This document shows, in pieces, positions 1 to 64,000 of a stretch of 64,000 nt of DNA. How positions within the stretch are numbered: position 1 is the first letter of the stretch; every line of letters begins with the position of its first letter. A program made the translations under genes and the position numbers. Source of the stretch: Rhodothermales bacterium (GTDB lineage: Bacteria > Bacteroidota > Rhodothermia > Rhodothermales > JABDKH01); contig JABDKO010000076.1 in assembly GCA_013002165.1 (NCBI GenBank), positions 8 to 64,007 of the forward strand. Reading direction: 5' to 3'. Under the pieces are notes generated by a model. That model ran no database searches. It worked only from the letters and a program-made list of their open reading frames with translations, and was not told where the DNA came from.

Positions 1-3000
1 AATGTCGGCTAGTTTACCCTCCGCGATGGATCCAATATCTCCATCCAATCCAAGGTACTCGGCGCCCGACAATGTTGCAGAGCGTAACGCCTCGTGGTTG
101 GTCATACCTCCCTGAGCAAACATCCACAGCTCCCAGTGCGCCGCGAGGCCTTGACGCTGGCCGTGAGCACCGAGTTGAACTTTGCCACCCCGGTCGACCA
201 GCGCTTTCGCGGAGCGGGCGACCTCAATATGGAAGTATTCGTCTTCTGGAATCAGCGTTCTCCTTCGGGACGCAGCAAGCAATGGTGCCGGTGGATGAAA
301 GCGAAGTAGTCGCTCCTGCTCCCAGACATTTGAGGTCTGGTACCAGAATGCCTCACCTGACGGACCCGCGTAATTCACGACCAATGTGGGGGTGTATCCA
401 ACAGGATTTTCCTGCCACACCGACAACACATCGTTATAGAGTGGCGCAACGGGCACGTTGTGTTCGATGCCTGTGTGGCCGTCGATAATCATAGTCATGT
501 TTGCAAAAAAGGTCGAGCCGCCCTCAGGAACGACCATCATTTCATGTTCACGCGCGGCTTGGAGAATTTGCTGTCTTTGGTCGCGCCTGGGTTGATTATA
601 GCTCTTGACTGAGAAGGCGCCCACGGCTTTCATGCGCCTCACATGGGATCTGGCGTCCTCAAGGTTATTCACGACTGCCTTGAAGTCACCGTCCGCTCCA
701 TACAGGATCGTGCCCGTAGAAAAAATTCGGGGACCGACCAGTTTGCCAGCTTTTACCAATTCGGACTGGGAAAAGACGAAGGCAGTCGTAGCAGACGGGT
801 CATGAGCAGTCGTTACACCATAAGCAAGGTTGGCGTAGTACGGCCAGTTCTGCTGCGCCGATGGACCACTGCCGAAATGACTGACGTGGGCATGAGCATC
901 GACCAATCCCGGCATAATGGTCTTTCCAGTCGCATCAACTACATAGGCTCCTTCTGGTACTGAAGTAGTAGCAGCGCGTCCTACGGTTTCAATCCTGTTA
1001 CCACGAACAACGAGTGTCCCATCTTCTATAACCTCGTCGCCGTCCATCGTAATTATTCGTGCATTCGTGAACGCAATTCTCCCGGATGGGATGTCCGTGG
1101 CGATCGTCAGACCAACCGGTACTCCAGTTGAATCAACCACCGGCAATGAATCCGGTGCTCCATCTACGAAGGCGAAGCTATCTTTCAGATCTCGGCTGAA
1201 ATACTCGGGTCCAAGCATCCAGTGTAACGATTGACTATCGCCGGACCAGTGGATGTATGTACCGGCGTCGCGGGAAACCTGCTTGACAGGAACTGCTTTC
1301 GTATCCTTGTCCAACGTGACGGCAGTGCCCGTTTTAGGGAACGGTGCGATGTACGCATTGTGGAGCTCGGTGAAAGCGATCCATTCGAAATCGGGCGATG
1401 GCACAATTGCATTGACGTATTTCAGATCGAAGTGAATACGCTCGTCACCGCCATCCCTGCGTACGCTTTGATACTTCTTGGCTAATCCTCCGCCGGACAT
1501 GAAATAAATTCTATTGCCATCGGGGTCAAACCGTGCGTCCCTACCGTCATTCCGCACAAGGGTGGGTTTCCCTCCTGAAGACTGCATCGTATAAATACCG
1601 ATGTCGGTGCCATATGCGTTACCAAGCAGCGATGACCCCGAAACTCGTCTATACACGATCGTCGTACCATCAGGCGAGAAACGAGGACTTCGAAAATGAC
1701 CTTTGCGCTGGTTCAGTTTAACGGGTGTGCCGCCCGACGCAGGAATCCTGGATATCCCGCCAAGGTTTTCATCGTCCCACGTGGTATAGACAATCCATTT
1801 GCCATCGCTACTGAACGAGGGTTCATATTCGAAGTGTGAATCGCCGGTCAATCGTTGCGGCTTGCCGTCGGGAAGCGACTTTTTCCACAAGTGCCCGACT
1901 GCGTGAAATACCAGCATATTTCCGTCCGGTGATGTCACAGCATCACGGATCATCCTGGCTTCGAAAGTAGGTGTACTCACAGTCTTGGCGAAGCGAACTG
2001 CATCGGTGATAGTCAACTGTACGTCAGCCTCGAAGGGGATGCTGGCTACAGTTCCCGAGCCGACATTTATTCGATGAATACCGCCGCCGGCCGACAGGAT
2101 GATGTCGCTGGAATTTGGTGTCCATGCAAAATTTGGATAAACACCGAAAATTGCCCAGGCTTCCTGCTGGTCATGATCGAGTCCGTCGTACACTGGTCTT
2201 ACCAGACCCGACTCGATATCGTAGACGTGAAGAACAGATTTGGATGCTACACGTCGAACGAAGGCGATACTTTTTCCATCCGGTGACGGGACAGGTCGCA
2301 CCGAACCACCGTTTCCGGTAATCAGATTTACAATTCTTCCGGATTCGCGATCAAGCCGCTTGATCACATAGATCTGCCCGTTAGGATCCTTATTGTACTG
2401 GAACGTGCTTCCGCCGCTTACGTCCTCACTGAAGTAGACATAGCGATCGTCCGGGCTTAGAGCGATCTCGTTTCCCTGATCCTGCTGATCGTTTTTGCGC
2501 TTGGTCAACTGCAAGCCTGCACCGCCGGAGACATGGTACATCCACACTTCGCCAGCACCTAGAGAGCGCGTTGAGGTGAAGTGTTTCCGTCCCAGGAGAT
2601 AGCTTCCATCACGCGTCCAGGCAGGGCCATTCACGAGTCGAAATTTTTCATCAGTAACCTGTACCGGATCGCTGCCATCAGTACCTATGATCCAGAGATT
2701 GTCACCGCCGCCCCGGTCGCTGGTAAAAGCAATCTTGTTTCCATCCGGACTGAATCGAGGTTGAACGTCATAGGCTGGGCCGCTGGTCAGGCGCCTGGCA
2801 GTTCCGCCGCCGATCGGCAGTAGATACAGGTCACCCATCAAATCGAAGAGAATAGTCTGTCCATCAGGACTAACGTCGACGCTCATCCAGGTGCCTTCAC
2901 TGGTCGCGAACGTGACGTCCTTTGTCGGGCCATGCGCTGCGGTAACATCCCACTTGGTAGAGTCCTGTGCATATGACGTACTACAGGCAGTAACGAGGGC

Positions 3001-3027
3001 AAACGCGACTATTAAAACACGAGTCAT
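1..3027 (-). CDS. Secreted amidohydrolase with N-terminal TolB/PD40-like beta-propeller repeats (3' end runs off the window)
   Basis: Missing from the ORF track because it has no stop in the window. Manual translation from ATG 3027 gives signal peptide MTRVLIVAFALVTAC, then EGTWMSVDVSPDG and QPRFSPDG (PD40-type repeats), MPGLVDAHAH (metal-binding HxH), GAHGQ...HWELW and GSIAEGKLADI at the window edge. Confidence 0.9.
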   Translation of the reverse strand, partial: MTRVLIVAFALVTACSTSYAQDSTKWDVTAAHGPTKDVTFATSEGTWMSVDVSPDGQTILFDLMGDLYLLPIGGGTARRLTSGPAYDVQPRFSPDGNKIAFTSDRGGGDNLWIIGTDGSDPVQVTDEKFRLVNGPAWTRDGSYLLGRKHFTSTRSLGAGEVWMYHVSGGAGLQLTKRKNDQQDQGNEIALSPDDRYVYFSEDVSGGSTFQYNKDPNGQIYVIKRLDRESGRIVNLITGNGGSVRPVPSPDGKSIAFVRRVASKSVLHVYDIESGLVRPVYDGLDHDQQEAWAIFGVYPNFAWTPNSSDIILSAGGGIHRINVGSGTVASIPFEADVQLTITDAVRFAKTVSTPTFEARMIRDAVTSPDGNMLVFHAVGHLWKKSLPDGKPQRLTGDSHFEYEPSFSSDGKWIVYTTWDDENLGGISRIPASGGTPVKLNQRKGHFRSPRFSPDGTTIVYRRVSGSSLLGNAYGTDIGIYTMQSSGGKPTLVRNDGRDARFDPDGNRIYFMSGGGLAKKYQSVRRDGGDERIHFDLKYVNAIVPSPDFEWIAFTELHNAYIAPFPKTGTAVTLDKDTKAVPVKQVSRDAGTYIHWSGDSQSLHWMLGPEYFSRDLKDSFAFVDGAPDSLPVVDSTGVPVGLTIATDIPSGRIAFTNARIITMDGDEVIEDGTLVVRGNRIETVGRAATTSVPEGAYVVDATGKTIMPGLVDAHAHVSHFGSGPSAQQNWPYYANLAYGVTTAHDPSATTAFVFSQSELVKAGKLVGPRIFSTGTILYGADGDFKAVVNNLEDARSHVRRMKAVGAFSVKSYNQPRRDQRQQILQAAREHEMMVVPEGGSTFFANMTMIIDGHTGIEHNVPVAPLYNDVLSVWQENPVGYTPTLVVNYAGPSGEAFWYQTSNVWEQERLLRFHPPAPLLAASRRRTLIPEDEYFHIEVARSAKALVDRGGKVQLGAHGQRQGLAAHWELWMFAQGGMTNHEALRSATLSGAEYLGLDGDIGSIAEGKLADI

Positions 3028-3240
3028 GATGAAGTTGGGATTGAAGCAAGATGACATGGAGCAATAATATCTCTAATTCGACTCTTAACGGCAATGACGG
3101 GCCGTCATCCCACTTGTCTCGCAATGTGGATTTGCAATATCTCAATTACCGTGAATCTTGTGGTTAATTGCTTCTCGTTGGACCAATTAGCGTATCATTG
3201 TTGTTCTAATACGATTAAACAAATCGTTACTTGTGCAGGA

Positions 3241-4785
3241 ATGGATTCTGATCAAACAAAACAGTCTCGCTACGTAAAAACGGTCGATATATCGGAGCGG
3301 GCTCTGGCCACCGAACGCGCTCGATCAGCCAAGCAAGCGCTTGAGTCTTCGGGTGACGAACTTCCGGCCATTGAGCTTCCCGAGCTTCCGGAGCCGTCAC
3401 GCGATGCAGTTGCTGCGGCGGGATGGTCGTCGCTGACACCCGTACAACAGCAGGCAATACCGTACATGCTGGAGGGGCGGGACCTGATCGTTCAAGCGCG
3501 AACCGGATCCGGCAAGACCGGAGCGTTCATGCTTCCAATGTTCAGTCTTCTCGATCCGGAGTACCGGGCAGTTCAGGCGCTCGTCCTTGCCCCAACACGT
3601 GAACTCGCGAGGCAGGTGAACGAAGAGTTTTGTCGCATGGCCGGCGATGAGGAGTATACAAGTTTTCGCTCGGCGCTGGTCCACGGAGGAGTTCGCTATG
3701 GTCCTCAGGTTAGCGCGATCAAAGATGGAGCCCAGATCGTTGTCGGAACGCCGGGACGAATAATTGATCTGCTCGAACAACGAAAACTCGACCTGTCTGT
3801 TTTGAAGGTTCTTGTCCTTGACGAAGCCGATGAGATGCTTTCGATGGGTTTCTATCCTGCGATGCGGGAGATCAAGAAGTACGTGCCCGATGTACGCCAG
3901 TCCGTAATGTTCTCGGCGACGATGCCGGTCAAAGTGCAGAACCTGGCCCGGTTGTTCCTCACCGAACCATCGTTCCTCGGGTTGAGTACCGGCGACGAAT
4001 CAGTGGATACCAGCGAACACCGGTACTACCTCGTCGAACCCATGAAAAGAGACCGCGCTCTTGTATCCATTATGGAGATGGATAATCCGGACTCTGCAAT
4101 AATCTTCGCGAATACGAAAAAGGATGTCGAATACCTTACGGCGTTTCTGAAAAACTACGGTCATGATTGCGACGGAATCTCCGGGGATCTGTCGCAGCGC
4201 GACCGGGACTCTGTTCTGAATCGTCTGAAATCGGGTGACCTCCGGTTCCTCGTAGCCACCGATGTCGCGGCAAGGGGTATCGACGTTTCGGACCTCGATT
4301 ATGTTTTTATGTACGATGTCCCGCAAAATCCGGAGTACTACATACATCGTTCCGGGCGCACGGCCAGAGCTGGAAAGAGTGGCACGATCGTCGTGATTGC
4401 AACGCAGCTTGAGCACAACGCGCTGAAGTCCATCGCCAAGAGATACGGTGTCACACTTGAGAATAGAGAATTACCCACGAAGGAAATGATCGAAGAAAAA
4501 GTATCCGAAAGAATCACGGTTCTGCTCGAAGAGGCCTACCGAAAGAAAACCGGTGTGCAGCGGGAACGCCTGCAGCGATTCATGACTCTCACCGAGGAAC
4601 TAGCCGAAGAGGAGCCAGAGATTCTAGCTATGCTTGTAGATAAATTCTACCATGAAAGCATGCACGGCAAGCGTGACAACCCGGTCGAAAGGGGTTCATC
4701 CAGCAACGAAGGTTCTGACCACAAAAGCGAAACGAGCGGCCGAAAGGGTAGTGGTAAGGGCGGCGGCAAGCGACGCTCACGGTAG
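3241..4785 (+). CDS. DEAD-box ATP-dependent RNA helicase
   Basis: Q motif TPVQQQAIP, ARTGSGKT, PTRELA, TPGR, DEAD, SAT, ARGID and HRSGRTAR, with a basic C-terminal tail. ATG 3241 preferred over the track start at 3094. Confidence 0.93.
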   Translation: MDSDQTKQSRYVKTVDISERALATERARSAKQALESSGDELPAIELPELPEPSRDAVAAAGWSSLTPVQQQAIPYMLEGRDLIVQARTGSGKTGAFMLPMFSLLDPEYRAVQALVLAPTRELARQVNEEFCRMAGDEEYTSFRSALVHGGVRYGPQVSAIKDGAQIVVGTPGRIIDLLEQRKLDLSVLKVLVLDEADEMLSMGFYPAMREIKKYVPDVRQSVMFSATMPVKVQNLARLFLTEPSFLGLSTGDESVDTSEHRYYLVEPMKRDRALVSIMEMDNPDSAIIFANTKKDVEYLTAFLKNYGHDCDGISGDLSQRDRDSVLNRLKSGDLRFLVATDVAARGIDVSDLDYVFMYDVPQNPEYYIHRSGRTARAGKSGTIVVIATQLEHNALKSIAKRYGVTLENRELPTKEMIEEKVSERITVLLEEAYRKKTGVQRERLQRFMTLTEELAEEEPEILAMLVDKFYHESMHGKRDNPVERGSSSNEGSDHKSETSGRKGSGKGGGKRRSR

Positions 4786-4807
4786 CGAATTACTTTACGT
4801 GACTGCG

Positions 4808-6361
4808 TTATAGGTCAAGAACGTCGCTTCCCCGGATAGGTATCCGTATACCAAAGCTCATCAGCCCGGAGAACCTCGAGTCGGTGGCTCCCTCAATATG
4901 CCCCGCATTGCCGACCGAATTCATCCCGGCATCCACCGAGATCCACCAGTATCGGTTCGGTTGAAATTCCACAACAAGCGAGGCTCGCCTGGTTGTTTCA
5001 ACAATACCTGACAGAAGCGTCTCTACATTGTCTCCCGATTTTGGAAACGTAGCGGTGATCCGCTGTTCGCCTTGCTTCAGCAGATGCAGACGTGGCGATA
5101 CCACCAGTCCCGGAAGGACTGAGTCGGCGAACCAGTTTAACTCTGCGGAAATGTGTGCGAAGTCATTGTATTGCAGCGCCAGGCCACGGAGAAGGTAAAC
5201 GTATTGTCCCTCTGGCTGGTGGGTATTGTAGGTGCGCGATGCGACAACCGTGGAGCTAAGCCCGATGTCCAGAGGTCGAGCCCGAAACGCGTGCCGAAGG
5301 TAAGCTGTGCCCGCCACAGACGTTCGTTCACTGCCAAGGTTCAGGACATCAAGATCGTCCATTATAACCTGTGAATGAATTGTTGTGGTGCCGATGCGCG
5401 CCCACAACATCAGCCCGAGTAACGCATTGTTCTCGTCGTTCTTTGGAACGTTGTCGTTTTCCAGTCCGACAGCAGTGAACGGATTCAGAAATCGCAGCGA
5501 GAAACCGGTGCTGGCTCCGGAAATCAGAATCGACTCCATTATCGATAACGTCAAATTCTCATTTGGTCGAATATCGAAGCGATGGGCAAACAGGAATCTT
5601 CGTTCGAGGCCGGAGCTGACAGAATCTGCACCGGCAGTCCCCGTGAATCGGCCGTCGCCGGTGATAGCATCCAACTCTGCGTAGAAGGATCGAAAGGAAT
5701 ATTTTGACCCGCCGAATCGCAGATTGATTTGATCATATGCTCTTGCGTTGTTGCTGACTGCCAGACCGTTCTGAGCTGCCGTACCCCAGTGATTCGAGAA
5801 ACGGCCCAGATATATTGCAACCGGATCCATCTGAAATCCGAGGTACCCGTTTTCTGCTCTACTCTGTGCTCTGAGCGCCGAGTCGAGCCCGTCCGGATCA
5901 CGGTCGTAGTAACCGTCATGAACCAGTCCAACCTGACCCACCCACCGTCCTCGTACAGCCGCTGCCTTGACATAAAGTCGTTGGAAAGCTTCAAGGTCGT
6001 CGTCAACGGGACGCACGACATCCAGCCGCTTCGAGTTTGTAAGATTCAGGCCACCGCCAGCTTCACCAAAGAGGAGTACATGATCTTCGGGAACCGAATC
6101 TTTGGAATCATCAAGTATTAGCGACAGCCATCGCCTTTCGGCCGGGCTCAATGCATTCGAATCCACAGATTCAGCTGCTGCAGCGACCTCTCCGTATGTG
6201 TATGGAAGCGCTGTCGGGTTGAGGTCCAGCAGATGACCGCGCTCCTGGAGCCGCTGAATATGCGTGTATCTGTGGTCATCCAGATCCAGAATTCTATGAT
6301 CCTGGCCTGAAACCGCAGTATTGAAGAAGAAAAGAGATAAAAGGAGTAGTTTTCGAAACAT
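4808..6361 (-). CDS. Capsule assembly Wzi-family outer-membrane protein
   Basis: Signal peptide MFRKLLLLSLFFFNTAVSG; motifs WG...LAVSNNARAYD, AHRFDIRP, SIMESILI, FLNPF and DENNALLG typical of FCB-group Wzi-like barrels; divergent from a sugar transferase. Confidence 0.7.
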   Translation of the reverse strand: MFRKLLLLSLFFFNTAVSGQDHRILDLDDHRYTHIQRLQERGHLLDLNPTALPYTYGEVAAAAESVDSNALSPAERRWLSLILDDSKDSVPEDHVLLFGEAGGGLNLTNSKRLDVVRPVDDDLEAFQRLYVKAAAVRGRWVGQVGLVHDGYYDRDPDGLDSALRAQSRAENGYLGFQMDPVAIYLGRFSNHWGTAAQNGLAVSNNARAYDQINLRFGGSKYSFRSFYAELDAITGDGRFTGTAGADSVSSGLERRFLFAHRFDIRPNENLTLSIMESILISGASTGFSLRFLNPFTAVGLENDNVPKNDENNALLGLMLWARIGTTTIHSQVIMDDLDVLNLGSERTSVAGTAYLRHAFRARPLDIGLSSTVVASRTYNTHQPEGQYVYLLRGLALQYNDFAHISAELNWFADSVLPGLVVSPRLHLLKQGEQRITATFPKSGDNVETLLSGIVETTRRASLVVEFQPNRYWWISVDAGMNSVGNAGHIEGATDSRFSGLMSFGIRIPIRGSDVLDL

Positions 6362-6501
6362 GCTCGCGAGGCGATATTTCAAGGCAGGTAGATTGGAGCA
6401 CGGATATTCTTGCCCGAAGATAGGCCAACAGGCTGAAATCGGCGGGACTTTCTCAGTTTGTATCATCAACTTTCAGTTATCAAGACCACTGGCCGAATCT
6501 G

Positions 6502-7953
6502 GTGTCCCGAAGGACTGAACTCATATTCTTGCTTCTTGTAGACGCGGTTGCCCTCGTTGTCGCATACTTTCTGCAGTTCAAAGCCAGATTCCAATGGCAA
6601 TGGTTTGGTAGTCCTGAAGCATATCCAGCCGTGATCTGGGCGGCAGCCATCACCATGGCTGCATTCTGGCTCGTTCTGTTTTTCTTTTTCGGACAGTATC
6701 GAGAGAGATTCGCCGACAGCCGTTTCGACGAGCTCGTGTCTCTTCTGAAAATCGTCACCATTGGAATTCTCATTCTTGTCTTCGCGAAATACCTGGATGC
6801 CCTGAGTCCGGGAAGCACGCGGCTTGCGATTCTGTTCTACTGGATGTCGGTTTTCAGCTGTGTGGCAGCGGGTCGAGTGGGTGTCCGGTCGGTTCAAAAG
6901 GCACTCCTTCTCCGCGGATACGGTACACACAAAACGCTCATCATCGGCTGGAGCGATCGTGTAGAACAGATTTATGCGGAAGTAGGATCCTACCCTGAAG
7001 CGGGCTTCGATATAGTAGGCGCCATTCGGTTGGAGCGACCCAACAGAGATGAATCCGATTTCGGAGACTTTCACGGGGAGATCGAACCAGCAGTCGGCGT
7101 ATATGTTGAGCCTGCTCCACCGCAGGTGTCGTTGGACTCGATAGCAACATTGCCTTCTGTGATTGACGACCTTGGTGTTCAGGATGTACTTATCGCACTG
7201 GGCCCTGACGACCACGAACGTCTGATGGAAGTTCTTCGATTGTGCGACGGCAAACCTGTCAAGCTGAAATTGGTACCCGACTTCTATGATATCATCGGAG
7301 GGATGTCTCGTACGGAGCATATGTATGGAATTCCGTTAATCGAGGTGCTCCCGATTCCGATGCCGGCATGGGAGGAGACCACAAAGCGAGGCCTGGACAT
7401 AGGTGCATCCATTCTTGTGCTCGGCCTCGGCTTCCCGCTGTGGGCTTTCATTTCTATACTTATCAAGATGACGTCTCCGGGTCCGATAATCTATAAACAG
7501 GAACGAGTCGGGCAATACGGGCGCACGTTTACTATGTTGAAATTCAGGACTATGAGCAATGACGCGGAAGCAGAAACTGGTCCCGTATGGGCAGTTGAAA
7601 ATGATCCCCGCCATACCCGCGTCGGTCGATGGTTACGACGTACTCGTGTAGACGAGATTCCGCAATTCGTAAATGTGCTAAAGGGTGAAATGAGCCTGGT
7701 AGGACCGAGACCGGAACGCCCGTTCTTCGTTGAAGAATTGTCTCAAGAAATTCCACTGTATAACCGGCGTCACCGTGTGAAACCTGGTATAACCGGTTGG
7801 GCTCAGGTTAAATGGAAATATGATGCAAGCCTCGCCGATGTTAGGCAGAAGGTCAAATATGATCTATTTTACATCGAGAACATGAGCCTGCGGATGGATT
7901 TCAAGATTCTTTTCAGAACCCTTAGAACTTCGGTCACCGCGCAGGGTCGATAG
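6502..7953 (+). CDS. Undecaprenyl-phosphate sugar phosphotransferase (WcaJ/WbaP family)
   Basis: N-terminal TM helices and a C-terminal Bac_transf domain with KRGLD, KFRTM, DEIPQFVNVLKGEMSLVGPRPE, KPGITGWAQV and DLFYIEN. Confidence 0.92.
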   Translation: MSRRTELIFLLLVDAVALVVAYFLQFKARFQWQWFGSPEAYPAVIWAAAITMAAFWLVLFFFFGQYRERFADSRFDELVSLLKIVTIGILILVFAKYLDALSPGSTRLAILFYWMSVFSCVAAGRVGVRSVQKALLLRGYGTHKTLIIGWSDRVEQIYAEVGSYPEAGFDIVGAIRLERPNRDESDFGDFHGEIEPAVGVYVEPAPPQVSLDSIATLPSVIDDLGVQDVLIALGPDDHERLMEVLRLCDGKPVKLKLVPDFYDIIGGMSRTEHMYGIPLIEVLPIPMPAWEETTKRGLDIGASILVLGLGFPLWAFISILIKMTSPGPIIYKQERVGQYGRTFTMLKFRTMSNDAEAETGPVWAVENDPRHTRVGRWLRRTRVDEIPQFVNVLKGEMSLVGPRPERPFFVEELSQEIPLYNRRHRVKPGITGWAQVKWKYDASLADVRQKVKYDLFYIENMSLRMDFKILFRTLRTSVTAQGR

Positions 7954-7981
7954 CATTTCCGCAGGAAAACACGCCACTCCA

Positions 7982-9952
7982 TTGATCACAGAAAAGCCGG
8001 ACGTAAAGGCAATTTATCGATCCTTGCTGTTGCCTCGTGCAATCGAAGACAAGATGCTGAGGCTCATCCGCCAGAACCGGATTTCGAAATGGTTTAGCGG
8101 CTACGGGCAGGAAGCAATTGCGGTGGGGTGCGCCCTGGCTCTGCGCAGCGATGACTACATCCTGCCCACGCACCGTAACCTTGGTGTTTGGACAACAAGG
8201 GGTGTCCCGCTCAAACCTCTATTCTGTCAGTTGATGGGAAAAGATGGCGGGTATACCAAGGGCCGAGATCGCACATTCCATTTTGGACTGCCGGACAAGC
8301 GGATCATTGGAATGATCTCACACATGGCAGCAATGCTGCCGGTAGCATGCGGCCTCGCGCAGGCAGCACAATATCGTAAAGATACATTCCTTGCCCTCGC
8401 ATTCTGTGGTGACGGAGCATCTCGAGAAGGCGACTTTCACGAAGCGCTCAACCTCGCGGCGGCATGGAAACTCCCCGTGATCTTCGTTCTGGAGAACAAC
8501 GGCTACGGACTATCGACACCCACACGTGAAGCGATGGTCGTGGAGGATCTGGCCGATGCTGCGGCAGGCTACGGGCTGCCCGGGCAAATTGTAGAGGGCA
8601 ACGATATCGCAGCAGTAATGGATGCGGTCGGGCTCGCGGCAGAACGGGCCCGTTCAGGAAAAGGCCCGACTCTGCTTGAAATGAAAACGTTTAGAGTACG
8701 CGGGCATGAAGAAGCATCCGGCACCAAATACGTCGCCGCCGATCTCATAGAAGAGTGGTCAAAGAAAGATCCTGTTGCTCTCTTCAGCGACAAACTGCTC
8801 AGCGAAGGAGACATGACTCGGGACGAAATGGACCAGGTCAGATCCGAACTGGATGCCATGGTAGACGACGCTGCAGAGTACGCTCTCAGTCAACCAATGG
8901 TGGCATCCTCGGCGGTGAACGAGTTGGGGGATGTCTTCTCAAAGGCGCCGTCAATTGTGGACCGCAGGTCGCCCGAGACGACGGAAATGAGATTCATCGA
9001 TGCGATTACGGATGGTCTGCGACTTGCTATGCAAGAAGATGACAGAATTGTAACCATGGGTCAGGACATCGCTGGCTATGGCGGTGTATTCAAGGTTACC
9101 CAGGGTTTTTCAGAGGAGTTTGGACCGGACCGGGTCAGAAATACGCCGATAATCGAAAGTGGGATTGTTGGTGCTGCGCTGGGTCTGGCTATTGAAGGTC
9201 TGGTACCGGTCGTCGAAATGCAGTACGCCGACTTCATCACATGCGCCTTCAATCAGATCGTGAATAATCTCGCGACGACTCGCTATCGATGGGGGACAGG
9301 GGTCAATGTCACAATACGCGCTCCGTTTGGCGGCAACCTCGGCGCTGGTCCGTTTCATTCACAATCCGTCGAAGCCTGGTTCTGCCACGTTCCAGGACTG
9401 AAGGTCGTCATTCCTGGATCACCGGAGGATGCGAAAGGATTGCTTTGTGCAGCTATAAAAGATCCTAATCCGGTGCTGTTTTTTGAGCACAAGTTTCTCT
9501 ACCGCGCGTTGAAAGGGCCCGTTCCGGGAGGATATTACGAGATCCCCCTGGGCAAGGCCCGCGTTGCAGCGAGAGGGGAATCAATAACAATTGTCACCTA
9601 TGGACTCGGCGTGGAGTGGGCACTGCAGGAGGCCGCAGCCAGGCTGCCATCGGGTGTTTCAATCGAGGTTATAGATCTCAGGACTCTGGTGCCGCTGGAT
9701 ATCGACGCTATAGTCACGTCTGTAAGAAAGACCGGTCGGTTGATCGTTCTTCACGAAGCCACTCTGACCGGAGGCTTCGGCGGTGAGATTATTTCCAGGG
9801 TTATCGAGGCTGCATTTGAGTACCTTGATGCGCCACCGGCTCGCGTAGCCGCAGAAGATCTTCCCGTTCCTTTTTCGATAAACCTGGAGCAAGAAATCTT
9901 CTCCGCGCGTAAAGGTCTGTCGCAAGCTATTGATAACATTATTGAGTATTAA
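7982..9952 (+). CDS. 2-oxoacid (branched-chain) dehydrogenase E1, fused alpha/beta subunit
   Basis: TPP motif GDGASREGDFHEALN...ENNGY, RGHEEA, and beta-domain GQDIAGYGGVF, NTPIIE, EMQYADF, FHSQ. TTG start. Confidence 0.92.
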   Translation: MITEKPDVKAIYRSLLLPRAIEDKMLRLIRQNRISKWFSGYGQEAIAVGCALALRSDDYILPTHRNLGVWTTRGVPLKPLFCQLMGKDGGYTKGRDRTFHFGLPDKRIIGMISHMAAMLPVACGLAQAAQYRKDTFLALAFCGDGASREGDFHEALNLAAAWKLPVIFVLENNGYGLSTPTREAMVVEDLADAAAGYGLPGQIVEGNDIAAVMDAVGLAAERARSGKGPTLLEMKTFRVRGHEEASGTKYVAADLIEEWSKKDPVALFSDKLLSEGDMTRDEMDQVRSELDAMVDDAAEYALSQPMVASSAVNELGDVFSKAPSIVDRRSPETTEMRFIDAITDGLRLAMQEDDRIVTMGQDIAGYGGVFKVTQGFSEEFGPDRVRNTPIIESGIVGAALGLAIEGLVPVVEMQYADFITCAFNQIVNNLATTRYRWGTGVNVTIRAPFGGNLGAGPFHSQSVEAWFCHVPGLKVVIPGSPEDAKGLLCAAIKDPNPVLFFEHKFLYRALKGPVPGGYYEIPLGKARVAARGESITIVTYGLGVEWALQEAAARLPSGVSIEVIDLRTLVPLDIDAIVTSVRKTGRLIVLHEATLTGGFGGEIISRVIEAAFEYLDAPPARVAAEDLPVPFSINLEQEIFSARKGLSQAIDNIIEY

Positions 9953-9966
9953 CAGAGGTCTGTACG

Positions 9967-10431
9967 ATGGTTGAAGTTGGAGAAAAGGCTCCCGCATTTT
10001 CAGGGAAGGATCAGGACGGTAACACGGTTGCGTTGAAGGATTTTTCAGGCCAGAAACTGGCAATCTATTTTTATCCGAAAGACAACACACCCGGTTGTAC
10101 CAAACAAGCATGCAACCTTCGAGATAACTGGTCGTCCTTGAAAAAACATGGTGTTGCAATCGTAGGCGTATCGGCAGACTCTGTAAAATCCCACGACAAA
10201 TTTGCAAGCAAGTACGATCTCCCTTTCCCGCTGATTTCGGATCCGGAAAAGAAAATGCTTAGCCGCTACGGAGCATGGGGCGAAAAGAATATGTACGGCA
10301 TTAAAAGAATTGGGATAAAGCGAACAACTTTTCTGGTCGACGAGAGTGGTGAAGTGGTCCACGTTATCAAGCGCCCCAAAACAGCCGATCACGCCGCAGA
10401 GATCCTGAAGAAGTTTGGACTATCAGACTAA
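9967..10431 (+). CDS. bcp: Thioredoxin-dependent thiol peroxidase (BCP/PrxQ)
   Basis: YFYPKDNTPGCTKQAC motif. Confidence 0.95.
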   Translation: MVEVGEKAPAFSGKDQDGNTVALKDFSGQKLAIYFYPKDNTPGCTKQACNLRDNWSSLKKHGVAIVGVSADSVKSHDKFASKYDLPFPLISDPEKKMLSRYGAWGEKNMYGIKRIGIKRTTFLVDESGEVVHVIKRPKTADHAAEILKKFGLSD

Positions 10432-10436
10432 GCCGC

Positions 10437-11918
10437 ATGACTCAAGCAGAATATGAATTGGTCGTCGGGCTGGAGGTACATTGTCAGCTAAAGACACGAT
10501 CAAAGATGTTCAGCCCGGTGTCTGCGGAATTCTGTGAGGATCCTAACGTCCACGTCGATCCCGTAGTTCTGGGTCACCCTGGCAGTCTTCCAGTACCTAA
10601 CGAAAAAGCAATAGAATATGTCGCACGGCTTGGACTTGCCACGGGATGTTCTATCAGGCCCGTTTCCCATTTCGCCCGGAAGCACTACTTCTATCCGGAC
10701 CTTCCGAAGGGATATCAGATATCACAGTTCGAGGACCCGATATGCTACGAAGGCAGGATCGAAATACCGGCATCAAAGGATGAGCCAGAGTTTGTAGTTA
10801 GAATAACCAGGATCCATCTGGAAGAGGACGCCGGTAAATCGATCCACGACGGCAGCGACACGTCTACATTGCTGGATTACAATCGCGCAGGAGTACCTCT
10901 GGCAGAACTCGTCACTGAACCGGATATTCGAACTCCACACCAGGCCTTTGTATTTCTGAAGTACATGCGTCAGCTGGTCCGATACCTCGGCGTTTCGGAC
11001 GGCAATATGCAGGAAGGTTCACTTCGGTGCGATGCCAACATCTCCATCCGACCCAAAGGGTCAACTGCTCTGGGTGTCAAGACCGAGATAAAGAACATGA
11101 ATTCTTTCCGCCATGTAGAAGCAGCCCTCGGGTACGAATTCGAAAGACAAATTGACGCCCTGCGGAACGGAACGGAAATAATCCAGGAAACGCTTCTCTG
11201 GGATGTCGATCGGCAGATTACAAGGTCTATGCGGTCCAAGGAAGATTCTCACGACTATCGCTATTTTCGCGATCCCGATCTTCCACCACTTGTTCTAAAC
11301 CCGGAATGGTTGGAACGAATAAAGGTTAGTTTACCGGAGCTGCCGACCACGAAAGCAACCAGGTTTGTCGAGCAGCTTGGACTATCTGACTACGATGCAG
11401 ATGTGCTGACCGAAGAGCGTGAGACCGCAGAGTACTTTGAGCGAGTTCTCGCTGCGCTTGATCGTGACAATTCATTGGATCAGGTCTCAACAAAAAACGC
11501 AGCCAATCTGGTAATGTCGGATGTGCGCCGAATCGCGAACGAGCACTCACTGGAGATCGAATCGTTTCCGATTGACCCCGAACAGCTGGCAGGCCTCGTT
11601 GTCCTGCGTGTTGCATCAGAGGTCTCATCCTCGGCAGCTCAGAGAATTATTGAGATCATGCTGGATTCAAACATGAGTGCGCACGAAATCGCGGTGCAGC
11701 AGAATCTGCTCAGCGTAACGTCGGAAGATTTACTGATTCCATTAGTCCGTCAGGTCATCGATGATAATCCAAAGCAGGTGGAGCAGTACCTTTCAGGTAA
11801 GGAGACATTGATAGGGTATTTCATCGGTAATGTCATGCGCATGTTCGATGGATCACCTGATCCGCAGGTTGTTCGCGGCCTGTTACAGGAAGAGCTCGAA
11901 CGAAGGGCGACAAATTGA
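10437..11918 (+). CDS. gatB: Asp/Glu-tRNA amidotransferase subunit B
   Basis: GLEVHCQL, RKHYFYPDLPKGYQISQ, HLEEDAGK, LRCDANIS, EIKNMNS and DYRYFRDPDL. Confidence 0.97.
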   Translation: MTQAEYELVVGLEVHCQLKTRSKMFSPVSAEFCEDPNVHVDPVVLGHPGSLPVPNEKAIEYVARLGLATGCSIRPVSHFARKHYFYPDLPKGYQISQFEDPICYEGRIEIPASKDEPEFVVRITRIHLEEDAGKSIHDGSDTSTLLDYNRAGVPLAELVTEPDIRTPHQAFVFLKYMRQLVRYLGVSDGNMQEGSLRCDANISIRPKGSTALGVKTEIKNMNSFRHVEAALGYEFERQIDALRNGTEIIQETLLWDVDRQITRSMRSKEDSHDYRYFRDPDLPPLVLNPEWLERIKVSLPELPTTKATRFVEQLGLSDYDADVLTEERETAEYFERVLAALDRDNSLDQVSTKNAANLVMSDVRRIANEHSLEIESFPIDPEQLAGLVVLRVASEVSSSAAQRIIEIMLDSNMSAHEIAVQQNLLSVTSEDLLIPLVRQVIDDNPKQVEQYLSGKETLIGYFIGNVMRMFDGSPDPQVVRGLLQEELERRATN

Positions 11919-12034
11919 AACACCCGACCCTCTCGCGATCATAAATCCGACTTTAATCAGATCTAACTGATATCTTCCGACCGGCCGTTTTAGTAGCGAA
12001 CGCTCGCCAGGCAATCAACTAATCAACCTTTCGA

Positions 12035-13408
12035 ATGACGCATTACCCCGGTTCCCGCAATGACTCGTTAGTGTACTTTTGCGCGGTTTCAATATTCATT
12101 GCCGTTTCTCTAACCGGCTGTCGTAGTAAACCTTCGGCAACAGTCCAGTCCTATCTGTCCGGGACCCTTACAGTGTCCGCGGATGCCGACAGCACGGGAG
12201 ACTATTCGGGTTTCGAGGTGGCCGTGTTGAGCGCCAACACTGAAGACGATCTAGACACACTCGGATATGCTATTACGAATACAGACGGGACATTCGAAAT
12301 GGCGCTTCGTTCTGATGAGCGCGGCATCTTTCCAGTAGAAATTCGACGTAATGATCGACTCCTGATTCGCGATCAATTTGCGCTTGCAGAAAATGACTCG
12401 GCGACAATACGGCAAGAGTTTCCGATGAAACGATCCTTCCTGATGTTCAGATCGGTAGAGAACGGAGCGTGGATGGCATATCGTAATACGCGCGCATTAC
12501 ACAATCAGCGGCTGGCGGATCTCTCAGCATCGTCAAGTGCGACTCTCGATGATCTGCGCGCAGCAGTGCTGCAGGCCAGTGAGATCATGTGGTCCCTGAA
12601 TGAATCATACCCCGGGACGATTGGTGCTGAACTCGCAATGACAGAGTCGATCATGATGCTTGAGGGGTGGGATGATTCCCTGGTCACGGCCCGTTCTTAT
12701 ATGATCGAACCAACAGACGCCGGATTCATAAATAGTGTGCAGGCACTTAGGAGATCGACCGCCCGTCAGTTCGGGGTTGCCGCTGCTGTGGACTCGCTTG
12801 AGAGTCGCTTGTCGGGGATCAGTGATCCGGAAATTGCCAGTGCTGTTCGGGCAGAGATCGTACTTGCGCATCTCGACAGCATGGACGTGACCGCCGCCCG
12901 CGCAGCTGCTAAACAACTGGAATCGAAATCCGATTCGGACAAATGGGACTCGTGGGCGACGTCGGCCATGTACGAGATGGATAATCTCATGCCGGGAATG
13001 GCTGCGCCCAACGCGAACTTTACTGATCTTGCCGGTCGCGAACTTGACCTGAATTTCTTTTTCGACACAACCGTACTTCTTGAGTTCATAGATCCATCCG
13101 ATCTGGCGGCAGTCGTTAATCAGAGAGCACGAACCGATTTACTTAAACTGTCTGACGGCACAAATCTTCAGGTCATCACAATATCTCTGAATCGGGACCG
13201 AATCGCCAACGAGATCTATCTTGAAAACAGGACGACGGTGGAGGCGTATATTGTGCCACGCCTTGGAGTCGACAGCGAGATCGCCAGAGCGTACAATGTT
13301 AAGTCTGTTCCTAAGCGATTCCTGATCCATGAAGGTCGGATATTTGCGAAGTATGGCGGGACATCTGTTGCCGGAATCCGCCAGGACATTCTATCGTTGC
13401 TCGACTAG
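12035..13408 (+). CDS. Lipoprotein with C-terminal TlpA/thioredoxin-like domain lacking the CxxC
   Basis: Lipobox SLTGC. The C-terminus has GMAAPNANFTDLAG, VLLEF, VITISLN and YNVKSVPKRFLI (TlpA-like scaffold), but IDPSDLAA stands where W-x-x-WCxxC is expected. Confidence 0.6.
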   Translation: MTHYPGSRNDSLVYFCAVSIFIAVSLTGCRSKPSATVQSYLSGTLTVSADADSTGDYSGFEVAVLSANTEDDLDTLGYAITNTDGTFEMALRSDERGIFPVEIRRNDRLLIRDQFALAENDSATIRQEFPMKRSFLMFRSVENGAWMAYRNTRALHNQRLADLSASSSATLDDLRAAVLQASEIMWSLNESYPGTIGAELAMTESIMMLEGWDDSLVTARSYMIEPTDAGFINSVQALRRSTARQFGVAAAVDSLESRLSGISDPEIASAVRAEIVLAHLDSMDVTAARAAAKQLESKSDSDKWDSWATSAMYEMDNLMPGMAAPNANFTDLAGRELDLNFFFDTTVLLEFIDPSDLAAVVNQRARTDLLKLSDGTNLQVITISLNRDRIANEIYLENRTTVEAYIVPRLGVDSEIARAYNVKSVPKRFLIHEGRIFAKYGGTSVAGIRQDILSLLD

Positions 13409-13437
13409 CAAAAATAAATTTAAAGGAAACACGTTTC

Positions 13438-14202
13438 ATGAGATTTCTTATTGCCGGAAACTGGAAGATGAATACGGATCGACACGCCGCCGCTGTCCTT
13501 GCCGCTGGAGTTGTCGAAGCAAGCGGAGGTGTCTCCGAAGTTGACGTCGTGATCTGTCCACCTGCCATCAGTCTCGACGCCGTATTTGGTGAGATACACG
13601 GAACGTCAGTCAAAATGGGTGCGCAGAACGTTCATTCAGCAGATTCGGGAGCATTTACTGGCGAGGTCTCGGTCGAGATGCTGAAATCTGTCGGGTGCCG
13701 ATACGTAATTGTTGGACACTCGGAGCGCCGCGAGTACTTTTGCGAAACAGATGAGTCGGTTAACGCGAAAGTCAAACAAGCCGTAGCACACGGCCTCGTT
13801 CCAATCGTCTGCGTTGGTGAGAAACTGAGTGAGCGAGATTCGGGTCGGGCAAGCGACGTTGTTACGCGGCAGGTCAATGCAGGATTAGCTGACGTCAAGA
13901 TATCAGCAGCCGACGAATTGGTCCTGGCATACGAGCCAGTCTGGGCAATCGGCACGGGACGAACCGCAAGTCCCGAGCAGGCGCAGGAAATCCATGCACT
14001 GATTCGGAAACTCCTTGTGGAGCACTTTGGTGATGCGGGCAAGGACGTGCGAATCCTTTACGGGGGCAGTATGAAACCTGCCAACGCAGCAGACCTACTC
14101 CAACAAACCGATGTTAACGGTGGTTTGATCGGAGGCGCCAGTCTGGTCGCTGATCAATTCGACGCAATAGTCCGGGCAGCCGTTGACGTTTCAACGGATT
14201 AG
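13438..14202 (+). CDS. tpiA: Triosephosphate isomerase
   Basis: AGNWKMN, GHSERR, AYEPVWAIGTG, YGGS and GGASL. Confidence 0.98.
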   Translation: MRFLIAGNWKMNTDRHAAAVLAAGVVEASGGVSEVDVVICPPAISLDAVFGEIHGTSVKMGAQNVHSADSGAFTGEVSVEMLKSVGCRYVIVGHSERREYFCETDESVNAKVKQAVAHGLVPIVCVGEKLSERDSGRASDVVTRQVNAGLADVKISAADELVLAYEPVWAIGTGRTASPEQAQEIHALIRKLLVEHFGDAGKDVRILYGGSMKPANAADLLQQTDVNGGLIGGASLVADQFDAIVRAAVDVSTD

Positions 14203-14208
14203 GCAACC

Positions 14209-14544
14209 TCAGTCGCTTTTGGATTCGCTGGATGAGCCGCTTGTCTTCGAGGACTCTTTCTTCGAGGATTCCGTCGATGATTTGTTTTCAGTTTTGGCAG
14301 CCGCCGACGGAGCAGATTCTGATTTAGTGCCCCGCGATTCTGATGCGTCTTGCTTCCCTTTCTTCGCACGAGCATAGTCGGTCAGATAGAAGCCGCTTCC
14401 CTTGAAGATCAGTCCGGTGCCTCCAGATATGACACGAGAGACCTTCTGGCCCGTTGTCGGACAGGTCGTCAGAGCATCCTCACTAATGCGCTGCTCTAGT
14501 TCGAACGTGCTGCCGTCTTCTCTCTTGTAAACGTAGGTAGGCAT
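14209..14544 (-). CDS. FmdB-family (zinc-ribbon-like) regulatory protein with Ser/Lys-rich tail
   Basis: MPTYVY...CPTTG...LIFKGSGFYLTDY signature; start at ATG 14544. Confidence 0.85.
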   Translation of the reverse strand: MPTYVYKREDGSTFELEQRISEDALTTCPTTGQKVSRVISGGTGLIFKGSGFYLTDYARAKKGKQDASESRGTKSESAPSAAAKTENKSSTESSKKESSKTSGSSSESKSD

Positions 14545-14619
14545 GGATAGGCGTGTTTTATCAACTGATAGGCGTCGTCTAAGAGTTCGGACAAATAATG
14601 TTCCGAACGGCACGCCATG

Positions 14620-15873
14620 TCAATTTGAACGGTTTTTGGAAACGAGTGGCAAGCCGACAGCGGAAGCGAATGCGGGCCTTACTGCTGATATTTTACGATT
14701 GGCTCGCGTTGGATGTACCCGGTTCGTCAACAATATCGCATAAACATCTAGTTCAGGATCAATCCAGATGGAAGTCCCGGTATATCCGGTATGTCCAAAA
14801 CTGTCGCGACTAAAGTACTCACCGGCTGACGTATACCCCTCAAGGCTTCGTAGATCCCACCCGATTGCCCGTTCTTGTTGCCCGGGTCCTGCTGGTCGCG
14901 ATGTAAATCTGGAAATCGTCTCCCGCGCAAGAAAGGGTTTGCCGTCGATCGTGTTTCCCGTCAGCATCATCGTTGCGAATTTTGAGAGATCGGCAGCGGT
15001 CGCAAACAGGCCGGCATGTCCGGCCGTTCCGCCAAGAATATATGCTGTTTCATCGTGCACGACACCGTGTACGAGCGACTTGCGAAACAGCGTATCGACC
15101 TCGGTTGGCGCAATGTTTTCGACATCAACCTGGTTGCTGCTTCGGAACGCAGTTGAACACATTCCCAACGGATTGAAAATATACCGGGTCGAAAAGGAGT
15201 CGAGAGTCATCCCGGCAATTTCCTCAATCACGCGACCCATTGTTATCATGCCCAGATCCGAGTAGGAAACCCTGGTGCCGGGTTCAAACTGTAGTGAATC
15301 ACTCATTATTGCACCGAGGATCTCGCTGCGCTCATGTAAACCAAGCAGATGGTACGGTCTGAACGGAATGAGTCCTGAAGTGTGCGTTAGCAGATGAATA
15401 ACGCGAACATCGTCCTTGCCGCTCTCCCCGAATTCGGGCAGATACTCTGTCACCCGGGCGTCGAGGTCGAGGGCACCTGCTTCGTATAGAAGCATAGCCG
15501 AAGTCGTAGTTGCTACCACCTTCGTCATGGACGCGAGGTCGTACACCGTTGTCTCGTGTACTGAATCCGGGTCAGAATAGGACAACGTTCCGTATCCCCG
15601 GGAATACGCGACGGTGGTAGGTGTTCCGATCGAAACAGATGCCCCCGGGAAAGCCGAGTCAGCAATTGCGGTAAGAATGACGCTATCGATTCGAGCAAGA
15701 TCCTGCTCTGCAAAGCCGGCGAGTGCGGGATCGTTGTCCTGCTGAACATTCTCGACGCAAACGTCGGACCCTTGCAGTCGCTCTGTTACGAGAGGTTGAC
15801 AGGACGCAAGCAGGAGAAGGACAGGGGCCAACCGCCACACACCCGGAATCGTATTGAAAATTTGACCGTTCAT
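14620..15873 (-). CDS. Serine hydrolase, beta-lactamase class C/AmpC-like family, probable lipoprotein
   Basis: SMTK (SxxK), LLTHTSGL, YSDLG, GHAGLF and GHTGYTG; lipobox-like LLLASC. Start uncertain. Confidence 0.88.
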   Translation of the reverse strand: MNGQIFNTIPGVWRLAPVLLLLASCQPLVTERLQGSDVCVENVQQDNDPALAGFAEQDLARIDSVILTAIADSAFPGASVSIGTPTTVAYSRGYGTLSYSDPDSVHETTVYDLASMTKVVATTTSAMLLYEAGALDLDARVTEYLPEFGESGKDDVRVIHLLTHTSGLIPFRPYHLLGLHERSEILGAIMSDSLQFEPGTRVSYSDLGMITMGRVIEEIAGMTLDSFSTRYIFNPLGMCSTAFRSSNQVDVENIAPTEVDTLFRKSLVHGVVHDETAYILGGTAGHAGLFATAADLSKFATMMLTGNTIDGKPFLARETISRFTSRPAGPGQQERAIGWDLRSLEGYTSAGEYFSRDSFGHTGYTGTSIWIDPELDVYAILLTNRVHPTRANRKISAVRPAFASAVGLPLVSKNRSN

Positions 15874-15959
15874 CTGACAAGGGAGGATACTAGAAGTACT
15901 CCCAAGGTACGAGCCGCTTCGATACCCGGTCAACACGGTGAAATCAGGCTGGACGTAAT

Positions 15960-18245
15960 CTACGACGCAAGTCGATTCGATTTGACTGCAATGTTTCGCT
16001 TGATCATGTCCAGCAATTCATCACGGCCGAAGGGTTTACTAAGATAATCATTGAAGCCGCTGCGGATGAACTTTGCCTCGTCTCCGGGAAGTGCGTAGGC
16101 CGTAACGGCAACCACAGGCACGGACGTGTTGCCAAGTCGACGTATTTCGTTAAGAGATTCGACGCCGTTCAGTCCCTCTCCCAGATTAATATCCATAATG
16201 ATGAGATCGAACTTGTTGTTCATGGCTAGCTCAACAGCTGCATTTCCCGACGATGCAATCGTAACGTCATAGTACTGGCGGATCAAGCGGCTCACTAGCA
16301 GCTGGGTATCCTTGTTGTCTTCAACCAGTAGAATCGAGGGTAATTCAGACATAACGAGATTTTCTCCTGGACTTTTCTTTGAACTGGCTTGGCGAACCTG
16401 AGTAGCGCCCGGAACCCGAAACGAAAATGTTGAGCCCTGACCCTTGACGCTTTTTACAGAAATACTTCCTTTCATCACATCGAGCATCCTCTTGGTAATC
16501 GCCAGGCCTAAACCAGCGCCTTCGTGCTTTCTGGTAAGACCGGATGACTCTTGATGAAACTCCTTGAAAATGAGCGGAAGGAATTCTTCGGCAATGCCGA
16601 CACCCGTATCCGATACATCTACACGAACCCAATCGTCTTCGGAGGCCACGTGGACCGAAATCGAACCTTCTGAAGTAAATTTGAATGCGTTGTGCAACAG
16701 ATTCTGGAGTACGCTTGCATAAATCGATCGATCGATTCGTGCAAAAAGGACATCATGATCATTCGTTACATCGAGAGCAATTCCCCGGTTATGTGCTTCG
16801 GGCCCAAACTGCAGAACTACATTATTGGTTTCGACGACAAGATCAAGGCGCTCGGCATTGAAGTTGACAGAGTTGGACTCCAGTTGCGCAAGATCGAGGA
16901 ATGCATTGAGGGTTTTCAACAGGCGGTCGCCTCCATCCCGGATGTATTTAACAAGCTGAAGTTGTTCGCCAGCCAGTTCTTCCTGAAGCACCTGGGCAAA
17001 GCCCAGAATTCCTGTCAGTGGAGTACGAATCTCGTGACTCATATTTGCCAGGAAGGAGTCTTTCAATCGTATCATCTCCTCGGCGGTCTCCTTGGCATTT
17101 TCCAGTTCACGCTGGGTATTCTTAGTCTCAGAGATGTTGGTTAGAGTCAGCAGGACTCCGCCAACGCCGGATGCAGTCCGCAAATCCTTGATGTTGATTA
17201 GCACGTCGTGCCAGCCCTCATCGTTTATTCTGAATCGGGCTTCGAGCGCAGGAATACTTTCATCGTCCGATCCGAAGAAAGCATGGATCGCTTCAATGTC
17301 ATCGGGATGAATCATATCGGTGACGGACTGACCTGCAACACTCGATCCGGACCGACCGGCGGCACGCGTGTATGTCGCTGAAATCCACTTGATCTTCAGC
17401 TCATCGTCTATAACAATGAATATGTCATTCGTATTCTCAACGATTGTGCGAAAGCGCCTCTCACTCGCCTTCAGTGCTGTCTCGAATTTTACCCTTTCAG
17501 TCTTCAGAGCCGCGACCTCGCTCGTGTAAAGAGCCATGTCTTCATTCGCCTCGTCAAGCTGTTCCGACAATCGGTTCACCCGAGTTGTCATTGTGTTGAA
17601 CGTCCTGGTAACGGCGCCGATCTCGTCGTCACGGACGTCATGGATTGGAGCTCCCGAATCGCCTGATTCGACCAACCTCGCGGCATCGACAAGGCGCTTG
17701 AGCGGACGAGTAATGACCGACGCTAGTATCAAGGAGCCCGCCAGCCCGAATATCAATACAGCGAACGCTAGAATCGCTGCTTCAAGTTTTTCTGCCTTGA
17801 TCGACTCTCGTGCAGACTCTGTCGAAAAGCCGGCGTAGAGCTGCAACGATGATTCAGATTCTACGGGTATGCTCACTCGATACAGCTGCCCATCCGAAGA
17901 GACGCCTGGCAATGCAGTCATTGCCTTCACGTCATCGATATTTGACCCCGTGCGAGTGTACGTAGAAACAACACCGTTTTCCGAAGCGACAATAGCGTAC
18001 TCGAGATCTGCTCCGTTAATAAGTTGATCGAGACGATCAGATAGCATTCCGATGTCTTCGGCAGCAATGCTGGAATTAAGAGCAGATGCCAGCACTGAAG
18101 CCTGGCCCTGAAAACGGGTTTGATACAATTCACTCACATCGGTCGAAGGACCGAGTGTCAGGGTCTGATACACGCCAAACGAAATGAGGGTCATCAGCAC
18201 GAACATGCCGAGCCCGATATTCCATCGAACGGAATTCATTCTCAT
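15960..18245 (-). CDS. Hybrid sensor histidine kinase/response regulator (TM-HAMP-PAS-HisKA-HATPase-REC)
   Basis: Two TM segments, HAMP (DEIGAVTRTFN), PAS (IHPDD), FLANMSHEIRTPL, NAFKFT, DTGVGI, GAGLGL and REC (LVEDN...IMDINL...SKP). Confidence 0.93.
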   Translation of the reverse strand: MRMNSVRWNIGLGMFVLMTLISFGVYQTLTLGPSTDVSELYQTRFQGQASVLASALNSSIAAEDIGMLSDRLDQLINGADLEYAIVASENGVVSTYTRTGSNIDDVKAMTALPGVSSDGQLYRVSIPVESESSLQLYAGFSTESARESIKAEKLEAAILAFAVLIFGLAGSLILASVITRPLKRLVDAARLVESGDSGAPIHDVRDDEIGAVTRTFNTMTTRVNRLSEQLDEANEDMALYTSEVAALKTERVKFETALKASERRFRTIVENTNDIFIVIDDELKIKWISATYTRAAGRSGSSVAGQSVTDMIHPDDIEAIHAFFGSDDESIPALEARFRINDEGWHDVLINIKDLRTASGVGGVLLTLTNISETKNTQRELENAKETAEEMIRLKDSFLANMSHEIRTPLTGILGFAQVLQEELAGEQLQLVKYIRDGGDRLLKTLNAFLDLAQLESNSVNFNAERLDLVVETNNVVLQFGPEAHNRGIALDVTNDHDVLFARIDRSIYASVLQNLLHNAFKFTSEGSISVHVASEDDWVRVDVSDTGVGIAEEFLPLIFKEFHQESSGLTRKHEGAGLGLAITKRMLDVMKGSISVKSVKGQGSTFSFRVPGATQVRQASSKKSPGENLVMSELPSILLVEDNKDTQLLVSRLIRQYYDVTIASSGNAAVELAMNNKFDLIIMDINLGEGLNGVESLNEIRRLGNTSVPVVAVTAYALPGDEAKFIRSGFNDYLSKPFGRDELLDMIKRNIAVKSNRLAS

Positions 18246-18359
18246 ACGCGAAATGTGGCCGGAAGCCAGGATATATCTGCACTAGAGGATCGTGATCACG
18301 GCAAATCGTCCATTCTACACTGATTGGGAGCGTCAGTGCCAAAAGATCTACGTACGATA

Positions 18360-18386
18360 GTATCGGCCGCGACCAGCCGCCGTTTA
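18360..18386 (-). promoter_or_regulatory. sigma28 (FliA/SigD)-type promoter upstream of the hybrid kinase
   Basis: Minus strand reads TAAA-CGGCGGCTGGTCGCG (15 nt)-GCCGATAC versus consensus TAAA-N15-GCCGATAA. Intergenic and correctly oriented. Confidence 0.65.
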
Positions 18387-18467
18387 ACGTCACGATTGCT
18401 GCGTTTCCGGCGCATCCTGACCACATCTGGAACGCATGTGATCAAAGTGCAAACAGTACCCGACTCA

Positions 18468-20120
18468 TTATGGGAGGACCGTCAGCTTGCGCGTTTGGGC
18501 AGCGCCCTCCATTTCCACTCTTACCAGGTAGACACCGGACGCCAGTCGTGATGTGTCCAAGGGAAGCCTGTGGCTACCTGCCGGTAAAGTATTGGAAAAC
18601 GATCGCAGTATCTCCTGACCGAGGAGGTTGTAGGTAATGATCGACGCCTCCCGTGGCTCATCCAGCGTAAGATAGATCGTCGCGAAAGATCGCACCGGAT
18701 TCGGTGCTATTTCGAATCGAAGATCCGGAGGGATGGCCAGTGGTTCGTTGGAAACCGTGGTAACGCCGGAGAAAACGTACGACGCACCTCCCGGGTCAGA
18801 GCTTGACGCTATTCCGCTCGCTCCTACAAGTGCGCGTTCTCCATCTATGGACACGGAACTGCCGAAACTGTTATTGCTTGCTGCATCGCTGGCCGTGAGC
18901 TTGGCATCCTCTGCCCACGTTCCACCGTCTCGTAAGAACATATATGCTGATCCGCTCGCTGATCCAGCGTCATCGTCGCGGATCGATCCGACTAGCGCGC
19001 GGGAGCCTGAGATTGCGACCGAAAACCCAAATTGGTCTTCCAACTCACCGTCGCTGGCCGTAAGTTTTTGTTCCTGTATCCAGGACGCGCCCGACAACAG
19101 ATAGACATATGCGGCACCGGCGTTTGTACCTGCCCCGTCATGTCTCTGCGAGCCGACAATAACTCGATCATCCGAGATTCCGACGGAGAATCCGAAATTA
19201 TCACCGCTTTCGCCATCGTCGGGCGCCAGTTCGATTTCCTGCATCCAGGTCTCTTCCGAGCGAACGAAAACGTACGCCGACCCTTGTTCGAAATTCACGC
19301 TGCTATCGTTCTCCGCCCCGATTATCGCCCGATCATCCGATAATGCTACTGATGTGCCAAACTGCTGATTCGTTGCGCCATCGTCGGGCTCGAGTTTGGC
19401 TTCCTGAACCCAGGCACTTCCCGTAAATCGAAATACGTATGCCGATCCTTCGCCAACGCCATCTGAATATGCTCCGACGAGGGCCCGGTCGCCGTTTAGC
19501 GAAACGGCTGCTCCGAAGGCATCGCCACCAGCGCCGTCGCTGGCGGTCAACACTTCAACTTGTGTCCATACCCCCTGAACTCTCTCAAACACATATGCCG
19601 CGCCGGGTCCTGCTGTTGGGCCGGTCCCTCCGAATGCACCTATAAGCGCGCGGTCACCTTGTAGTGAGACGGCAGACCCGAAGTGATCATTTGCTGACGC
19701 GTCGTTTGCCAGGAGCTTGGCCTCCTCGGTCCACGATGTTCCATTTCGGACAAAGACGTAAGCGGAACCACTTCTGAATCCGAAATCGTCGTCGTAAAAT
19801 GCCCCGATTAGTGCCCGGTCACCGGAGAGCGAAACAGAAATTCCAAAATTTTCTCCGGCCACACGATCACTAGCGACGAGAATAGCCTCCTCGTCAATCA
19901 CTGTTTGGATTGCTGCCGAGATGTCAGCTGTCGAGCTGTGAGCAGTTCCGACTTTCAGAGCGTTGTCGTCAGGTCCGTACGACTGTGCGAGCACGGGCGA
20001 AGTGACCAGAGTCAACAGAATCAATACAAAAGAAATTCTGAATCCTGGGCCATGAAGCGGTCGTACCTTTACGCGGAAAGGGGGATGAGAGCAGTCATTT
20101 GAGGGGGTCATAACTGGCAT
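18468..20120 (-). CDS. FG-GAP-repeat beta-propeller protein with T9SS (Por) C-terminal sorting domain
   Basis: Signal peptide ending SPVLAQ, seven FG-GAP repeats, and C-terminal PNPV...YNLLGQ...LASGVYLVR...TRKLTVL. Confidence 0.9.
   Translation of the reverse strand: MPVMTPSNDCSHPPFRVKVRPLHGPGFRISFVLILLTLVTSPVLAQSYGPDDNALKVGTAHSSTADISAAIQTVIDEEAILVASDRVAGENFGISVSLSGDRALIGAFYDDDFGFRSGSAYVFVRNGTSWTEEAKLLANDASANDHFGSAVSLQGDRALIGAFGGTGPTAGPGAAYVFERVQGVWTQVEVLTASDGAGGDAFGAAVSLNGDRALVGAYSDGVGEGSAYVFRFTGSAWVQEAKLEPDDGATNQQFGTSVALSDDRAIIGAENDSSVNFEQGSAYVFVRSEETWMQEIELAPDDGESGDNFGFSVGISDDRVIVGSQRHDGAGTNAGAAYVYLLSGASWIQEQKLTASDGELEDQFGFSVAISGSRALVGSIRDDDAGSASGSAYMFLRDGGTWAEDAKLTASDAASNNSFGSSVSIDGERALVGASGIASSSDPGGASYVFSGVTTVSNEPLAIPPDLRFEIAPNPVRSFATIYLTLDEPREASIITYNLLGQEILRSFSNTLPAGSHRLPLDTSRLASGVYLVRVEMEGAAQTRKLTVLP
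18775..19880 (-). repeat. Seven degenerate intragenic FG-GAP repeats (about 55 aa each)
   Basis: Recurrent L-x-A-x-D....FG-x-SV-x-[LI]-x-GDRA[LI][IV]G[AS]...G-x-AY[VM]F units. Boundaries approximate. Confidence 0.85.
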
Positions 20121-20297
20121 CGGTTAGACTAAAAACTTGCTACCACCTACAACAACGTAGAAATTGGTTTGAAAGGATCACAGGTCGAGCTCCCGGGACG
20201 ACTGACTTCCGTTCAAACCAGCATGATCGTCAGCCTCTCAGGCAGCTGCAATGACTATTTGCCGCTCGTTGAAATCCGCCACCGACCTGAAAGCGAG

Positions 20298-21365
20298 CTA
20301 ACCCGCAGACGCTGCCAGCTGACCACATGCGGCGTCGATGTCTTGACCGCGGCTGCGTCGTACTGTAACGGTGACTTCGTTGTCGACCAGAACCTGAATG
20401 AATTGATTCAGACGTTCTTCAGGCGTTGGTTGGAAATCCTTGCCCAGAACAGGATTGTACATGATCAAATTGACTTTGCTCGGAGCCCACGATGCAACTC
20501 GAGCTAGATTGACAGCGTCCGTGACGGAGTCATTGAAACCATCAAACATACAGTACTCATAGGTTACCCTCTTTCCGGTAACTCGAACGTAGTGCTGGAT
20601 AGCAATTCGAAGGGCGGTCAGGTCGGTCCGTTCACTGCGATTTACCGGCATGATAGAACTTCGCTTCGTGTCATCAGGCGCGTGCAGCGATACTGCGAGA
20701 CTGGCAGGAATACCATCATCAGCCAGTCGCTCGATCTGCTTTGCCAATCCGACCGTGGAGACCGTAACGCGCTTGTATGACAACCCGAAGATGTCAGGAT
20801 TGTTGAGTAGCTGACAGGCGAGCAGTACCTGATCATAGTTCAATAGCGGTTCACCCATTCCCATGAACACAACATTTGTTACGCCCCGACCATATTGGCC
20901 TCGTGCACGCTGATCTACAAAGCGAACCTGATCAACAATCACACCTGCTGACAGATTCTCTTTGAACCCCATTGTCCCGGTCGCACAGAAAGTGCAGCCC
21001 ATTGCGCAACCGACCTGACTTGAAACGCATACGGTCAGTCGTTTCGCAACTCCATCAGAATCGAAATCTGGAATGAGAACAGTCTCGAACCGGTTTCCTG
21101 ATTCAAGTTCAAAAAGGAACTTGACCGTGCCGTCGCTGCTTTGTACCTCTTTGATAAGGCGCGCTGTGCCAATGCGTGAACGATCTCTCAGCAACGTACG
21201 AAGTCGAGCCGGTACATTCGTCATTTCGTCAAATGCTGCTACTCCACCCTTGTGCAGCCATCGAAAGATCTGCTTAGCGCGGAAGGAGGGCTCACCAAGG
21301 GATTCGACAAGAGAGACCAGCTCTGGTAGGGTAAGAGTCTTCAGGTCAAGCGGAGATTGATCCAT
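20298..21365 (-). CDS. rlmN: 23S rRNA m2A2503/tRNA methyltransferase RlmN (radical SAM)
   Basis: CVSSQVGCAMGCTFC, FMGMGEP, SLHAP and DIDAACGQL. Confidence 0.97.
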   Translation of the reverse strand: MDQSPLDLKTLTLPELVSLVESLGEPSFRAKQIFRWLHKGGVAAFDEMTNVPARLRTLLRDRSRIGTARLIKEVQSSDGTVKFLFELESGNRFETVLIPDFDSDGVAKRLTVCVSSQVGCAMGCTFCATGTMGFKENLSAGVIVDQVRFVDQRARGQYGRGVTNVVFMGMGEPLLNYDQVLLACQLLNNPDIFGLSYKRVTVSTVGLAKQIERLADDGIPASLAVSLHAPDDTKRSSIMPVNRSERTDLTALRIAIQHYVRVTGKRVTYEYCMFDGFNDSVTDAVNLARVASWAPSKVNLIMYNPVLGKDFQPTPEERLNQFIQVLVDNEVTVTVRRSRGQDIDAACGQLAASAG

Positions 21366-21389
21366 GGAGATGTCAATCTTTGCGATTGC

Positions 21390-22322
21390 TTACGCGAAGT
21401 GCTCGAACAGCATCAGCACAAGCATCGCAGGGACGTACCAGATTGATGCCTTGAACAATTGTTTCGCCGTGTGCCTGTTGCGGTCCAGATGAAACGATAG
21501 TGCCTTATAGCAAAAATAACCGCCCAGTATGATCGCTGCGATCGGATATACGATAGTGACATCACTCACAAGGATAAGAGTAAGGCTGGCGCCGAGTGTT
21601 GCTAATGCGAAGATCAGCGATTGTCTGCCTGTACGCACACCATCTTCCTCCACTGATGGCAGCATCTGGAAGCCGCCGCGAGCATAATCATCGCGATACA
21701 TCCAGGCGAGGGACAAGAAGTGCGGCATTTGCCAGAACAGGAGGACTGCGAATAACGGAAGTGCCGCCAGGTCAATTCTACCGGTCGCTGCCGCGTAGCC
21801 ACCAATGACGGGAATTGCTCCCGGCAGAGTGCCAACCAGTGTGTTCAGTGTTGTCTTACGCTTCAGGGGTGTATACACGAATACGTAAAGCACGATCGTC
21901 ACACTCGCGAGAATAGCTGTTAGTGGATTCACTAACGGACAAAGCAAACCGAGGCCCGCAGCACCTGTCAAATACCCGAACCATCGAGCGCGTGAAGGTG
22001 ATATAATTCCCGATGGTACCGGCCGTCCGGATGTCCGATCCATTAGAGCATCGAAGCGGGACTCCGCAGCATGATTCAACGCAGAGGCGCAGGCAGAGCA
22101 CAACGCAATACCTACCATGGTAACCGTCACATTCAACGCGTCGATACCGCCGGACGAACCAACCAGGTAGCCTGCGAGTGCGGAGATGGTGACCAGAAAT
22201 GTTATTTCGGGCTTGGCAAGTGTAACGTAGTGCCGCCACGATGCGATTGTGTCTGGCGCCATGCCGAGACTGCTCTCGAGGGTGGCGTCTAGCGATTGTT
22301 CAGTGTGCGGGGGTCTATTCAC
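21390..22322 (-). CDS. ctaB: Protoheme IX farnesyltransferase (heme O synthase)
   Basis: LAKPEI, DALMDRTSGRP, YTPLKRKT, FWQMPHF and DDYARGG. Confidence 0.95.
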   Translation of the reverse strand: MNRPPHTEQSLDATLESSLGMAPDTIASWRHYVTLAKPEITFLVTISALAGYLVGSSGGIDALNVTVTMVGIALCSACASALNHAAESRFDALMDRTSGRPVPSGIISPSRARWFGYLTGAAGLGLLCPLVNPLTAILASVTIVLYVFVYTPLKRKTTLNTLVGTLPGAIPVIGGYAAATGRIDLAALPLFAVLLFWQMPHFLSLAWMYRDDYARGGFQMLPSVEEDGVRTGRQSLIFALATLGASLTLILVSDVTIVYPIAAIILGGYFCYKALSFHLDRNRHTAKQLFKASIWYVPAMLVLMLFEHFA

Positions 22323-23305
22323 TGAATGATGCTCGTCTCTGGAATGGAGTTACTCACACGGTCTCTCGTACGCTTTTCAGTTTCCGGAAGTCGCTGTGAT
22401 CGTCGCAGTATAAGGAGAGCGCAGCAAACCATCGTACTCATGAGCAACGCTCCTGTCAGCATGTGGCTGCTATTGATCACTACCTGAAGATTGCTGGGTT
22501 GGAGTAGACCGGCTTCATCGAGTAGCACAAAAAATGCCGTGAACCCGAGAACGATTTGCACTGCCAGAAGTCCGCCTGCAAAGTTTATGATCTTCTTAAG
22601 AGCAACATGCTCGCCATAATTCAGATGAACCTGCACTATCGTGGCTACAATCAGTATCGCTACGACAAAGGCCCAGATGATATGAGTTGTGGCAAGGAAC
22701 GTATCAATACCGGTACCCGGATGTCGAAGCAGCGCTCCAAAAACGATCTGGATGAAGACGGCAGTTGTCGAGAATGCCACGAGTCCCCTTAGTTTTACAG
22801 AATCCGCTCCGCCCGGCGCACGTGATCCAACAAACCACGTTTTCGATGTGAAGAGTGCTAACGAGACGATAGTGGCGAAGAAAATCTGTGCCACGCACGC
22901 ATGAACAACGGCAAGGTCGAGGGAAACCAGGGTGACTCTCAGACCACCCAGAACTCCCTGGAATATGACAAGGAAGAGCGCTCCCGCCCCGAGCCAGCGC
23001 ATCCATTTCCTGCTGTCAGCAAAAAACGTCCAGACGGCGATACCGATTGTGAGCATCCCGACCAGTGTGCCGAGTAGTCGATGACCATGTTCAGCAAGAA
23101 CCGGTGTCATCGTCCACCATTCGGGCCAGGGATTAAGCATGTCCCACGAGTCAAAGGACTTGGGCCAGTCAGGAACGGCGAGGCCGGCATTGATACTGGT
23201 GACGAACGCACCCCAACCCATCAAAAGTAATGTGCACACTGCCGTGAATGCGTAGAAAAGCATTCTCCGCCGGTATGCTGCAGGGTATTGTAAACCTCTT
23301 TTCAA
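22319..23305 (-). CDS. ctaA: Heme A synthase (COX15/CtaA family)
   Basis: AGLAVPDWP, EHGHRL, QGVLGGL, conserved His residues in TM helices; overlaps ctaB by 4 nt. Confidence 0.9.
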   Translation of the reverse strand: MKRGLQYPAAYRRRMLFYAFTAVCTLLLMGWGAFVTSINAGLAVPDWPKSFDSWDMLNPWPEWWTMTPVLAEHGHRLLGTLVGMLTIGIAVWTFFADSRKWMRWLGAGALFLVIFQGVLGGLRVTLVSLDLAVVHACVAQIFFATIVSLALFTSKTWFVGSRAPGGADSVKLRGLVAFSTTAVFIQIVFGALLRHPGTGIDTFLATTHIIWAFVVAILIVATIVQVHLNYGEHVALKKIINFAGGLLAVQIVLGFTAFFVLLDEAGLLQPSNLQVVINSSHMLTGALLMSTMVCCALLILRRSQRLPETEKRTRDRVSNSIPETSIIQ

Positions 23306-23531
23306 AAAAAGCTGTTCGACGCAGGGTCTGAGGAATTGTGCAAAATCGGCTGTGGCCGGTTGAAGAAACAGGAGGTCTGTGTCGCTGTTCCATTAAATAC
23401 GCTTGAAGACGCCCGGTCAGGTCTGCAGATTAATCCAATTTTCGGTTCGTCGACTGCAATTTGTGTAAATTGACGTCCCAGTCGCAAGTGGCGACAGACA
23501 AACCTGGACCTGACCCGAACAAAGCAGATCC

Positions 23532-24068
23532 GTGAATTATTTTCGCAGTGAGTTGATACAGCGACTGACGGGCATAATCGTGTCCGGCACGCTGCTATTG
23601 TCCGTGGTGGTGCCCCTGTCGGGCATCGAAATCACAGCGAAGGACCGGGCTGCTCTACAGTTGTTTGGGCAGTCGCTTGATATACCGGTTGACGGCGTAT
23701 TTCTCAGTTCCTGGCAGACCGCTCTTAACAGCGACGCACCCACACTCAAAGGTTTCGTTGAGGCATTCGTAGGATCCTATGAACGTTCGAATGGGATCGA
23801 AGCAGGATCGCTTCCGCAAGACACACATGTCCTTTGGGCTATCCTGGAAGGAATCAGTCTCAATATTGATCCGTGGGGGATAGCTGCTACTCTGTCATCA
23901 GGGTTGAAATCGACGGTACTTTCTTCGACTACACAGTTGCCAGCGTCGGCGATACGATCGAGCGGAGACAAATCTGCTTTGCGAGAGGTCTGGACGTCAA
24001 CAGCACTTTGGAAGGGTGCGGTACATCTTCGCTCGGTACTTACGCCTGTCAATCCTCAGGGCCCGTAG
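23532..24068 (+). CDS. Hypothetical exported/membrane-anchored protein; candidate secD leader (arrest) peptide ending PQGP-stop
   Basis: GTG start, N-terminal hydrophobic stretch LTGIIVSGTLLLSVVVPL, fills the gap between ctaA and secD on the secD strand, and ends VLTPVNPQGP-TAG. Confidence 0.65.
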   Translation: MNYFRSELIQRLTGIIVSGTLLLSVVVPLSGIEITAKDRAALQLFGQSLDIPVDGVFLSSWQTALNSDAPTLKGFVEAFVGSYERSNGIEAGSLPQDTHVLWAILEGISLNIDPWGIAATLSSGLKSTVLSSTTQLPASAIRSSGDKSALREVWTSTALWKGAVHLRSVLTPVNPQGP

Positions 24069-24162
24069 GACCGGATCCACGCAGCTCTTTAATCTTTTCA
24101 CGCGCACGAGCCGCAACGTCCGGCCGGTGCGATCGTCGTTTAGGACTCAATCTTACGTATCA

Positions 24163-26019
24163 ATGCAAGACAACGGATTAAAAATTGGACTGACAGCATT
24201 CTTTCTCGTGCTGTCCGCCTACTATCTCTGGCCGTCGTTCCAGAATATGTACTACAGCCGACAGATGGACGGCATGGACGAGACGGAACTGGCCGAGTAC
24301 ACACAAGAGAATTTTACAAAACTCGCTTCTCTGAAGGAGCGATCGCTCAATCTCGGCCTGGACCTCCAGGGCGGGATGCACGTCACGCTTGAAGTGCAGG
24401 TAGAAGCGCTGATCAGAGAGCTGGCTACGGATATCGACGAGGTTTTCGACGATGTCATGCTCGCGGCAAGAGATCGTGTTCGTACAGGAAATGAATCGTT
24501 TATCGATGCCTTTGTGGACGAGTTCGAAGCACGCGATCCCAATGCACTCTTGTCGCGATACTTCCGCAGCGAAGACGATGGTATTACCCGTCGCTCGAGC
24601 AATTCGGATGTCGCGGCCTATCTACAAGCTGAAGCTAATGATGCCGTTAACCGGGCTATCGAGATCATCAGAGATCGCGTTGACCGTTATGGTGTCACCG
24701 AGCCGTCAATTCAGAAGCAGGGCACACGTCGTGTGATCGTCGAGCTACCGGGTGTCGACGATGCGGAACGCGTGAGAAATCTTCTAAAGGGTACGGCTCG
24801 TCTCGAGTTTAGATTGATGGCCGAGCCTGAAGAAATTGTTCGGTCCCTTCAGAACATCATTGAGTATTACGAAGAAGAGGTTGCGGATTCTACAGCCACT
24901 GCTGATTCAGCTGCTGCAGACTCTACCGGTGATTTCCTTCTGGATGACGGTATCGACGCACCTGCTAACCCGTTTCTGGACGTCGTCAGTCCTGTTGGCC
25001 AGGGAACCGTCTTCGGAATGGTCTCGATAACAGACTCGAGCGCAGCAAATGCATTGCTTCGTGAGCCGGCTGTGGCTCAGCTTTTGCCGCCCAATACCAC
25101 TCTCATGTATACGTCGAGCCCAATAGGTGTCGACGAGACAGGAAGAGAAATTTACTATCTCCTGGGCGTGCGTGACCAGATAGAAATGACCGGCGATGTT
25201 ATTGAAGACTCTTCGGTCCAGTTCGATCAGATGACAAATGCAGCGCAGGTTTCAATGACGATGGACGGTGTCGGCTCGCGTACGTGGGCACGAATCACGG
25301 GTGCGAATGTTGGCAAGCAGATTGCCATCGTTCTGGACGGAGTCGTCTACTCGTATCCGGTCGTGAATGAGAGAATCGTCGGTGGACGTTCCTCGATCGA
25401 AGGGCTCGATTCGCAGGAAGAGGCTAGCGACATTGTAACGATACTGAAGTCCGGTGCACTACCTGCTCCGGTTGACATAATAGAAGAAAGGACGGTAGGG
25501 CCAAGTCTCGGCGCAGCCTCCATCCGGTCAGGGTTTCGATCCGTAGTTGTCGGACTTTTAATCGTTGCAATTTTCATGATTGTCTATTACCGGACCGGCG
25601 GAATCGTTGCCGATCTCGCGCTGATTCTGAATATTCTCTTTATTCTGGGAATACTCGCAGGATTCAAGGCGACCATCACTCTGCCCGGCATCGCAGGAAT
25701 TGTGCTTACAATCGGTATGGCGGTAGACGCCAATGTCCTCATCTTCGAACGAATCAGGGAAGAACAGGCGACCGGAAAAACGTTGAAAGCCTCGATAGAG
25801 GGAGGCTACGCAAAAGCGCTCAGCGCGATATTCGATGCGAACATCACAACGTTCTTTGTTGGAGCAATCCTGTACTCATTTGGAGTGGGTCCGATTCAGG
25901 GATTCGCTGTAACACTGATGGCCGGTATTCTGGCCTCCATGTTCAGCGCCATAATTATTACGCGCATTGTCATCGACTACATGGTCGTTGGAAAGCGCCT
26001 CGGCATCAACTTCGGGTAA
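24163..26019 (+). CDS. secD: Protein translocase subunit SecD
   Basis: LNLGLDLQGG, RVDRYGVTEP, VELPG, ILKSGALP, VGPSLG, GMAVDANVLIFERIREE and DANITT. ATG 24163 preferred. Confidence 0.97.
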   Translation: MQDNGLKIGLTAFFLVLSAYYLWPSFQNMYYSRQMDGMDETELAEYTQENFTKLASLKERSLNLGLDLQGGMHVTLEVQVEALIRELATDIDEVFDDVMLAARDRVRTGNESFIDAFVDEFEARDPNALLSRYFRSEDDGITRRSSNSDVAAYLQAEANDAVNRAIEIIRDRVDRYGVTEPSIQKQGTRRVIVELPGVDDAERVRNLLKGTARLEFRLMAEPEEIVRSLQNIIEYYEEEVADSTATADSAAADSTGDFLLDDGIDAPANPFLDVVSPVGQGTVFGMVSITDSSAANALLREPAVAQLLPPNTTLMYTSSPIGVDETGREIYYLLGVRDQIEMTGDVIEDSSVQFDQMTNAAQVSMTMDGVGSRTWARITGANVGKQIAIVLDGVVYSYPVVNERIVGGRSSIEGLDSQEEASDIVTILKSGALPAPVDIIEERTVGPSLGAASIRSGFRSVVVGLLIVAIFMIVYYRTGGIVADLALILNILFILGILAGFKATITLPGIAGIVLTIGMAVDANVLIFERIREEQATGKTLKASIEGGYAKALSAIFDANITTFFVGAILYSFGVGPIQGFAVTLMAGILASMFSAIIITRIVIDYMVVGKRLGINFG

Positions 26020-26063
26020 TTGTTTTTCGTCGCGGCGACATGCTGCACAATTAGGATATAATC

Positions 26064-26972
26064 ATGAGAGTTTTTGAAAGCCTGGATTTCCCATTCGTTG
26101 ACAGAAGACGAGTAGGGTATGTCATATCAGGTGTATTGCTTGTACTAAGTATCATATCTCTTGCCACACGTGGTCTGGAGCTTGGCATCGACTTCAAGGG
26201 TGGTCAGGAGTTTGTCATAGGTGTTGATGGTTCGCCTGAGGTTACGGCCGTCAGAGATGCCGTATCGAATGCACTCGGCCAATCTGTTGAGGTGAAGTCT
26301 TTTGGCTCAGACGCGCTCTTGGTGCGGACGACGTCAGAGGAAGATACACCCGACGCGGACGTTCTTCAGTCGACAATCGTTTCGACTATTCAGTCGTCAT
26401 TTGAAGGCTCCAACCCTCGGGTTGAGAAGCGCGATATCGTCGGTCCACGCTTTGCAGACGACCTAAAGCGTGGAGCCATATATTCCGTCTTTGGATCCCT
26501 TCTGGTCATCTTCCTGTACATTCTCATCCGGTTTGAATGGAAGTTCAGCGTCGGAGCAGTCGCAGCGTTGTTTCATGATGTGACCATTACTCTCGGGCTT
26601 TTTTCTTTCCTCCACGGATGGCTGCCGTTCTCACTACAGATAGATCAGGCGATTATTGCGGCCTTCCTGACTATTGTGGGCTACTCTCTAAACGATACAG
26701 TGGTCATTTTTGACCGAATTCGTGAGTATGCGACGCTGTTTAAGACACAGGATTACAACTCGGTGGTAAATCGGTCGATCAACCGGACCCTTTCCAGGAC
26801 GGTTGTTACTTCCGGTACGACCTTGCTCGTAGTTGCCACTCTCTTTATATTCGGTGGCGAGGTTTTGAGAGGTTTCGCTTTCGCGTTGATTATCGGAGTC
26901 ATCATTGGTACCTACTCTTCGATCTTCGTCGCCTCTCCAATCGTGGTAGAGCTTAAAGCCCGCGCAAACTAG
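26064..26972 (+). CDS. secF: Protein translocase subunit SecF
   Basis: GIDFKGG, VGPRF, FHDV, GYSLNDTVVIFDRIRE and GTYSSIFVASP. Confidence 0.97.
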   Translation: MRVFESLDFPFVDRRRVGYVISGVLLVLSIISLATRGLELGIDFKGGQEFVIGVDGSPEVTAVRDAVSNALGQSVEVKSFGSDALLVRTTSEEDTPDADVLQSTIVSTIQSSFEGSNPRVEKRDIVGPRFADDLKRGAIYSVFGSLLVIFLYILIRFEWKFSVGAVAALFHDVTITLGLFSFLHGWLPFSLQIDQAIIAAFLTIVGYSLNDTVVIFDRIREYATLFKTQDYNSVVNRSINRTLSRTVVTSGTTLLVVATLFIFGGEVLRGFAFALIIGVIIGTYSSIFVASPIVVELKARAN

Positions 26973-26999
26973 TATCAGATTATCAAGCTGTAAGAAAGA

Positions 27000-27359
27000 A
27001 TGAACTATAATTTAGATGAGCGCTACAACGCCGTAGTGATTACACTGAAAGGCAATGTGATGGGTGGTCCTGACGGATCGAAGCTGCATAGCACTCTCCA
27101 CGAGCTCAAAGAAAAAGGACAGGTCAATGTCGTCGTCGACTTGTCCAAGGCCAAGTTCATGAACTCGAGCGGACTGGGCATGCTGATCAGCGCGATGACC
27201 ACAATGAGGAATGCAGGAGGGGATCTTCGCCTTGCCAATGTTGCAGATCGCATCCAGTCGCTTCTGGTTATCACGAAGTTGATTACGGTTTTCAAGCATT
27301 ACAATTCCGTTGATGAGGCAGTGTCCAGCTTCGAGGAAGAGGGAACCGAAGCTAGCTAG
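27000..27359 (+). CDS. STAS-domain anti-sigma-factor antagonist (RsbV/SpoIIAA-like)
   Basis: VVVDLSKAKFMNSSGLGMLI with the phosphorylatable Ser; GGDLRL. Confidence 0.9.
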   Translation: MNYNLDERYNAVVITLKGNVMGGPDGSKLHSTLHELKEKGQVNVVVDLSKAKFMNSSGLGMLISAMTTMRNAGGDLRLANVADRIQSLLVITKLITVFKHYNSVDEAVSSFEEEGTEAS

Positions 27360-27370
27360 TAAAGACTTTG

Positions 27371-27400
27371 GACAGGCGGTCGTTAGTTCTACCGCCTGTC
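27371..27400 (+). terminator. Stem-loop directly after the STAS gene
   Basis: GACAGGCGGT-N10-ACCGCCTGTC, a perfect 10-bp stem followed by TTCCTTATT. Confidence 0.55.
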
Positions 27401-27411
27401 TTCCTTATTAC

Positions 27412-27446
27412 AAGGTGGCGAGGGTTTCCTCGCCGCCTTTCTTTTT
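27412..27446 (+). terminator. Rho-independent terminator upstream of purA
   Basis: AAGGTGGCGAGG-GTTT-CCTCGCCGCCTT followed by TCTTTTT. Confidence 0.7.
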
Positions 27447-27492
27447 GACACAACGACTCCGACGAGGGGTCTAATTCTAGTACAAATATCGA

Positions 27493-28788
27493 ATGTCTGT
27501 AACGATAATAATAGGTAGCCAGTGGGGCGACGAAGGAAAGGGTAAAATCGTAGACCTCCTGAGTGCTGATGTCGATGTCGTAGCTCGTTATCAGGGTGGT
27601 GCCAACGCCGGGCACACCATTGCATGGGGCGACACCGAGGTCGTCTTGCATCTCGTTCCGAGTGGGATTTTTAACAAAGATGTGACATGCGTTATCGGTA
27701 ATGGTGTAGTCATTGACCCGGTCGCAGTGCTCGAAGAGATCAAGACAATCCGCAGTCTCGGCTATGAAGTGGAAGGACGCCTCTTGATGTCGCATAATGC
27801 TCATCTCATCATGCCGTACCACAAGAAGATTGAGGAGGCACGTGAACGTGCCCGCGATGCAGGTGCAATTGGTACGACGGGACGCGGTATCGGACCGGCG
27901 TATACCGACAAATACGCACGGACAGGAATTCGTCTCGTCGACCTTCTCGACAGAGACGTCCTGCGGAAAAAGCTCAAAGAGTCGATCGATGAGAAGAATG
28001 CGATTCTCTCGTCCATCTATGGTGCAGAGAAGCTCGACGTTGAGGCCATGATTGATGAGTATGTCGAGTTCGACAAGCTAATTGATCCGTATGTCACCGA
28101 CACATCAGCCTATCTGAACAACGCGCTAAAGGCGGGCAAACGTGTGCTCGCCGAGGGCGCACAGGGTTCACTTCTGGATATTGATTTCGGGACATATCCG
28201 TTCGTGACGTCGAGTCATCCAACTGCCGGCGGTGCATGCACTGGACTTGGCATCCCTCCGACACGAGTCGATCGCGTAGTCGGGATCGTCAAGGCTTACT
28301 CTACGCGCGTTGGAAACGGGCCCTTCCCGACAGAGCTGGACGACGCAGACGGCGAAACATTGCGAAAGGTTGGCCACGAATTTGGCGCAACGACAGGCAG
28401 GCCGCGGCGCTGCGGCTGGCTGGACTTGATGGCTCTGAATTACACTTCAATGATCAACGGCTTTACAGATCTCGCAATAACGAAGCTCGACGTAATGACG
28501 GGCATGCCAGTTGTAAAAGCCTGTGTTGGCTATGAACTCGACGGCAAGCGACTCGACCGATTCCCGAATGATATTACTACGCTTGAAAAAGTGGTGCCGA
28601 TATACGAGTCCTTCGACGGTTGGACTGAAGATCCGCGCGAAGCACGTGCTTTCGAAGACCTGCCATCGGCGGCTCGAAAATACCTGACGTTTGTCTCGAA
28701 CTTCATGGAGGTCCCTATCTGTATTGTCTCGACCGGCCCCAAGCGAGATCAAACATTAAGCAGCATGGGCACGCCCATGGTTGCCTGA
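27493..28788 (+). CDS. purA: Adenylosuccinate synthetase
   Basis: GSQWGDEGKGK, QGGANAGHT, GTTGRGIGP, EGAQG, GATTGRPRRCGW and TKLD. Confidence 0.98.
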   Translation: MSVTIIIGSQWGDEGKGKIVDLLSADVDVVARYQGGANAGHTIAWGDTEVVLHLVPSGIFNKDVTCVIGNGVVIDPVAVLEEIKTIRSLGYEVEGRLLMSHNAHLIMPYHKKIEEARERARDAGAIGTTGRGIGPAYTDKYARTGIRLVDLLDRDVLRKKLKESIDEKNAILSSIYGAEKLDVEAMIDEYVEFDKLIDPYVTDTSAYLNNALKAGKRVLAEGAQGSLLDIDFGTYPFVTSSHPTAGGACTGLGIPPTRVDRVVGIVKAYSTRVGNGPFPTELDDADGETLRKVGHEFGATTGRPRRCGWLDLMALNYTSMINGFTDLAITKLDVMTGMPVVKACVGYELDGKRLDRFPNDITTLEKVVPIYESFDGWTEDPREARAFEDLPSAARKYLTFVSNFMEVPICIVSTGPKRDQTLSSMGTPMVA

Positions 28789-28818
28789 TAACAGAACCGA
28801 TATTCAATTGTCGTGTCT

Positions 28819-28853
28819 AAACAGGCGCAGCGACTCGCTGCGCCTGTTTTTTT
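28819..28853 (+). terminator. Rho-independent terminator after purA
   Basis: AAACAGGCGCAGCG-ACT-CGCTGCGCCTGTTT running into a T-tract. Confidence 0.85.
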
Positions 28854-28866
28854 ATACATGTGAGAT

Positions 28867-30225
28867 ATGAAAGCATACCAGCATTCGATCAATCTCAAGC
28901 TAGCCCTGATCCTTTTTGCTCTGGGAATAGCTGCTCTATCGCTTGTTTACACACAGCGTGTAGTCGACAAACTGCGTGATCGCGAACAGTCAATTGTTCA
29001 ACTCTGGGCAGGTGCCCTCGAGCAGATTCCCAAGGCGGGTCTGCAGTCCATCAATCCCCATCAGCAGGAATTTGCGGCAATGGTGCGTGCACTGGATGAG
29101 GGCACCATCCAGGGTGACGACTCAGTACTCGCGGCGTATCGCGATGCAATACGATGGGCTCAGTCCATGCCGCCAGCCAGTGAGCTCAGTTTTATCATGG
29201 ACGACCTGATCATTCCCGACCGATTTGATATTCCTGCCATAGTGTGGGATACGGGTACCGACTCACCTCAGGCATGGAGAAACGTTGCAACAGACTCCAC
29301 ACTTGCGGGCAGCTCCGAGGCTGAAATACAATCCGTCATGGCCGACCTGCGCACGATCAGGGGTAGAATGGAGGCGCAGCACGAACCGATACAGATTTCG
29401 CTCACATTTCCGGGTGATCCGGGGTCACAACTCGATCAGTTGGTCTACTATGGAGAGTCCCAGCTTATTCGTGAGTTGCGACTTTATCCGTATTTGCAGC
29501 TACTCTTCATTGCCATCTTTGTGGGACTCGGATACCTGGGCTTCTCATACGTACGGCGAAGCGAGCAGCGTAGTCTCTGGGTCGGCATGGCCAAGGAAGC
29601 GGCACATCAGCTGGGAACCCCGATCTCGAGTCTCATGGGGTGGACCGAGATGCTCAAGTTGCCCGATGTAAAAGAAGAGACGCTGCAGACAGCGGTGTTC
29701 GAAATTGAGAAAGATGTCGAGAGGCTTGAACGCGTCGCGCACCGATTTTCGGATATCGGTTCGATGCCGAAGCTTGAACGCGTCAATCTGTTGAAAATTG
29801 TCAATCAGACAGCAGAGTACATGCGTGCACGGATGCCAAGTGGGCGCGACTCCGGATCGCTGCTAATTGAAATACCGGATGATTACTATGCCAGTCTTAA
29901 TCCCGAGTTGTTTGAATGGGTAATCGAGAACTTGATAAAAAATGCGCTCGACGCGATTGAAGGAAAGCCGAGTGAAATATCGATCAACGCGACCAGGTCA
30001 GGTGGCGAGTTCCTTATTGATGTTCGAGACAACGGAAAAGGAATCGACCGGCGAAACTGGAAGAACATATTCCGACCCGGATACAGCACGAAGAAACGCG
30101 GCTGGGGTCTGGGGCTCAGCCTTGCAAAGCGCATTATCGAGGACTATCACAAAGGTTCTCTAACGCTCATCCAGTCCCGTCTCGACCATGGAACAACGTT
30201 CCGGATAGCGATTCCAGCCGACTAA
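28867..30225 (+). CDS. Membrane sensor histidine kinase
   Basis: Two TM segments, WVGMAKEAAHQLGTPISSL (H-box), ENLIKNALDA, DNGKG and GWGLGL. No adjacent response regulator. Confidence 0.92.
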   Translation: MKAYQHSINLKLALILFALGIAALSLVYTQRVVDKLRDREQSIVQLWAGALEQIPKAGLQSINPHQQEFAAMVRALDEGTIQGDDSVLAAYRDAIRWAQSMPPASELSFIMDDLIIPDRFDIPAIVWDTGTDSPQAWRNVATDSTLAGSSEAEIQSVMADLRTIRGRMEAQHEPIQISLTFPGDPGSQLDQLVYYGESQLIRELRLYPYLQLLFIAIFVGLGYLGFSYVRRSEQRSLWVGMAKEAAHQLGTPISSLMGWTEMLKLPDVKEETLQTAVFEIEKDVERLERVAHRFSDIGSMPKLERVNLLKIVNQTAEYMRARMPSGRDSGSLLIEIPDDYYASLNPELFEWVIENLIKNALDAIEGKPSEISINATRSGGEFLIDVRDNGKGIDRRNWKNIFRPGYSTKKRGWGLGLSLAKRIIEDYHKGSLTLIQSRLDHGTTFRIAIPAD

Positions 30226-30244
30226 ATAGCCAAAGTATCCTGCC

Positions 30245-30279
30245 CGGATCGTCATAGCCTTGCGGGATATGACGATCCG
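30245..30279. terminator. Inverted repeat between convergent genes (possible bidirectional terminator)
   Basis: CGGATCGTCATA-N11-TATGACGATCCG, a perfect 12-bp stem with no U-tract. Confidence 0.55.
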
Positions 30280-30301
30280 AGCTCGAAAGTACAGGCTGTC
30301 A

Positions 30302-30919
30302 CTAGACAGTGATTGACAGTGGAAAGGTAACATCGACATCATTCTCAACGATGCCAGGAATTTCGCTTCCGCCGTCATCATTCACTTTGTCGTCCGGCAA
30401 CTGAGCGTCTTCCTCATAATGTCGGAGCGTTACGTTAATAGTTCCACTGGAAGCAGTGGCACCAGTGTCAGTTAACGTGAACGACAGGCCGAGCGGATTA
30501 CCGTTGCCATCAGTGTCCCGGTTTGTAATTGTTGTGCGCGCGGCGGCACTTCCTCCTACAGCGTATACAAGCTGATGGAACTCGTCCTCTTCCTCGATTT
30601 CCTCGGTTATGTCGTCGCCCTCAATTTCGTTCAGAAATTCCATAGAGACCGAGTGCGTGGTTCCAGCCTGAATCGATACCGTTTCAACACTCTGCAAAAC
30701 ACCGGCTTCGTCGAATTCGGCACGTGCGGATGTTACCGAGCCAGTGGTTTCATTAGTCAGCGTCATGATGATATCGGTAATTACCTCTTGCTCTCCGGCG
30801 TCGGGGTCTGGCTCATTAGAGTCGCAACCCGATAGCACTATCAAGCCGATTGCTAGAGAAAACAGGATTGCGTGCTTCGCAAGGGTTGTGAAATAATTCA
30901 GCTTGCTATCGTTTTTCAT
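30302..30919 (-). CDS. Acidic lipoprotein associated with the TonB-dependent receptor
   Basis: Lipobox LSGC; EQEVIT, EEEDEFHQ and TLRH motifs resembling FCB-group lipoproteins found downstream of metal TBDRs. Confidence 0.7.
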   Translation of the reverse strand: MKNDSKLNYFTTLAKHAILFSLAIGLIVLSGCDSNEPDPDAGEQEVITDIIMTLTNETTGSVTSARAEFDEAGVLQSVETVSIQAGTTHSVSMEFLNEIEGDDITEEIEEEDEFHQLVYAVGGSAAARTTITNRDTDGNGNPLGLSFTLTDTGATASSGTINVTLRHYEEDAQLPDDKVNDDGGSEIPGIVENDVDVTFPLSITV

Positions 30920-30976
30920 TTTTTTAGATTTACTATCGTTTAGGTAAATAATTACAGGTCATCGCATCCGTCGAAG

Positions 30977-33319
30977 CTACCGGTCGTTATACGTCCCGAG
31001 CGGAAGTCGCACTCGCAATATTGCAGTGCGCCCCGGCTCGTCCACGAAATAGCGGTACCGGCTTAGATAGTCGCGGTACGATGTGTTGAAAATATTTTTG
31101 ACAGAGAGACCAACGTCTACGTGCGTTGTACCAACATTTATACTGGTTCTGAGGTCGATCTCGATCAAGTTGTACCCGTCTGGCGGGTCGGCATAATCAA
31201 CTCCCGCAGGGAATCGCGTCTGTTTCGTGACATGAAGCGACCCAAGTTCAACCTCACTGGAATTGAAAGCACCTCTGTCCGGAAGTTGGAAGGCAGCATG
31301 CAGGTGCAGTCGATCAGCGGGCATGTTTATCAGGTCAATATCGTTACCCGTATCTCGGGCGCGAACCATGCTGCCGCTAACTCCCGCTTTCAAGAACTTC
31401 GTCAGCGAATATTCAACCAGCCCATCAATTCCGGCTAGCCGTGCATCTGTCTGTCGGTAACTGAACGTTGGGAAAACTCCCCGAATAGTGATCGTTGGTT
31501 CTGCCTCGGGGAACAGGTAGATGAAATCGGCGAATCGATTCACATAGATGCCCACCTCGAGGTTGGCACGGCCACTAGCATGCCGGAGAGTTCCATCGAT
31601 GCTCATCGACCTCTCCGCACCCAGCGCACGATCTCCGATCTCAAATTGAGCCGTCCCGTGGTGCAGACCGAAGCTGTACAGCTCGCTCATGTTCGGCGGA
31701 CGCCAGGCCGTTCCAAGGTTAACGGCGGCAGACCATGAAGGAAGGAACTGCCATATGGCACTTGCGACACCAGACAGGCTATTAAAACGCCGGACATCCT
31801 TTTCGAATGAGCCGGTGCCCTGAAACTCCCTGGGGAAAGCTCGCATCCATCGATAGTCGAACCTGGTTCCGGCTTCAAGATTGACCGTGCCCTTGGACCA
31901 TAGTCCTCGGGCAAACAAGCCACCTGTCAATGCGCGGAAATTAGGGATCAGATACCCAAGACTTCCATTCTCGTTACCCTGGGTAAGACCACTCGCTCCG
32001 AAGACAGCAAACGCATTACCCGTCGGGTTGGTACGATACTTAACATCCACCGACTGAGATAAAAGCGTTAAGTCAAAAGCGGGCCGATCCGACGGTCTGC
32101 CTCCGATTCTGTGCGCATCGTACTCCTTCCTCGAGTTTCGCTGGAGTCCGTACTTGACTTCAAGCACGCTGCCGGCGGCACCAGGCTGCCAATGCCCCTT
32201 AAGCGCAAGCACGGTGTGAGCCACTTCCTGTTTTGGTACGTCAATGTCATACCCGAAATCGTAGGCAACCGCAGGCCTGCCGAGCTCAATAGCAGCCAGC
32301 AGTCCTTCAATTGTGTTGATGTGAGATCCGCGAAAAATGCCCAACTCGGTAGAGAAGTGGCTTACGAACGATTCGACACCAAAGCGACTGTTGTGGAATC
32401 CGACAGCTCCCGAACCGTTAAGCTCCCGAAATGCTGTGTTTCCGAGAACATAGTCCGGTGTGTGTGCATCGCCCGCAGCACGTCCGCTGGTCTGCACTCT
32501 CCATCCAAGCCCCTGGATGCTCTGTGGGCTCCCTTCGACATGAAGCGATCCACTTCCCTGACCACTGTTGGAGAAACCATTTATCAGTAATTGGCCACCA
32601 TAGCCGGGACGGTCAGGAAGCTCACGAGGTTCAATACGGATAACACCGCCAATGGCGCCGACACCGTATTCTACTCCGGCTGCTCCTCGAACGACCTCTA
32701 TTCGGTCGGGCGAAAACGGATCGATTTCCGGCGCATGCTCACCACCCCATTGTTGACCTTCCTGACGTACGCCTGCATTCATGATAACAAGGCGGTCCGA
32801 ATGCAGTCCACGTACCACCGGCTTGGAAATTGTCGGACCGGTAGTCAGTGTCGTAATGCCTGGCAAGTGCGCCAGTGTTTCACCGAGCGACTGTCCGCGA
32901 ACATCCGAAAGCTCTTCCGGGCTAAGTGTCGAAACCGCAACCGGCGCTCTAGTCAGAAACGATTGGGTCGTCCCCTCAGCGGTTACAGTGACTTCAGCTA
33001 TTTCAATAGCCTCCTGAACCAACGCTATGTTCAACGTAATGTCGCCTTTCGTCAGGTCAACCCGATGGCTGGCCGTGCGAAAACCAATGAATTTGAACAC
33101 TACCGTATAGCTGGAGAGTTCAAGTGTGTTAAACTCGAACCGACCGGCCTTGTCCGTGACGGTACCAATGCTGGTTCCCTGCAGGAAAATCTGAACTCCC
33201 GGAATAGACTCCCCAACGGCATCCGTTACGACACCGTCAAGTTTCTGCGCATTAGCTGGAGTTACTGAAATTAGTATCAGCGCCGCGAGCAGCAGCCGAC
33301 ACGATTGTATTGCTGACAT
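30977..33319 (-). CDS. TonB-dependent receptor, probably for metal uptake, with N-terminal carboxypeptidase-regulatory-like domain
   Basis: Signal peptide; plug KPVVRG...QEGQQWGGEHAPEID, RIEVVRGA; RPPNMSELYSFGLHHG; C-terminal NIFNTSYRDYLSR...PGR. Confidence 0.92.
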   Translation of the reverse strand: MSAIQSCRLLLAALILISVTPANAQKLDGVVTDAVGESIPGVQIFLQGTSIGTVTDKAGRFEFNTLELSSYTVVFKFIGFRTASHRVDLTKGDITLNIALVQEAIEIAEVTVTAEGTTQSFLTRAPVAVSTLSPEELSDVRGQSLGETLAHLPGITTLTTGPTISKPVVRGLHSDRLVIMNAGVRQEGQQWGGEHAPEIDPFSPDRIEVVRGAAGVEYGVGAIGGVIRIEPRELPDRPGYGGQLLINGFSNSGQGSGSLHVEGSPQSIQGLGWRVQTSGRAAGDAHTPDYVLGNTAFRELNGSGAVGFHNSRFGVESFVSHFSTELGIFRGSHINTIEGLLAAIELGRPAVAYDFGYDIDVPKQEVAHTVLALKGHWQPGAAGSVLEVKYGLQRNSRKEYDAHRIGGRPSDRPAFDLTLLSQSVDVKYRTNPTGNAFAVFGASGLTQGNENGSLGYLIPNFRALTGGLFARGLWSKGTVNLEAGTRFDYRWMRAFPREFQGTGSFEKDVRRFNSLSGVASAIWQFLPSWSAAVNLGTAWRPPNMSELYSFGLHHGTAQFEIGDRALGAERSMSIDGTLRHASGRANLEVGIYVNRFADFIYLFPEAEPTITIRGVFPTFSYRQTDARLAGIDGLVEYSLTKFLKAGVSGSMVRARDTGNDIDLINMPADRLHLHAAFQLPDRGAFNSSEVELGSLHVTKQTRFPAGVDYADPPDGYNLIEIDLRTSINVGTTHVDVGLSVKNIFNTSYRDYLSRYRYFVDEPGRTAILRVRLPLGTYNDR

Positions 33320-33387
33320 TAGAAAACACGATTCCTGTGGTATGACTTAGAGAGGGTACACACCGCCGATCCCTTGAAAAGGGACGA

Positions 33388-33753
33388 CTATACGAGGAAT
33401 GCGGAAGGTGGTCCGCGGATTGTCAGCGTAAGAGATGGGGAGAGCTCAGGAATCGAATGGTCAAAACCGAACTGATACTCTACTTCAATGATGCCCCATT
33501 GTGCATCGGCGTCCATCAAATGATAAGATGCTGCCGCAGTGCATAGAGTACAGTGGTCGGGCACGATCTCAGCATGGCCTTCTTCAAAGGCAGCATCATG
33601 CCCATCGTGATCACACTTGGAGTCGACTTCGTTCTGAGACTCGAGATACGAATGGTGCAGTCTGTGTACCCCGGGCATAACAACACCGCCTGCTACAAAA
33701 CAGGCCAGCATCATCCAGGCCCCATATTGTACAAGATGTCGTTTCAAGTGCAT
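33388..33753 (-). CDS. DUF2946/CruR-like His-rich leader protein with CxxC and C-terminal RGPP
   Basis: N-terminal hydrophobic segment, HRLHH and CDHDGHD, DHCTLC, C-terminal TIRGPPSAFLV; ends 68 nt upstream of the TBDR. Confidence 0.75.
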   Translation of the reverse strand: MHLKRHLVQYGAWMMLACFVAGGVVMPGVHRLHHSYLESQNEVDSKCDHDGHDAAFEEGHAEIVPDHCTLCTAAASYHLMDADAQWGIIEVEYQFGFDHSIPELSPSLTLTIRGPPSAFLV

Positions 33754-33932
33754 AAGGGATTCACAGATTGCATCTATGCTTGACCACTTAAATCGATACC
33801 TTTATTGTTCCTTTTGCCCGGAGAGTTTGGCGATACCAAAATCGGACAGGGTCGTGTTCTCGCCCATCGCTTCTCACGATAATACAGCCCAATGAACCAT
33901 GTCTCACAGGCTCCGTTTGGACCCGGGACGGC

Positions 33933-35123
33933 CTAGAGTATCCCACCGGGGTTCTCGTGTCCCTCCGGGAGCACAGCAAAGAGGATATCGTCTGCCACGC
34001 GCCAGACAACAACGGGGTGTCCGCGGATTGTTTCTATGATCGGGACCGCAGGTTCTTCCAGCGATCGCAGGAGGCTTTCGCCGACAAGTGTCACTGCGGA
34101 CAACTCTTTGAGAATCGCGTAAGAGTAACCGAAAACAACAATACTCTCGTCGCTGCCTGCGTCCTCGTATATAATCGTTGGAACTCTGCGTCCGCTCATT
34201 ACTTCAGATGATCCGATTCCAGCAAGGGTCGCTGATCGTAGAGCCGGTACCATGATCACGCGCCCGAAGTGCGTCAGAATAAACTGTTCCGCCTGGGCCG
34301 CATCTGTCGTGGGAAGCACTGGTCGGACATTAGAAGCTTTTTCTACTGAAAGCTCGTAAACACTGGGAGTAGTAGGTTCGGGCACTGCAAAATATTGTGC
34401 CGCAACGATTGCAGCCAGTCCGGTAAAAAATATGGTAAACACAGTGGCGACTAGCTTTAGCGCTTTTCCATTTTTTGCCACCGCTTTCTTTTCACGCCTT
34501 GCTGCGGATATAGACGGCGCAGTGACCGGTCTTTCACCGGGACTGAAGCGGGACTCAACGAAACGATGGATAGTGTCCGGAGTCTTTTCAAGGTAGCTGG
34601 AACTGAACGTCTTGAGGTTGTCGGTAATCCACGTCCTCGGGACGCCAGCCTCTGTTTGGATTGATTCGAGTCTCACTGCTGACCCGGCGATAATATTCTC
34701 GAGCTTATGGAATACCGTCTCGATCTGGCGGGTCGCATGATCCGTCTCAAAACCTGTTATTTCTGCAATCGAATCCGGTTCGTAACCTTCAACCGAGGTG
34801 AGAAAGAGCAATAACTGCTCTCCAGGCTTCAACTGCACAAATGCATACGGAAAGGCTTCATCAAACAGTTTTCGATGAATGCGATACTTCAAGTCAGATT
34901 GAACTTCTGCAGGCGCCTGGCCGTCCGGTGGTGTCGCATGTTGTAAGATTGATATGAGCTTTGCGTAGAACGAGCGCCGTAATCGATCAGAGTCACCGGT
35001 AACCTCGTAGTCGGGCAGCGAACCGTCAAATGCTTCTTTGAACAACTTGCCGGAATCAGTGTCATCGGGTAACAACAGCTGCACTGCGGCAAAAAGTCGG
35101 TCTATGTTGTCAAGTCGAGTCAA
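33933..35123 (-). CDS. Hypothetical single-pass membrane protein with degenerate ECF sigma-like N-terminus and anti-sigma-like C-terminus
   Basis: Sigma4-like LKPGEQLLLFLTSVEGYEPDSIAEITG, TM LVATVFTIFFTGLAAIVAA, C-terminal VPTIIYE...HPVVVWRVADDILFAV. TTG start uncertain. Confidence 0.55.
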   Translation of the reverse strand: MTRLDNIDRLFAAVQLLLPDDTDSGKLFKEAFDGSLPDYEVTGDSDRLRRSFYAKLISILQHATPPDGQAPAEVQSDLKYRIHRKLFDEAFPYAFVQLKPGEQLLLFLTSVEGYEPDSIAEITGFETDHATRQIETVFHKLENIIAGSAVRLESIQTEAGVPRTWITDNLKTFSSSYLEKTPDTIHRFVESRFSPGERPVTAPSISAARREKKAVAKNGKALKLVATVFTIFFTGLAAIVAAQYFAVPEPTTPSVYELSVEKASNVRPVLPTTDAAQAEQFILTHFGRVIMVPALRSATLAGIGSSEVMSGRRVPTIIYEDAGSDESIVVFGYSYAILKELSAVTLVGESLLRSLEEPAVPIIETIRGHPVVVWRVADDILFAVLPEGHENPGGIL

Positions 35124-35138
35124 AAGTTGGCTTTCAGG

Positions 35139-35945
35139 CTATTCCTGCCGTTCGGATTGAAACAATAAACTGATTGTCGACCCTTTTGCGAGTCCCATTA
35201 GTTCTGATGCATTTCCGCAATTGACTGCAATCTCCAGAAAATCGACGCTGTTGAACAGAACTACCGGTTCACTGGTTGCAACGCCGCCGTACGTGGAATG
35301 GATTCCTTCTACGATGTGATTGCCAACGTAGCACTTCACCCGACGATCTCGACGGGACTCAGACAGGACCTTTCTGGAAATGTTTGTAATGCAGTTCCCG
35401 TAGTGATCCACATGAACTACCCATCCTTGAATGCCTTCGTCGTCAGAAATCGGTAGAGCCCAGTGCATGGGCTTCAACTCTTCGATCGGCGTGCCCACCT
35501 CGTCTAACTGAATACCATTGGCGAGGTGTGCGGCCACAGCGGAAAAGATGTCTCGTCCGTGAAACGTGTTAGATGGATTGTGTGTTCGCCAGAACCTGGT
35601 CTGGTCCAGTTCAACGACAGTTTTTCGGCTGCCATTCAGGGCGAGTGTAAAAATACCGTTGTCGGGACCCACATAATATTGACCGTCCGCGGACACACCG
35701 ACACTTTTCCTGCTCGTGCCGACACCAGGATCCACAACTACTATATGAACCGTGCCGGCAGGGAAGTAGGGAGCGCTGCTTTGAAGAACGAATGCCGCTT
35801 CCATAACATCCTGCGGTGCAATCGAGTGTGAGATATCCACAATCGGAACGTCACCCGCGATGCTCAGGATTGTTGCTTTCATGGCAGCAACATATCCGTC
35901 ACTGGTCCCGAAATCGGTCGTCAGAGTGATAAGCGGCTTGTCCAT
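35139..35945 (-). CDS. SAM hydroxide adenosyltransferase (DUF62; chlorinase/fluorinase family)
   Basis: ITLTTDFG, VVDPGVG, GPDNG, TFHGRDIF, DHYGN and LEIAVN. Confidence 0.93.
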   Translation of the reverse strand: MDKPLITLTTDFGTSDGYVAAMKATILSIAGDVPIVDISHSIAPQDVMEAAFVLQSSAPYFPAGTVHIVVVDPGVGTSRKSVGVSADGQYYVGPDNGIFTLALNGSRKTVVELDQTRFWRTHNPSNTFHGRDIFSAVAAHLANGIQLDEVGTPIEELKPMHWALPISDDEGIQGWVVHVDHYGNCITNISRKVLSESRRDRRVKCYVGNHIVEGIHSTYGGVATSEPVVLFNSVDFLEIAVNCGNASELMGLAKGSTISLLFQSERQE

Positions 35946-36047
35946 TGATGATTACGCAGCGGTCTGGCAGGGTACACAATCAATCCTGTCGGCAGGATTG
36001 GAACCGGCAAGTTAATAAACGATTATCATGTATCCCGTGAGAACAGA

Positions 36048-36647
36048 GTGAACGTGGCCGCGATGGAAGTCGAACGTCTAACCGAGCGCCAATCCGAGGC
36101 AACAAACCAGTTTATAGAATTCTGGGCGGAGATGGCTACGCACTGGGGTATCAATCGCACCATGGCCCAGATACACGCCTTGCTTTACGTCACGGAAGGT
36201 CCATTGGATACCGAGATGATAATGAGCCGACTGGGCATCAGCAGGGGCAACGCAAACATGAATCTTCATTCGCTTCTACGCTGGGAGCTCGTTATGAAAG
36301 AGCCGGTCAGTGGGTCTAGAAGGGACCACTTCGTCGCAGAGAAAGATGTTTGGACGATTATGGCTCAGATCATCAAGAACAGGCAGCAGCAGGAAGTCGC
36401 CCCGATAGTGGACAAACTGGACGGATTCAGCGAGATGTTCAATTCCTCTGATGTCGAACGTACTGCCGGTGAGAACGTCTTTCTGCAACGGATTGAGAAC
36501 CTTAGCGAACTGATGACGGTGTTTCAAAATGTAACCGAGTCGCTGATTCCATTCGTTCAAAAAGAAAATATGGCATTGATTCAGCAGCTGGTGCAGTTTG
36601 CCGAGTCGATGAAAGCGACTCTGTCGCGCCCGTCAGACAACAGGTAA
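36048..36647 (+). CDS. GbsR/MarR-family transcriptional regulator
   Basis: FIEFW...WGINRTMAQIHALL, wHTH ISRGNANMNL and RRDHFVAEKDVW. Confidence 0.88.
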   Translation: MNVAAMEVERLTERQSEATNQFIEFWAEMATHWGINRTMAQIHALLYVTEGPLDTEMIMSRLGISRGNANMNLHSLLRWELVMKEPVSGSRRDHFVAEKDVWTIMAQIIKNRQQQEVAPIVDKLDGFSEMFNSSDVERTAGENVFLQRIENLSELMTVFQNVTESLIPFVQKENMALIQQLVQFAESMKATLSRPSDNR

Positions 36648-36654
36648 CAAATGA

Positions 36655-37050
36655 ATGAGTAACACTTACCAGAAAGGTCTCAAGGGAGAAGAAATCGCGG
36701 TAGAGTATCTCGAACGAAACGGCTACCGCATCCTTGAACAACGATACAGATTCGAGCGAGCTGAGGTTGACCTGGTTTGCTTTGATGAGCCGCGCCCCGG
36801 CCATCCCGGATACATTGTTTTTGTTGAGGTCAAATCTCGGCGTACTTCCAGTTTCGGAAAACCGGAGGACTCAGTTACGGAAGCTAAGCAGAGGTCCATA
36901 ATCAAAGCCGCCGCAGCATACCTTTACGAGTCCAAGATGGAGCGAGCGTTGTCTCGATTCGACGTCATAGCGATAGACCTTTCAGGTGGTCAACCGGAGA
37001 TCTCTCACTTCAAGAATGCGTTTGATGCTTCTGACGCCTACGCGGACTAG
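36655..37050 (+). CDS. yraN: YraN-family (UPF0102) putative endonuclease
   Basis: GEEIA..YL...GYRIL, EVDLV, FVEVKSR and RFDVIAI. Confidence 0.9.
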   Translation: MSNTYQKGLKGEEIAVEYLERNGYRILEQRYRFERAEVDLVCFDEPRPGHPGYIVFVEVKSRRTSSFGKPEDSVTEAKQRSIIKAAAAYLYESKMERALSRFDVIAIDLSGGQPEISHFKNAFDASDAYAD

Positions 37051-38165
37051 CGTCCAGGTCGGTACTCGACCGGCACCTCGTCTGCGACGCGTTCGAACGC
37101 ATAGTAACCGTAGAACGTCACGCCATACGGATCAAGTACTTCACCCTTATAGTCGACAGTTGTGGGACCTTTCTCTAAACGGATCCACGAAGTCTGAAAC
37201 TTCGGTCGACTACCTCTCGAGCGCCCACTCCAGCTTAAATAGGCCTTGTCCTCTTCTTCACCTTTGAAGATGATCTCCAGAAAGCCATCGAAGTCGAGCG
37301 TGAATTCGGTGGCGTCAGCACCGGGCTTGATGATTGAATATGGGTCAACGGGAAATCTGTTACCCATCTGGGGGCTCGCCGAAACCTGACTGGAGGAGGC
37401 CATGGCTGTCCTTCCGTACGTCTCAAACCCTTGCTCCTTTACCTGCTCTGCCAGCAACGCCAGCATGAAGTGGTGAAATGAACCAACGAAAGCCTTTCTA
37501 CGGTTCGCATGCCATGACTCTCGTTCGAGATCGTCGGTCGGCACCATCTCCTCGAACAACGGTTCACCGTCGTACTTGGTACGATTAATCTGTGCCTCAA
37601 AATCTTTTAAGAAGTATTGTACCCGATAACCCAACGCGCGATTTTCAATAATCAACTGATCGGCGGCAGTTGCTACGAGCGTTCCCCGGTCGGATGAAAA
37701 GTCAAGGACCTCCGGATTGACGATGACCGTTGAGTCCGCATACGGGGTCTCGCCGATAAACTGCGCTGTAAAACGCTCCAGACGTTTTTTCCATTTTTTG
37801 TCTCCCTTGGCCTCCACAATGACTTCTCCGAGGCCGATAGTCGCCGGCTCAAGTTGAAGGTCAATAGTTCGTTCTCCCGGCGTACGGAAAAGGATGTCTC
37901 TTGTCTGCGGTTCATAACCCAGACTCGACACGTACAGATGAAGTACGCCTACGGGAAGGTCGGCGAGCTCATAGAACCCCTCGACATCGGTTGTTGTCCC
38001 CCGTGTGGAAGAGGCGATAAAAACGTGCACTCCGGGAAGGCCATCACCAGTTTCCGCGTCGGTAATTTTTCCTTTGAGGGTAACGGCGGTTGTTTGCGCG
38101 GTCGCTGGTTCGTAAATGCCGCCAACCAGAAGCAGAAAGAAGATGTATGAAAGGTAATGACGCAT
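37047..38165 (-). CDS. Secreted protein with carboxypeptidase-regulatory-like N-terminal domain
   Basis: Signal peptide; GKITDAETGDGLPGVHVFI...SSLGY; IIENRALGYRVQY and R.KAF.GS..HF seen in FCB-group hypothetical proteins. Confidence 0.75.
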   Translation of the reverse strand: MRHYLSYIFFLLLVGGIYEPATAQTTAVTLKGKITDAETGDGLPGVHVFIASSTRGTTTDVEGFYELADLPVGVLHLYVSSLGYEPQTRDILFRTPGERTIDLQLEPATIGLGEVIVEAKGDKKWKKRLERFTAQFIGETPYADSTVIVNPEVLDFSSDRGTLVATAADQLIIENRALGYRVQYFLKDFEAQINRTKYDGEPLFEEMVPTDDLERESWHANRRKAFVGSFHHFMLALLAEQVKEQGFETYGRTAMASSSQVSASPQMGNRFPVDPYSIIKPGADATEFTLDFDGFLEIIFKGEEEDKAYLSWSGRSRGSRPKFQTSWIRLEKGPTTVDYKGEVLDPYGVTFYGYYAFERVADEVPVEYRPGR

Positions 38166-38360
38166 AGTTCAAGCAGATAGTCAGACATTGTTTGGTCTAG
38201 CACAGAATGTACCAAACTTGGCGACGGATGTATTTTTACCCCGACGTAACGTGAAACGGCCCTAATGTGGTATCGCTTGACGGGAAGCACTAGTATGGCA
38301 CTTGGCGCCGTCCAAATGGTGAGACGCATTGGCCAGTGGAGTGTTCACTGCGGGAAGCTT

Positions 38361-40331
38361 CTATCGGGCGGATCTGATTGCATCCAACGTAGATTCATCC
38401 TCCAGTGCTGTGGTGTTGCCAATCTCTTCGTCAAGGTAGCAGCTCCGGATCAGTCGTCGGATGACCTTGGCATTGCGCGTCTTTGGCAATGCGGTTACGA
38501 ATAGCACGGCTTTTGGTCGCAGCGGCTTACCCAGTTGTTCAGCTATGAGTGCGCTTACATTCGAACGCTCGGTGTCAAGGTCAGAAATCGAATCCAGATC
38601 TTCGCGGAGCACACAGAAGACTACGAGAGCCTGACCTTTTGCATCGTCCGGGACACCAATGGCGGCGCTTTCAGCAATGCGGTCAACCGCATTTACAACG
38701 GCCTCAACTTCAGCCGGTCCAAGTCGTTTTCCCGCGACCTTAATGGTGTCATCACTGCGACCGAGGATGTACCATAATCCATGCGAATCGATAGCAGCAA
38801 AATCACCGTGAACCCAGACACCCGGAATTTTCGACCAGTAGCTTTCTACATATCTTTCCGGGTCATTCCAGAAACCACGGGTCATTCCTATCCACGGTTT
38901 CCGGATCACAAGTTCACCCACCTCACCCCGGACAGATGCGCCTGATTCGTTGACGACATCAACGTCCATCCCCGGAACGGGTCCTGAAAATGAGCAGGGG
39001 GATAATGGTTTGAAGAAATTTCCACAGATGATACCGCCGCTAATCTCCGTACCACCTGAATAGTTCAGGATAGGTTTTTGACTGTCCAGAACGTTTTCAT
39101 ATAACCACATCCAGGATTCGGGATCCCACGGGCTGCCGGTTGATCCGATCGCTCGAAGGCAACCGACATCATGTTTGCGAACAGGCTCCGCTCCATGCAC
39201 CTTCAGCGCTCGAACAAGGACAGGGGACAGGCCGAGAAACGTGACGCCGTGGCTGTCAACCATTTCCCATAGTCGGTCCACGCCGGGATAGTCGGGAGCT
39301 CCATCGTACAGAACCAGCGCGGCTCCATTCAGCAGCGCCCCAAACACAAGCCAGGGTCCCATCATCCAACCCATATCACTCATCCAGTAAACCACGTCTC
39401 CATTTCGGACATCCATGCAGTGACGCATATCCTGTGCACTTTTGATCGGGAATCCGCAATGAGTGTGAACGGCACCCTTTGGGCGGCCAGTCGTGCCGCT
39501 CGTGTAGATGATCATTAGAGTGTCTTCTGCCTCAGTTACCTCGGTCCTCGATTTAGTGGAGGTGTTGCGAACAAAATCATCCCAACGAATGTCTCGATCA
39601 TTTGTCCATGGGCAATCCTCACGACCGATCCGGGAGACAACGACTACCTGCTCAATTGTGGGGACATCATGTAGTGCCTCGTCCGCTGTCTCCTTCATGT
39701 TGACCGGGTTGCCCCTGCGATAAAAACCATCAGCGGTAAACAAGACTTTGGCACCGGCATCATTCAGGCGCATCGAGATCGCAGATGGACCATAGCCGCT
39801 GAACAACGGCAACACTATGCCGCCTATCTTGATTGTGGCGAGAAATGCGATGACCACCTCGGGCACCATCGGCATGTATAGTCCAACTGCATCGCCTTTT
39901 CCAATTCCCGCCGATCGCAGAGCATTTGCACAACGACAGACTTCTGCATTCAACTCACGGTAGGACAGAGAAGAAGTGAAGCCCTCCTCGGACTCATACC
40001 TGACGGCCACCTGATTACCGGTGGAAGTATTCTGCCATTTGTCCAGCATGTTATGGATGATGTTCATTTCACCACCGACACACCAGCGGGGGAACTCTGG
40101 TCCACTTCCGGGCACAACTACGTTTTGGTACTCGGTATAAAACTGGATGTCGAGATCCTTCATTACAGCGTTCCAAAACCACGTAATATCATTTACAGAA
40201 CGCTCCTGCAGCTCGTCTATAGACGCGATGCCATACAGGTTCATGAAGTGCTGCAGGTTCGTGTCCTGGTTGTGGTCAGAATCAGGAAACCAGACGGGCT
40301 CCTGCCCAAAAGGAAATGATGTACTTTGCAT
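38361..40331 (-). CDS. Acyl-CoA synthetase (acetate/acetoacetate-CoA ligase family)
   Basis: YTSGTTGRPKG, SDMGWMMG, GGTE, HGD, GRSDD and PKTRNAK. Confidence 0.92.
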   Translation of the reverse strand: MQSTSFPFGQEPVWFPDSDHNQDTNLQHFMNLYGIASIDELQERSVNDITWFWNAVMKDLDIQFYTEYQNVVVPGSGPEFPRWCVGGEMNIIHNMLDKWQNTSTGNQVAVRYESEEGFTSSLSYRELNAEVCRCANALRSAGIGKGDAVGLYMPMVPEVVIAFLATIKIGGIVLPLFSGYGPSAISMRLNDAGAKVLFTADGFYRRGNPVNMKETADEALHDVPTIEQVVVVSRIGREDCPWTNDRDIRWDDFVRNTSTKSRTEVTEAEDTLMIIYTSGTTGRPKGAVHTHCGFPIKSAQDMRHCMDVRNGDVVYWMSDMGWMMGPWLVFGALLNGAALVLYDGAPDYPGVDRLWEMVDSHGVTFLGLSPVLVRALKVHGAEPVRKHDVGCLRAIGSTGSPWDPESWMWLYENVLDSQKPILNYSGGTEISGGIICGNFFKPLSPCSFSGPVPGMDVDVVNESGASVRGEVGELVIRKPWIGMTRGFWNDPERYVESYWSKIPGVWVHGDFAAIDSHGLWYILGRSDDTIKVAGKRLGPAEVEAVVNAVDRIAESAAIGVPDDAKGQALVVFCVLREDLDSISDLDTERSNVSALIAEQLGKPLRPKAVLFVTALPKTRNAKVIRRLIRSCYLDEEIGNTTALEDESTLDAIRSAR

Positions 40332-40379
40332 ACGTTGATTTCATGGTCTCAGAGTGCCTCAATATACAACAACGACTCG

Positions 40380-40874
40380 TCACACTCGTTCTTGTGTGGG
40401 TGGCTGCTCTTCCTCGCGAAGTACAACGTCCGAGACTGCCTTGAATTGTTTCTCCCTCATGTAGGCATCCAGCGAGAACCGGCCTGAACCAAACACTACG
40501 CATACCACAATTGCGACCAAAAGGGCTACGTCGAACCATACCGCATAATGAATACCGGGTACTTCCGAACGCAACTCATGCCCGAAGAGGAACAAAATAA
40601 ACAAGGGGACTTGCACCGATGCTGCAAGACGGGTCAGCAGACCAAAAATAAGCAGTATGCCGCCAACAAGTATAGCAAGCGTAAAGAGAGGTATGAGAAG
40701 TGTTGAAGAGATAAAATCTAAACCGGTCTCTTCGAGGACTCTCATTGCAGAAGATTGCGACAATATATACTGAACGCCGCCCGCAGCCAGGACGGCACCT
40801 GTTGCAATTCGAACGGCGTCTACGTACCAAGGTACGTGAACGCCGGAAACTATTTTTTCCCACTTGTTGATCAT
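40380..40874 (-). CDS. DoxX-family membrane protein
   Basis: Four hydrophobic segments with RIATG, GLLTRLAA and GSGRFSLD. Confidence 0.8.
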   Translation of the reverse strand: MINKWEKIVSGVHVPWYVDAVRIATGAVLAAGGVQYILSQSSAMRVLEETGLDFISSTLLIPLFTLAILVGGILLIFGLLTRLAASVQVPLFILFLFGHELRSEVPGIHYAVWFDVALLVAIVVCVVFGSGRFSLDAYMREKQFKAVSDVVLREEEQPPTQERV

Positions 40875-41136
40875 AGTTCAATCCTGTCGAGCAGTTGCTG
40901 GCTAGGGTCGACAACTCAAAAGTGCCTCAAGGTGCACACGCGACAATTCGTCTTCACCATCAAGACGGGTCGTACTTACTATGACAATAAACTCCGCAAG
41001 AAACCGTAACAGAGAAGCCGCGTTGGTCACATCGAATGACAAAGCGAACCGGGAGTATTCAGTCGCAATATATGAATACTGGTCTGCTTTATTATTATAA
41101 AACCAACGTCTTACAAACAGGTCGCGTATCTATAAC

Positions 41137-41547
41137 ATGACGAACGATTCGGAAAACTTGAAAGAGCGTCTTACCGATGAGCAGTATCGGATAACCCAGG
41201 AGAAGGGAACCGAGAGGGCCTTCACCGGCAACTACTGGGATCACAAGGAAGACGGGATGTACACATGCGTCGTGTGCGGTGAACCTCTTTTCGACTCTGG
41301 AACAAAGTACGATTCAGGTTCGGGATGGCCGAGTTTCTACAAACCTGTCGAGTCGGACAGTGTGGCGACGGCTGACGATTCTTCTCATGGGATGGTAAGA
41401 ACCGAAGTGGTATGCAAAAGCTGTGGTTCTCACCTGGGACACGTATTTCCAGACGGGCCGCGCCCGACAGGTTTGCGATACTGTATCAATTCTGCGTCCC
41501 TGGATTTCGAGGAAAAAGAACAGGAAGATCCGGACGATGCATCTTGA
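41137..41547 (+). CDS. msrB: Peptide-methionine (R)-S-oxide reductase
   Basis: GTERAF, CVVC, GSGWPSF, CKSC, HLGHVF and RYCINS. Confidence 0.97.
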
Positions 41548-41629
41548 AAGAGATGGAATAACCCGGAGCGCATTTAAGTAGCATAGTTAGAGACGATACA
41601 ATGGAGTGATACACCCCTCAATCACTCCA

Positions 41630-43210
41630 ATGAAGACGCGATACAAGTTTTTTGTTGCCTTGATGGTTGCTACGAGCGCACCTTTTCTCGCCGGAGGGAT
41701 TTGGCTTGAGATTGTCGCCGTAAGTAAGGCATTTGACGGCGATGGGATTTCTGTTCTGAGCTACATGCTGCTTGGTATGGCGCTGGTGGCAATCGGAGTC
41801 GCGATACCTGTAATAGCATTACGGACTGCCCGCACTGGTACCAGGTTTGAGGACTTGAAAGAGGCGCATCCACAGGAGCCGTGGTTTTGGAGGGATGATT
41901 GGACCAGACAGTTGCTCAGGAGTGGTTCAGAGTTCCCATCAGGTGCCGTCCTTGTGTGTCTACTGTGGAACTGTGCGATGATAGGCCTTGGCCTGCTCCT
42001 CTATCGACAGTGGCTTATCGAGGATGATCCGTTCAAATGGTCCGTCCTTATTATACCTTTCATCGGAGTCGTCCTGACTCTATATGCAGTCCGTTCGGTA
42101 CTGGGCTGGTTACGGTTTGGTGAAAGCAGGTTTGTTCTTGCAACACTTCCTGTACCTGCAGCCGACCTGGTAGAGGGAATCGTATATACAGAAATCCACC
42201 CTGACGATGTACCAAGACACGGTTTCAGAGTATCGCTATCATGTATAAACGAGAAGGTGCGAATCGATCGTAAGGCTCGCACAACGCGCTCGTATTTGCT
42301 CTGGCGCGACGAGCAGCGATTCAAAAGTGCAAACAATCTCGAAGATCCCGACAAAGTAGTAATACCGCTGTACTTTCGTCTTCCAGAAGACTGTACGGAG
42401 ACCAGTATGCAGACGAATAATCGCGTAACCTGGAAGCTCGAGATATCGGGCAAGACCGGCCGCGGTGAATATTTCTCCGCCTTTACACTGCCGGTGTTTC
42501 GGGATCATCGGTTCGATGCTCGCTTTGTTGATTGGGCTGACTGTCCATCGCAACTTCCTGCCCGATATTCCCCCAACCTGGTAAAACAGATGCCCGAGAT
42601 AATCGGTACGGGCATCGAGGTTGACTCGACACGAGATGACTCGACAATCCTGCACCTTGCGCGTGCCCGAAACCGGGCCCTTGCGGTGTTGGTGGGACTA
42701 ATAACGGTCGTCTGGTGGACCATGACAGCGATGCTGTTCGTCCGCGAGGCACCTCTGATGTTTTCGGCTCTGTGTGCCGCCGGCGGGATGCTGGCGCTGT
42801 ATGGTTCCATCGTCATGCTGACCTACGAGTCGACGATAACCGTCAGGCGCGACGGAATCGAGTATCGAAGAGGACCCTTCGGCAGGGGTCCTTTGAAAAC
42901 CATTTCAGGCAGGGATGTTGATGAAGTTGAAGTCGTGACCGGATCACGCGCTGGAACAGGGTATCTGCATAACATCGTGGTGACAACACGATCCGGTGAG
43001 GCGCAGGTCATAGCAGACCTCATCAATGATCGGGGAATTGCGAACTGGCTTTCGTTCAAAATCCAGTCAGAATTGTTTGGCTACAGTCCAGAGTATTCTG
43101 CTGACGACTATCGAACGCCACGTAGCGACCGGGACGTAGTTCGGCGCATCTCGAATCTGAACGACACAATCGGCAATCGTATTTCTACCGTGCAGCCCGC
43201 AGTCAATTAG
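41630..43210 (+). CDS. Hypothetical multi-pass membrane protein
   Basis: Long ORF with three pairs of TM helices separated by soluble domains (EPWFWRDDW, WKLEISG). ATG 41630 preferred over GTG 41606. Confidence 0.7.
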   Translation: MKTRYKFFVALMVATSAPFLAGGIWLEIVAVSKAFDGDGISVLSYMLLGMALVAIGVAIPVIALRTARTGTRFEDLKEAHPQEPWFWRDDWTRQLLRSGSEFPSGAVLVCLLWNCAMIGLGLLLYRQWLIEDDPFKWSVLIIPFIGVVLTLYAVRSVLGWLRFGESRFVLATLPVPAADLVEGIVYTEIHPDDVPRHGFRVSLSCINEKVRIDRKARTTRSYLLWRDEQRFKSANNLEDPDKVVIPLYFRLPEDCTETSMQTNNRVTWKLEISGKTGRGEYFSAFTLPVFRDHRFDARFVDWADCPSQLPARYSPNLVKQMPEIIGTGIEVDSTRDDSTILHLARARNRALAVLVGLITVVWWTMTAMLFVREAPLMFSALCAAGGMLALYGSIVMLTYESTITVRRDGIEYRRGPFGRGPLKTISGRDVDEVEVVTGSRAGTGYLHNIVVTTRSGEAQVIADLINDRGIANWLSFKIQSELFGYSPEYSADDYRTPRSDRDVVRRISNLNDTIGNRISTVQPAVN

Positions 43211-44391
43211 CGGCCGTTCGTGGATACTCCGTGAGATTCCGGTTTCCACGACAGAATGTAATCCTTCTGCTCGGCCTCAAGGGCTGCCTTGGTGAGATTC
43301 AGCGGCTTGAATGTATCAACCATTACGGCCAGTTCATCCGTGCCGGGCTTTCCGATTGAAGCTTCCACAGTACCTGGATGCGGACCATGCGCAATACCGC
43401 CGGGGTGCAGAGTGAACGATCCCCGGTCAATTCCCTTGCGACTCATGAAATCACCCTCTGCGTAGTACAGCACTTCGTCGGAGTCGATGTTAGAGTGGTT
43501 ATATGGCGCCGGAATGCCTTCAGGATGGTAGTCAAATAACCGGGGCACAAAGCTGCATATGACGAAATTGCGACCCGCAAATGTCTGGTGGACTGGAGGC
43601 GGTTGATGGACGCGACCCGTTATCGGTTCGAAGTCGTGGATGGAGAATGCATATGGATACATGTATCCGTCCCAACCGACGAAGTCAAATGGATGGTAAC
43701 GGTAGTAGAAACGATGGAGCAGTCCATGCTTTGCGATGCGTACTTCGAATTCACCTTCTTCATCGTGTGTGACCAGTTCCGAGGGTGGTCGGATATCTCG
43801 TTCACAGTAAGGACTGTGCTCCAACAGCTGGCCAAATTCGTTGCGGTATCGTCTTGGAGTCTTGACTTCAGAGAAACTCTCGATCACAAGTAATCTTCGA
43901 GGTCCGTCATCGAACTTCCAGCGATGAGTTATCGTCCGGGGAATGTGGACGTAATCTCCTTGAGAGAACGACAGCGAACCGAAGGGACTCTCCATGACGC
44001 CGCTTCCATCGTGAACATAGACAACTTCATCTGCAACAGCGTTCCGGTAGAAATAGTCCATTGGCTCCGTCGGCGAGCAAAGAGCCAATCGAACGTCCGC
44101 ATTTCCCATAACGTAGTTTCTCGCGGTCAGCCAATCGCCGGATGACGGAACCTGCGAGCCAAGAATGTGACGGTGGGCAAGAAAGTCCTTGTCCGCGTAT
44201 TCAACGTCGTAAGGAATCGGGTCACCGATTCGGTCAATGATAGTCGGTGGATGAACATGGTACGCAATGGAGGAGATTCCGCTGAACCCCTCGGCACCAA
44301 TTACCTCTTCCGAGTACAAGGATCCGTCAGGTTTCCGAAACTGCGTGTGCCTTTTGTGCGGGAGCTTTCCCAGCCGAAAGTAGTGAGCCAT
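43207..44391 (-). CDS. hmgA: Homogentisate 1,2-dioxygenase
   Basis: EGFSG, HPFDFVGWDG, HQPPPVH, PYNHSNIDSDE and HGPHPG; adjacent to hppD. Confidence 0.95.
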   Translation of the reverse strand: MAHYFRLGKLPHKRHTQFRKPDGSLYSEEVIGAEGFSGISSIAYHVHPPTIIDRIGDPIPYDVEYADKDFLAHRHILGSQVPSSGDWLTARNYVMGNADVRLALCSPTEPMDYFYRNAVADEVVYVHDGSGVMESPFGSLSFSQGDYVHIPRTITHRWKFDDGPRRLLVIESFSEVKTPRRYRNEFGQLLEHSPYCERDIRPPSELVTHDEEGEFEVRIAKHGLLHRFYYRYHPFDFVGWDGYMYPYAFSIHDFEPITGRVHQPPPVHQTFAGRNFVICSFVPRLFDYHPEGIPAPYNHSNIDSDEVLYYAEGDFMSRKGIDRGSFTLHPGGIAHGPHPGTVEASIGKPGTDELAVMVDTFKPLNLTKAALEAEQKDYILSWKPESHGVSTNGR

Positions 44392-44402
44392 AATAGTCTT
44401 CT

Positions 44403-45539
44403 CTATAGTGTGCCGCGTCGGGCCTGTTCACGTTCAATCGCTTCAAACAACGCCTTGAAATTTCCCTTGCCAAAGGAACGGGCGCCCTTTCGCTGAATGA
44501 TCTCGTAAAAAACTGTTGGCCGGTCTTGCACCGGTTTCGTAAATATCTGGAGCAGATAGCCCTCATCGTCCCTGTCAACCAGGACACCTAGTTCTGCGAG
44601 CATACTGACATCTTCATCAATCTCACCAACCCGTTCCAGCAGTACGTCGTAATACGATCCGGGCACAGACAGAAACTGAATGCCTCTCTGTCTGAGCAGC
44701 GAAACAGTATGCAAAATATCGTTCGTGGCGATCGCAATATGTTGTACGCCGGCTCCGCGGTAGAAATCAAGATACTCTTCGATCTGGCTCTTCTTTTTGC
44801 CCTGCGCCGGCTCGTTAATCGGAAATTTTATTCGCTCGTTGCCGTTGGCCATTACCTTGGACATAAGGGCAGTGTATTCTGTCGAAATGTCCTTATCGTC
44901 GAACGACACCAACTGTCTGAACCCCATTACGTCAGCATAAAATTTGACATATTTATTCATGTCTCCCAGATCAACATTACCTACGCAGTGGTCGACGTAT
45001 TCCAGACCAACAGGTTCAGACGGAAAATCAATTCTATCCGTCGCCTCGAAACCGGGCATGAAAAGTCCGGAGTAATTGTGTCGGTCTACGAACGTGTGGA
45101 TCGTATCTCCATAGGTACGGATGGAGGCACGGGTAATGTGGCCGTGCTCGTCCTCGATCCTCTCCGGGCGGTGAACCGGTGTTGCACCCCGCTCTACCGT
45201 GTTGTCAAAAGCGGCTTCTGCATCATCTACCCAGAATGCGATATCTCGAACTCCATCCCCATGCGCTTTAACATGATCCGCGATAGGGGACTCAGGTGCG
45301 AGTGCTGAAGTCAACACGAAACGCACTTTGCCCTGCGTCAGGAGGTAGCTTGTTCTGTCTCGCGAGCCAGTCTCCAGTCCGCTATAGGCTGTTATATTAA
45401 AACCGAAGGCGGCACGATAGAAATAGGCCGATTGAAGAGCGTTGCCTACATAGAACTCAATGTAGTCCGTACCGTTAATCGGTAGGAAATCGTCTGCGGT
45501 GTCTGTCTCTGCCTGGACAGCAAGTGACGTATCATCCAT
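44403..45539 (-). CDS. hppD: 4-hydroxyphenylpyruvate dioxygenase
   Basis: HGDGV, DHCVGN, PINEP, GVQHIA, LLQIFT, EIIQR and FGKGNFKALF. Confidence 0.97.
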   Translation of the reverse strand: MDDTSLAVQAETDTADDFLPINGTDYIEFYVGNALQSAYFYRAAFGFNITAYSGLETGSRDRTSYLLTQGKVRFVLTSALAPESPIADHVKAHGDGVRDIAFWVDDAEAAFDNTVERGATPVHRPERIEDEHGHITRASIRTYGDTIHTFVDRHNYSGLFMPGFEATDRIDFPSEPVGLEYVDHCVGNVDLGDMNKYVKFYADVMGFRQLVSFDDKDISTEYTALMSKVMANGNERIKFPINEPAQGKKKSQIEEYLDFYRGAGVQHIAIATNDILHTVSLLRQRGIQFLSVPGSYYDVLLERVGEIDEDVSMLAELGVLVDRDDEGYLLQIFTKPVQDRPTVFYEIIQRKGARSFGKGNFKALFEAIEREQARRGTL

Positions 45540-45668
45540 CGTTCGTAGGTTTTAAATGACTCTGGCTGAAGGTTATTAGACCTTTCGTCCAACAACTCGT
45601 TCCGGTATCTGGCTAACTATAAGAACGCTTGATAAGCCCATATTCGATCATAATAGATAGATGTACCT

Positions 45669-46217
45669 GTGATTAAGCCCTGGACTACGACGAAGACGGC
45701 ATATCTCATAAAGCGGGATTGGATGAACGTTCGGAAAGATGAAGTGAGGCTGCCCAATGGCGTGATACTCCCGGAATTTCATGTTGTCGAATATCCGGAT
45801 TGGGTCAGTGTTCTTGCGGTGACCGACGATCGGAAGGTCGTGCTCGTAGAGCAGTACCGCCACGGTGTTGAGTCAGTCAGTCTTGAACTGCCGGCCGGTC
45901 GAATCGACAGAGCCGAAAATCCCGAGAGTGCGGCTGTTCGCGAGCTGGAAGAGGAGACCGGGTATGTTGCGGATGATCTGAGACTTATTGGAACCTGCGC
46001 CCCGGAGCCCGCAAAACATAACAACTTTGCGCACCTTTATTTCAGTGGCAACGTCAAACGAAAGGGCATTGCGCGACCGGATGCATCTGAAGATATTCAA
46101 GTCTGCCTGCTTCCTGTTGCTGAGCTCGACACCGCTATCAATGAAAACAGGTTTATTCACGGGATCCATATTACGGCCATTCTATGGGCACGACTGCGGG
46201 GTTGGCTCGATCAGTAA
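45669..46217 (+). CDS. NUDIX hydrolase (ADP-ribose pyrophosphatase-like)
   Basis: QYRH and ELPAG...AVRELEEETGY Nudix box. Confidence 0.9.
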   Translation: MIKPWTTTKTAYLIKRDWMNVRKDEVRLPNGVILPEFHVVEYPDWVSVLAVTDDRKVVLVEQYRHGVESVSLELPAGRIDRAENPESAAVRELEEETGYVADDLRLIGTCAPEPAKHNNFAHLYFSGNVKRKGIARPDASEDIQVCLLPVAELDTAINENRFIHGIHITAILWARLRGWLDQ

Positions 46218-46278
46218 ATGGCAACAATATTGCCTCTCATGAACCGTTAATTGTACTTATAAAATATCATTCCGCCAT

Positions 46279-47421
46279 TTGACAAAATCACCTTTCATAG
46301 CTCTTCCAGTACTAGTTCTGGCGATGATCGGACTTACGGCCTGCGGGGATCGTGTAGTTGTTTCTGAACTTCAGGTCGAACGCCTGGGTTGGGACACTCT
46401 GACCGTCTCAGCTGATTTCAGTCAGAGGCGGCTGTTCGGTGGTTACGAACCCGTTGCCCCGCCGTCGATCACGGTGCGACTATTTGACTCCCGGTTTGAC
46501 ACGCTACACAGCGGATCCTCTACCAAGTTGATCGTACCGGATCGGGATCTGGGCAGCGAAGAAAAAGTCCTTGTCGAATTGTGTGCGGATTTCGATAGCG
46601 GTGAGCTGTGCGAACAATCAGGGTTTACAGCGTCGCGAAAGAAATACTCGGTACAGCAAGAGATAGACTACCCGGCTGATAATGGCTACGATAAGGGAGA
46701 ATACCGTGCAATCTTCAAACTTGATCGGTTAAGGTTTGGCACGGAAGAGTGGGAGCAAATTGAACTACCCGATTCGTTTACGCGATACGTGATTGCGTCA
46801 ATTGATAGCGCCGAGGGAGGTGCGATTCGAATTCCGCTTCGGCGACTCAACGGCCGTTTTAATCTTTCGACCTACGACAACTACCGTGACTTCCGGTACT
46901 ACTTATTGTCGCACTTGCTCGACTATAACGCGGCAACTATCCGTTTTGACATGTACGCGGCCAATCGGGGACAGCATTCCATACTTGCATCGGAAACGAG
47001 AGTTGTCAAGACGAAGTCCCGGCAAACCCGAGAACTCGAGGCGGGCATGTTCATGCAGGAAGCGTCGAGACGTATTCTTTCCGGGCTGAGAACATTTCCT
47101 ATTGGTACTGAAGAATTCGCGTATCTGAACGGTTGGAACTACATCAAAGTGACCAGTAGATATAGCATAGAGATGGATCTGTCCTGGCGAAGTCGTTTTA
47201 TACGTGAGCGATGGTATACGCTTCAGGGTACGTTGGAGGTTAATGAGGACGGAACCGATCCCACGTTCCGCGTCGTTTCAGGCAATTCGAGGGCCTTGAG
47301 ACGCTGGCGTGACCGTTTCCGTGATGACACGGTTCGAATGAACCCGCTTGGCGTAAAATCTACCGAAGGAGCATCAGAAACGGACAGTACAAACGGTTCC
47401 AGCGGTCCGGATAATGACTAG
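46279..47421 (+). CDS. Hypothetical lipoprotein
   Basis: TTG start, lipobox GLTAC, 380-aa ORF with no recognisable family. Confidence 0.7.
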   Translation: MTKSPFIALPVLVLAMIGLTACGDRVVVSELQVERLGWDTLTVSADFSQRRLFGGYEPVAPPSITVRLFDSRFDTLHSGSSTKLIVPDRDLGSEEKVLVELCADFDSGELCEQSGFTASRKKYSVQQEIDYPADNGYDKGEYRAIFKLDRLRFGTEEWEQIELPDSFTRYVIASIDSAEGGAIRIPLRRLNGRFNLSTYDNYRDFRYYLLSHLLDYNAATIRFDMYAANRGQHSILASETRVVKTKSRQTRELEAGMFMQEASRRILSGLRTFPIGTEEFAYLNGWNYIKVTSRYSIEMDLSWRSRFIRERWYTLQGTLEVNEDGTDPTFRVVSGNSRALRRWRDRFRDDTVRMNPLGVKSTEGASETDSTNGSSGPDND

Positions 47422-47527
47422 TTACCGCTAGACAGTCACACGCTACTCCAGTACATTGCAATTGCGCCCGGCGCGATGGTGTTGGGCCCACCGAACAGGA
47501 CGGAAATTCAATTAGCTGATCAGCAAC

Positions 47528-48532
47528 TTGGCTCAGAAAAAATACAAGGCCCTGGTTCTAGACGAAACGGAAGGTGTGCTAACCGCATCGGTTCGAGAGG
47601 TCTCAAACGGCTTCGATCCCGGTCGGGGAGATGTGTTCATCAGGATTCTGTACAGCAGCGTTAATTACAAAGACGGCCTTGCGGTCACAGGAAAGGGCAA
47701 GATCGTCAGAGCCGATTATCCGTTTGTACCCGGGATTGACCTCGTTGGTGAAGTGCTCGAGAGCCATTCGACAAAATATGTACCCGGTGACCTCGTAATT
47801 GGAACTGGTTGGCAGATCGGCGAGGTCCACTGGGGTGGATACAGTCAGTACCAAACCGTACGGGCTGAGTGGCTGGTACCGTTGCCCGATGGTATGTCGG
47901 CAGAGGAGTCAATGGTGGTTGGCACAGCAGGCTTTACTGCGGCACTGGCGATTGTTGCCCTTGAAAAAAATGATGTTCGGCCCGGCGACGGCGATATAGT
48001 TGTTACGGGCGCCACCGGAGGCGTCGGCAGCATGTCGGTAGCGATGCTTCACAGGCTGGGGTATCGTGTCGTCGCGAGTACGGGAAAGACCGAAGACGAC
48101 TACTTGAAGAGCATCGGAGCGGATGAAATCATTCATCGATCAGTCCTTGCAGACGGACCGTATCGGCCTCTCGACAGTGCAAAATGGGTCGGGGCGATTG
48201 ACTCCGTGGGAGGTACTACGCTGGCGACCCTTCTCACGCAGATAAAACTTCATGGTGCCGTAGCAGCATGTGGACTTGCCGCCAGCCATCGACTGGATAC
48301 TAATGTCTACCCATTCATCTTACGCGGTGTTAACCTGCTGGGAATCGACTCTAACTATTGTCCATACGATCGAAGGGTGGAAGCCTGGAATCGTGTAGCA
48401 TCGTTGCTGGATTCGGATTTGCTTGGCGAAATGAATCGCATGATTACTCTGCACGACATCCCGAATGTTGCTGAGGAAATTACGTCAGGGAAAGTGAAGG
48501 GTAGAGTAGTTGTTAATATCCAGGGGAGTTGA
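47528..48532 (+). CDS. acuI: Acryloyl-CoA reductase / YhdH-family MDR oxidoreductase
   Basis: YSSVNYKDGLA, PGIDLVG, GTAGFTAAL, TGATGGVGS and PFILRGVNLLGIDS. Confidence 0.85.
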   Translation: MAQKKYKALVLDETEGVLTASVREVSNGFDPGRGDVFIRILYSSVNYKDGLAVTGKGKIVRADYPFVPGIDLVGEVLESHSTKYVPGDLVIGTGWQIGEVHWGGYSQYQTVRAEWLVPLPDGMSAEESMVVGTAGFTAALAIVALEKNDVRPGDGDIVVTGATGGVGSMSVAMLHRLGYRVVASTGKTEDDYLKSIGADEIIHRSVLADGPYRPLDSAKWVGAIDSVGGTTLATLLTQIKLHGAVAACGLAASHRLDTNVYPFILRGVNLLGIDSNYCPYDRRVEAWNRVASLLDSDLLGEMNRMITLHDIPNVAEEITSGKVKGRVVVNIQGS

Positions 48533-48537
48533 GAACA

Positions 48538-49734
48538 ATGTCCGTCTCGTTCTGGCAAAAATCTGCCTCTTCTGAACCGCAGAAATTCGATTATATCGTC
48601 GTTGGCGGCGGTGTTGTTGGCACGTCTGCTGCATACTGGTATTCGCGGTTAAACCCGGGAAGTCACATCGCCATCGTAGAGGCAAGGACACTGGCACGGG
48701 GCGCGAGTGGTCGGAATGCGGGCTTCGTTCTTCAGGGAACTGCTACAGACTTTCTTACCGACATCGAAAAATACGGCGAAAACCGGGCTGGAAAGTTGTA
48801 CCGGTTGACTGTTGAAAACAGAAACCTCATCGAATCCGAGCTCGACAAGGATACCATTCGTTTTGAACCAACCGGGTCAATTATTGCCGCTGCGACTCCC
48901 GATGAGAACAAGCGACTGCAGGAAAGCATCGGACCGCTTCGAAGCGCAGGAGGCCGGGCTGTTCATCTGTCTGCCTCCGAGGTAAACAGTCGCCTTTCGT
49001 CGAGAAAATTTCTTGGAGCACTGCTAGTCTCGACGGGAGGCAAGGTCGATCCTGTTCGTCTTGTCAACCACATTGCCTTGGAAAGCGGCGCATCGATAAG
49101 GGAGAACAGTATCGTAGAGGGAATGGAAATGCAGGGGGCCAATGTCTTCGTATATACCGGAGCCGAATTATTAACCGCACCCACAGTAACAGTTGCCCTT
49201 AATGCTTATCTGCCCAATTTATTTAGCGAGTTGTCCAGGTATGTCAGGCCCGTCAGGGCCCAGATGCTGGCGACCAGCCCTTCGACGGGACCGCGGCTTG
49301 GCTATCCTGTGTATTCTCACGAGGGATATTTTTACATCCGCCAGTCTCAAAGCGGACAATTGCTCGTCGGAGGTGCCCGACACCTTCATGTTCAGGAAGA
49401 GGTAGGCTACGAGGATACGACTACCCGGGCGTTGCAGAATGATCTCGAGGCATATATCCAATATTACTTCCCGGATCACGGCTATGAGTCCGTAGAAAGC
49501 AGGTGGTCAGGGGTAATGGGCTTCTCTCCGGACGGCCTGCCGTCGATTGGCAGGGTCCCGGGTCTTGTGGGCGATCAGTACTGGGCGGCTGGATTCACAG
49601 GCCACGGAATGAGCATAGGATTCCTGTTCGGACGGATCCTGGCGAAATTAGCCATGGGCTCTCAGCCCGTGGAAGCAAACCTCTTTGATGCCAGTCGAAT
49701 TGACGTCGAACGCCGTCAGGCAGCATCACGCTGA
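48538..49734 (+). CDS. FAD-dependent oxidoreductase (DAO/PuuB-like)
   Basis: VVGGGVVG, GASGRNAG, WSGVMGFSPDGLP and GFTGHG. Confidence 0.88.
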   Translation: MSVSFWQKSASSEPQKFDYIVVGGGVVGTSAAYWYSRLNPGSHIAIVEARTLARGASGRNAGFVLQGTATDFLTDIEKYGENRAGKLYRLTVENRNLIESELDKDTIRFEPTGSIIAAATPDENKRLQESIGPLRSAGGRAVHLSASEVNSRLSSRKFLGALLVSTGGKVDPVRLVNHIALESGASIRENSIVEGMEMQGANVFVYTGAELLTAPTVTVALNAYLPNLFSELSRYVRPVRAQMLATSPSTGPRLGYPVYSHEGYFYIRQSQSGQLLVGGARHLHVQEEVGYEDTTTRALQNDLEAYIQYYFPDHGYESVESRWSGVMGFSPDGLPSIGRVPGLVGDQYWAAGFTGHGMSIGFLFGRILAKLAMGSQPVEANLFDASRIDVERRQAASR

Positions 49735-50147
49735 ATTTCAAAGCCGTTGATTTCCATTGCCCGATGAAGCGCAGAGATTCTCTGATCGAGATCCTGCATT
49801 TCCGTATAGGTCTGCTCGGACGTTTTGCTCAACACCCGTCCGAACTCCTTTAGCGCCCGCTTCTGATTGGCAATCTGATCACGATCAGCATCGGACAGGT
49901 CAGCTGAGCTGTTCGATTCGATCATTGAAATGCGACGCTGGACAGCATCAAGTTCAGAGCTGATCTTCTCGATCGCATCGTTTGAGACTCCAACTTCTGC
50001 CGGATTCAGACTCGCATTCTCCAGGGTCTCTCGAGCGGACAAAAGAGCCGCACGGTCACGCTGTACTTCTCGAAAGAGGTATACCGAAAAGAAGAGGATC
50101 GCAACGGTCGGGATTTGTAGAACAATGAGGACAAGGATGGAATCCAT
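49716..50147 (-). CDS. Hypothetical membrane-anchored coiled-coil protein
   Basis: N-terminal TM ILVLIVLQIPTVAILFFSVYLF followed by heptad-like helices; preceded by a sigma28-like promoter. Confidence 0.65.
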   Translation of the reverse strand: MDSILVLIVLQIPTVAILFFSVYLFREVQRDRAALLSARETLENASLNPAEVGVSNDAIEKISSELDAVQRRISMIESNSSADLSDADRDQIANQKRALKEFGRVLSKTSEQTYTEMQDLDQRISALHRAMEINGFEIQRDAA

Positions 50148-50195
50148 TGGAAGAGGTGTTTTACGGGTTTATGAGACGGGGCCTACACTGATGAA

Positions 50196-50222
50196 ATATC
50201 GACCAATTCGCGAGTAAATTAA
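50196..50222 (-). promoter_or_regulatory. sigma28-like promoter for the coiled-coil gene
   Basis: Minus strand reads TTAA-N15-GTCGATAT. Confidence 0.45.
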
Positions 50223-50293
50223 GACCTGATTCTTAAGAACTACCCGTGGCTGAATGCCTTTGATATCTGGCGCCGATCGGGCAATTCACCGGC

Positions 50294-50320
50294 TTAACCC
50301 GAGTATTTCGTAGCCGATAC
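50294..50320 (+). promoter_or_regulatory. sigma28-like promoter upstream of pilB
   Basis: TTAA-CCCGAGTATTTCGTA (15 nt)-GCCGATAC. Confidence 0.5.
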
Positions 50321-50385
50321 CGCCATTACCCGTTCACGCAGTGGAAATCCACGCTGCAAAGGTCCGAATTGCGTACTCGATCAAG

Positions 50386-52587
50386 ATGAAGAAAAAGTCT
50401 ACCGTCTCAAAGCTCAAAGATCAGATCAGCAGAATAAGCCAGCTTCTGGACGACACCGAAGCAGGATCGCAAGAGTTGACTGAGCCTGACACTTTCTTCG
50501 ACAACAATGAGCAGAAGGAGACGGAGAGTCGTGTGCACCAGCCACAGTCATTCGATGCTACCGATGATGAGCCCGTCTTCTTTGAATCGATCGTTGACGA
50601 TCAGCCAGCAGACTATTCTGTAACCGATTACGAAAACGGCTTCGAGGCCGAAGCTGTCGATGAGACGCCGGCTGCCCCGGCATCCCCGGATGCCGATTTT
50701 CAGAATTCATACGAATCAGATCCCGAGAAGGACAAAGCCGACGAATTTGTCGAGTTCGACGATGTAGACGCCGGCGCCATCATCAGTGGGACCGGACTCG
50801 ACGTGCGGGATCGAGTCGTCAACCAACTCCTGACCAAGGGCCTGATTGACAAGAACCAGCTATACAAGAGTTGGGAAGAATGGAAGCGCGTGCGCGAAGA
50901 CGGATACCGGATCTCCCTTTGGAGAGTGCTTACCCTGGATCCCGACCTGGATCGTGAACTGATCTACGAAGAGGCAGCACGCGTATATGCCTTCAAACCG
51001 GCTAACGTATCCAAGCAAGATGCATTAACCTTTCTGACCCGCGTAGCCGACTCCTTCGAAGATCGATTTCTGGACAAGATGGTGCAGAATTTTCTGATCC
51101 CGATCAGCCAGGAAGCAGACCCGCGTACCGGCGAACGCAAGTGGATCTTCACGACCCACGACCCGACACGTCCCGAAGTACACAAACTGCTCCGGGACAT
51201 GCGTATCAAGCGGTTCGAACTGACGTTCTCTCCGGAGGCGTTCGTTGTGGGTCTCGTCACCGAGGGCCTGCTTTCAAAAAACGAATATCTGGAACGACTC
51301 AACGCAGATCCGCTGGTCTACGATCTGGGTATGACGTACGAGGAGCCGGAGATCGATGAAGAAAAGCTGGATGCTGAGATCAATCGATCGTCACTTATCA
51401 ACCTGTTCGAAGCAACGCTGGTCGAAGCGGTTAACCGCGGTGCTTCCGATGTTCACATCTTTCCGAATGCCAAGTCGAAAATCGAAATTCACTTTCGGGT
51501 AGATGGAGAGCTTGTACTGTGGCACAAGGAAGAACGTATTCATCCGGAAGCCATGCTTGCTGTTGTCAAGGACAACTCGATGAACGTGGATCGATTCGAG
51601 CGAGACACTGCACAGGACGGCTTCATCCAGAGAAAGGTTGCTGATACGGTCATCAGGTTTCGAGTCTCGGTGATCCCTATCGCCACCCACACAGCGGGCA
51701 TTAATGCTGAGAGCATAGTCATCCGGGTTCTGGATGATCGCAAAGTGCTTACGGACATCAGCAAGGTTGGTATGCAAAAGAACAATCTTGATCGATTCAA
51801 CCGCGCCATTCGTCAGCCCTACGGGATGATTATTCTGACAGGGCCAACTGGATCGGGCAAGAGCACAACACTTGTCGCAGCCTTGCACCAGGTCATTACG
51901 CCGAAGGTCAATGTTCTGACTATTGAAGATCCTGTCGAATACCTTATTAAAGGTGTGCGTCAGGTAAAGCTCAGTCACAATCTCGACATGGGTGGAGCAC
52001 TTCGATCGCTACTTCGCCATGATCCGGATATTGTTATGGTCGGGGAGATGCGTGACAAGGAAACGGCTGAACTTGCAATCAAGTTGGCGAACACGGGTCA
52101 CGTGACGTTCTCGACATTGCATACCAACGATGCGCCAAGTGCTGTAAGTAGGCTTTACAAAATGGGAATCGAGCCATTCCTGATCGCCTACGCCATCAAT
52201 ATGGTGGTTGCTCAGCGACTGATGAGGAAGTTGTGCTCAAAATGCAAAGTGCCAGCCGATCCGCGAAGATACAACGATCAGCTCATGGCGTATCTGGGTT
52301 TCACAGACGAGGATCGGAACATACAACTGTTTACAGCGCCACAGAACAATACGTGCCCTGAATGCAGCGGAGGCGGTTACCGGGGTCGTCGTGCAATTAC
52401 CGAAACTCTTGATTTTTCGGATTCTGTACGTTCAATCATCCTTCAGGCGAAGGACATGATCGACGAAGGCGCAATCCGCAAGCAGGCTATTGAGGAAGGT
52501 ATGATGACCCTGAAAAACGTCGGCAAGCTTGTCGTACTATCCGGCGAAAGTTCGATCGAAGAACTTGTTCGGGTCACGGGACTTTAG
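50386..52587 (+). CDS. pilB: Type IV pilus / T2SS assembly ATPase (PilB/GspE family) with acidic N-terminal extension
   Basis: ASDVHI, GPTGSGKST, TIEDPVE, LRHDPDIVMVGEMRD, TGH...STLHTND, and a CxxC...CxxC zinc motif. Confidence 0.88.
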   Translation: MKKKSTVSKLKDQISRISQLLDDTEAGSQELTEPDTFFDNNEQKETESRVHQPQSFDATDDEPVFFESIVDDQPADYSVTDYENGFEAEAVDETPAAPASPDADFQNSYESDPEKDKADEFVEFDDVDAGAIISGTGLDVRDRVVNQLLTKGLIDKNQLYKSWEEWKRVREDGYRISLWRVLTLDPDLDRELIYEEAARVYAFKPANVSKQDALTFLTRVADSFEDRFLDKMVQNFLIPISQEADPRTGERKWIFTTHDPTRPEVHKLLRDMRIKRFELTFSPEAFVVGLVTEGLLSKNEYLERLNADPLVYDLGMTYEEPEIDEEKLDAEINRSSLINLFEATLVEAVNRGASDVHIFPNAKSKIEIHFRVDGELVLWHKEERIHPEAMLAVVKDNSMNVDRFERDTAQDGFIQRKVADTVIRFRVSVIPIATHTAGINAESIVIRVLDDRKVLTDISKVGMQKNNLDRFNRAIRQPYGMIILTGPTGSGKSTTLVAALHQVITPKVNVLTIEDPVEYLIKGVRQVKLSHNLDMGGALRSLLRHDPDIVMVGEMRDKETAELAIKLANTGHVTFSTLHTNDAPSAVSRLYKMGIEPFLIAYAINMVVAQRLMRKLCSKCKVPADPRRYNDQLMAYLGFTDEDRNIQLFTAPQNNTCPECSGGGYRGRRAITETLDFSDSVRSIILQAKDMIDEGAIRKQAIEEGMMTLKNVGKLVVLSGESSIEELVRVTGL

Positions 52588-53350
52588 GCATCGAGTCCGG
52601 TACTTCTACTCGAAGCGAATCCAGAATCACCTCACTGACGAGTTCGACGGCTCCTTCATTAAAAAGGCTCGAGAACAGGTGGACGTTGCTGCCGATGGAA
52701 TCAGGTTCAGCTCGATAGTTCAGATAGTCTGCAAACAGCACACCGCCGACTCGGCGTCGATTCACTGCCTTGCGAAATCTTGATCCACCACCATCGGTGT
52801 GATAGAAGTAAGCCAGATAGTCTATCGTGTCGTCTTCTGGATGAATCCAGTAGACAAATCTATCCTCGTAATCGCGACCGCCGTTAGCCTGCATGAACGT
52901 GACTTCAAGAGTCTCGTAACTCACTCCATCAACAGTCGTTCTACCAAGATATTTCGGAATGACTGCCGGATCGGTAAGCTGGTATGGAAGGAGGGCGAAA
53001 TAAACGACCGAGTTTACGTCCGTTTCAATAGAGTTCCTGCGCTTCTCAACTTGCTCGACCAGGTTACCATTTTCGTATCGGTAGACACCGCTATTGTCCA
53101 GCACTTCGAGAACTCTGCCGGTGGAGTCGGCAAAGCCGCGGCTGTACCTGAACAGGCCGTCATATCGCCATACCTCAAAATGCTTGTCTCGAAAATTGAA
53201 GCTGACGTGAGTTCTGTCGAGGAGATGTTTACCCTGGTGTTCGGTGAGGCGTTCAATCAAGGACGACTCGGTAGGCTCGGGCGGTTGGCACGAACTTAGC
53301 AATACAATCCAAAAAGCAAGAAGAACGGAAAAGCTGCGTAGGACAAGCAT
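52574..53350 (-). CDS. Conserved FCB-group lipoprotein (DUF6503-like)
   Basis: Lipobox LLSSC; NSVVYFALLPYQLTDPAV, GGRDYEDRFVYWI, YLAY and RFRKAVN. Confidence 0.65.
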   Translation of the reverse strand: MLVLRSFSVLLAFWIVLLSSCQPPEPTESSLIERLTEHQGKHLLDRTHVSFNFRDKHFEVWRYDGLFRYSRGFADSTGRVLEVLDNSGVYRYENGNLVEQVEKRRNSIETDVNSVVYFALLPYQLTDPAVIPKYLGRTTVDGVSYETLEVTFMQANGGRDYEDRFVYWIHPEDDTIDYLAYFYHTDGGGSRFRKAVNRRRVGGVLFADYLNYRAEPDSIGSNVHLFSSLFNEGAVELVSEVILDSLRVEVPDSMPKVP

Positions 53351-53564
53351 TGTCAGGAGCCTCTATGTGAGGGCTTCGTTAGCATGAATTAATTCAATAG
53401 TTCCAGCGCGTTGGAACTGACACCGGCATCGACAGTGATAAACGAGTATAATACATAGTCTGCCGCATACGTTATGATGTTTTGGTCGTCAAAATCGAAT
53501 TGATCGTTACAATGGATGTCGACCAGATGGCAGATTTTACATTAACTCAAAATACAGATCAGAA

Positions 53565-53849
53565 GTGACGAAAGCTGACATTGTTGATCGAATTGCGTCG
53601 GCTACTGGATTGACCAAGCTCGAAACGGAAGCCGTAGTTAACGGTTTTATGGAAAGTGTTCGGGACGCCCTGATCGAAGGGGATACGGTACACCTCCGCG
53701 GTTTTGGATCATTCAAATCGGAGCACCGGGCTCCGCGAACAGCCCGAAATCCGCGTACAAATGTAGAGGTAAAGATTGGCGAGCGATACGTCCCTGTTTT
53801 TAAGCCCTCTCGAGATTTGCGTGACGCAGTAGACAAAGCATCCAGGTAG
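53565..53849 (+). CDS. hup: HU/IHF-family DNA-binding protein
   Basis: TKADIV, LRGFGSF, RTARNPRT and PVFKPS. Confidence 0.93.
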   Translation: MTKADIVDRIASATGLTKLETEAVVNGFMESVRDALIEGDTVHLRGFGSFKSEHRAPRTARNPRTNVEVKIGERYVPVFKPSRDLRDAVDKASR

Positions 53850-53867
53850 TTTAAACGAAACGAGTGT

Positions 53868-54854
53868 ATGACGACCAGGACTGGAGTGTGCCCGGCATGC
53901 GGGGCGCACCTTTCAAAGGAAGACAAAGTATGCCAGCTTTGCGGCGAGGTGATTGCGCCGGCTGGTATCGGTGCTGCCGATACTGAGGAGAACAGCCCTG
54001 AGGCAAATTCCGCGCAATTGCCTGCCGCTGCTGCCGTTTTCCAGGAGCTTCCGAAGCCAGTGGAGGCAGCCGATGCAGACTCCACGAAACCGGAGACGGG
54101 TGTAGCAGAGGGGAGTAGCGGAATTGGCGCAATCGTTCTTCTCGCAGGGCTTCTGCTGGTTGTAGGATTGTATCTGATTAGTTCCGTCTCTGGTAGCAAG
54201 CCTGCCGAGGTTCCCGATCAGGCATCTGTTGGCGCTCTGGCACCGCCCCCTGAGCCGGAAGTGCCACCGCTACGGGACGAACTTGTCCAGCAGGTTGCAA
54301 CGATACGAGCCGAAGCAGACCGACGTGCAGGCACGTCCCGCCTCGACAAGCTTCGCGAACTTGCGGTCCTGTATCAGACGGAGGGTCGGTACGATCTTGC
54401 AGGCGACGTACAGACTGAGATCGCTGCAGAATCATCGATGGAGATAGACTGGGTCAGGGCCGGCAATCTGTACTACGACTGGATGGAGTCGCGTCAGGGC
54501 CCCGGAAAGTCCTACTATGCAAAAAAAGCAATAACGTCATACCAGGAAGCCTTGACGATCAATCCAAACAATCTTGACGTGCGGACAGATATGGCCGTTG
54601 CCTACCTTTTTGATCCGGACAATCCGATGCAGGCGATCATCAATACCAATCAGGTCCTTCAGGCTGACTCGATGCATCTTCAGGCTAATTTCAATCGAGG
54701 TATAATGCTGATGCAAATCAACCGAATGGAGGATGCAGTTACGCAATTCAAAAAGGTGATGCGATTGGAACCTGAACCAACTCATCCTGTGCACCAGCGA
54801 GCCTCCGAAGCAATACGACTCATTGAGTCACGCTCAGAAGGAAATGCTCCCTGA
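53868..54854 (+). CDS. Zinc-ribbon + TM + TPR-repeat protein
   Basis: CPACG...CQLCG, central TM helix, C-terminal TPRs (YQEALTINPNNLDVR, ANFNRG). Confidence 0.8.
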   Translation: MTTRTGVCPACGAHLSKEDKVCQLCGEVIAPAGIGAADTEENSPEANSAQLPAAAAVFQELPKPVEAADADSTKPETGVAEGSSGIGAIVLLAGLLLVVGLYLISSVSGSKPAEVPDQASVGALAPPPEPEVPPLRDELVQQVATIRAEADRRAGTSRLDKLRELAVLYQTEGRYDLAGDVQTEIAAESSMEIDWVRAGNLYYDWMESRQGPGKSYYAKKAITSYQEALTINPNNLDVRTDMAVAYLFDPDNPMQAIINTNQVLQADSMHLQANFNRGIMLMQINRMEDAVTQFKKVMRLEPEPTHPVHQRASEAIRLIESRSEGNAP

Positions 54855-55611
54855 ACCGAGTCATTGCTCACGACTCCTGATGCCATGCGTCACAATTCTC
54901 CTGGTTTCGCTTTCGGTTTCTTGTCGCCAGGCGCCTGATAAGGAGTCGGTTGTTCTGTTCGCCGCTTCGTCACTTACGGATGTCGCCGACTCGTTGCATC
55001 AGCGACTCGCCGTGCGCTATCCCGATACTGACTTTGCGGTACATGTTGCCGGCAGCTCATTGCTCGCCCGCCAGATCGAATCGGGGGCAAAGTTCGATAT
55101 CTATCTTTCAGCCAACTCATCATGGATGACAAGGCTCGATCAGAAGAATATGCTTCTTAGATTTGACACGCTGCGGTATACGAATTCTCTGGTACTGGTT
55201 GGTACCGATCTTGACGCGACTCACGGAGCATCCGAGGTTCTGGACAGTGCAGAGCGTCTAGGTGTAGGCGATCCCGATCACGTGCCTGCAGGAATCTATG
55301 CCCGCGAATCATTGACGTGTATGAACAAGTGGGCCGAGGTCAAAGATCGTTTGATTCCCATGCTGGATGTCAGATCCGTTATCGTCGCTGTCAGTAATGG
55401 CTCGGTTGACGCCGGGATCGTGTACTCCACCGACGGTATGGCGACCGATCTGGATCAGTTGCCTATGGATCACGATTGTCAGCCGGATATAACTTACACG
55501 ATCGGTGCCAGTCGCCGGTCAGGCGCTCTCACTCTTGCAGTTTATGATTATTTAGCTGGAAGGGGAGATGCGGCGGTTTGGGCTCATTATGGTTTTATTG
55601 AGAGACAATGA
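54844..55611 (+). CDS. modA: Molybdate ABC transporter substrate-binding protein
   Basis: FAASSL, GSSLLARQIESGA, DIYLSAN, VPAGIYA and GIVYSTD. Start uncertain. Confidence 0.9.
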   Translation: MLPEPSHCSRLLMPCVTILLVSLSVSCRQAPDKESVVLFAASSLTDVADSLHQRLAVRYPDTDFAVHVAGSSLLARQIESGAKFDIYLSANSSWMTRLDQKNMLLRFDTLRYTNSLVLVGTDLDATHGASEVLDSAERLGVGDPDHVPAGIYARESLTCMNKWAEVKDRLIPMLDVRSVIVAVSNGSVDAGIVYSTDGMATDLDQLPMDHDCQPDITYTIGASRRSGALTLAVYDYLAGRGDAAVWAHYGFIERQ

Positions 55612-56297
55612 CCGAGTGGGGCACAATATATCTCTCGATACGTGTAGCTCTCGTAGCTACACTGGCGATACTCCCCCTGGGTATTTTAACCGCATACGGA
55701 TTGGCCCGGAACAAGTTAAGACCAGTATTTCTTTTTGAGAATCTGATCCAGTTACCACTCGTTCTGCCACCCGTCGTGACAGGTTTTTTCCTGCTATTTC
55801 TTCTAAGCCCCGACGGCTTCCTCGGAAGGCCTCTTGCCTTGCTGGGTTTAACTGTGCCGTTTACGCAGACCGCCGCCTCACTTGCAGCAGCGATCGTTGC
55901 ATTTCCTCTAATGGTTCAGCCGGTGCGTGTAGCGTTTGAACAGATTGATCCCGAATGGGAAGAGGCAGGCTACGTTTACGGCGGTACAAGGTGGACTGTA
56001 TTCAGAATGGTTACATTGCCTCTCGCCGGGCGCGGCGTAGCAGCAGGCATCATCCTGGCATTTGCAAGGGCGCTTGGAGAATTCGGAGCAACGATAGTTC
56101 TAGCCGGCAACATACCCGGCGTGAGCAGGACGATTCCCCTCGCAATATTTACCGAGTTAAATCGTTTGGAAGGTCAAGGTATGGCTATACGATTGGCCCT
56201 CGTCGCGGTGGGTATCTCTGTTGCCAGTCTCGCCGCGTATGCACTACTCACAAGAAAACTGTACAAGCATGATAAACCTGAGTCAGGTAGTTGGTAG
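55608..56297 (+). CDS. modB: Molybdate ABC transporter permease
   Basis: LPLVLPPVVTG, FPLMV, FARALGEFGAT and GNIPG. Confidence 0.93.
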   Translation: MTEWGTIYLSIRVALVATLAILPLGILTAYGLARNKLRPVFLFENLIQLPLVLPPVVTGFFLLFLLSPDGFLGRPLALLGLTVPFTQTAASLAAAIVAFPLMVQPVRVAFEQIDPEWEEAGYVYGGTRWTVFRMVTLPLAGRGVAAGIILAFARALGEFGATIVLAGNIPGVSRTIPLAIFTELNRLEGQGMAIRLALVAVGISVASLAAYALLTRKLYKHDKPESGSW

Positions 56298-56736
56298 CAG
56301 ATCGCGACGACCAGTGGTTTTCGTGGCAACGGTGTTCCTCCTGGGCCTGTTAATTGTAGCGACAGGCTGTAGCTCTCAATCTACAGTGCGAGACTTTTCC
56401 GACCTGACGGGGACACAGTGGGAAATGACATCGATGATTGTTGCAACGGCAGAATTCCCCGGAAGCCCGGGTGACTTCAATCTCGAAATTGGCACAAAAT
56501 CGGTTTCTGGTCGAAGCGACTGCAATCTGTGGTCTGCCGACTTCCTTTCGGGTAGCGACAATGACCTTACGATCGAGAATATGATTTCCACTGAGATCGC
56601 ATGTCCTCCGACATCTATCGAGGGCCCTTATTTCGATTTGCTGATGCGCATCTCCACGTTCGAATCAGTCAATAAAACCCTGATCTTGAGAGCAGACAAT
56701 TTCGACCAGATCATGTACCGACAAATAGAAAGCTAG
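56269..56736 (+). CDS. META/HslJ-domain lipoprotein
   Basis: Lipobox VATGC; LTGTQW, SGRSDCN and STEIAC. Confidence 0.8.
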   Translation: MINLSQVVGSRSRRPVVFVATVFLLGLLIVATGCSSQSTVRDFSDLTGTQWEMTSMIVATAEFPGSPGDFNLEIGTKSVSGRSDCNLWSADFLSGSDNDLTIENMISTEIACPPTSIEGPYFDLLMRISTFESVNKTLILRADNFDQIMYRQIES

Positions 56737-56779
56737 AACGACATTTGCAGATTCGTATATTCGGTTCAAACCGAACGAT

Positions 56780-57442
56780 ATGAACCACGTCTTTTCTGAG
56801 TCAGATCATAAGCGAATAGAGGAGAGCGTAGCACGCGCTGAATCGCGCACGTCGGGGGAAATCGTCCCCTACCTGGTTACGTCGAGTGATGCCTACTCGA
56901 TTGCGCGATGGCGATCTGGAATGGTATTTCTCATGGCGTCGATGGCAATCTGCTACGGAATAAAGAGCCTGTACTCAGGTTGGGACATTGGCTGGTTATA
57001 CTCAGCAATTGGGCTGACCGTCGTAGGGACGATAGCCGTCATTGCCGGTGTGCTGGCCGTCGAGTTGATTCCCGCACTCAAAAGGCTGTTTGTTGGCCGC
57101 GACGTATTGGACAGAATGGTTTACCTCTCAGCGATGACAGCATTTGTTGAGGAGGAAGTATTCAAAACTGTTGATCGCACCGGTATTCTAATCTTCATGT
57201 CTACATTTGAGCGTCGTGTTCGCGTTGTCGGAGACGAAGGCATCAATTCCGTTGTCGAACAGGAAGAATGGGCAGAGGTCGTGCAGAAGATTGTTGCAGG
57301 ATTTCAGACCGGCAACGTGACAGACGGAATCGTTGCCGGAATTGATGCTAGCGGAGACCTGCTGGAGCGTCATGGCGTTGAAATAGCACCCGGAGACACG
57401 GATGAGTTGCCAAACCGGCTCCGAATCCGCAAGCGCATGTAG
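56780..57442 (+). CDS. TPM-domain membrane protein
   Basis: AESRTSGEIV, two TM helices, RTGILIF, GDEGI and DELPN. Confidence 0.85.
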   Translation: MNHVFSESDHKRIEESVARAESRTSGEIVPYLVTSSDAYSIARWRSGMVFLMASMAICYGIKSLYSGWDIGWLYSAIGLTVVGTIAVIAGVLAVELIPALKRLFVGRDVLDRMVYLSAMTAFVEEEVFKTVDRTGILIFMSTFERRVRVVGDEGINSVVEQEEWAEVVQKIVAGFQTGNVTDGIVAGIDASGDLLERHGVEIAPGDTDELPNRLRIRKRM

Positions 57443-57444
57443 CT

Positions 57445-57780
57445 CTACAGAAATCCGAGATCCAGCTTGGCTTCGTCGGACATCATCTCCATCGTATACG
57501 GAGGGTCAAAAGTTATTTCGACGTTTGCATCAACAATATCCTCTACTCCAAGTATCGCGTTTCGAACATCTCCCGGAAGCTGCCCGGCTGCCGGGCAGTT
57601 CGGCGCGGTCAACGTCATCCGGACATATACTGTGAAGTCGGGGTTGATGGTTACTTCGTAGATCAGCCCGAGGTCAACTATGTTGACAGGGATTTCGGGG
57701 TCGAACACGGTCCGAATAGCGTTCATCACCAGGGCGTCCATTTCGGTCCGTCCCGATTCGTTTGTGACAACTTCCATCAT
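57445..57780 (-). CDS. sufT: Fe-S assembly protein SufT (DUF59)
   Basis: DPEIPVNIVDLGLIY, MTLTAPNCP and MSDEAKL. Confidence 0.9.
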   Translation of the reverse strand: MMEVVTNESGRTEMDALVMNAIRTVFDPEIPVNIVDLGLIYEVTINPDFTVYVRMTLTAPNCPAAGQLPGDVRNAILGVEDIVDANVEITFDPPYTMEMMSDEAKLDLGFL

Positions 57781-58205
57781 GATGATGCGTCCTCACGTGC
57801 GTAGTTCTTAACTTGTTCGACCATCGCGCTGAGGCCGTTCTTCCGGGTAGGAGAAAGGTGTTCGTTCATTCCAATATCGTCCAGAAAGTCGAACCTGGCG
57901 TCCCGAATCTCGGATCTCTGCAATCCATCAAGGACGCGTACTACCAGCGCAACAAGGCCTCGTGTAATCGCCGCATCACTATCCGCCTTGAAAAACACTT
58001 TGTCGTTCCGATAGTCAGGTCTGAGCCAGACCTGCGACTGGCAGCCATGAATGCGGAAGGCTTCAGTCTTGTACTCATCTTCGATTTTGTTCAACGATTC
58101 TCCAAGTTCGATCAAATACTCGTACCTCTCGAACCAGTCATCGAAAAGCGCGAACTCCTCAACGATTTCCCGCTCTCTTTCTGCAATGCTCTGTACCGCG
58201 GTCAT
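57777..58205 (-). CDS. sufE: Cysteine desulfuration protein SufE
   Basis: YEYLIELG, GCQSQVW, DSDAAITRG and LSPTRKNG. Confidence 0.95.
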   Translation of the reverse strand: MTAVQSIAEREREIVEEFALFDDWFERYEYLIELGESLNKIEDEYKTEAFRIHGCQSQVWLRPDYRNDKVFFKADSDAAITRGLVALVVRVLDGLQRSEIRDARFDFLDDIGMNEHLSPTRKNGLSAMVEQVKNYAREDASS

Positions 58206-59488
58206 GCCAGAATCCCTCGGACCCTTTCGACTCCTTTAACCAATGCATCAATCTCGGATCGTGTATTATACATACCGAACGATGCGCGAATAGTACCCGG
58301 TATCTTGAAGCGATTCATCAGTGGCATTGCGCAATGGTGGCCCGTGCGTACAGCAATTCCCATCCTGTCAAGGAAGGTCCCTGCATCGTATGGGTGAATA
58401 TCACCAACAAGAAAAGAGATAACACTGGCCCGCGGGCAGCCATCTCCAATAATCCGCATACCAGGTATCGATCCAAGGGCATCAAGTCCGTACTCAATAA
58501 GCCCCTGTTCGTGTTTGCGGACCGCGTCCATGCCGATTTCGTTGAGATAATCAATGGCCGCGGCAAACGCAATCGCACCCGCAATGTTTGGTGTCCCAGC
58601 TTCGAACTTGAACGGCAGCGTATTGTATGTCGTTTTCTCGAACGAGACTGTTTCAATCATGTCTCCGCCGCCCTGATACGGCGGAAGCATCTCCAGCAGA
58701 TCTTTCTTGCCGTAGAGTACTCCGAATCCCGTCGGCCCGTAGACCTTATGGCTTGAGAAGGCAAAGAAATCTGCATCGAGTGCTACGACATCAACGGATT
58801 CATGAGGGACCGCCTGAGCTCCATCTACCATAACCAATGCTTCAGCACTGTGGGCGAGGTCTATGATGGCTTTGAGAGGATGGATCGTCCCTATCGCGTT
58901 CGAGGTATGACCGATGGACACAAGCCGTGTCTTCTCGGTTAACAGAGACTCGTAATGTTCAAGGTCTAGCGTGCCGTCAGGTAGAACGTCAATGACTTTT
59001 AGAATTGCGCCCGTGTATTCGCACGCCATCTGCCAGGGAACGATGTTTGAATGATGTTCCATTCCGGAGATGACGATCTCATCTCCCGGCCGCAGGATGC
59101 CCCGGGAAAGTGCGGTTGCGACGAGGTTAATTCCACCGGTCGTGCCGGTAGTGAAAACAACCTCCTGTTCGCTTGCCGCATTGATGAACTTCTTGATGGT
59201 CCCACGTGCCGCTTCGAAGGCGTCGGAGGCCTCCTGGCTTAGAGTATGGATACCGCGATGGACATTTGCGTTCTGCTCAGAGTAGAATCGAGTCAACGTC
59301 TGAATTACCGACGCAGGTTTTTGCGTGGTAGCGGCATTATCGAAATAGACTAGATCCTGGTCATGGATTTTCCTTGAGAGGATCGGGAAATCATTCCTCA
59401 CGCTCTCGACATCATAGTTGATGTCTGATAACTCAGAGATATTACTTTTTACGACATGATCCATTGTTGGATTTTGTAACTCCGACAT
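58202..59488 (-). CDS. sufS: Cysteine desulfurase SufS
   Basis: DNAATTQKP, EHHSN, DGAQ, SSHK, FEAGT and RTGHHCA. Confidence 0.97.
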   Translation of the reverse strand: MSELQNPTMDHVVKSNISELSDINYDVESVRNDFPILSRKIHDQDLVYFDNAATTQKPASVIQTLTRFYSEQNANVHRGIHTLSQEASDAFEAARGTIKKFINAASEQEVVFTTGTTGGINLVATALSRGILRPGDEIVISGMEHHSNIVPWQMACEYTGAILKVIDVLPDGTLDLEHYESLLTEKTRLVSIGHTSNAIGTIHPLKAIIDLAHSAEALVMVDGAQAVPHESVDVVALDADFFAFSSHKVYGPTGFGVLYGKKDLLEMLPPYQGGGDMIETVSFEKTTYNTLPFKFEAGTPNIAGAIAFAAAIDYLNEIGMDAVRKHEQGLIEYGLDALGSIPGMRIIGDGCPRASVISFLVGDIHPYDAGTFLDRMGIAVRTGHHCAMPLMNRFKIPGTIRASFGMYNTRSEIDALVKGVERVRGILA

Positions 59489-59489
59489 T

Positions 59490-60806
59490 TCAAAGGACTC
59501 TTCGATTGAGTTCGTCCGTCAAGTATTCTCTCACTACAGGATTCGCTACCGATTCAACAACCTCTCGCGCGAATGCGCCAAGAAGTAGTGCACGTGCACG
59601 TTCCTCACTGAGGCCGCGTGACTGCAGATAGAACATACTCTCAGGCTCAAGACGCCCGGTGGTCGCACCGTGACTACACTTGACATCATCAGCATAAATC
59701 TCCAGTTCCGGTTTCGAGTACATGTGCGCTGAATCCGAAACCACAATGCTCCTGTTCGACTGATAAGCATTGGTTCGCTGTGCGTCGCGTCGGACAAGTA
59801 CTTTTCCGTTAAATACGCCGGTCGAGTTATCGTATAAAACGCCCTTGAATGTCTCGTTACTGTAGCAGTCCGGCATGGCGTGGTCGACAATGCTGTGATT
59901 GTCGATCTGATTGTCACCACGCCCGATGAAGAAACCATTCAGGTGGGTTTCGCAGTGCGAATCTAGATGTCTGAAATTGAGGTTGTTGCGAATAAGTTTT
60001 CCAGAGAGGGAGAGTGTCAGATCGTAAACATAACTGTCTCGTTCCTGGACCGAATACAGACTGGTGACAGTTGAGGAATCCACATTCTCATCCTGCACTC
60101 GAATTATCGAGAGACGGGAGCTCTTACCGGTGTACGTTTCTATTACCCGGTTCGAGACAGTAGCAGAGTCCGTGGCCGACACCAGGCGTTCAATCACACT
60201 GAGCGATGCCGCCTCTTCAACGACGAACAATGTCCTTGGTTGAATGAATGACGATTCAGTGGAAGAAACAACATGAACAACCTGGAGGGTTTCCGCGACC
60301 TCGATTCCTTTCGGCACAAACACAAACAGACCGCCATGGACAAATGCTGTGTTGAGAACGGCAAGACCCTCCGTTTCGTTTACATACTTGCCAAAATGAG
60401 AATCAAAAACCGACCTATGTTTTTCGGCTGCGTCCTGAAGTGTCGTGACAACAACCCCGTTCGGAAGGTTGGATAGATTAGAGCTATCCAGGTCAAGCAC
60501 TCCGTTGTTCACTACGACGAAGGGCGAGTCCAGTCCGGGTATAAGCGATTCATTGACAAGACGAGGCTTGACTTTGTGAGTGTCGAACGACAATCGCGCA
60601 GCAAGTTCTTTGGTCAGAACTGCATTAATATTGGTGTACTTCCACGCCTCGGACTTTCGAGCAGGCAGTCCGACATTGGCAAAGGTATTTATTGCATTTT
60701 GGCGTAGACCGACAAGGGATGCACTATTACCGTTCAACGCCTGACCGACCATCGTTCGGTGCAGACTGACGAAAGCACTTTCCGTTTCTGAGAGTTTTTC
60801 TGACAT
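59490..60806 (-). CDS. sufD: Fe-S cluster assembly protein SufD
   Basis: EAWKYT, FNGKV, KPELEIYADDVKCSHGAT and FYLQSRG; start at ATG 60806. Confidence 0.95.
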   Translation of the reverse strand: MSEKLSETESAFVSLHRTMVGQALNGNSASLVGLRQNAINTFANVGLPARKSEAWKYTNINAVLTKELAARLSFDTHKVKPRLVNESLIPGLDSPFVVVNNGVLDLDSSNLSNLPNGVVVTTLQDAAEKHRSVFDSHFGKYVNETEGLAVLNTAFVHGGLFVFVPKGIEVAETLQVVHVVSSTESSFIQPRTLFVVEEAASLSVIERLVSATDSATVSNRVIETYTGKSSRLSIIRVQDENVDSSTVTSLYSVQERDSYVYDLTLSLSGKLIRNNLNFRHLDSHCETHLNGFFIGRGDNQIDNHSIVDHAMPDCYSNETFKGVLYDNSTGVFNGKVLVRRDAQRTNAYQSNRSIVVSDSAHMYSKPELEIYADDVKCSHGATTGRLEPESMFYLQSRGLSEERARALLLGAFAREVVESVANPVVREYLTDELNRRVL

Positions 60807-60831
60807 ATGTGTTAGTCCTGAGACAGTACTA

Positions 60832-61602
60832 TTAAGCGGTTGTCGGTTCCGAGAGTTCAATTTCGGATTTCAGCCAGTCGTATCCTTTTTCCTCCAGTTG
60901 GAGTGCCAGGTCCTTCGTTCCCGACTTAACGATGCGCCCATTCAGAAGAACGTGGACCACGTCAGGTACGATATAATTCAACAGGCGCTGGTAGTGTGTG
61001 ATCACAACAAACGAGCGATTTTCATCCCGTAATTTATTGACGCCGTCAGCTACAATGCGTAGCGCATCAATGTCGAGACCGGAGTCCGTTTCATCCAGGA
61101 TCGCGAGGGTCGGGTCCAGCATTGCGAGTTGGAAAATCTCATTACGTTTCTTTTCGCCTCCGGAGAATCCCTCGTTAACGGATCGTCTTTTCAGGTCGGG
61201 ATTAAGGTCGACAAGTGCCGCTTTCTCTTTCATATCCTTCAGGAATTCGGCGGAAGAGAGTGGCGGTAGGCCCCGGTGTTCACGGACTGAGTTGACAGCT
61301 TCTTTCAGGAAGTTTGACATACTCACTCCGGGAAGTTCTACCGGATACTGAAATGCCAGAAATAAACCTTCGCGGGCACGTTCATCCGGTCCCAGCTCTA
61401 GAAGATCCTGGCCTTTGAAAGTAATCTCTCCTTCAAGGACTTCGTACTCTTCTCGACCCGCCAGGACAGATGCGAGCGTACTCTTGCCCGAACCGTTGGG
61501 TCCCATTATGGCGTGAATCATACCGGGCTCGACGTCCAGATCAAGACCATTGAGGATTTTGTTTCCTTCAATCTGGACGTGCAGATTTTTAATAGACAGC
61601 AT
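60832..61602 (-). CDS. sufC: Fe-S cluster assembly ATPase SufC
   Basis: GPNGSGKST, FQYPVE, GFSGGEKKRNE, LDETDSGLD and ITHY. Confidence 0.97.
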   Translation of the reverse strand: MLSIKNLHVQIEGNKILNGLDLDVEPGMIHAIMGPNGSGKSTLASVLAGREEYEVLEGEITFKGQDLLELGPDERAREGLFLAFQYPVELPGVSMSNFLKEAVNSVREHRGLPPLSSAEFLKDMKEKAALVDLNPDLKRRSVNEGFSGGEKKRNEIFQLAMLDPTLAILDETDSGLDIDALRIVADGVNKLRDENRSFVVITHYQRLLNYIVPDVVHVLLNGRIVKSGTKDLALQLEEKGYDWLKSEIELSEPTTA

Positions 61603-61649
61603 TAGTGTTTTTGAATCGATTGGTTATTAATCACACTCGCAGGCGACGA

Positions 61650-63104
61650 CTATCCTACGCTTCCTTCGAGTTCTATCGCGAGAAGCTTCTGAGCCTCCAC
61701 AGCGAACTCCATTGGCAGTTCAGCAAGAATCTCTTTGCAGAACCCGTTCACGATAAGTTTGACTGCTTCAGCCTCCCCTATACCTCGCGAGTTACAATAG
61801 AATATCTGGTCCTCACCGACTTTTGAGGTCGTTGCTTCATGCTCGACCTGCGCAGTTGAGTTATCAATTTCGATGTACGGAAATGTATGCGCACCGCATC
61901 GATCGCCGAGGAGCAGGGAATCGCACTGGGAAAAATTACGTGCTCCTTGAGCTTTCTTATTGATCTTGACCAGGCCGCGGTAACTGTTGTTACTTTCACC
62001 GGCAGAGATACCTTTTGAAATGATTGTGCTACTCGAATTCTTTCCGAGATGAATCATTTTCGTTCCGGTGTCGGCCTGCTGCTTGTTCTTAGTGAATGCG
62101 ACTGAGTAGAATTCGCCGGTAGTATTATCACCTTTCAGGATGACGCTCGGGTACTTCCACGTAATCGAACTGCCCGTTTCAAGCTGAGTCCATGAGATCT
62201 TGGCGTTGTCACCCTCACAGATGCCGCGCTTGGTGACAAAGTTGTAGATGCCACCTTTACCGTTTTTATCTCCCGGGTACCAATTTTGAATGGTAGAGTA
62301 TTTGACCTCCGCATCTTCCATGGCAATGATCTCAACGACCGCGGCATGCAGCTGATTCTCATCGCGCATTGGCGCAGTACAGCCCTCGAGATAACTCACA
62401 TAGCTGCCTTTTTCAGCAACGATCAACGTGCGCTCAAACTGACCCGTTCCAGCTTCGTTTATTCTGAAGTAGGTGCTAAGCTCCATCGGACACCGGACGC
62501 CTTCAGGAATGTAGCAGAACGAGCCGTCGCTGAACACGGCCGAGTTCAGGCACGCGTAGAAATTGTCCGAGTAGGGGACGACGCTGCCGATGTACTTCTT
62601 GACGAGCTCAGGATGTTTCTCGATTGCTTCACCGAACGAGCAAAAAATGATGCCCTGTTTCTCGAGTTCATCTTTAAATGTGGTAGCAACGGAGACACTA
62701 TCCATCACAATATCTACCGCCACGCCGGTTAATCGCTTCTGCTCCTGGAGGGAAATACCTAGCCGATCGAACGTACGTAGCAGTTCAGGGTCAACTTCGT
62801 CCAGGCTCTCATACTTCGGCTTGCTGTTGGGCGCCGAGTAGTAGCTTACATCCTGGAAGTCGATGTCCGGATAATCAAGGTGTGCCCAACGCGGATACGC
62901 TTCTTTTTCGGCAAGTTTCTGCCAGTGCCGAAACGCACGAAGCCTCCAGTCCAACATCCATTCAGGTTCTCCCTTTTTGGACGAAATCAGGCGTACCGTG
63001 TCCTCGGAAAGTCCCTTTGGAGCCGTATCTGCATCTATCTCGGTAACAAAGCCATACTCGTATTCGCTATCAGCAACACTTTGCAGGTATTTAGTCTCAT
63101 CCAT
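61650..63104 (-). CDS. sufB: Fe-S cluster assembly protein SufB
   Basis: [34 protein letters not shown] and EHEATTS; start at ATG 63104; normal length with no intein. Confidence 0.97.
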
Positions 63105-63296
63105 ATCGTTAAAAGGAGGTAAGGCGGAAAAGTCTATTTCGAGCTTAAAGTAGCGATTATTTCGCTTATTTAGATTCAGTCTACGTTCAGAATCGACTAT
63201 GGCTCCCGGATACACCGCAAATTCACCACCTGAATCGATGTCGAAACCTGTACTTATTGCCGGCGTTCTGCGACTATATAATCACGGTTCAACTAT

Positions 63297-63629
63297 ATGT
63301 CTATATCCATCACTGATCGTGCGATAAACAGATTGAAATCTGTCGCTAGCTCGGAAGGCGTTAATACCGAAACGTCCGTTCTGCGAGTAGCGGTCAAGCC
63401 CGGTGGCTGCTCAGGTCTGACATATGATTTGGGATGGGACACGACCGTACTGGATTCGGATGTCGTTACCATGATTGGTGAGATCCGAATTGTGGTGGAT
63501 CCACGAAGCGATGTGTACATCGATGGTACCGAACTCGACTTTACCGATGGATTGGAGGGTCAAGGTTTTCATTTCCAGAACCCCCAGGCGGCACGGACCT
63601 GTGCCTGCGGTGAATCGTTCGGCCTTTAG
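63297..63629 (+). CDS. A-type Fe-S carrier protein (IscA/SufA/ErpA family)
   Basis: GGCSG and CACGESF. Confidence 0.95.
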   Translation: MSISITDRAINRLKSVASSEGVNTETSVLRVAVKPGGCSGLTYDLGWDTTVLDSDVVTMIGEIRIVVDPRSDVYIDGTELDFTDGLEGQGFHFQNPQAARTCACGESFGL

Positions 63630-64000
63630 AAAAGCGACGTACCCAGTTTAGTAGTGAGAAGTTCGAGAGCGCGAGTTCCGCAATATGAGTTGCCGGATTT
63701 GTTGAGCGCCGGTGACCAGACCGTCGTTACAAACTGACCTGGCATGACGGCGATGATTCCACCACCGACGCCACTTTTTGCAGGAAGGCCCACACGGTAT
63801 GCGTAATCGCCCGCTTCGTCATATACACCACATGTTAGCATCACGGCATTGATGCGCTTGACCTGTCGAGGTGAGGTTACTACTTTGCCGGACAGGGAAA
63901 ATCCACCAGTTGCCAGATACACGAACGCGGCGCAGAGCTCGTCGCACGTCATTGACAGCGAACTAAGTTTGCAGTGCAAGTCGACGACTTCATCCGGATC
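63626..64000 (-). CDS. glsA: Glutaminase (C-terminal part; 5' end outside the window)
   Basis: MLTCGVYD, VGLPAKSGVGGGI and WSPALNKSGNS; frame stays open to position 64000. Confidence 0.93.
   Translation of the reverse strand, partial: DPDEVVDLHCKLSSLSMTCDELCAAFVYLATGGFSLSGKVVTSPRQVKRINAVMLTCGVYDEAGDYAYRVGLPAKSGVGGGIIAVMPGQFVTTVWSPALNKSGNSYCGTRALELLTTKLGTSLF

Follow-up and report, generated by a model that had tools for sequence, protein, structure and literature searches.

A conserved Pro-UAG leader with a SecD-related domain precedes secD-secF in Rhodothermales and is a candidate termination-arrest peptide

Pro-ending leaders encoded upstream of secDF have been described as uDF_NAP-stop (Fujiwara et al. 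2024, PMC10987492), a class of about 400 sequences from three orders of Bacteroidota. The tested member (template Echin_vietn, which we read as Echinicola) consists of 125 aa. Its peptidyl-tRNA accumulates, the stop codon and residues -3 and -1 are required, and the toeprint places the stop codon in the A-site (PMC10987492). The script of that study files Rhodothermales leaders with RAP- or RGP-stop ends under uDF_NAP-stop; the available main text of PMC10987492 carries no mention of Rhodothermales, and its authors favour repeated independent emergence of short arrest motifs.

Here, we analysed a window of 64,000 nucleotides from a Rhodothermales bacterium (contig JABDKO010000076.1). In a first-pass annotation, a 178-aa ORF with the C-terminus VLTPVNPQGP-TAG, ending 94 nt upstream of the secD ATG (24163), had been put forward as a new kind of secretion-monitoring arrest peptide. 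The ORF is real and conserved, and synteny, dN/dS and profile rank agree on this point. The kind, however, is not new, since Pro-stop leaders before secDF that stall in vitro have been published as uDF_NAP-stop (PMC10987492). The features of the locus are as follows.

23466..23473, plus strand: TAnnTT promoter-like element TAAATTGA, upstream of the leader
23532..24068, plus strand: leader ORF, candidate termination-arrest peptide, 178 aa, GTG start
23532..23618, plus strand: basic n-region and hydrophobic signal/TM segment, from hydropathy and alignment (consensus MxxLRS...R-hydrophobic...P)
23652..23867, plus strand: helical domain, homologue of the SecD insert (limits approximate; the window copy is divergent)
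24030..24065, plus strand: C-terminal motif region with the P-Q-G-P end (family R-x-L-x-x-A-x-P-x-G-P)
24066..24068, plus strand: UAG stop (TAG in 60/62 same-order and 53/53 GP-ending leaders)
24069..24162, plus strand: spacer of 94 nt with a candidate Rho loading site (pyrimidine/C-rich over the first 60 nt)
24163..26019, plus strand: secD, 618 aa
24400..24642, plus strand: helical insert of SecD (residues 80-160), flanked by Sec_GG (62-79) and SecD_1st (162-220)
26064..26972, plus strand: secF
27000..27359, plus strand: STAS-domain gene, 27 nt past secF

The STAS gene, which possibly shares the secD-secF operon, was present in 39 of the 41 secD regions examined. A CtaA/Cox15-type gene lies upstream of the leader in divergent orientation.

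The leader has in common with uDF_NAP-stop that it is a small unannotated same-strand ORF directly upstream of secDF, that it comes from the same phylum, and that it combines a signal/TM segment with Pro as last residue and a small residue at -2. It differs by its P-[L/R/M/Q]-G-P end in place of N-A-P, by a near-fixed UAG, by its size (about 180 vs 125 aa) and by an apparently SecD-derived domain, features that go unreported in the available text of PMC10987492. The Q-G-P end of the window leader matches neither the literal N-A-P nor the RAP/RGP rule of the script. Homology to the Rhodothermales leaders was found for those of Balneolales, whose end is NAP or GAP (hhalign 93.7%, E 1.8e-7). The named Cytophagales leaders end in SPNAP, INAP or TNAP in the same register and have no common body with the Rhodothermales leaders (profile E at least 0.23). 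A comparable leader was found at 3/40 more distant loci and at 6/55 distant named loci. Judged by these alignments, the leader family is likely a homologue of uDF_NAP-stop, and it is set apart from the plain members of this class because its end departs from the literal N-A-P.

With TnaC (E. coli tnaCAB) the leader shares the Pro-stop stall site, which is putative here. TnaC is short and cytoplasmic, responds to tryptophan and acts by blocking RF2 at a UGA stop, whereas the leader comprises 178 aa with an export-like signal, a predicted folded domain and UAG. For TnaC and CruR, regulation has been reported to depend on a stalled ribosome that covers the Rho site next to it (PMC12360218). SecM, VemP, ApdA, ApdP and RQH are also exported leaders before a sec gene, and the xGP/xAP core of the present family is similar to RAGP/RAPP. 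In contrast, these peptides stall in elongation and expose a Shine-Dalgarno sequence, while in all members of our family Pro is followed by the stop, and neither a Shine-Dalgarno sequence nor a hairpin switch was seen. C. difficile CliM and LudP/uDF_DGMK-stop are Sec/YidC monitors that are able to arrest at termination and show signal-dependent release, which was demonstrated for LudP (preprint). However, their motifs are unrelated, they belong to Clostridia, and the available parts of the reports describe no homology to the regulated gene. The available CliM account mentions only a yidC duplication (PMC13183943), and the available text on the Streptomyces secDF leader reports no structured domain (PMC12992588). 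Our literature searches yielded no earlier account of SecD homology, UAG bias or Rhodothermales arrest peptides; the secDF list and the supplementary figures of Fujiwara et al. lie outside these searches and may include the family and its motif logo. Within the searched literature, a Pro-stop leader before secDF is known; what would be new is the domain of SecD origin, the tie between GP ends and UAG, and the rut-like composition of the spacer.

When a family profile was built without the genus of the window, the window ORF ranked first among 9,735 stop-to-stop frames of at least 100 aa in its own genome (E 7.7e-8); only three of these frames have a P-x-[G/A]-P end. The leaders are constrained at the protein level, with dN/dS values of 0.15-0.49 in 9 of 11 close pairs; the two remaining pairs, among them that of the window itself, were saturated. 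A 33-member profile recovered 278 clusters at E <=0.001, and 149 of the best 150 end in GP or AP, a count that is not fully independent because this profile contains the motif. The signal-like N-terminus noticed at first reading recurs throughout: by hydropathy only, the Kyte-Doolittle mean over 13 residues is at least 1.7 in 82/82 leaders. In the window leader the top value is 2.65 (residues 15-27), and the net charge of the preceding residues is +1. The distance from signal to motif is 151 residues in this leader and at minimum 72 among the 82 (class criterion >30).

To define the distribution of the leader, we compared secD loci of relatives. Among named SecD proteins, those of Rhodothermales, Rhodothermaceae or unplaced Bacteroidota are closest (59-68% identity), and a second group, at about 50-59%, belongs mostly to Balneolales; from these identities we infer that the groups represent the same order (Rhodothermales) and sister orders. 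secD was located in 28 of 31 relatives, and an ORF ending in [G/A]P-TAG was present upstream of secD in 28/28 loci when long same-strand frames were listed with no motif filter. Further loci were then added, at which frames ending in [GAS]P at most 600 nt from secD were taken as leaders, and a partial second secD-like match (L029) was excluded. The leader was found at 62/73 same-order secD loci and at 20/20 loci from other orders of the class, and the synteny with secD, on which the original proposal depended, is therefore conserved.

Since the leader is absent at 11/73 same-order loci, it is dispensable. No relocated copy was found in the five leader-less genomes searched. At six of the leader-less loci (L035, L038, L043, L044, L045, L047) an AsnRS-like gene, as read from the sequence, directly precedes secD at a distance of 123-141 nt; its own end is Pro-TGA. 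This end is probably a coincidence because the AsnRS family ends in Pro elsewhere too (7/7). In one family (f24) the leader was lost in most sampled members (L075-L078, L080) and L079 keeps a 111-aa version; these losses provide a natural control for secDF regulation. Short leaders of 94-134 aa (L079, L081, L082, L054, L036, L040, L061, L062) have kept the hydrophobic start and the xGP/RAP-stop, and most of the SecD-like domain is gone.

The PxGP-stop end, for which conservation had been anticipated, is conserved. It can be seen from the 62 same-order leaders that Pro occupies -1 in 62/62, Gly (53) or Ala (9) occupies -2 in 62/62 and Pro occupies -4 in 52/62. The value for -1 is partly set by the selection rule, and in the unfiltered listing it amounts to 28/28. 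Position -3 carries Leu in 26, Arg in 15, Met in 9, Gln in 7 and Asn in 2 leaders, and is Gln in the window. All four Pro and all four Gly codons occur, and the base 3' of the stop varies. This free variation indicates that the constraint acts on the peptide and on the identity of the stop rather than on a DNA motif. The stop itself is near-fixed, with TAG in 60/62 leaders and in 10-45% of neighbouring genes (secD 3/31, secF 8/31, STAS 13/29, purA 4/31, kinase 13/30; up to 31 same-order regions). In the own genome, TAG terminates 992/2,335 long ORFs and 37/79 of the Pro-ending ones. AP-ending leaders use TAG in 21, TAA in 5 and TGA in 3 cases. UAG is read by RF1, and together with the near-fixed UAG this suggests a termination stall tuned to RF1. 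GP-stop is among the most avoided bacterial C-termini (odds ratio 0.43), and slow release after Pro or Gly has been reported (PMC7246954).

The body of the ORF had been called unrecognisable, and conservation had been expected for the signal and the C-terminus only. Neither description holds, since a conserved helical domain makes up the first half and the variable part is confined to the last ~60 residues. Leader residues ~41-115 are homologous to the ~80-residue helical insert of SecD. This insert lies within the periplasmic region of SecD, and the leader copy is located between the signal and the putative arrest tail. The window ORF did not fall into any Pfam or NCBIfam family, and the SecDF model gave weak, sub-threshold matches in 11/33 leaders (positions ~90-154 in the three inspected). 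When a profile of 48/62 leaders (those of at least 158 aa) was searched against the 2,335 ORFs of the own genome, SecD came first (E 1.3e-6; runner-up E 0.008). With the reciprocal profile of SecD residues 79-160, the top match was SecD, followed by 19 leaders, and all other ORFs ranked lower. The leader of the window alone reached only E 15 with the SecD-insert profile, and its link to SecD runs through the family. In profile-profile comparison (hhalign), leader and SecD insert aligned with 93.9% over 81 columns and with 94.6% when the profile of 148 database matches was used; the reversed-profile control gave 0.2%. The identity is 25-27% over 80 columns.

When whole genomes without the leader were searched with the leader profile, the top match fell inside secD in 5/5. 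Across 161 genomes of the phylum the profile gave 45 matches, which comprise 13 leaders, one frame with stops and 31 secD/secDF, of which three were assigned from frame length alone. Matches are thus almost confined to leaders and SecD, which suggests an origin by partial duplication of secD, and from these sequence comparisons we consider it quite likely that the leader was born by one old duplication of the secD 5' part. A quick tree (93 columns) separates 34 leaders from 36 SecD inserts by one branch with support 90, and the domain evolves faster in the leader than in SecD. AlphaFold models are in register: the helices predicted for leader L018 (53-64, 70-84, 90-93, 101-120) correspond to those predicted for SecD (93-108, 113-124, 147-175, with a short turn near 129-131) at an offset of ~40, as in the alignment. 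The pLDDT of the leader model is mostly >=90 over residues 11-110, and the last 60 residues are of low confidence. Fold searches with the leader or the SecD N-terminal model gave no match at E <=0.001; the best VIA Z of 6.4, to unrelated proteins, is not meaningful for a helical bundle. hhalign returned no alignment between the signal/TM segment of the leader and SecD TM1. Outside the Rhodothermales/Balneolales class no leader domain was seen. The SecD insert, which matches no Pfam model or solved structure, was seen in SecD of Bacteroidota, Chlorobiota, Ignavibacteriota, Calditrichota, Rhodothermota and Balneolota (including L141-L180 and L181-L260). The short members and the Cytophagales leaders do without most of the SecD-like domain, which indicates that the domain is unnecessary for the core role.

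TAnnTT is the -7 promoter type of Bacteroidota, and the element upstream of the leader is likely the promoter of a leader-secD transcript. TAnnTT occurs at most 90 nt before the leader start at 45/62 loci (shuffles: mean 15.5, maximum 24). Over the final 90 nt of the spacer it was found at 9/62 loci vs 13.6 in shuffles, which is chance level. Enrichment before the leader together with chance level in the spacer fits a single transcript, and nothing in 24069-24162 pointed to an independent secD promoter, which the first-pass annotation had named as an argument against control by the ORF. A sigma-70 promoter or an intrinsic terminator was not found in 23250-24250. In the sister order (L057-L074) TAnnTT often lies 12-18 nt before the start codon of the leader, so that the mRNA would be nearly leaderless there.

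The 60 nt past the leader stop contain 35% C, 26% G, 25% T and 14% A. Compared with the stretches past neighbouring genes, they are pyrimidine-richer in 33/36 regions and YC-richer in 34/36, a modest rut-like signal that comes from composition alone and from relatives that are not independent. Such pyrimidine/C-rich RNA 3' of the stop suggests TnaC-like Rho attenuation. Rho is encoded in the own genome. Two Rho RNA-binding domain matches were located there, one in a 662-aa frame (G000:C231:16036-16251) and one in a 377-aa frame (G000:C90:12776-12988).

We propose that the leader is probably a secretion monitor that stalls at Pro-UAG and lets secD-secF be expressed when export is weak. In this model the Sec/SecDF machinery would pull on the exported N-terminus of the leader. 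With weak export the stall on Pro-UAG would persist, with the Pro codon (24063-24065) in the P-site and UAG (24066-24068) in the A-site, and secD-secF would be expressed. By analogy with uDF_NAP-stop, the arrest is very probably a termination stall in which UAG occupies the A-site and RF1 releases the peptide slowly, and it appears likely that export force releases it. Against this analogy speaks the absence of Asn at -3, which the tested NAP-stop member needs (Gln in the window; Asn in 2/62). As for the coupling to secDF, the composition of the spacer makes TnaC-like shielding of a Rho site just past the stop our leading, though tentative, candidate, ahead of a hairpin of the SecM/VemP type. 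The complete scheme, in which a monitor derived from partly duplicated secD uses a SecD periplasmic domain either as a native test substrate or to generate folding force, stalls specifically on RF1 at Gly-Pro-UAG and acts by Rho-dependent attenuation in place of Shine-Dalgarno exposure, in a lineage whose secD lacks a Shine-Dalgarno sequence, is doubtful as a whole.

The same arrest peptide might control translation of secD without Rho, either by mRNA remodelling in the style of SecM, VemP and MifM or by plain translational coupling. Remodelling is the route of the characterised Sec/YidC monitors as far as the available reports describe it (LudP preprint; PMC10987492), and, also in favour of this reading, the secD start region costs on average 7.4 kcal/mol to open. 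However, when the footprint of the stalled ribosome was forced open in the 54 of 62 loci that were folded (8 were dropped because of N runs, gaps >200 nt or an unsure secD start), the opening cost of secD shifted by a mean of +0.05 kcal/mol. A gain of more than 1 kcal/mol was seen at 7/54 loci vs 8/54 with shuffled spacers. Moreover, a Shine-Dalgarno sequence near the secD ATG is absent in the window, an SD-like word precedes secD at 4/62 loci, the spacers range from ~67 to 380 nt, and the fold of the window (z = -0.34) revealed no hairpin switch. The footprint effect was like that of shuffled spacers and SD-like words were rare. An SD-hiding hairpin switch was not found at the loci folded, and control without Rho is in our view unlikely. 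The 3' end of the 16S rRNA was not found in the assembly.

Other readings dispense with the regulatory stall or with descent from secD. That the product is a small membrane-anchored protein, for instance a SecDF accessory, whose xGP is read post-translationally would agree with the folded domain of the confident model, with the low dN/dS and with the 278 clusters. It is nevertheless improbable: a role at the protein level leaves the fixed UAG unexplained, the short members retain signal and motif and lose the domain, and the homologous class stalls in vitro (PMC10987492). Convergent amphipathic helices in a leader that arose de novo would account for an identity of 25-27% over 80 columns, and small helical bundles match easily, as the VIA Z illustrates. 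We regard such convergence as very improbable, given 31 SecD matches vs one other in 161 whole genomes, the result in 5/5 leader-less genomes, the 19 leaders that outrank other ORFs reciprocally, the negative reversed control and the fact that the homologue is the adjacent gene. A near-fixed UAG would also be kept if amber suppression allowed readthrough into a longer or fused product. However, the gaps to secD spread evenly over the three phases (20/19/23), and the in-frame extensions, from 4 to more than 130 codons, hold no conserved residues. Random phase to secD and lack of conservation past the stop led us to reject readthrough and SecD fusion, which we consider extremely unlikely.

The origin of arrest peptides is an open question, and the present putative monitor family retains, in recognisable form, part of the gene under its proposed control, which would make its origin traceable. 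The fixed UAG makes release-factor-specific stalling testable by a single codon swap. In the absence of a Shine-Dalgarno switch the question arises how force-sensing leaders regulate in lineages with few Shine-Dalgarno sequences. The Rho route, if true, would unite SecM-type force sensing with TnaC-type attenuation, which are known separately. As a minor observation on the spacer, two loci (L067 and L061) carry short tandem repeats with units of 6-7 nt just past the leader stop.
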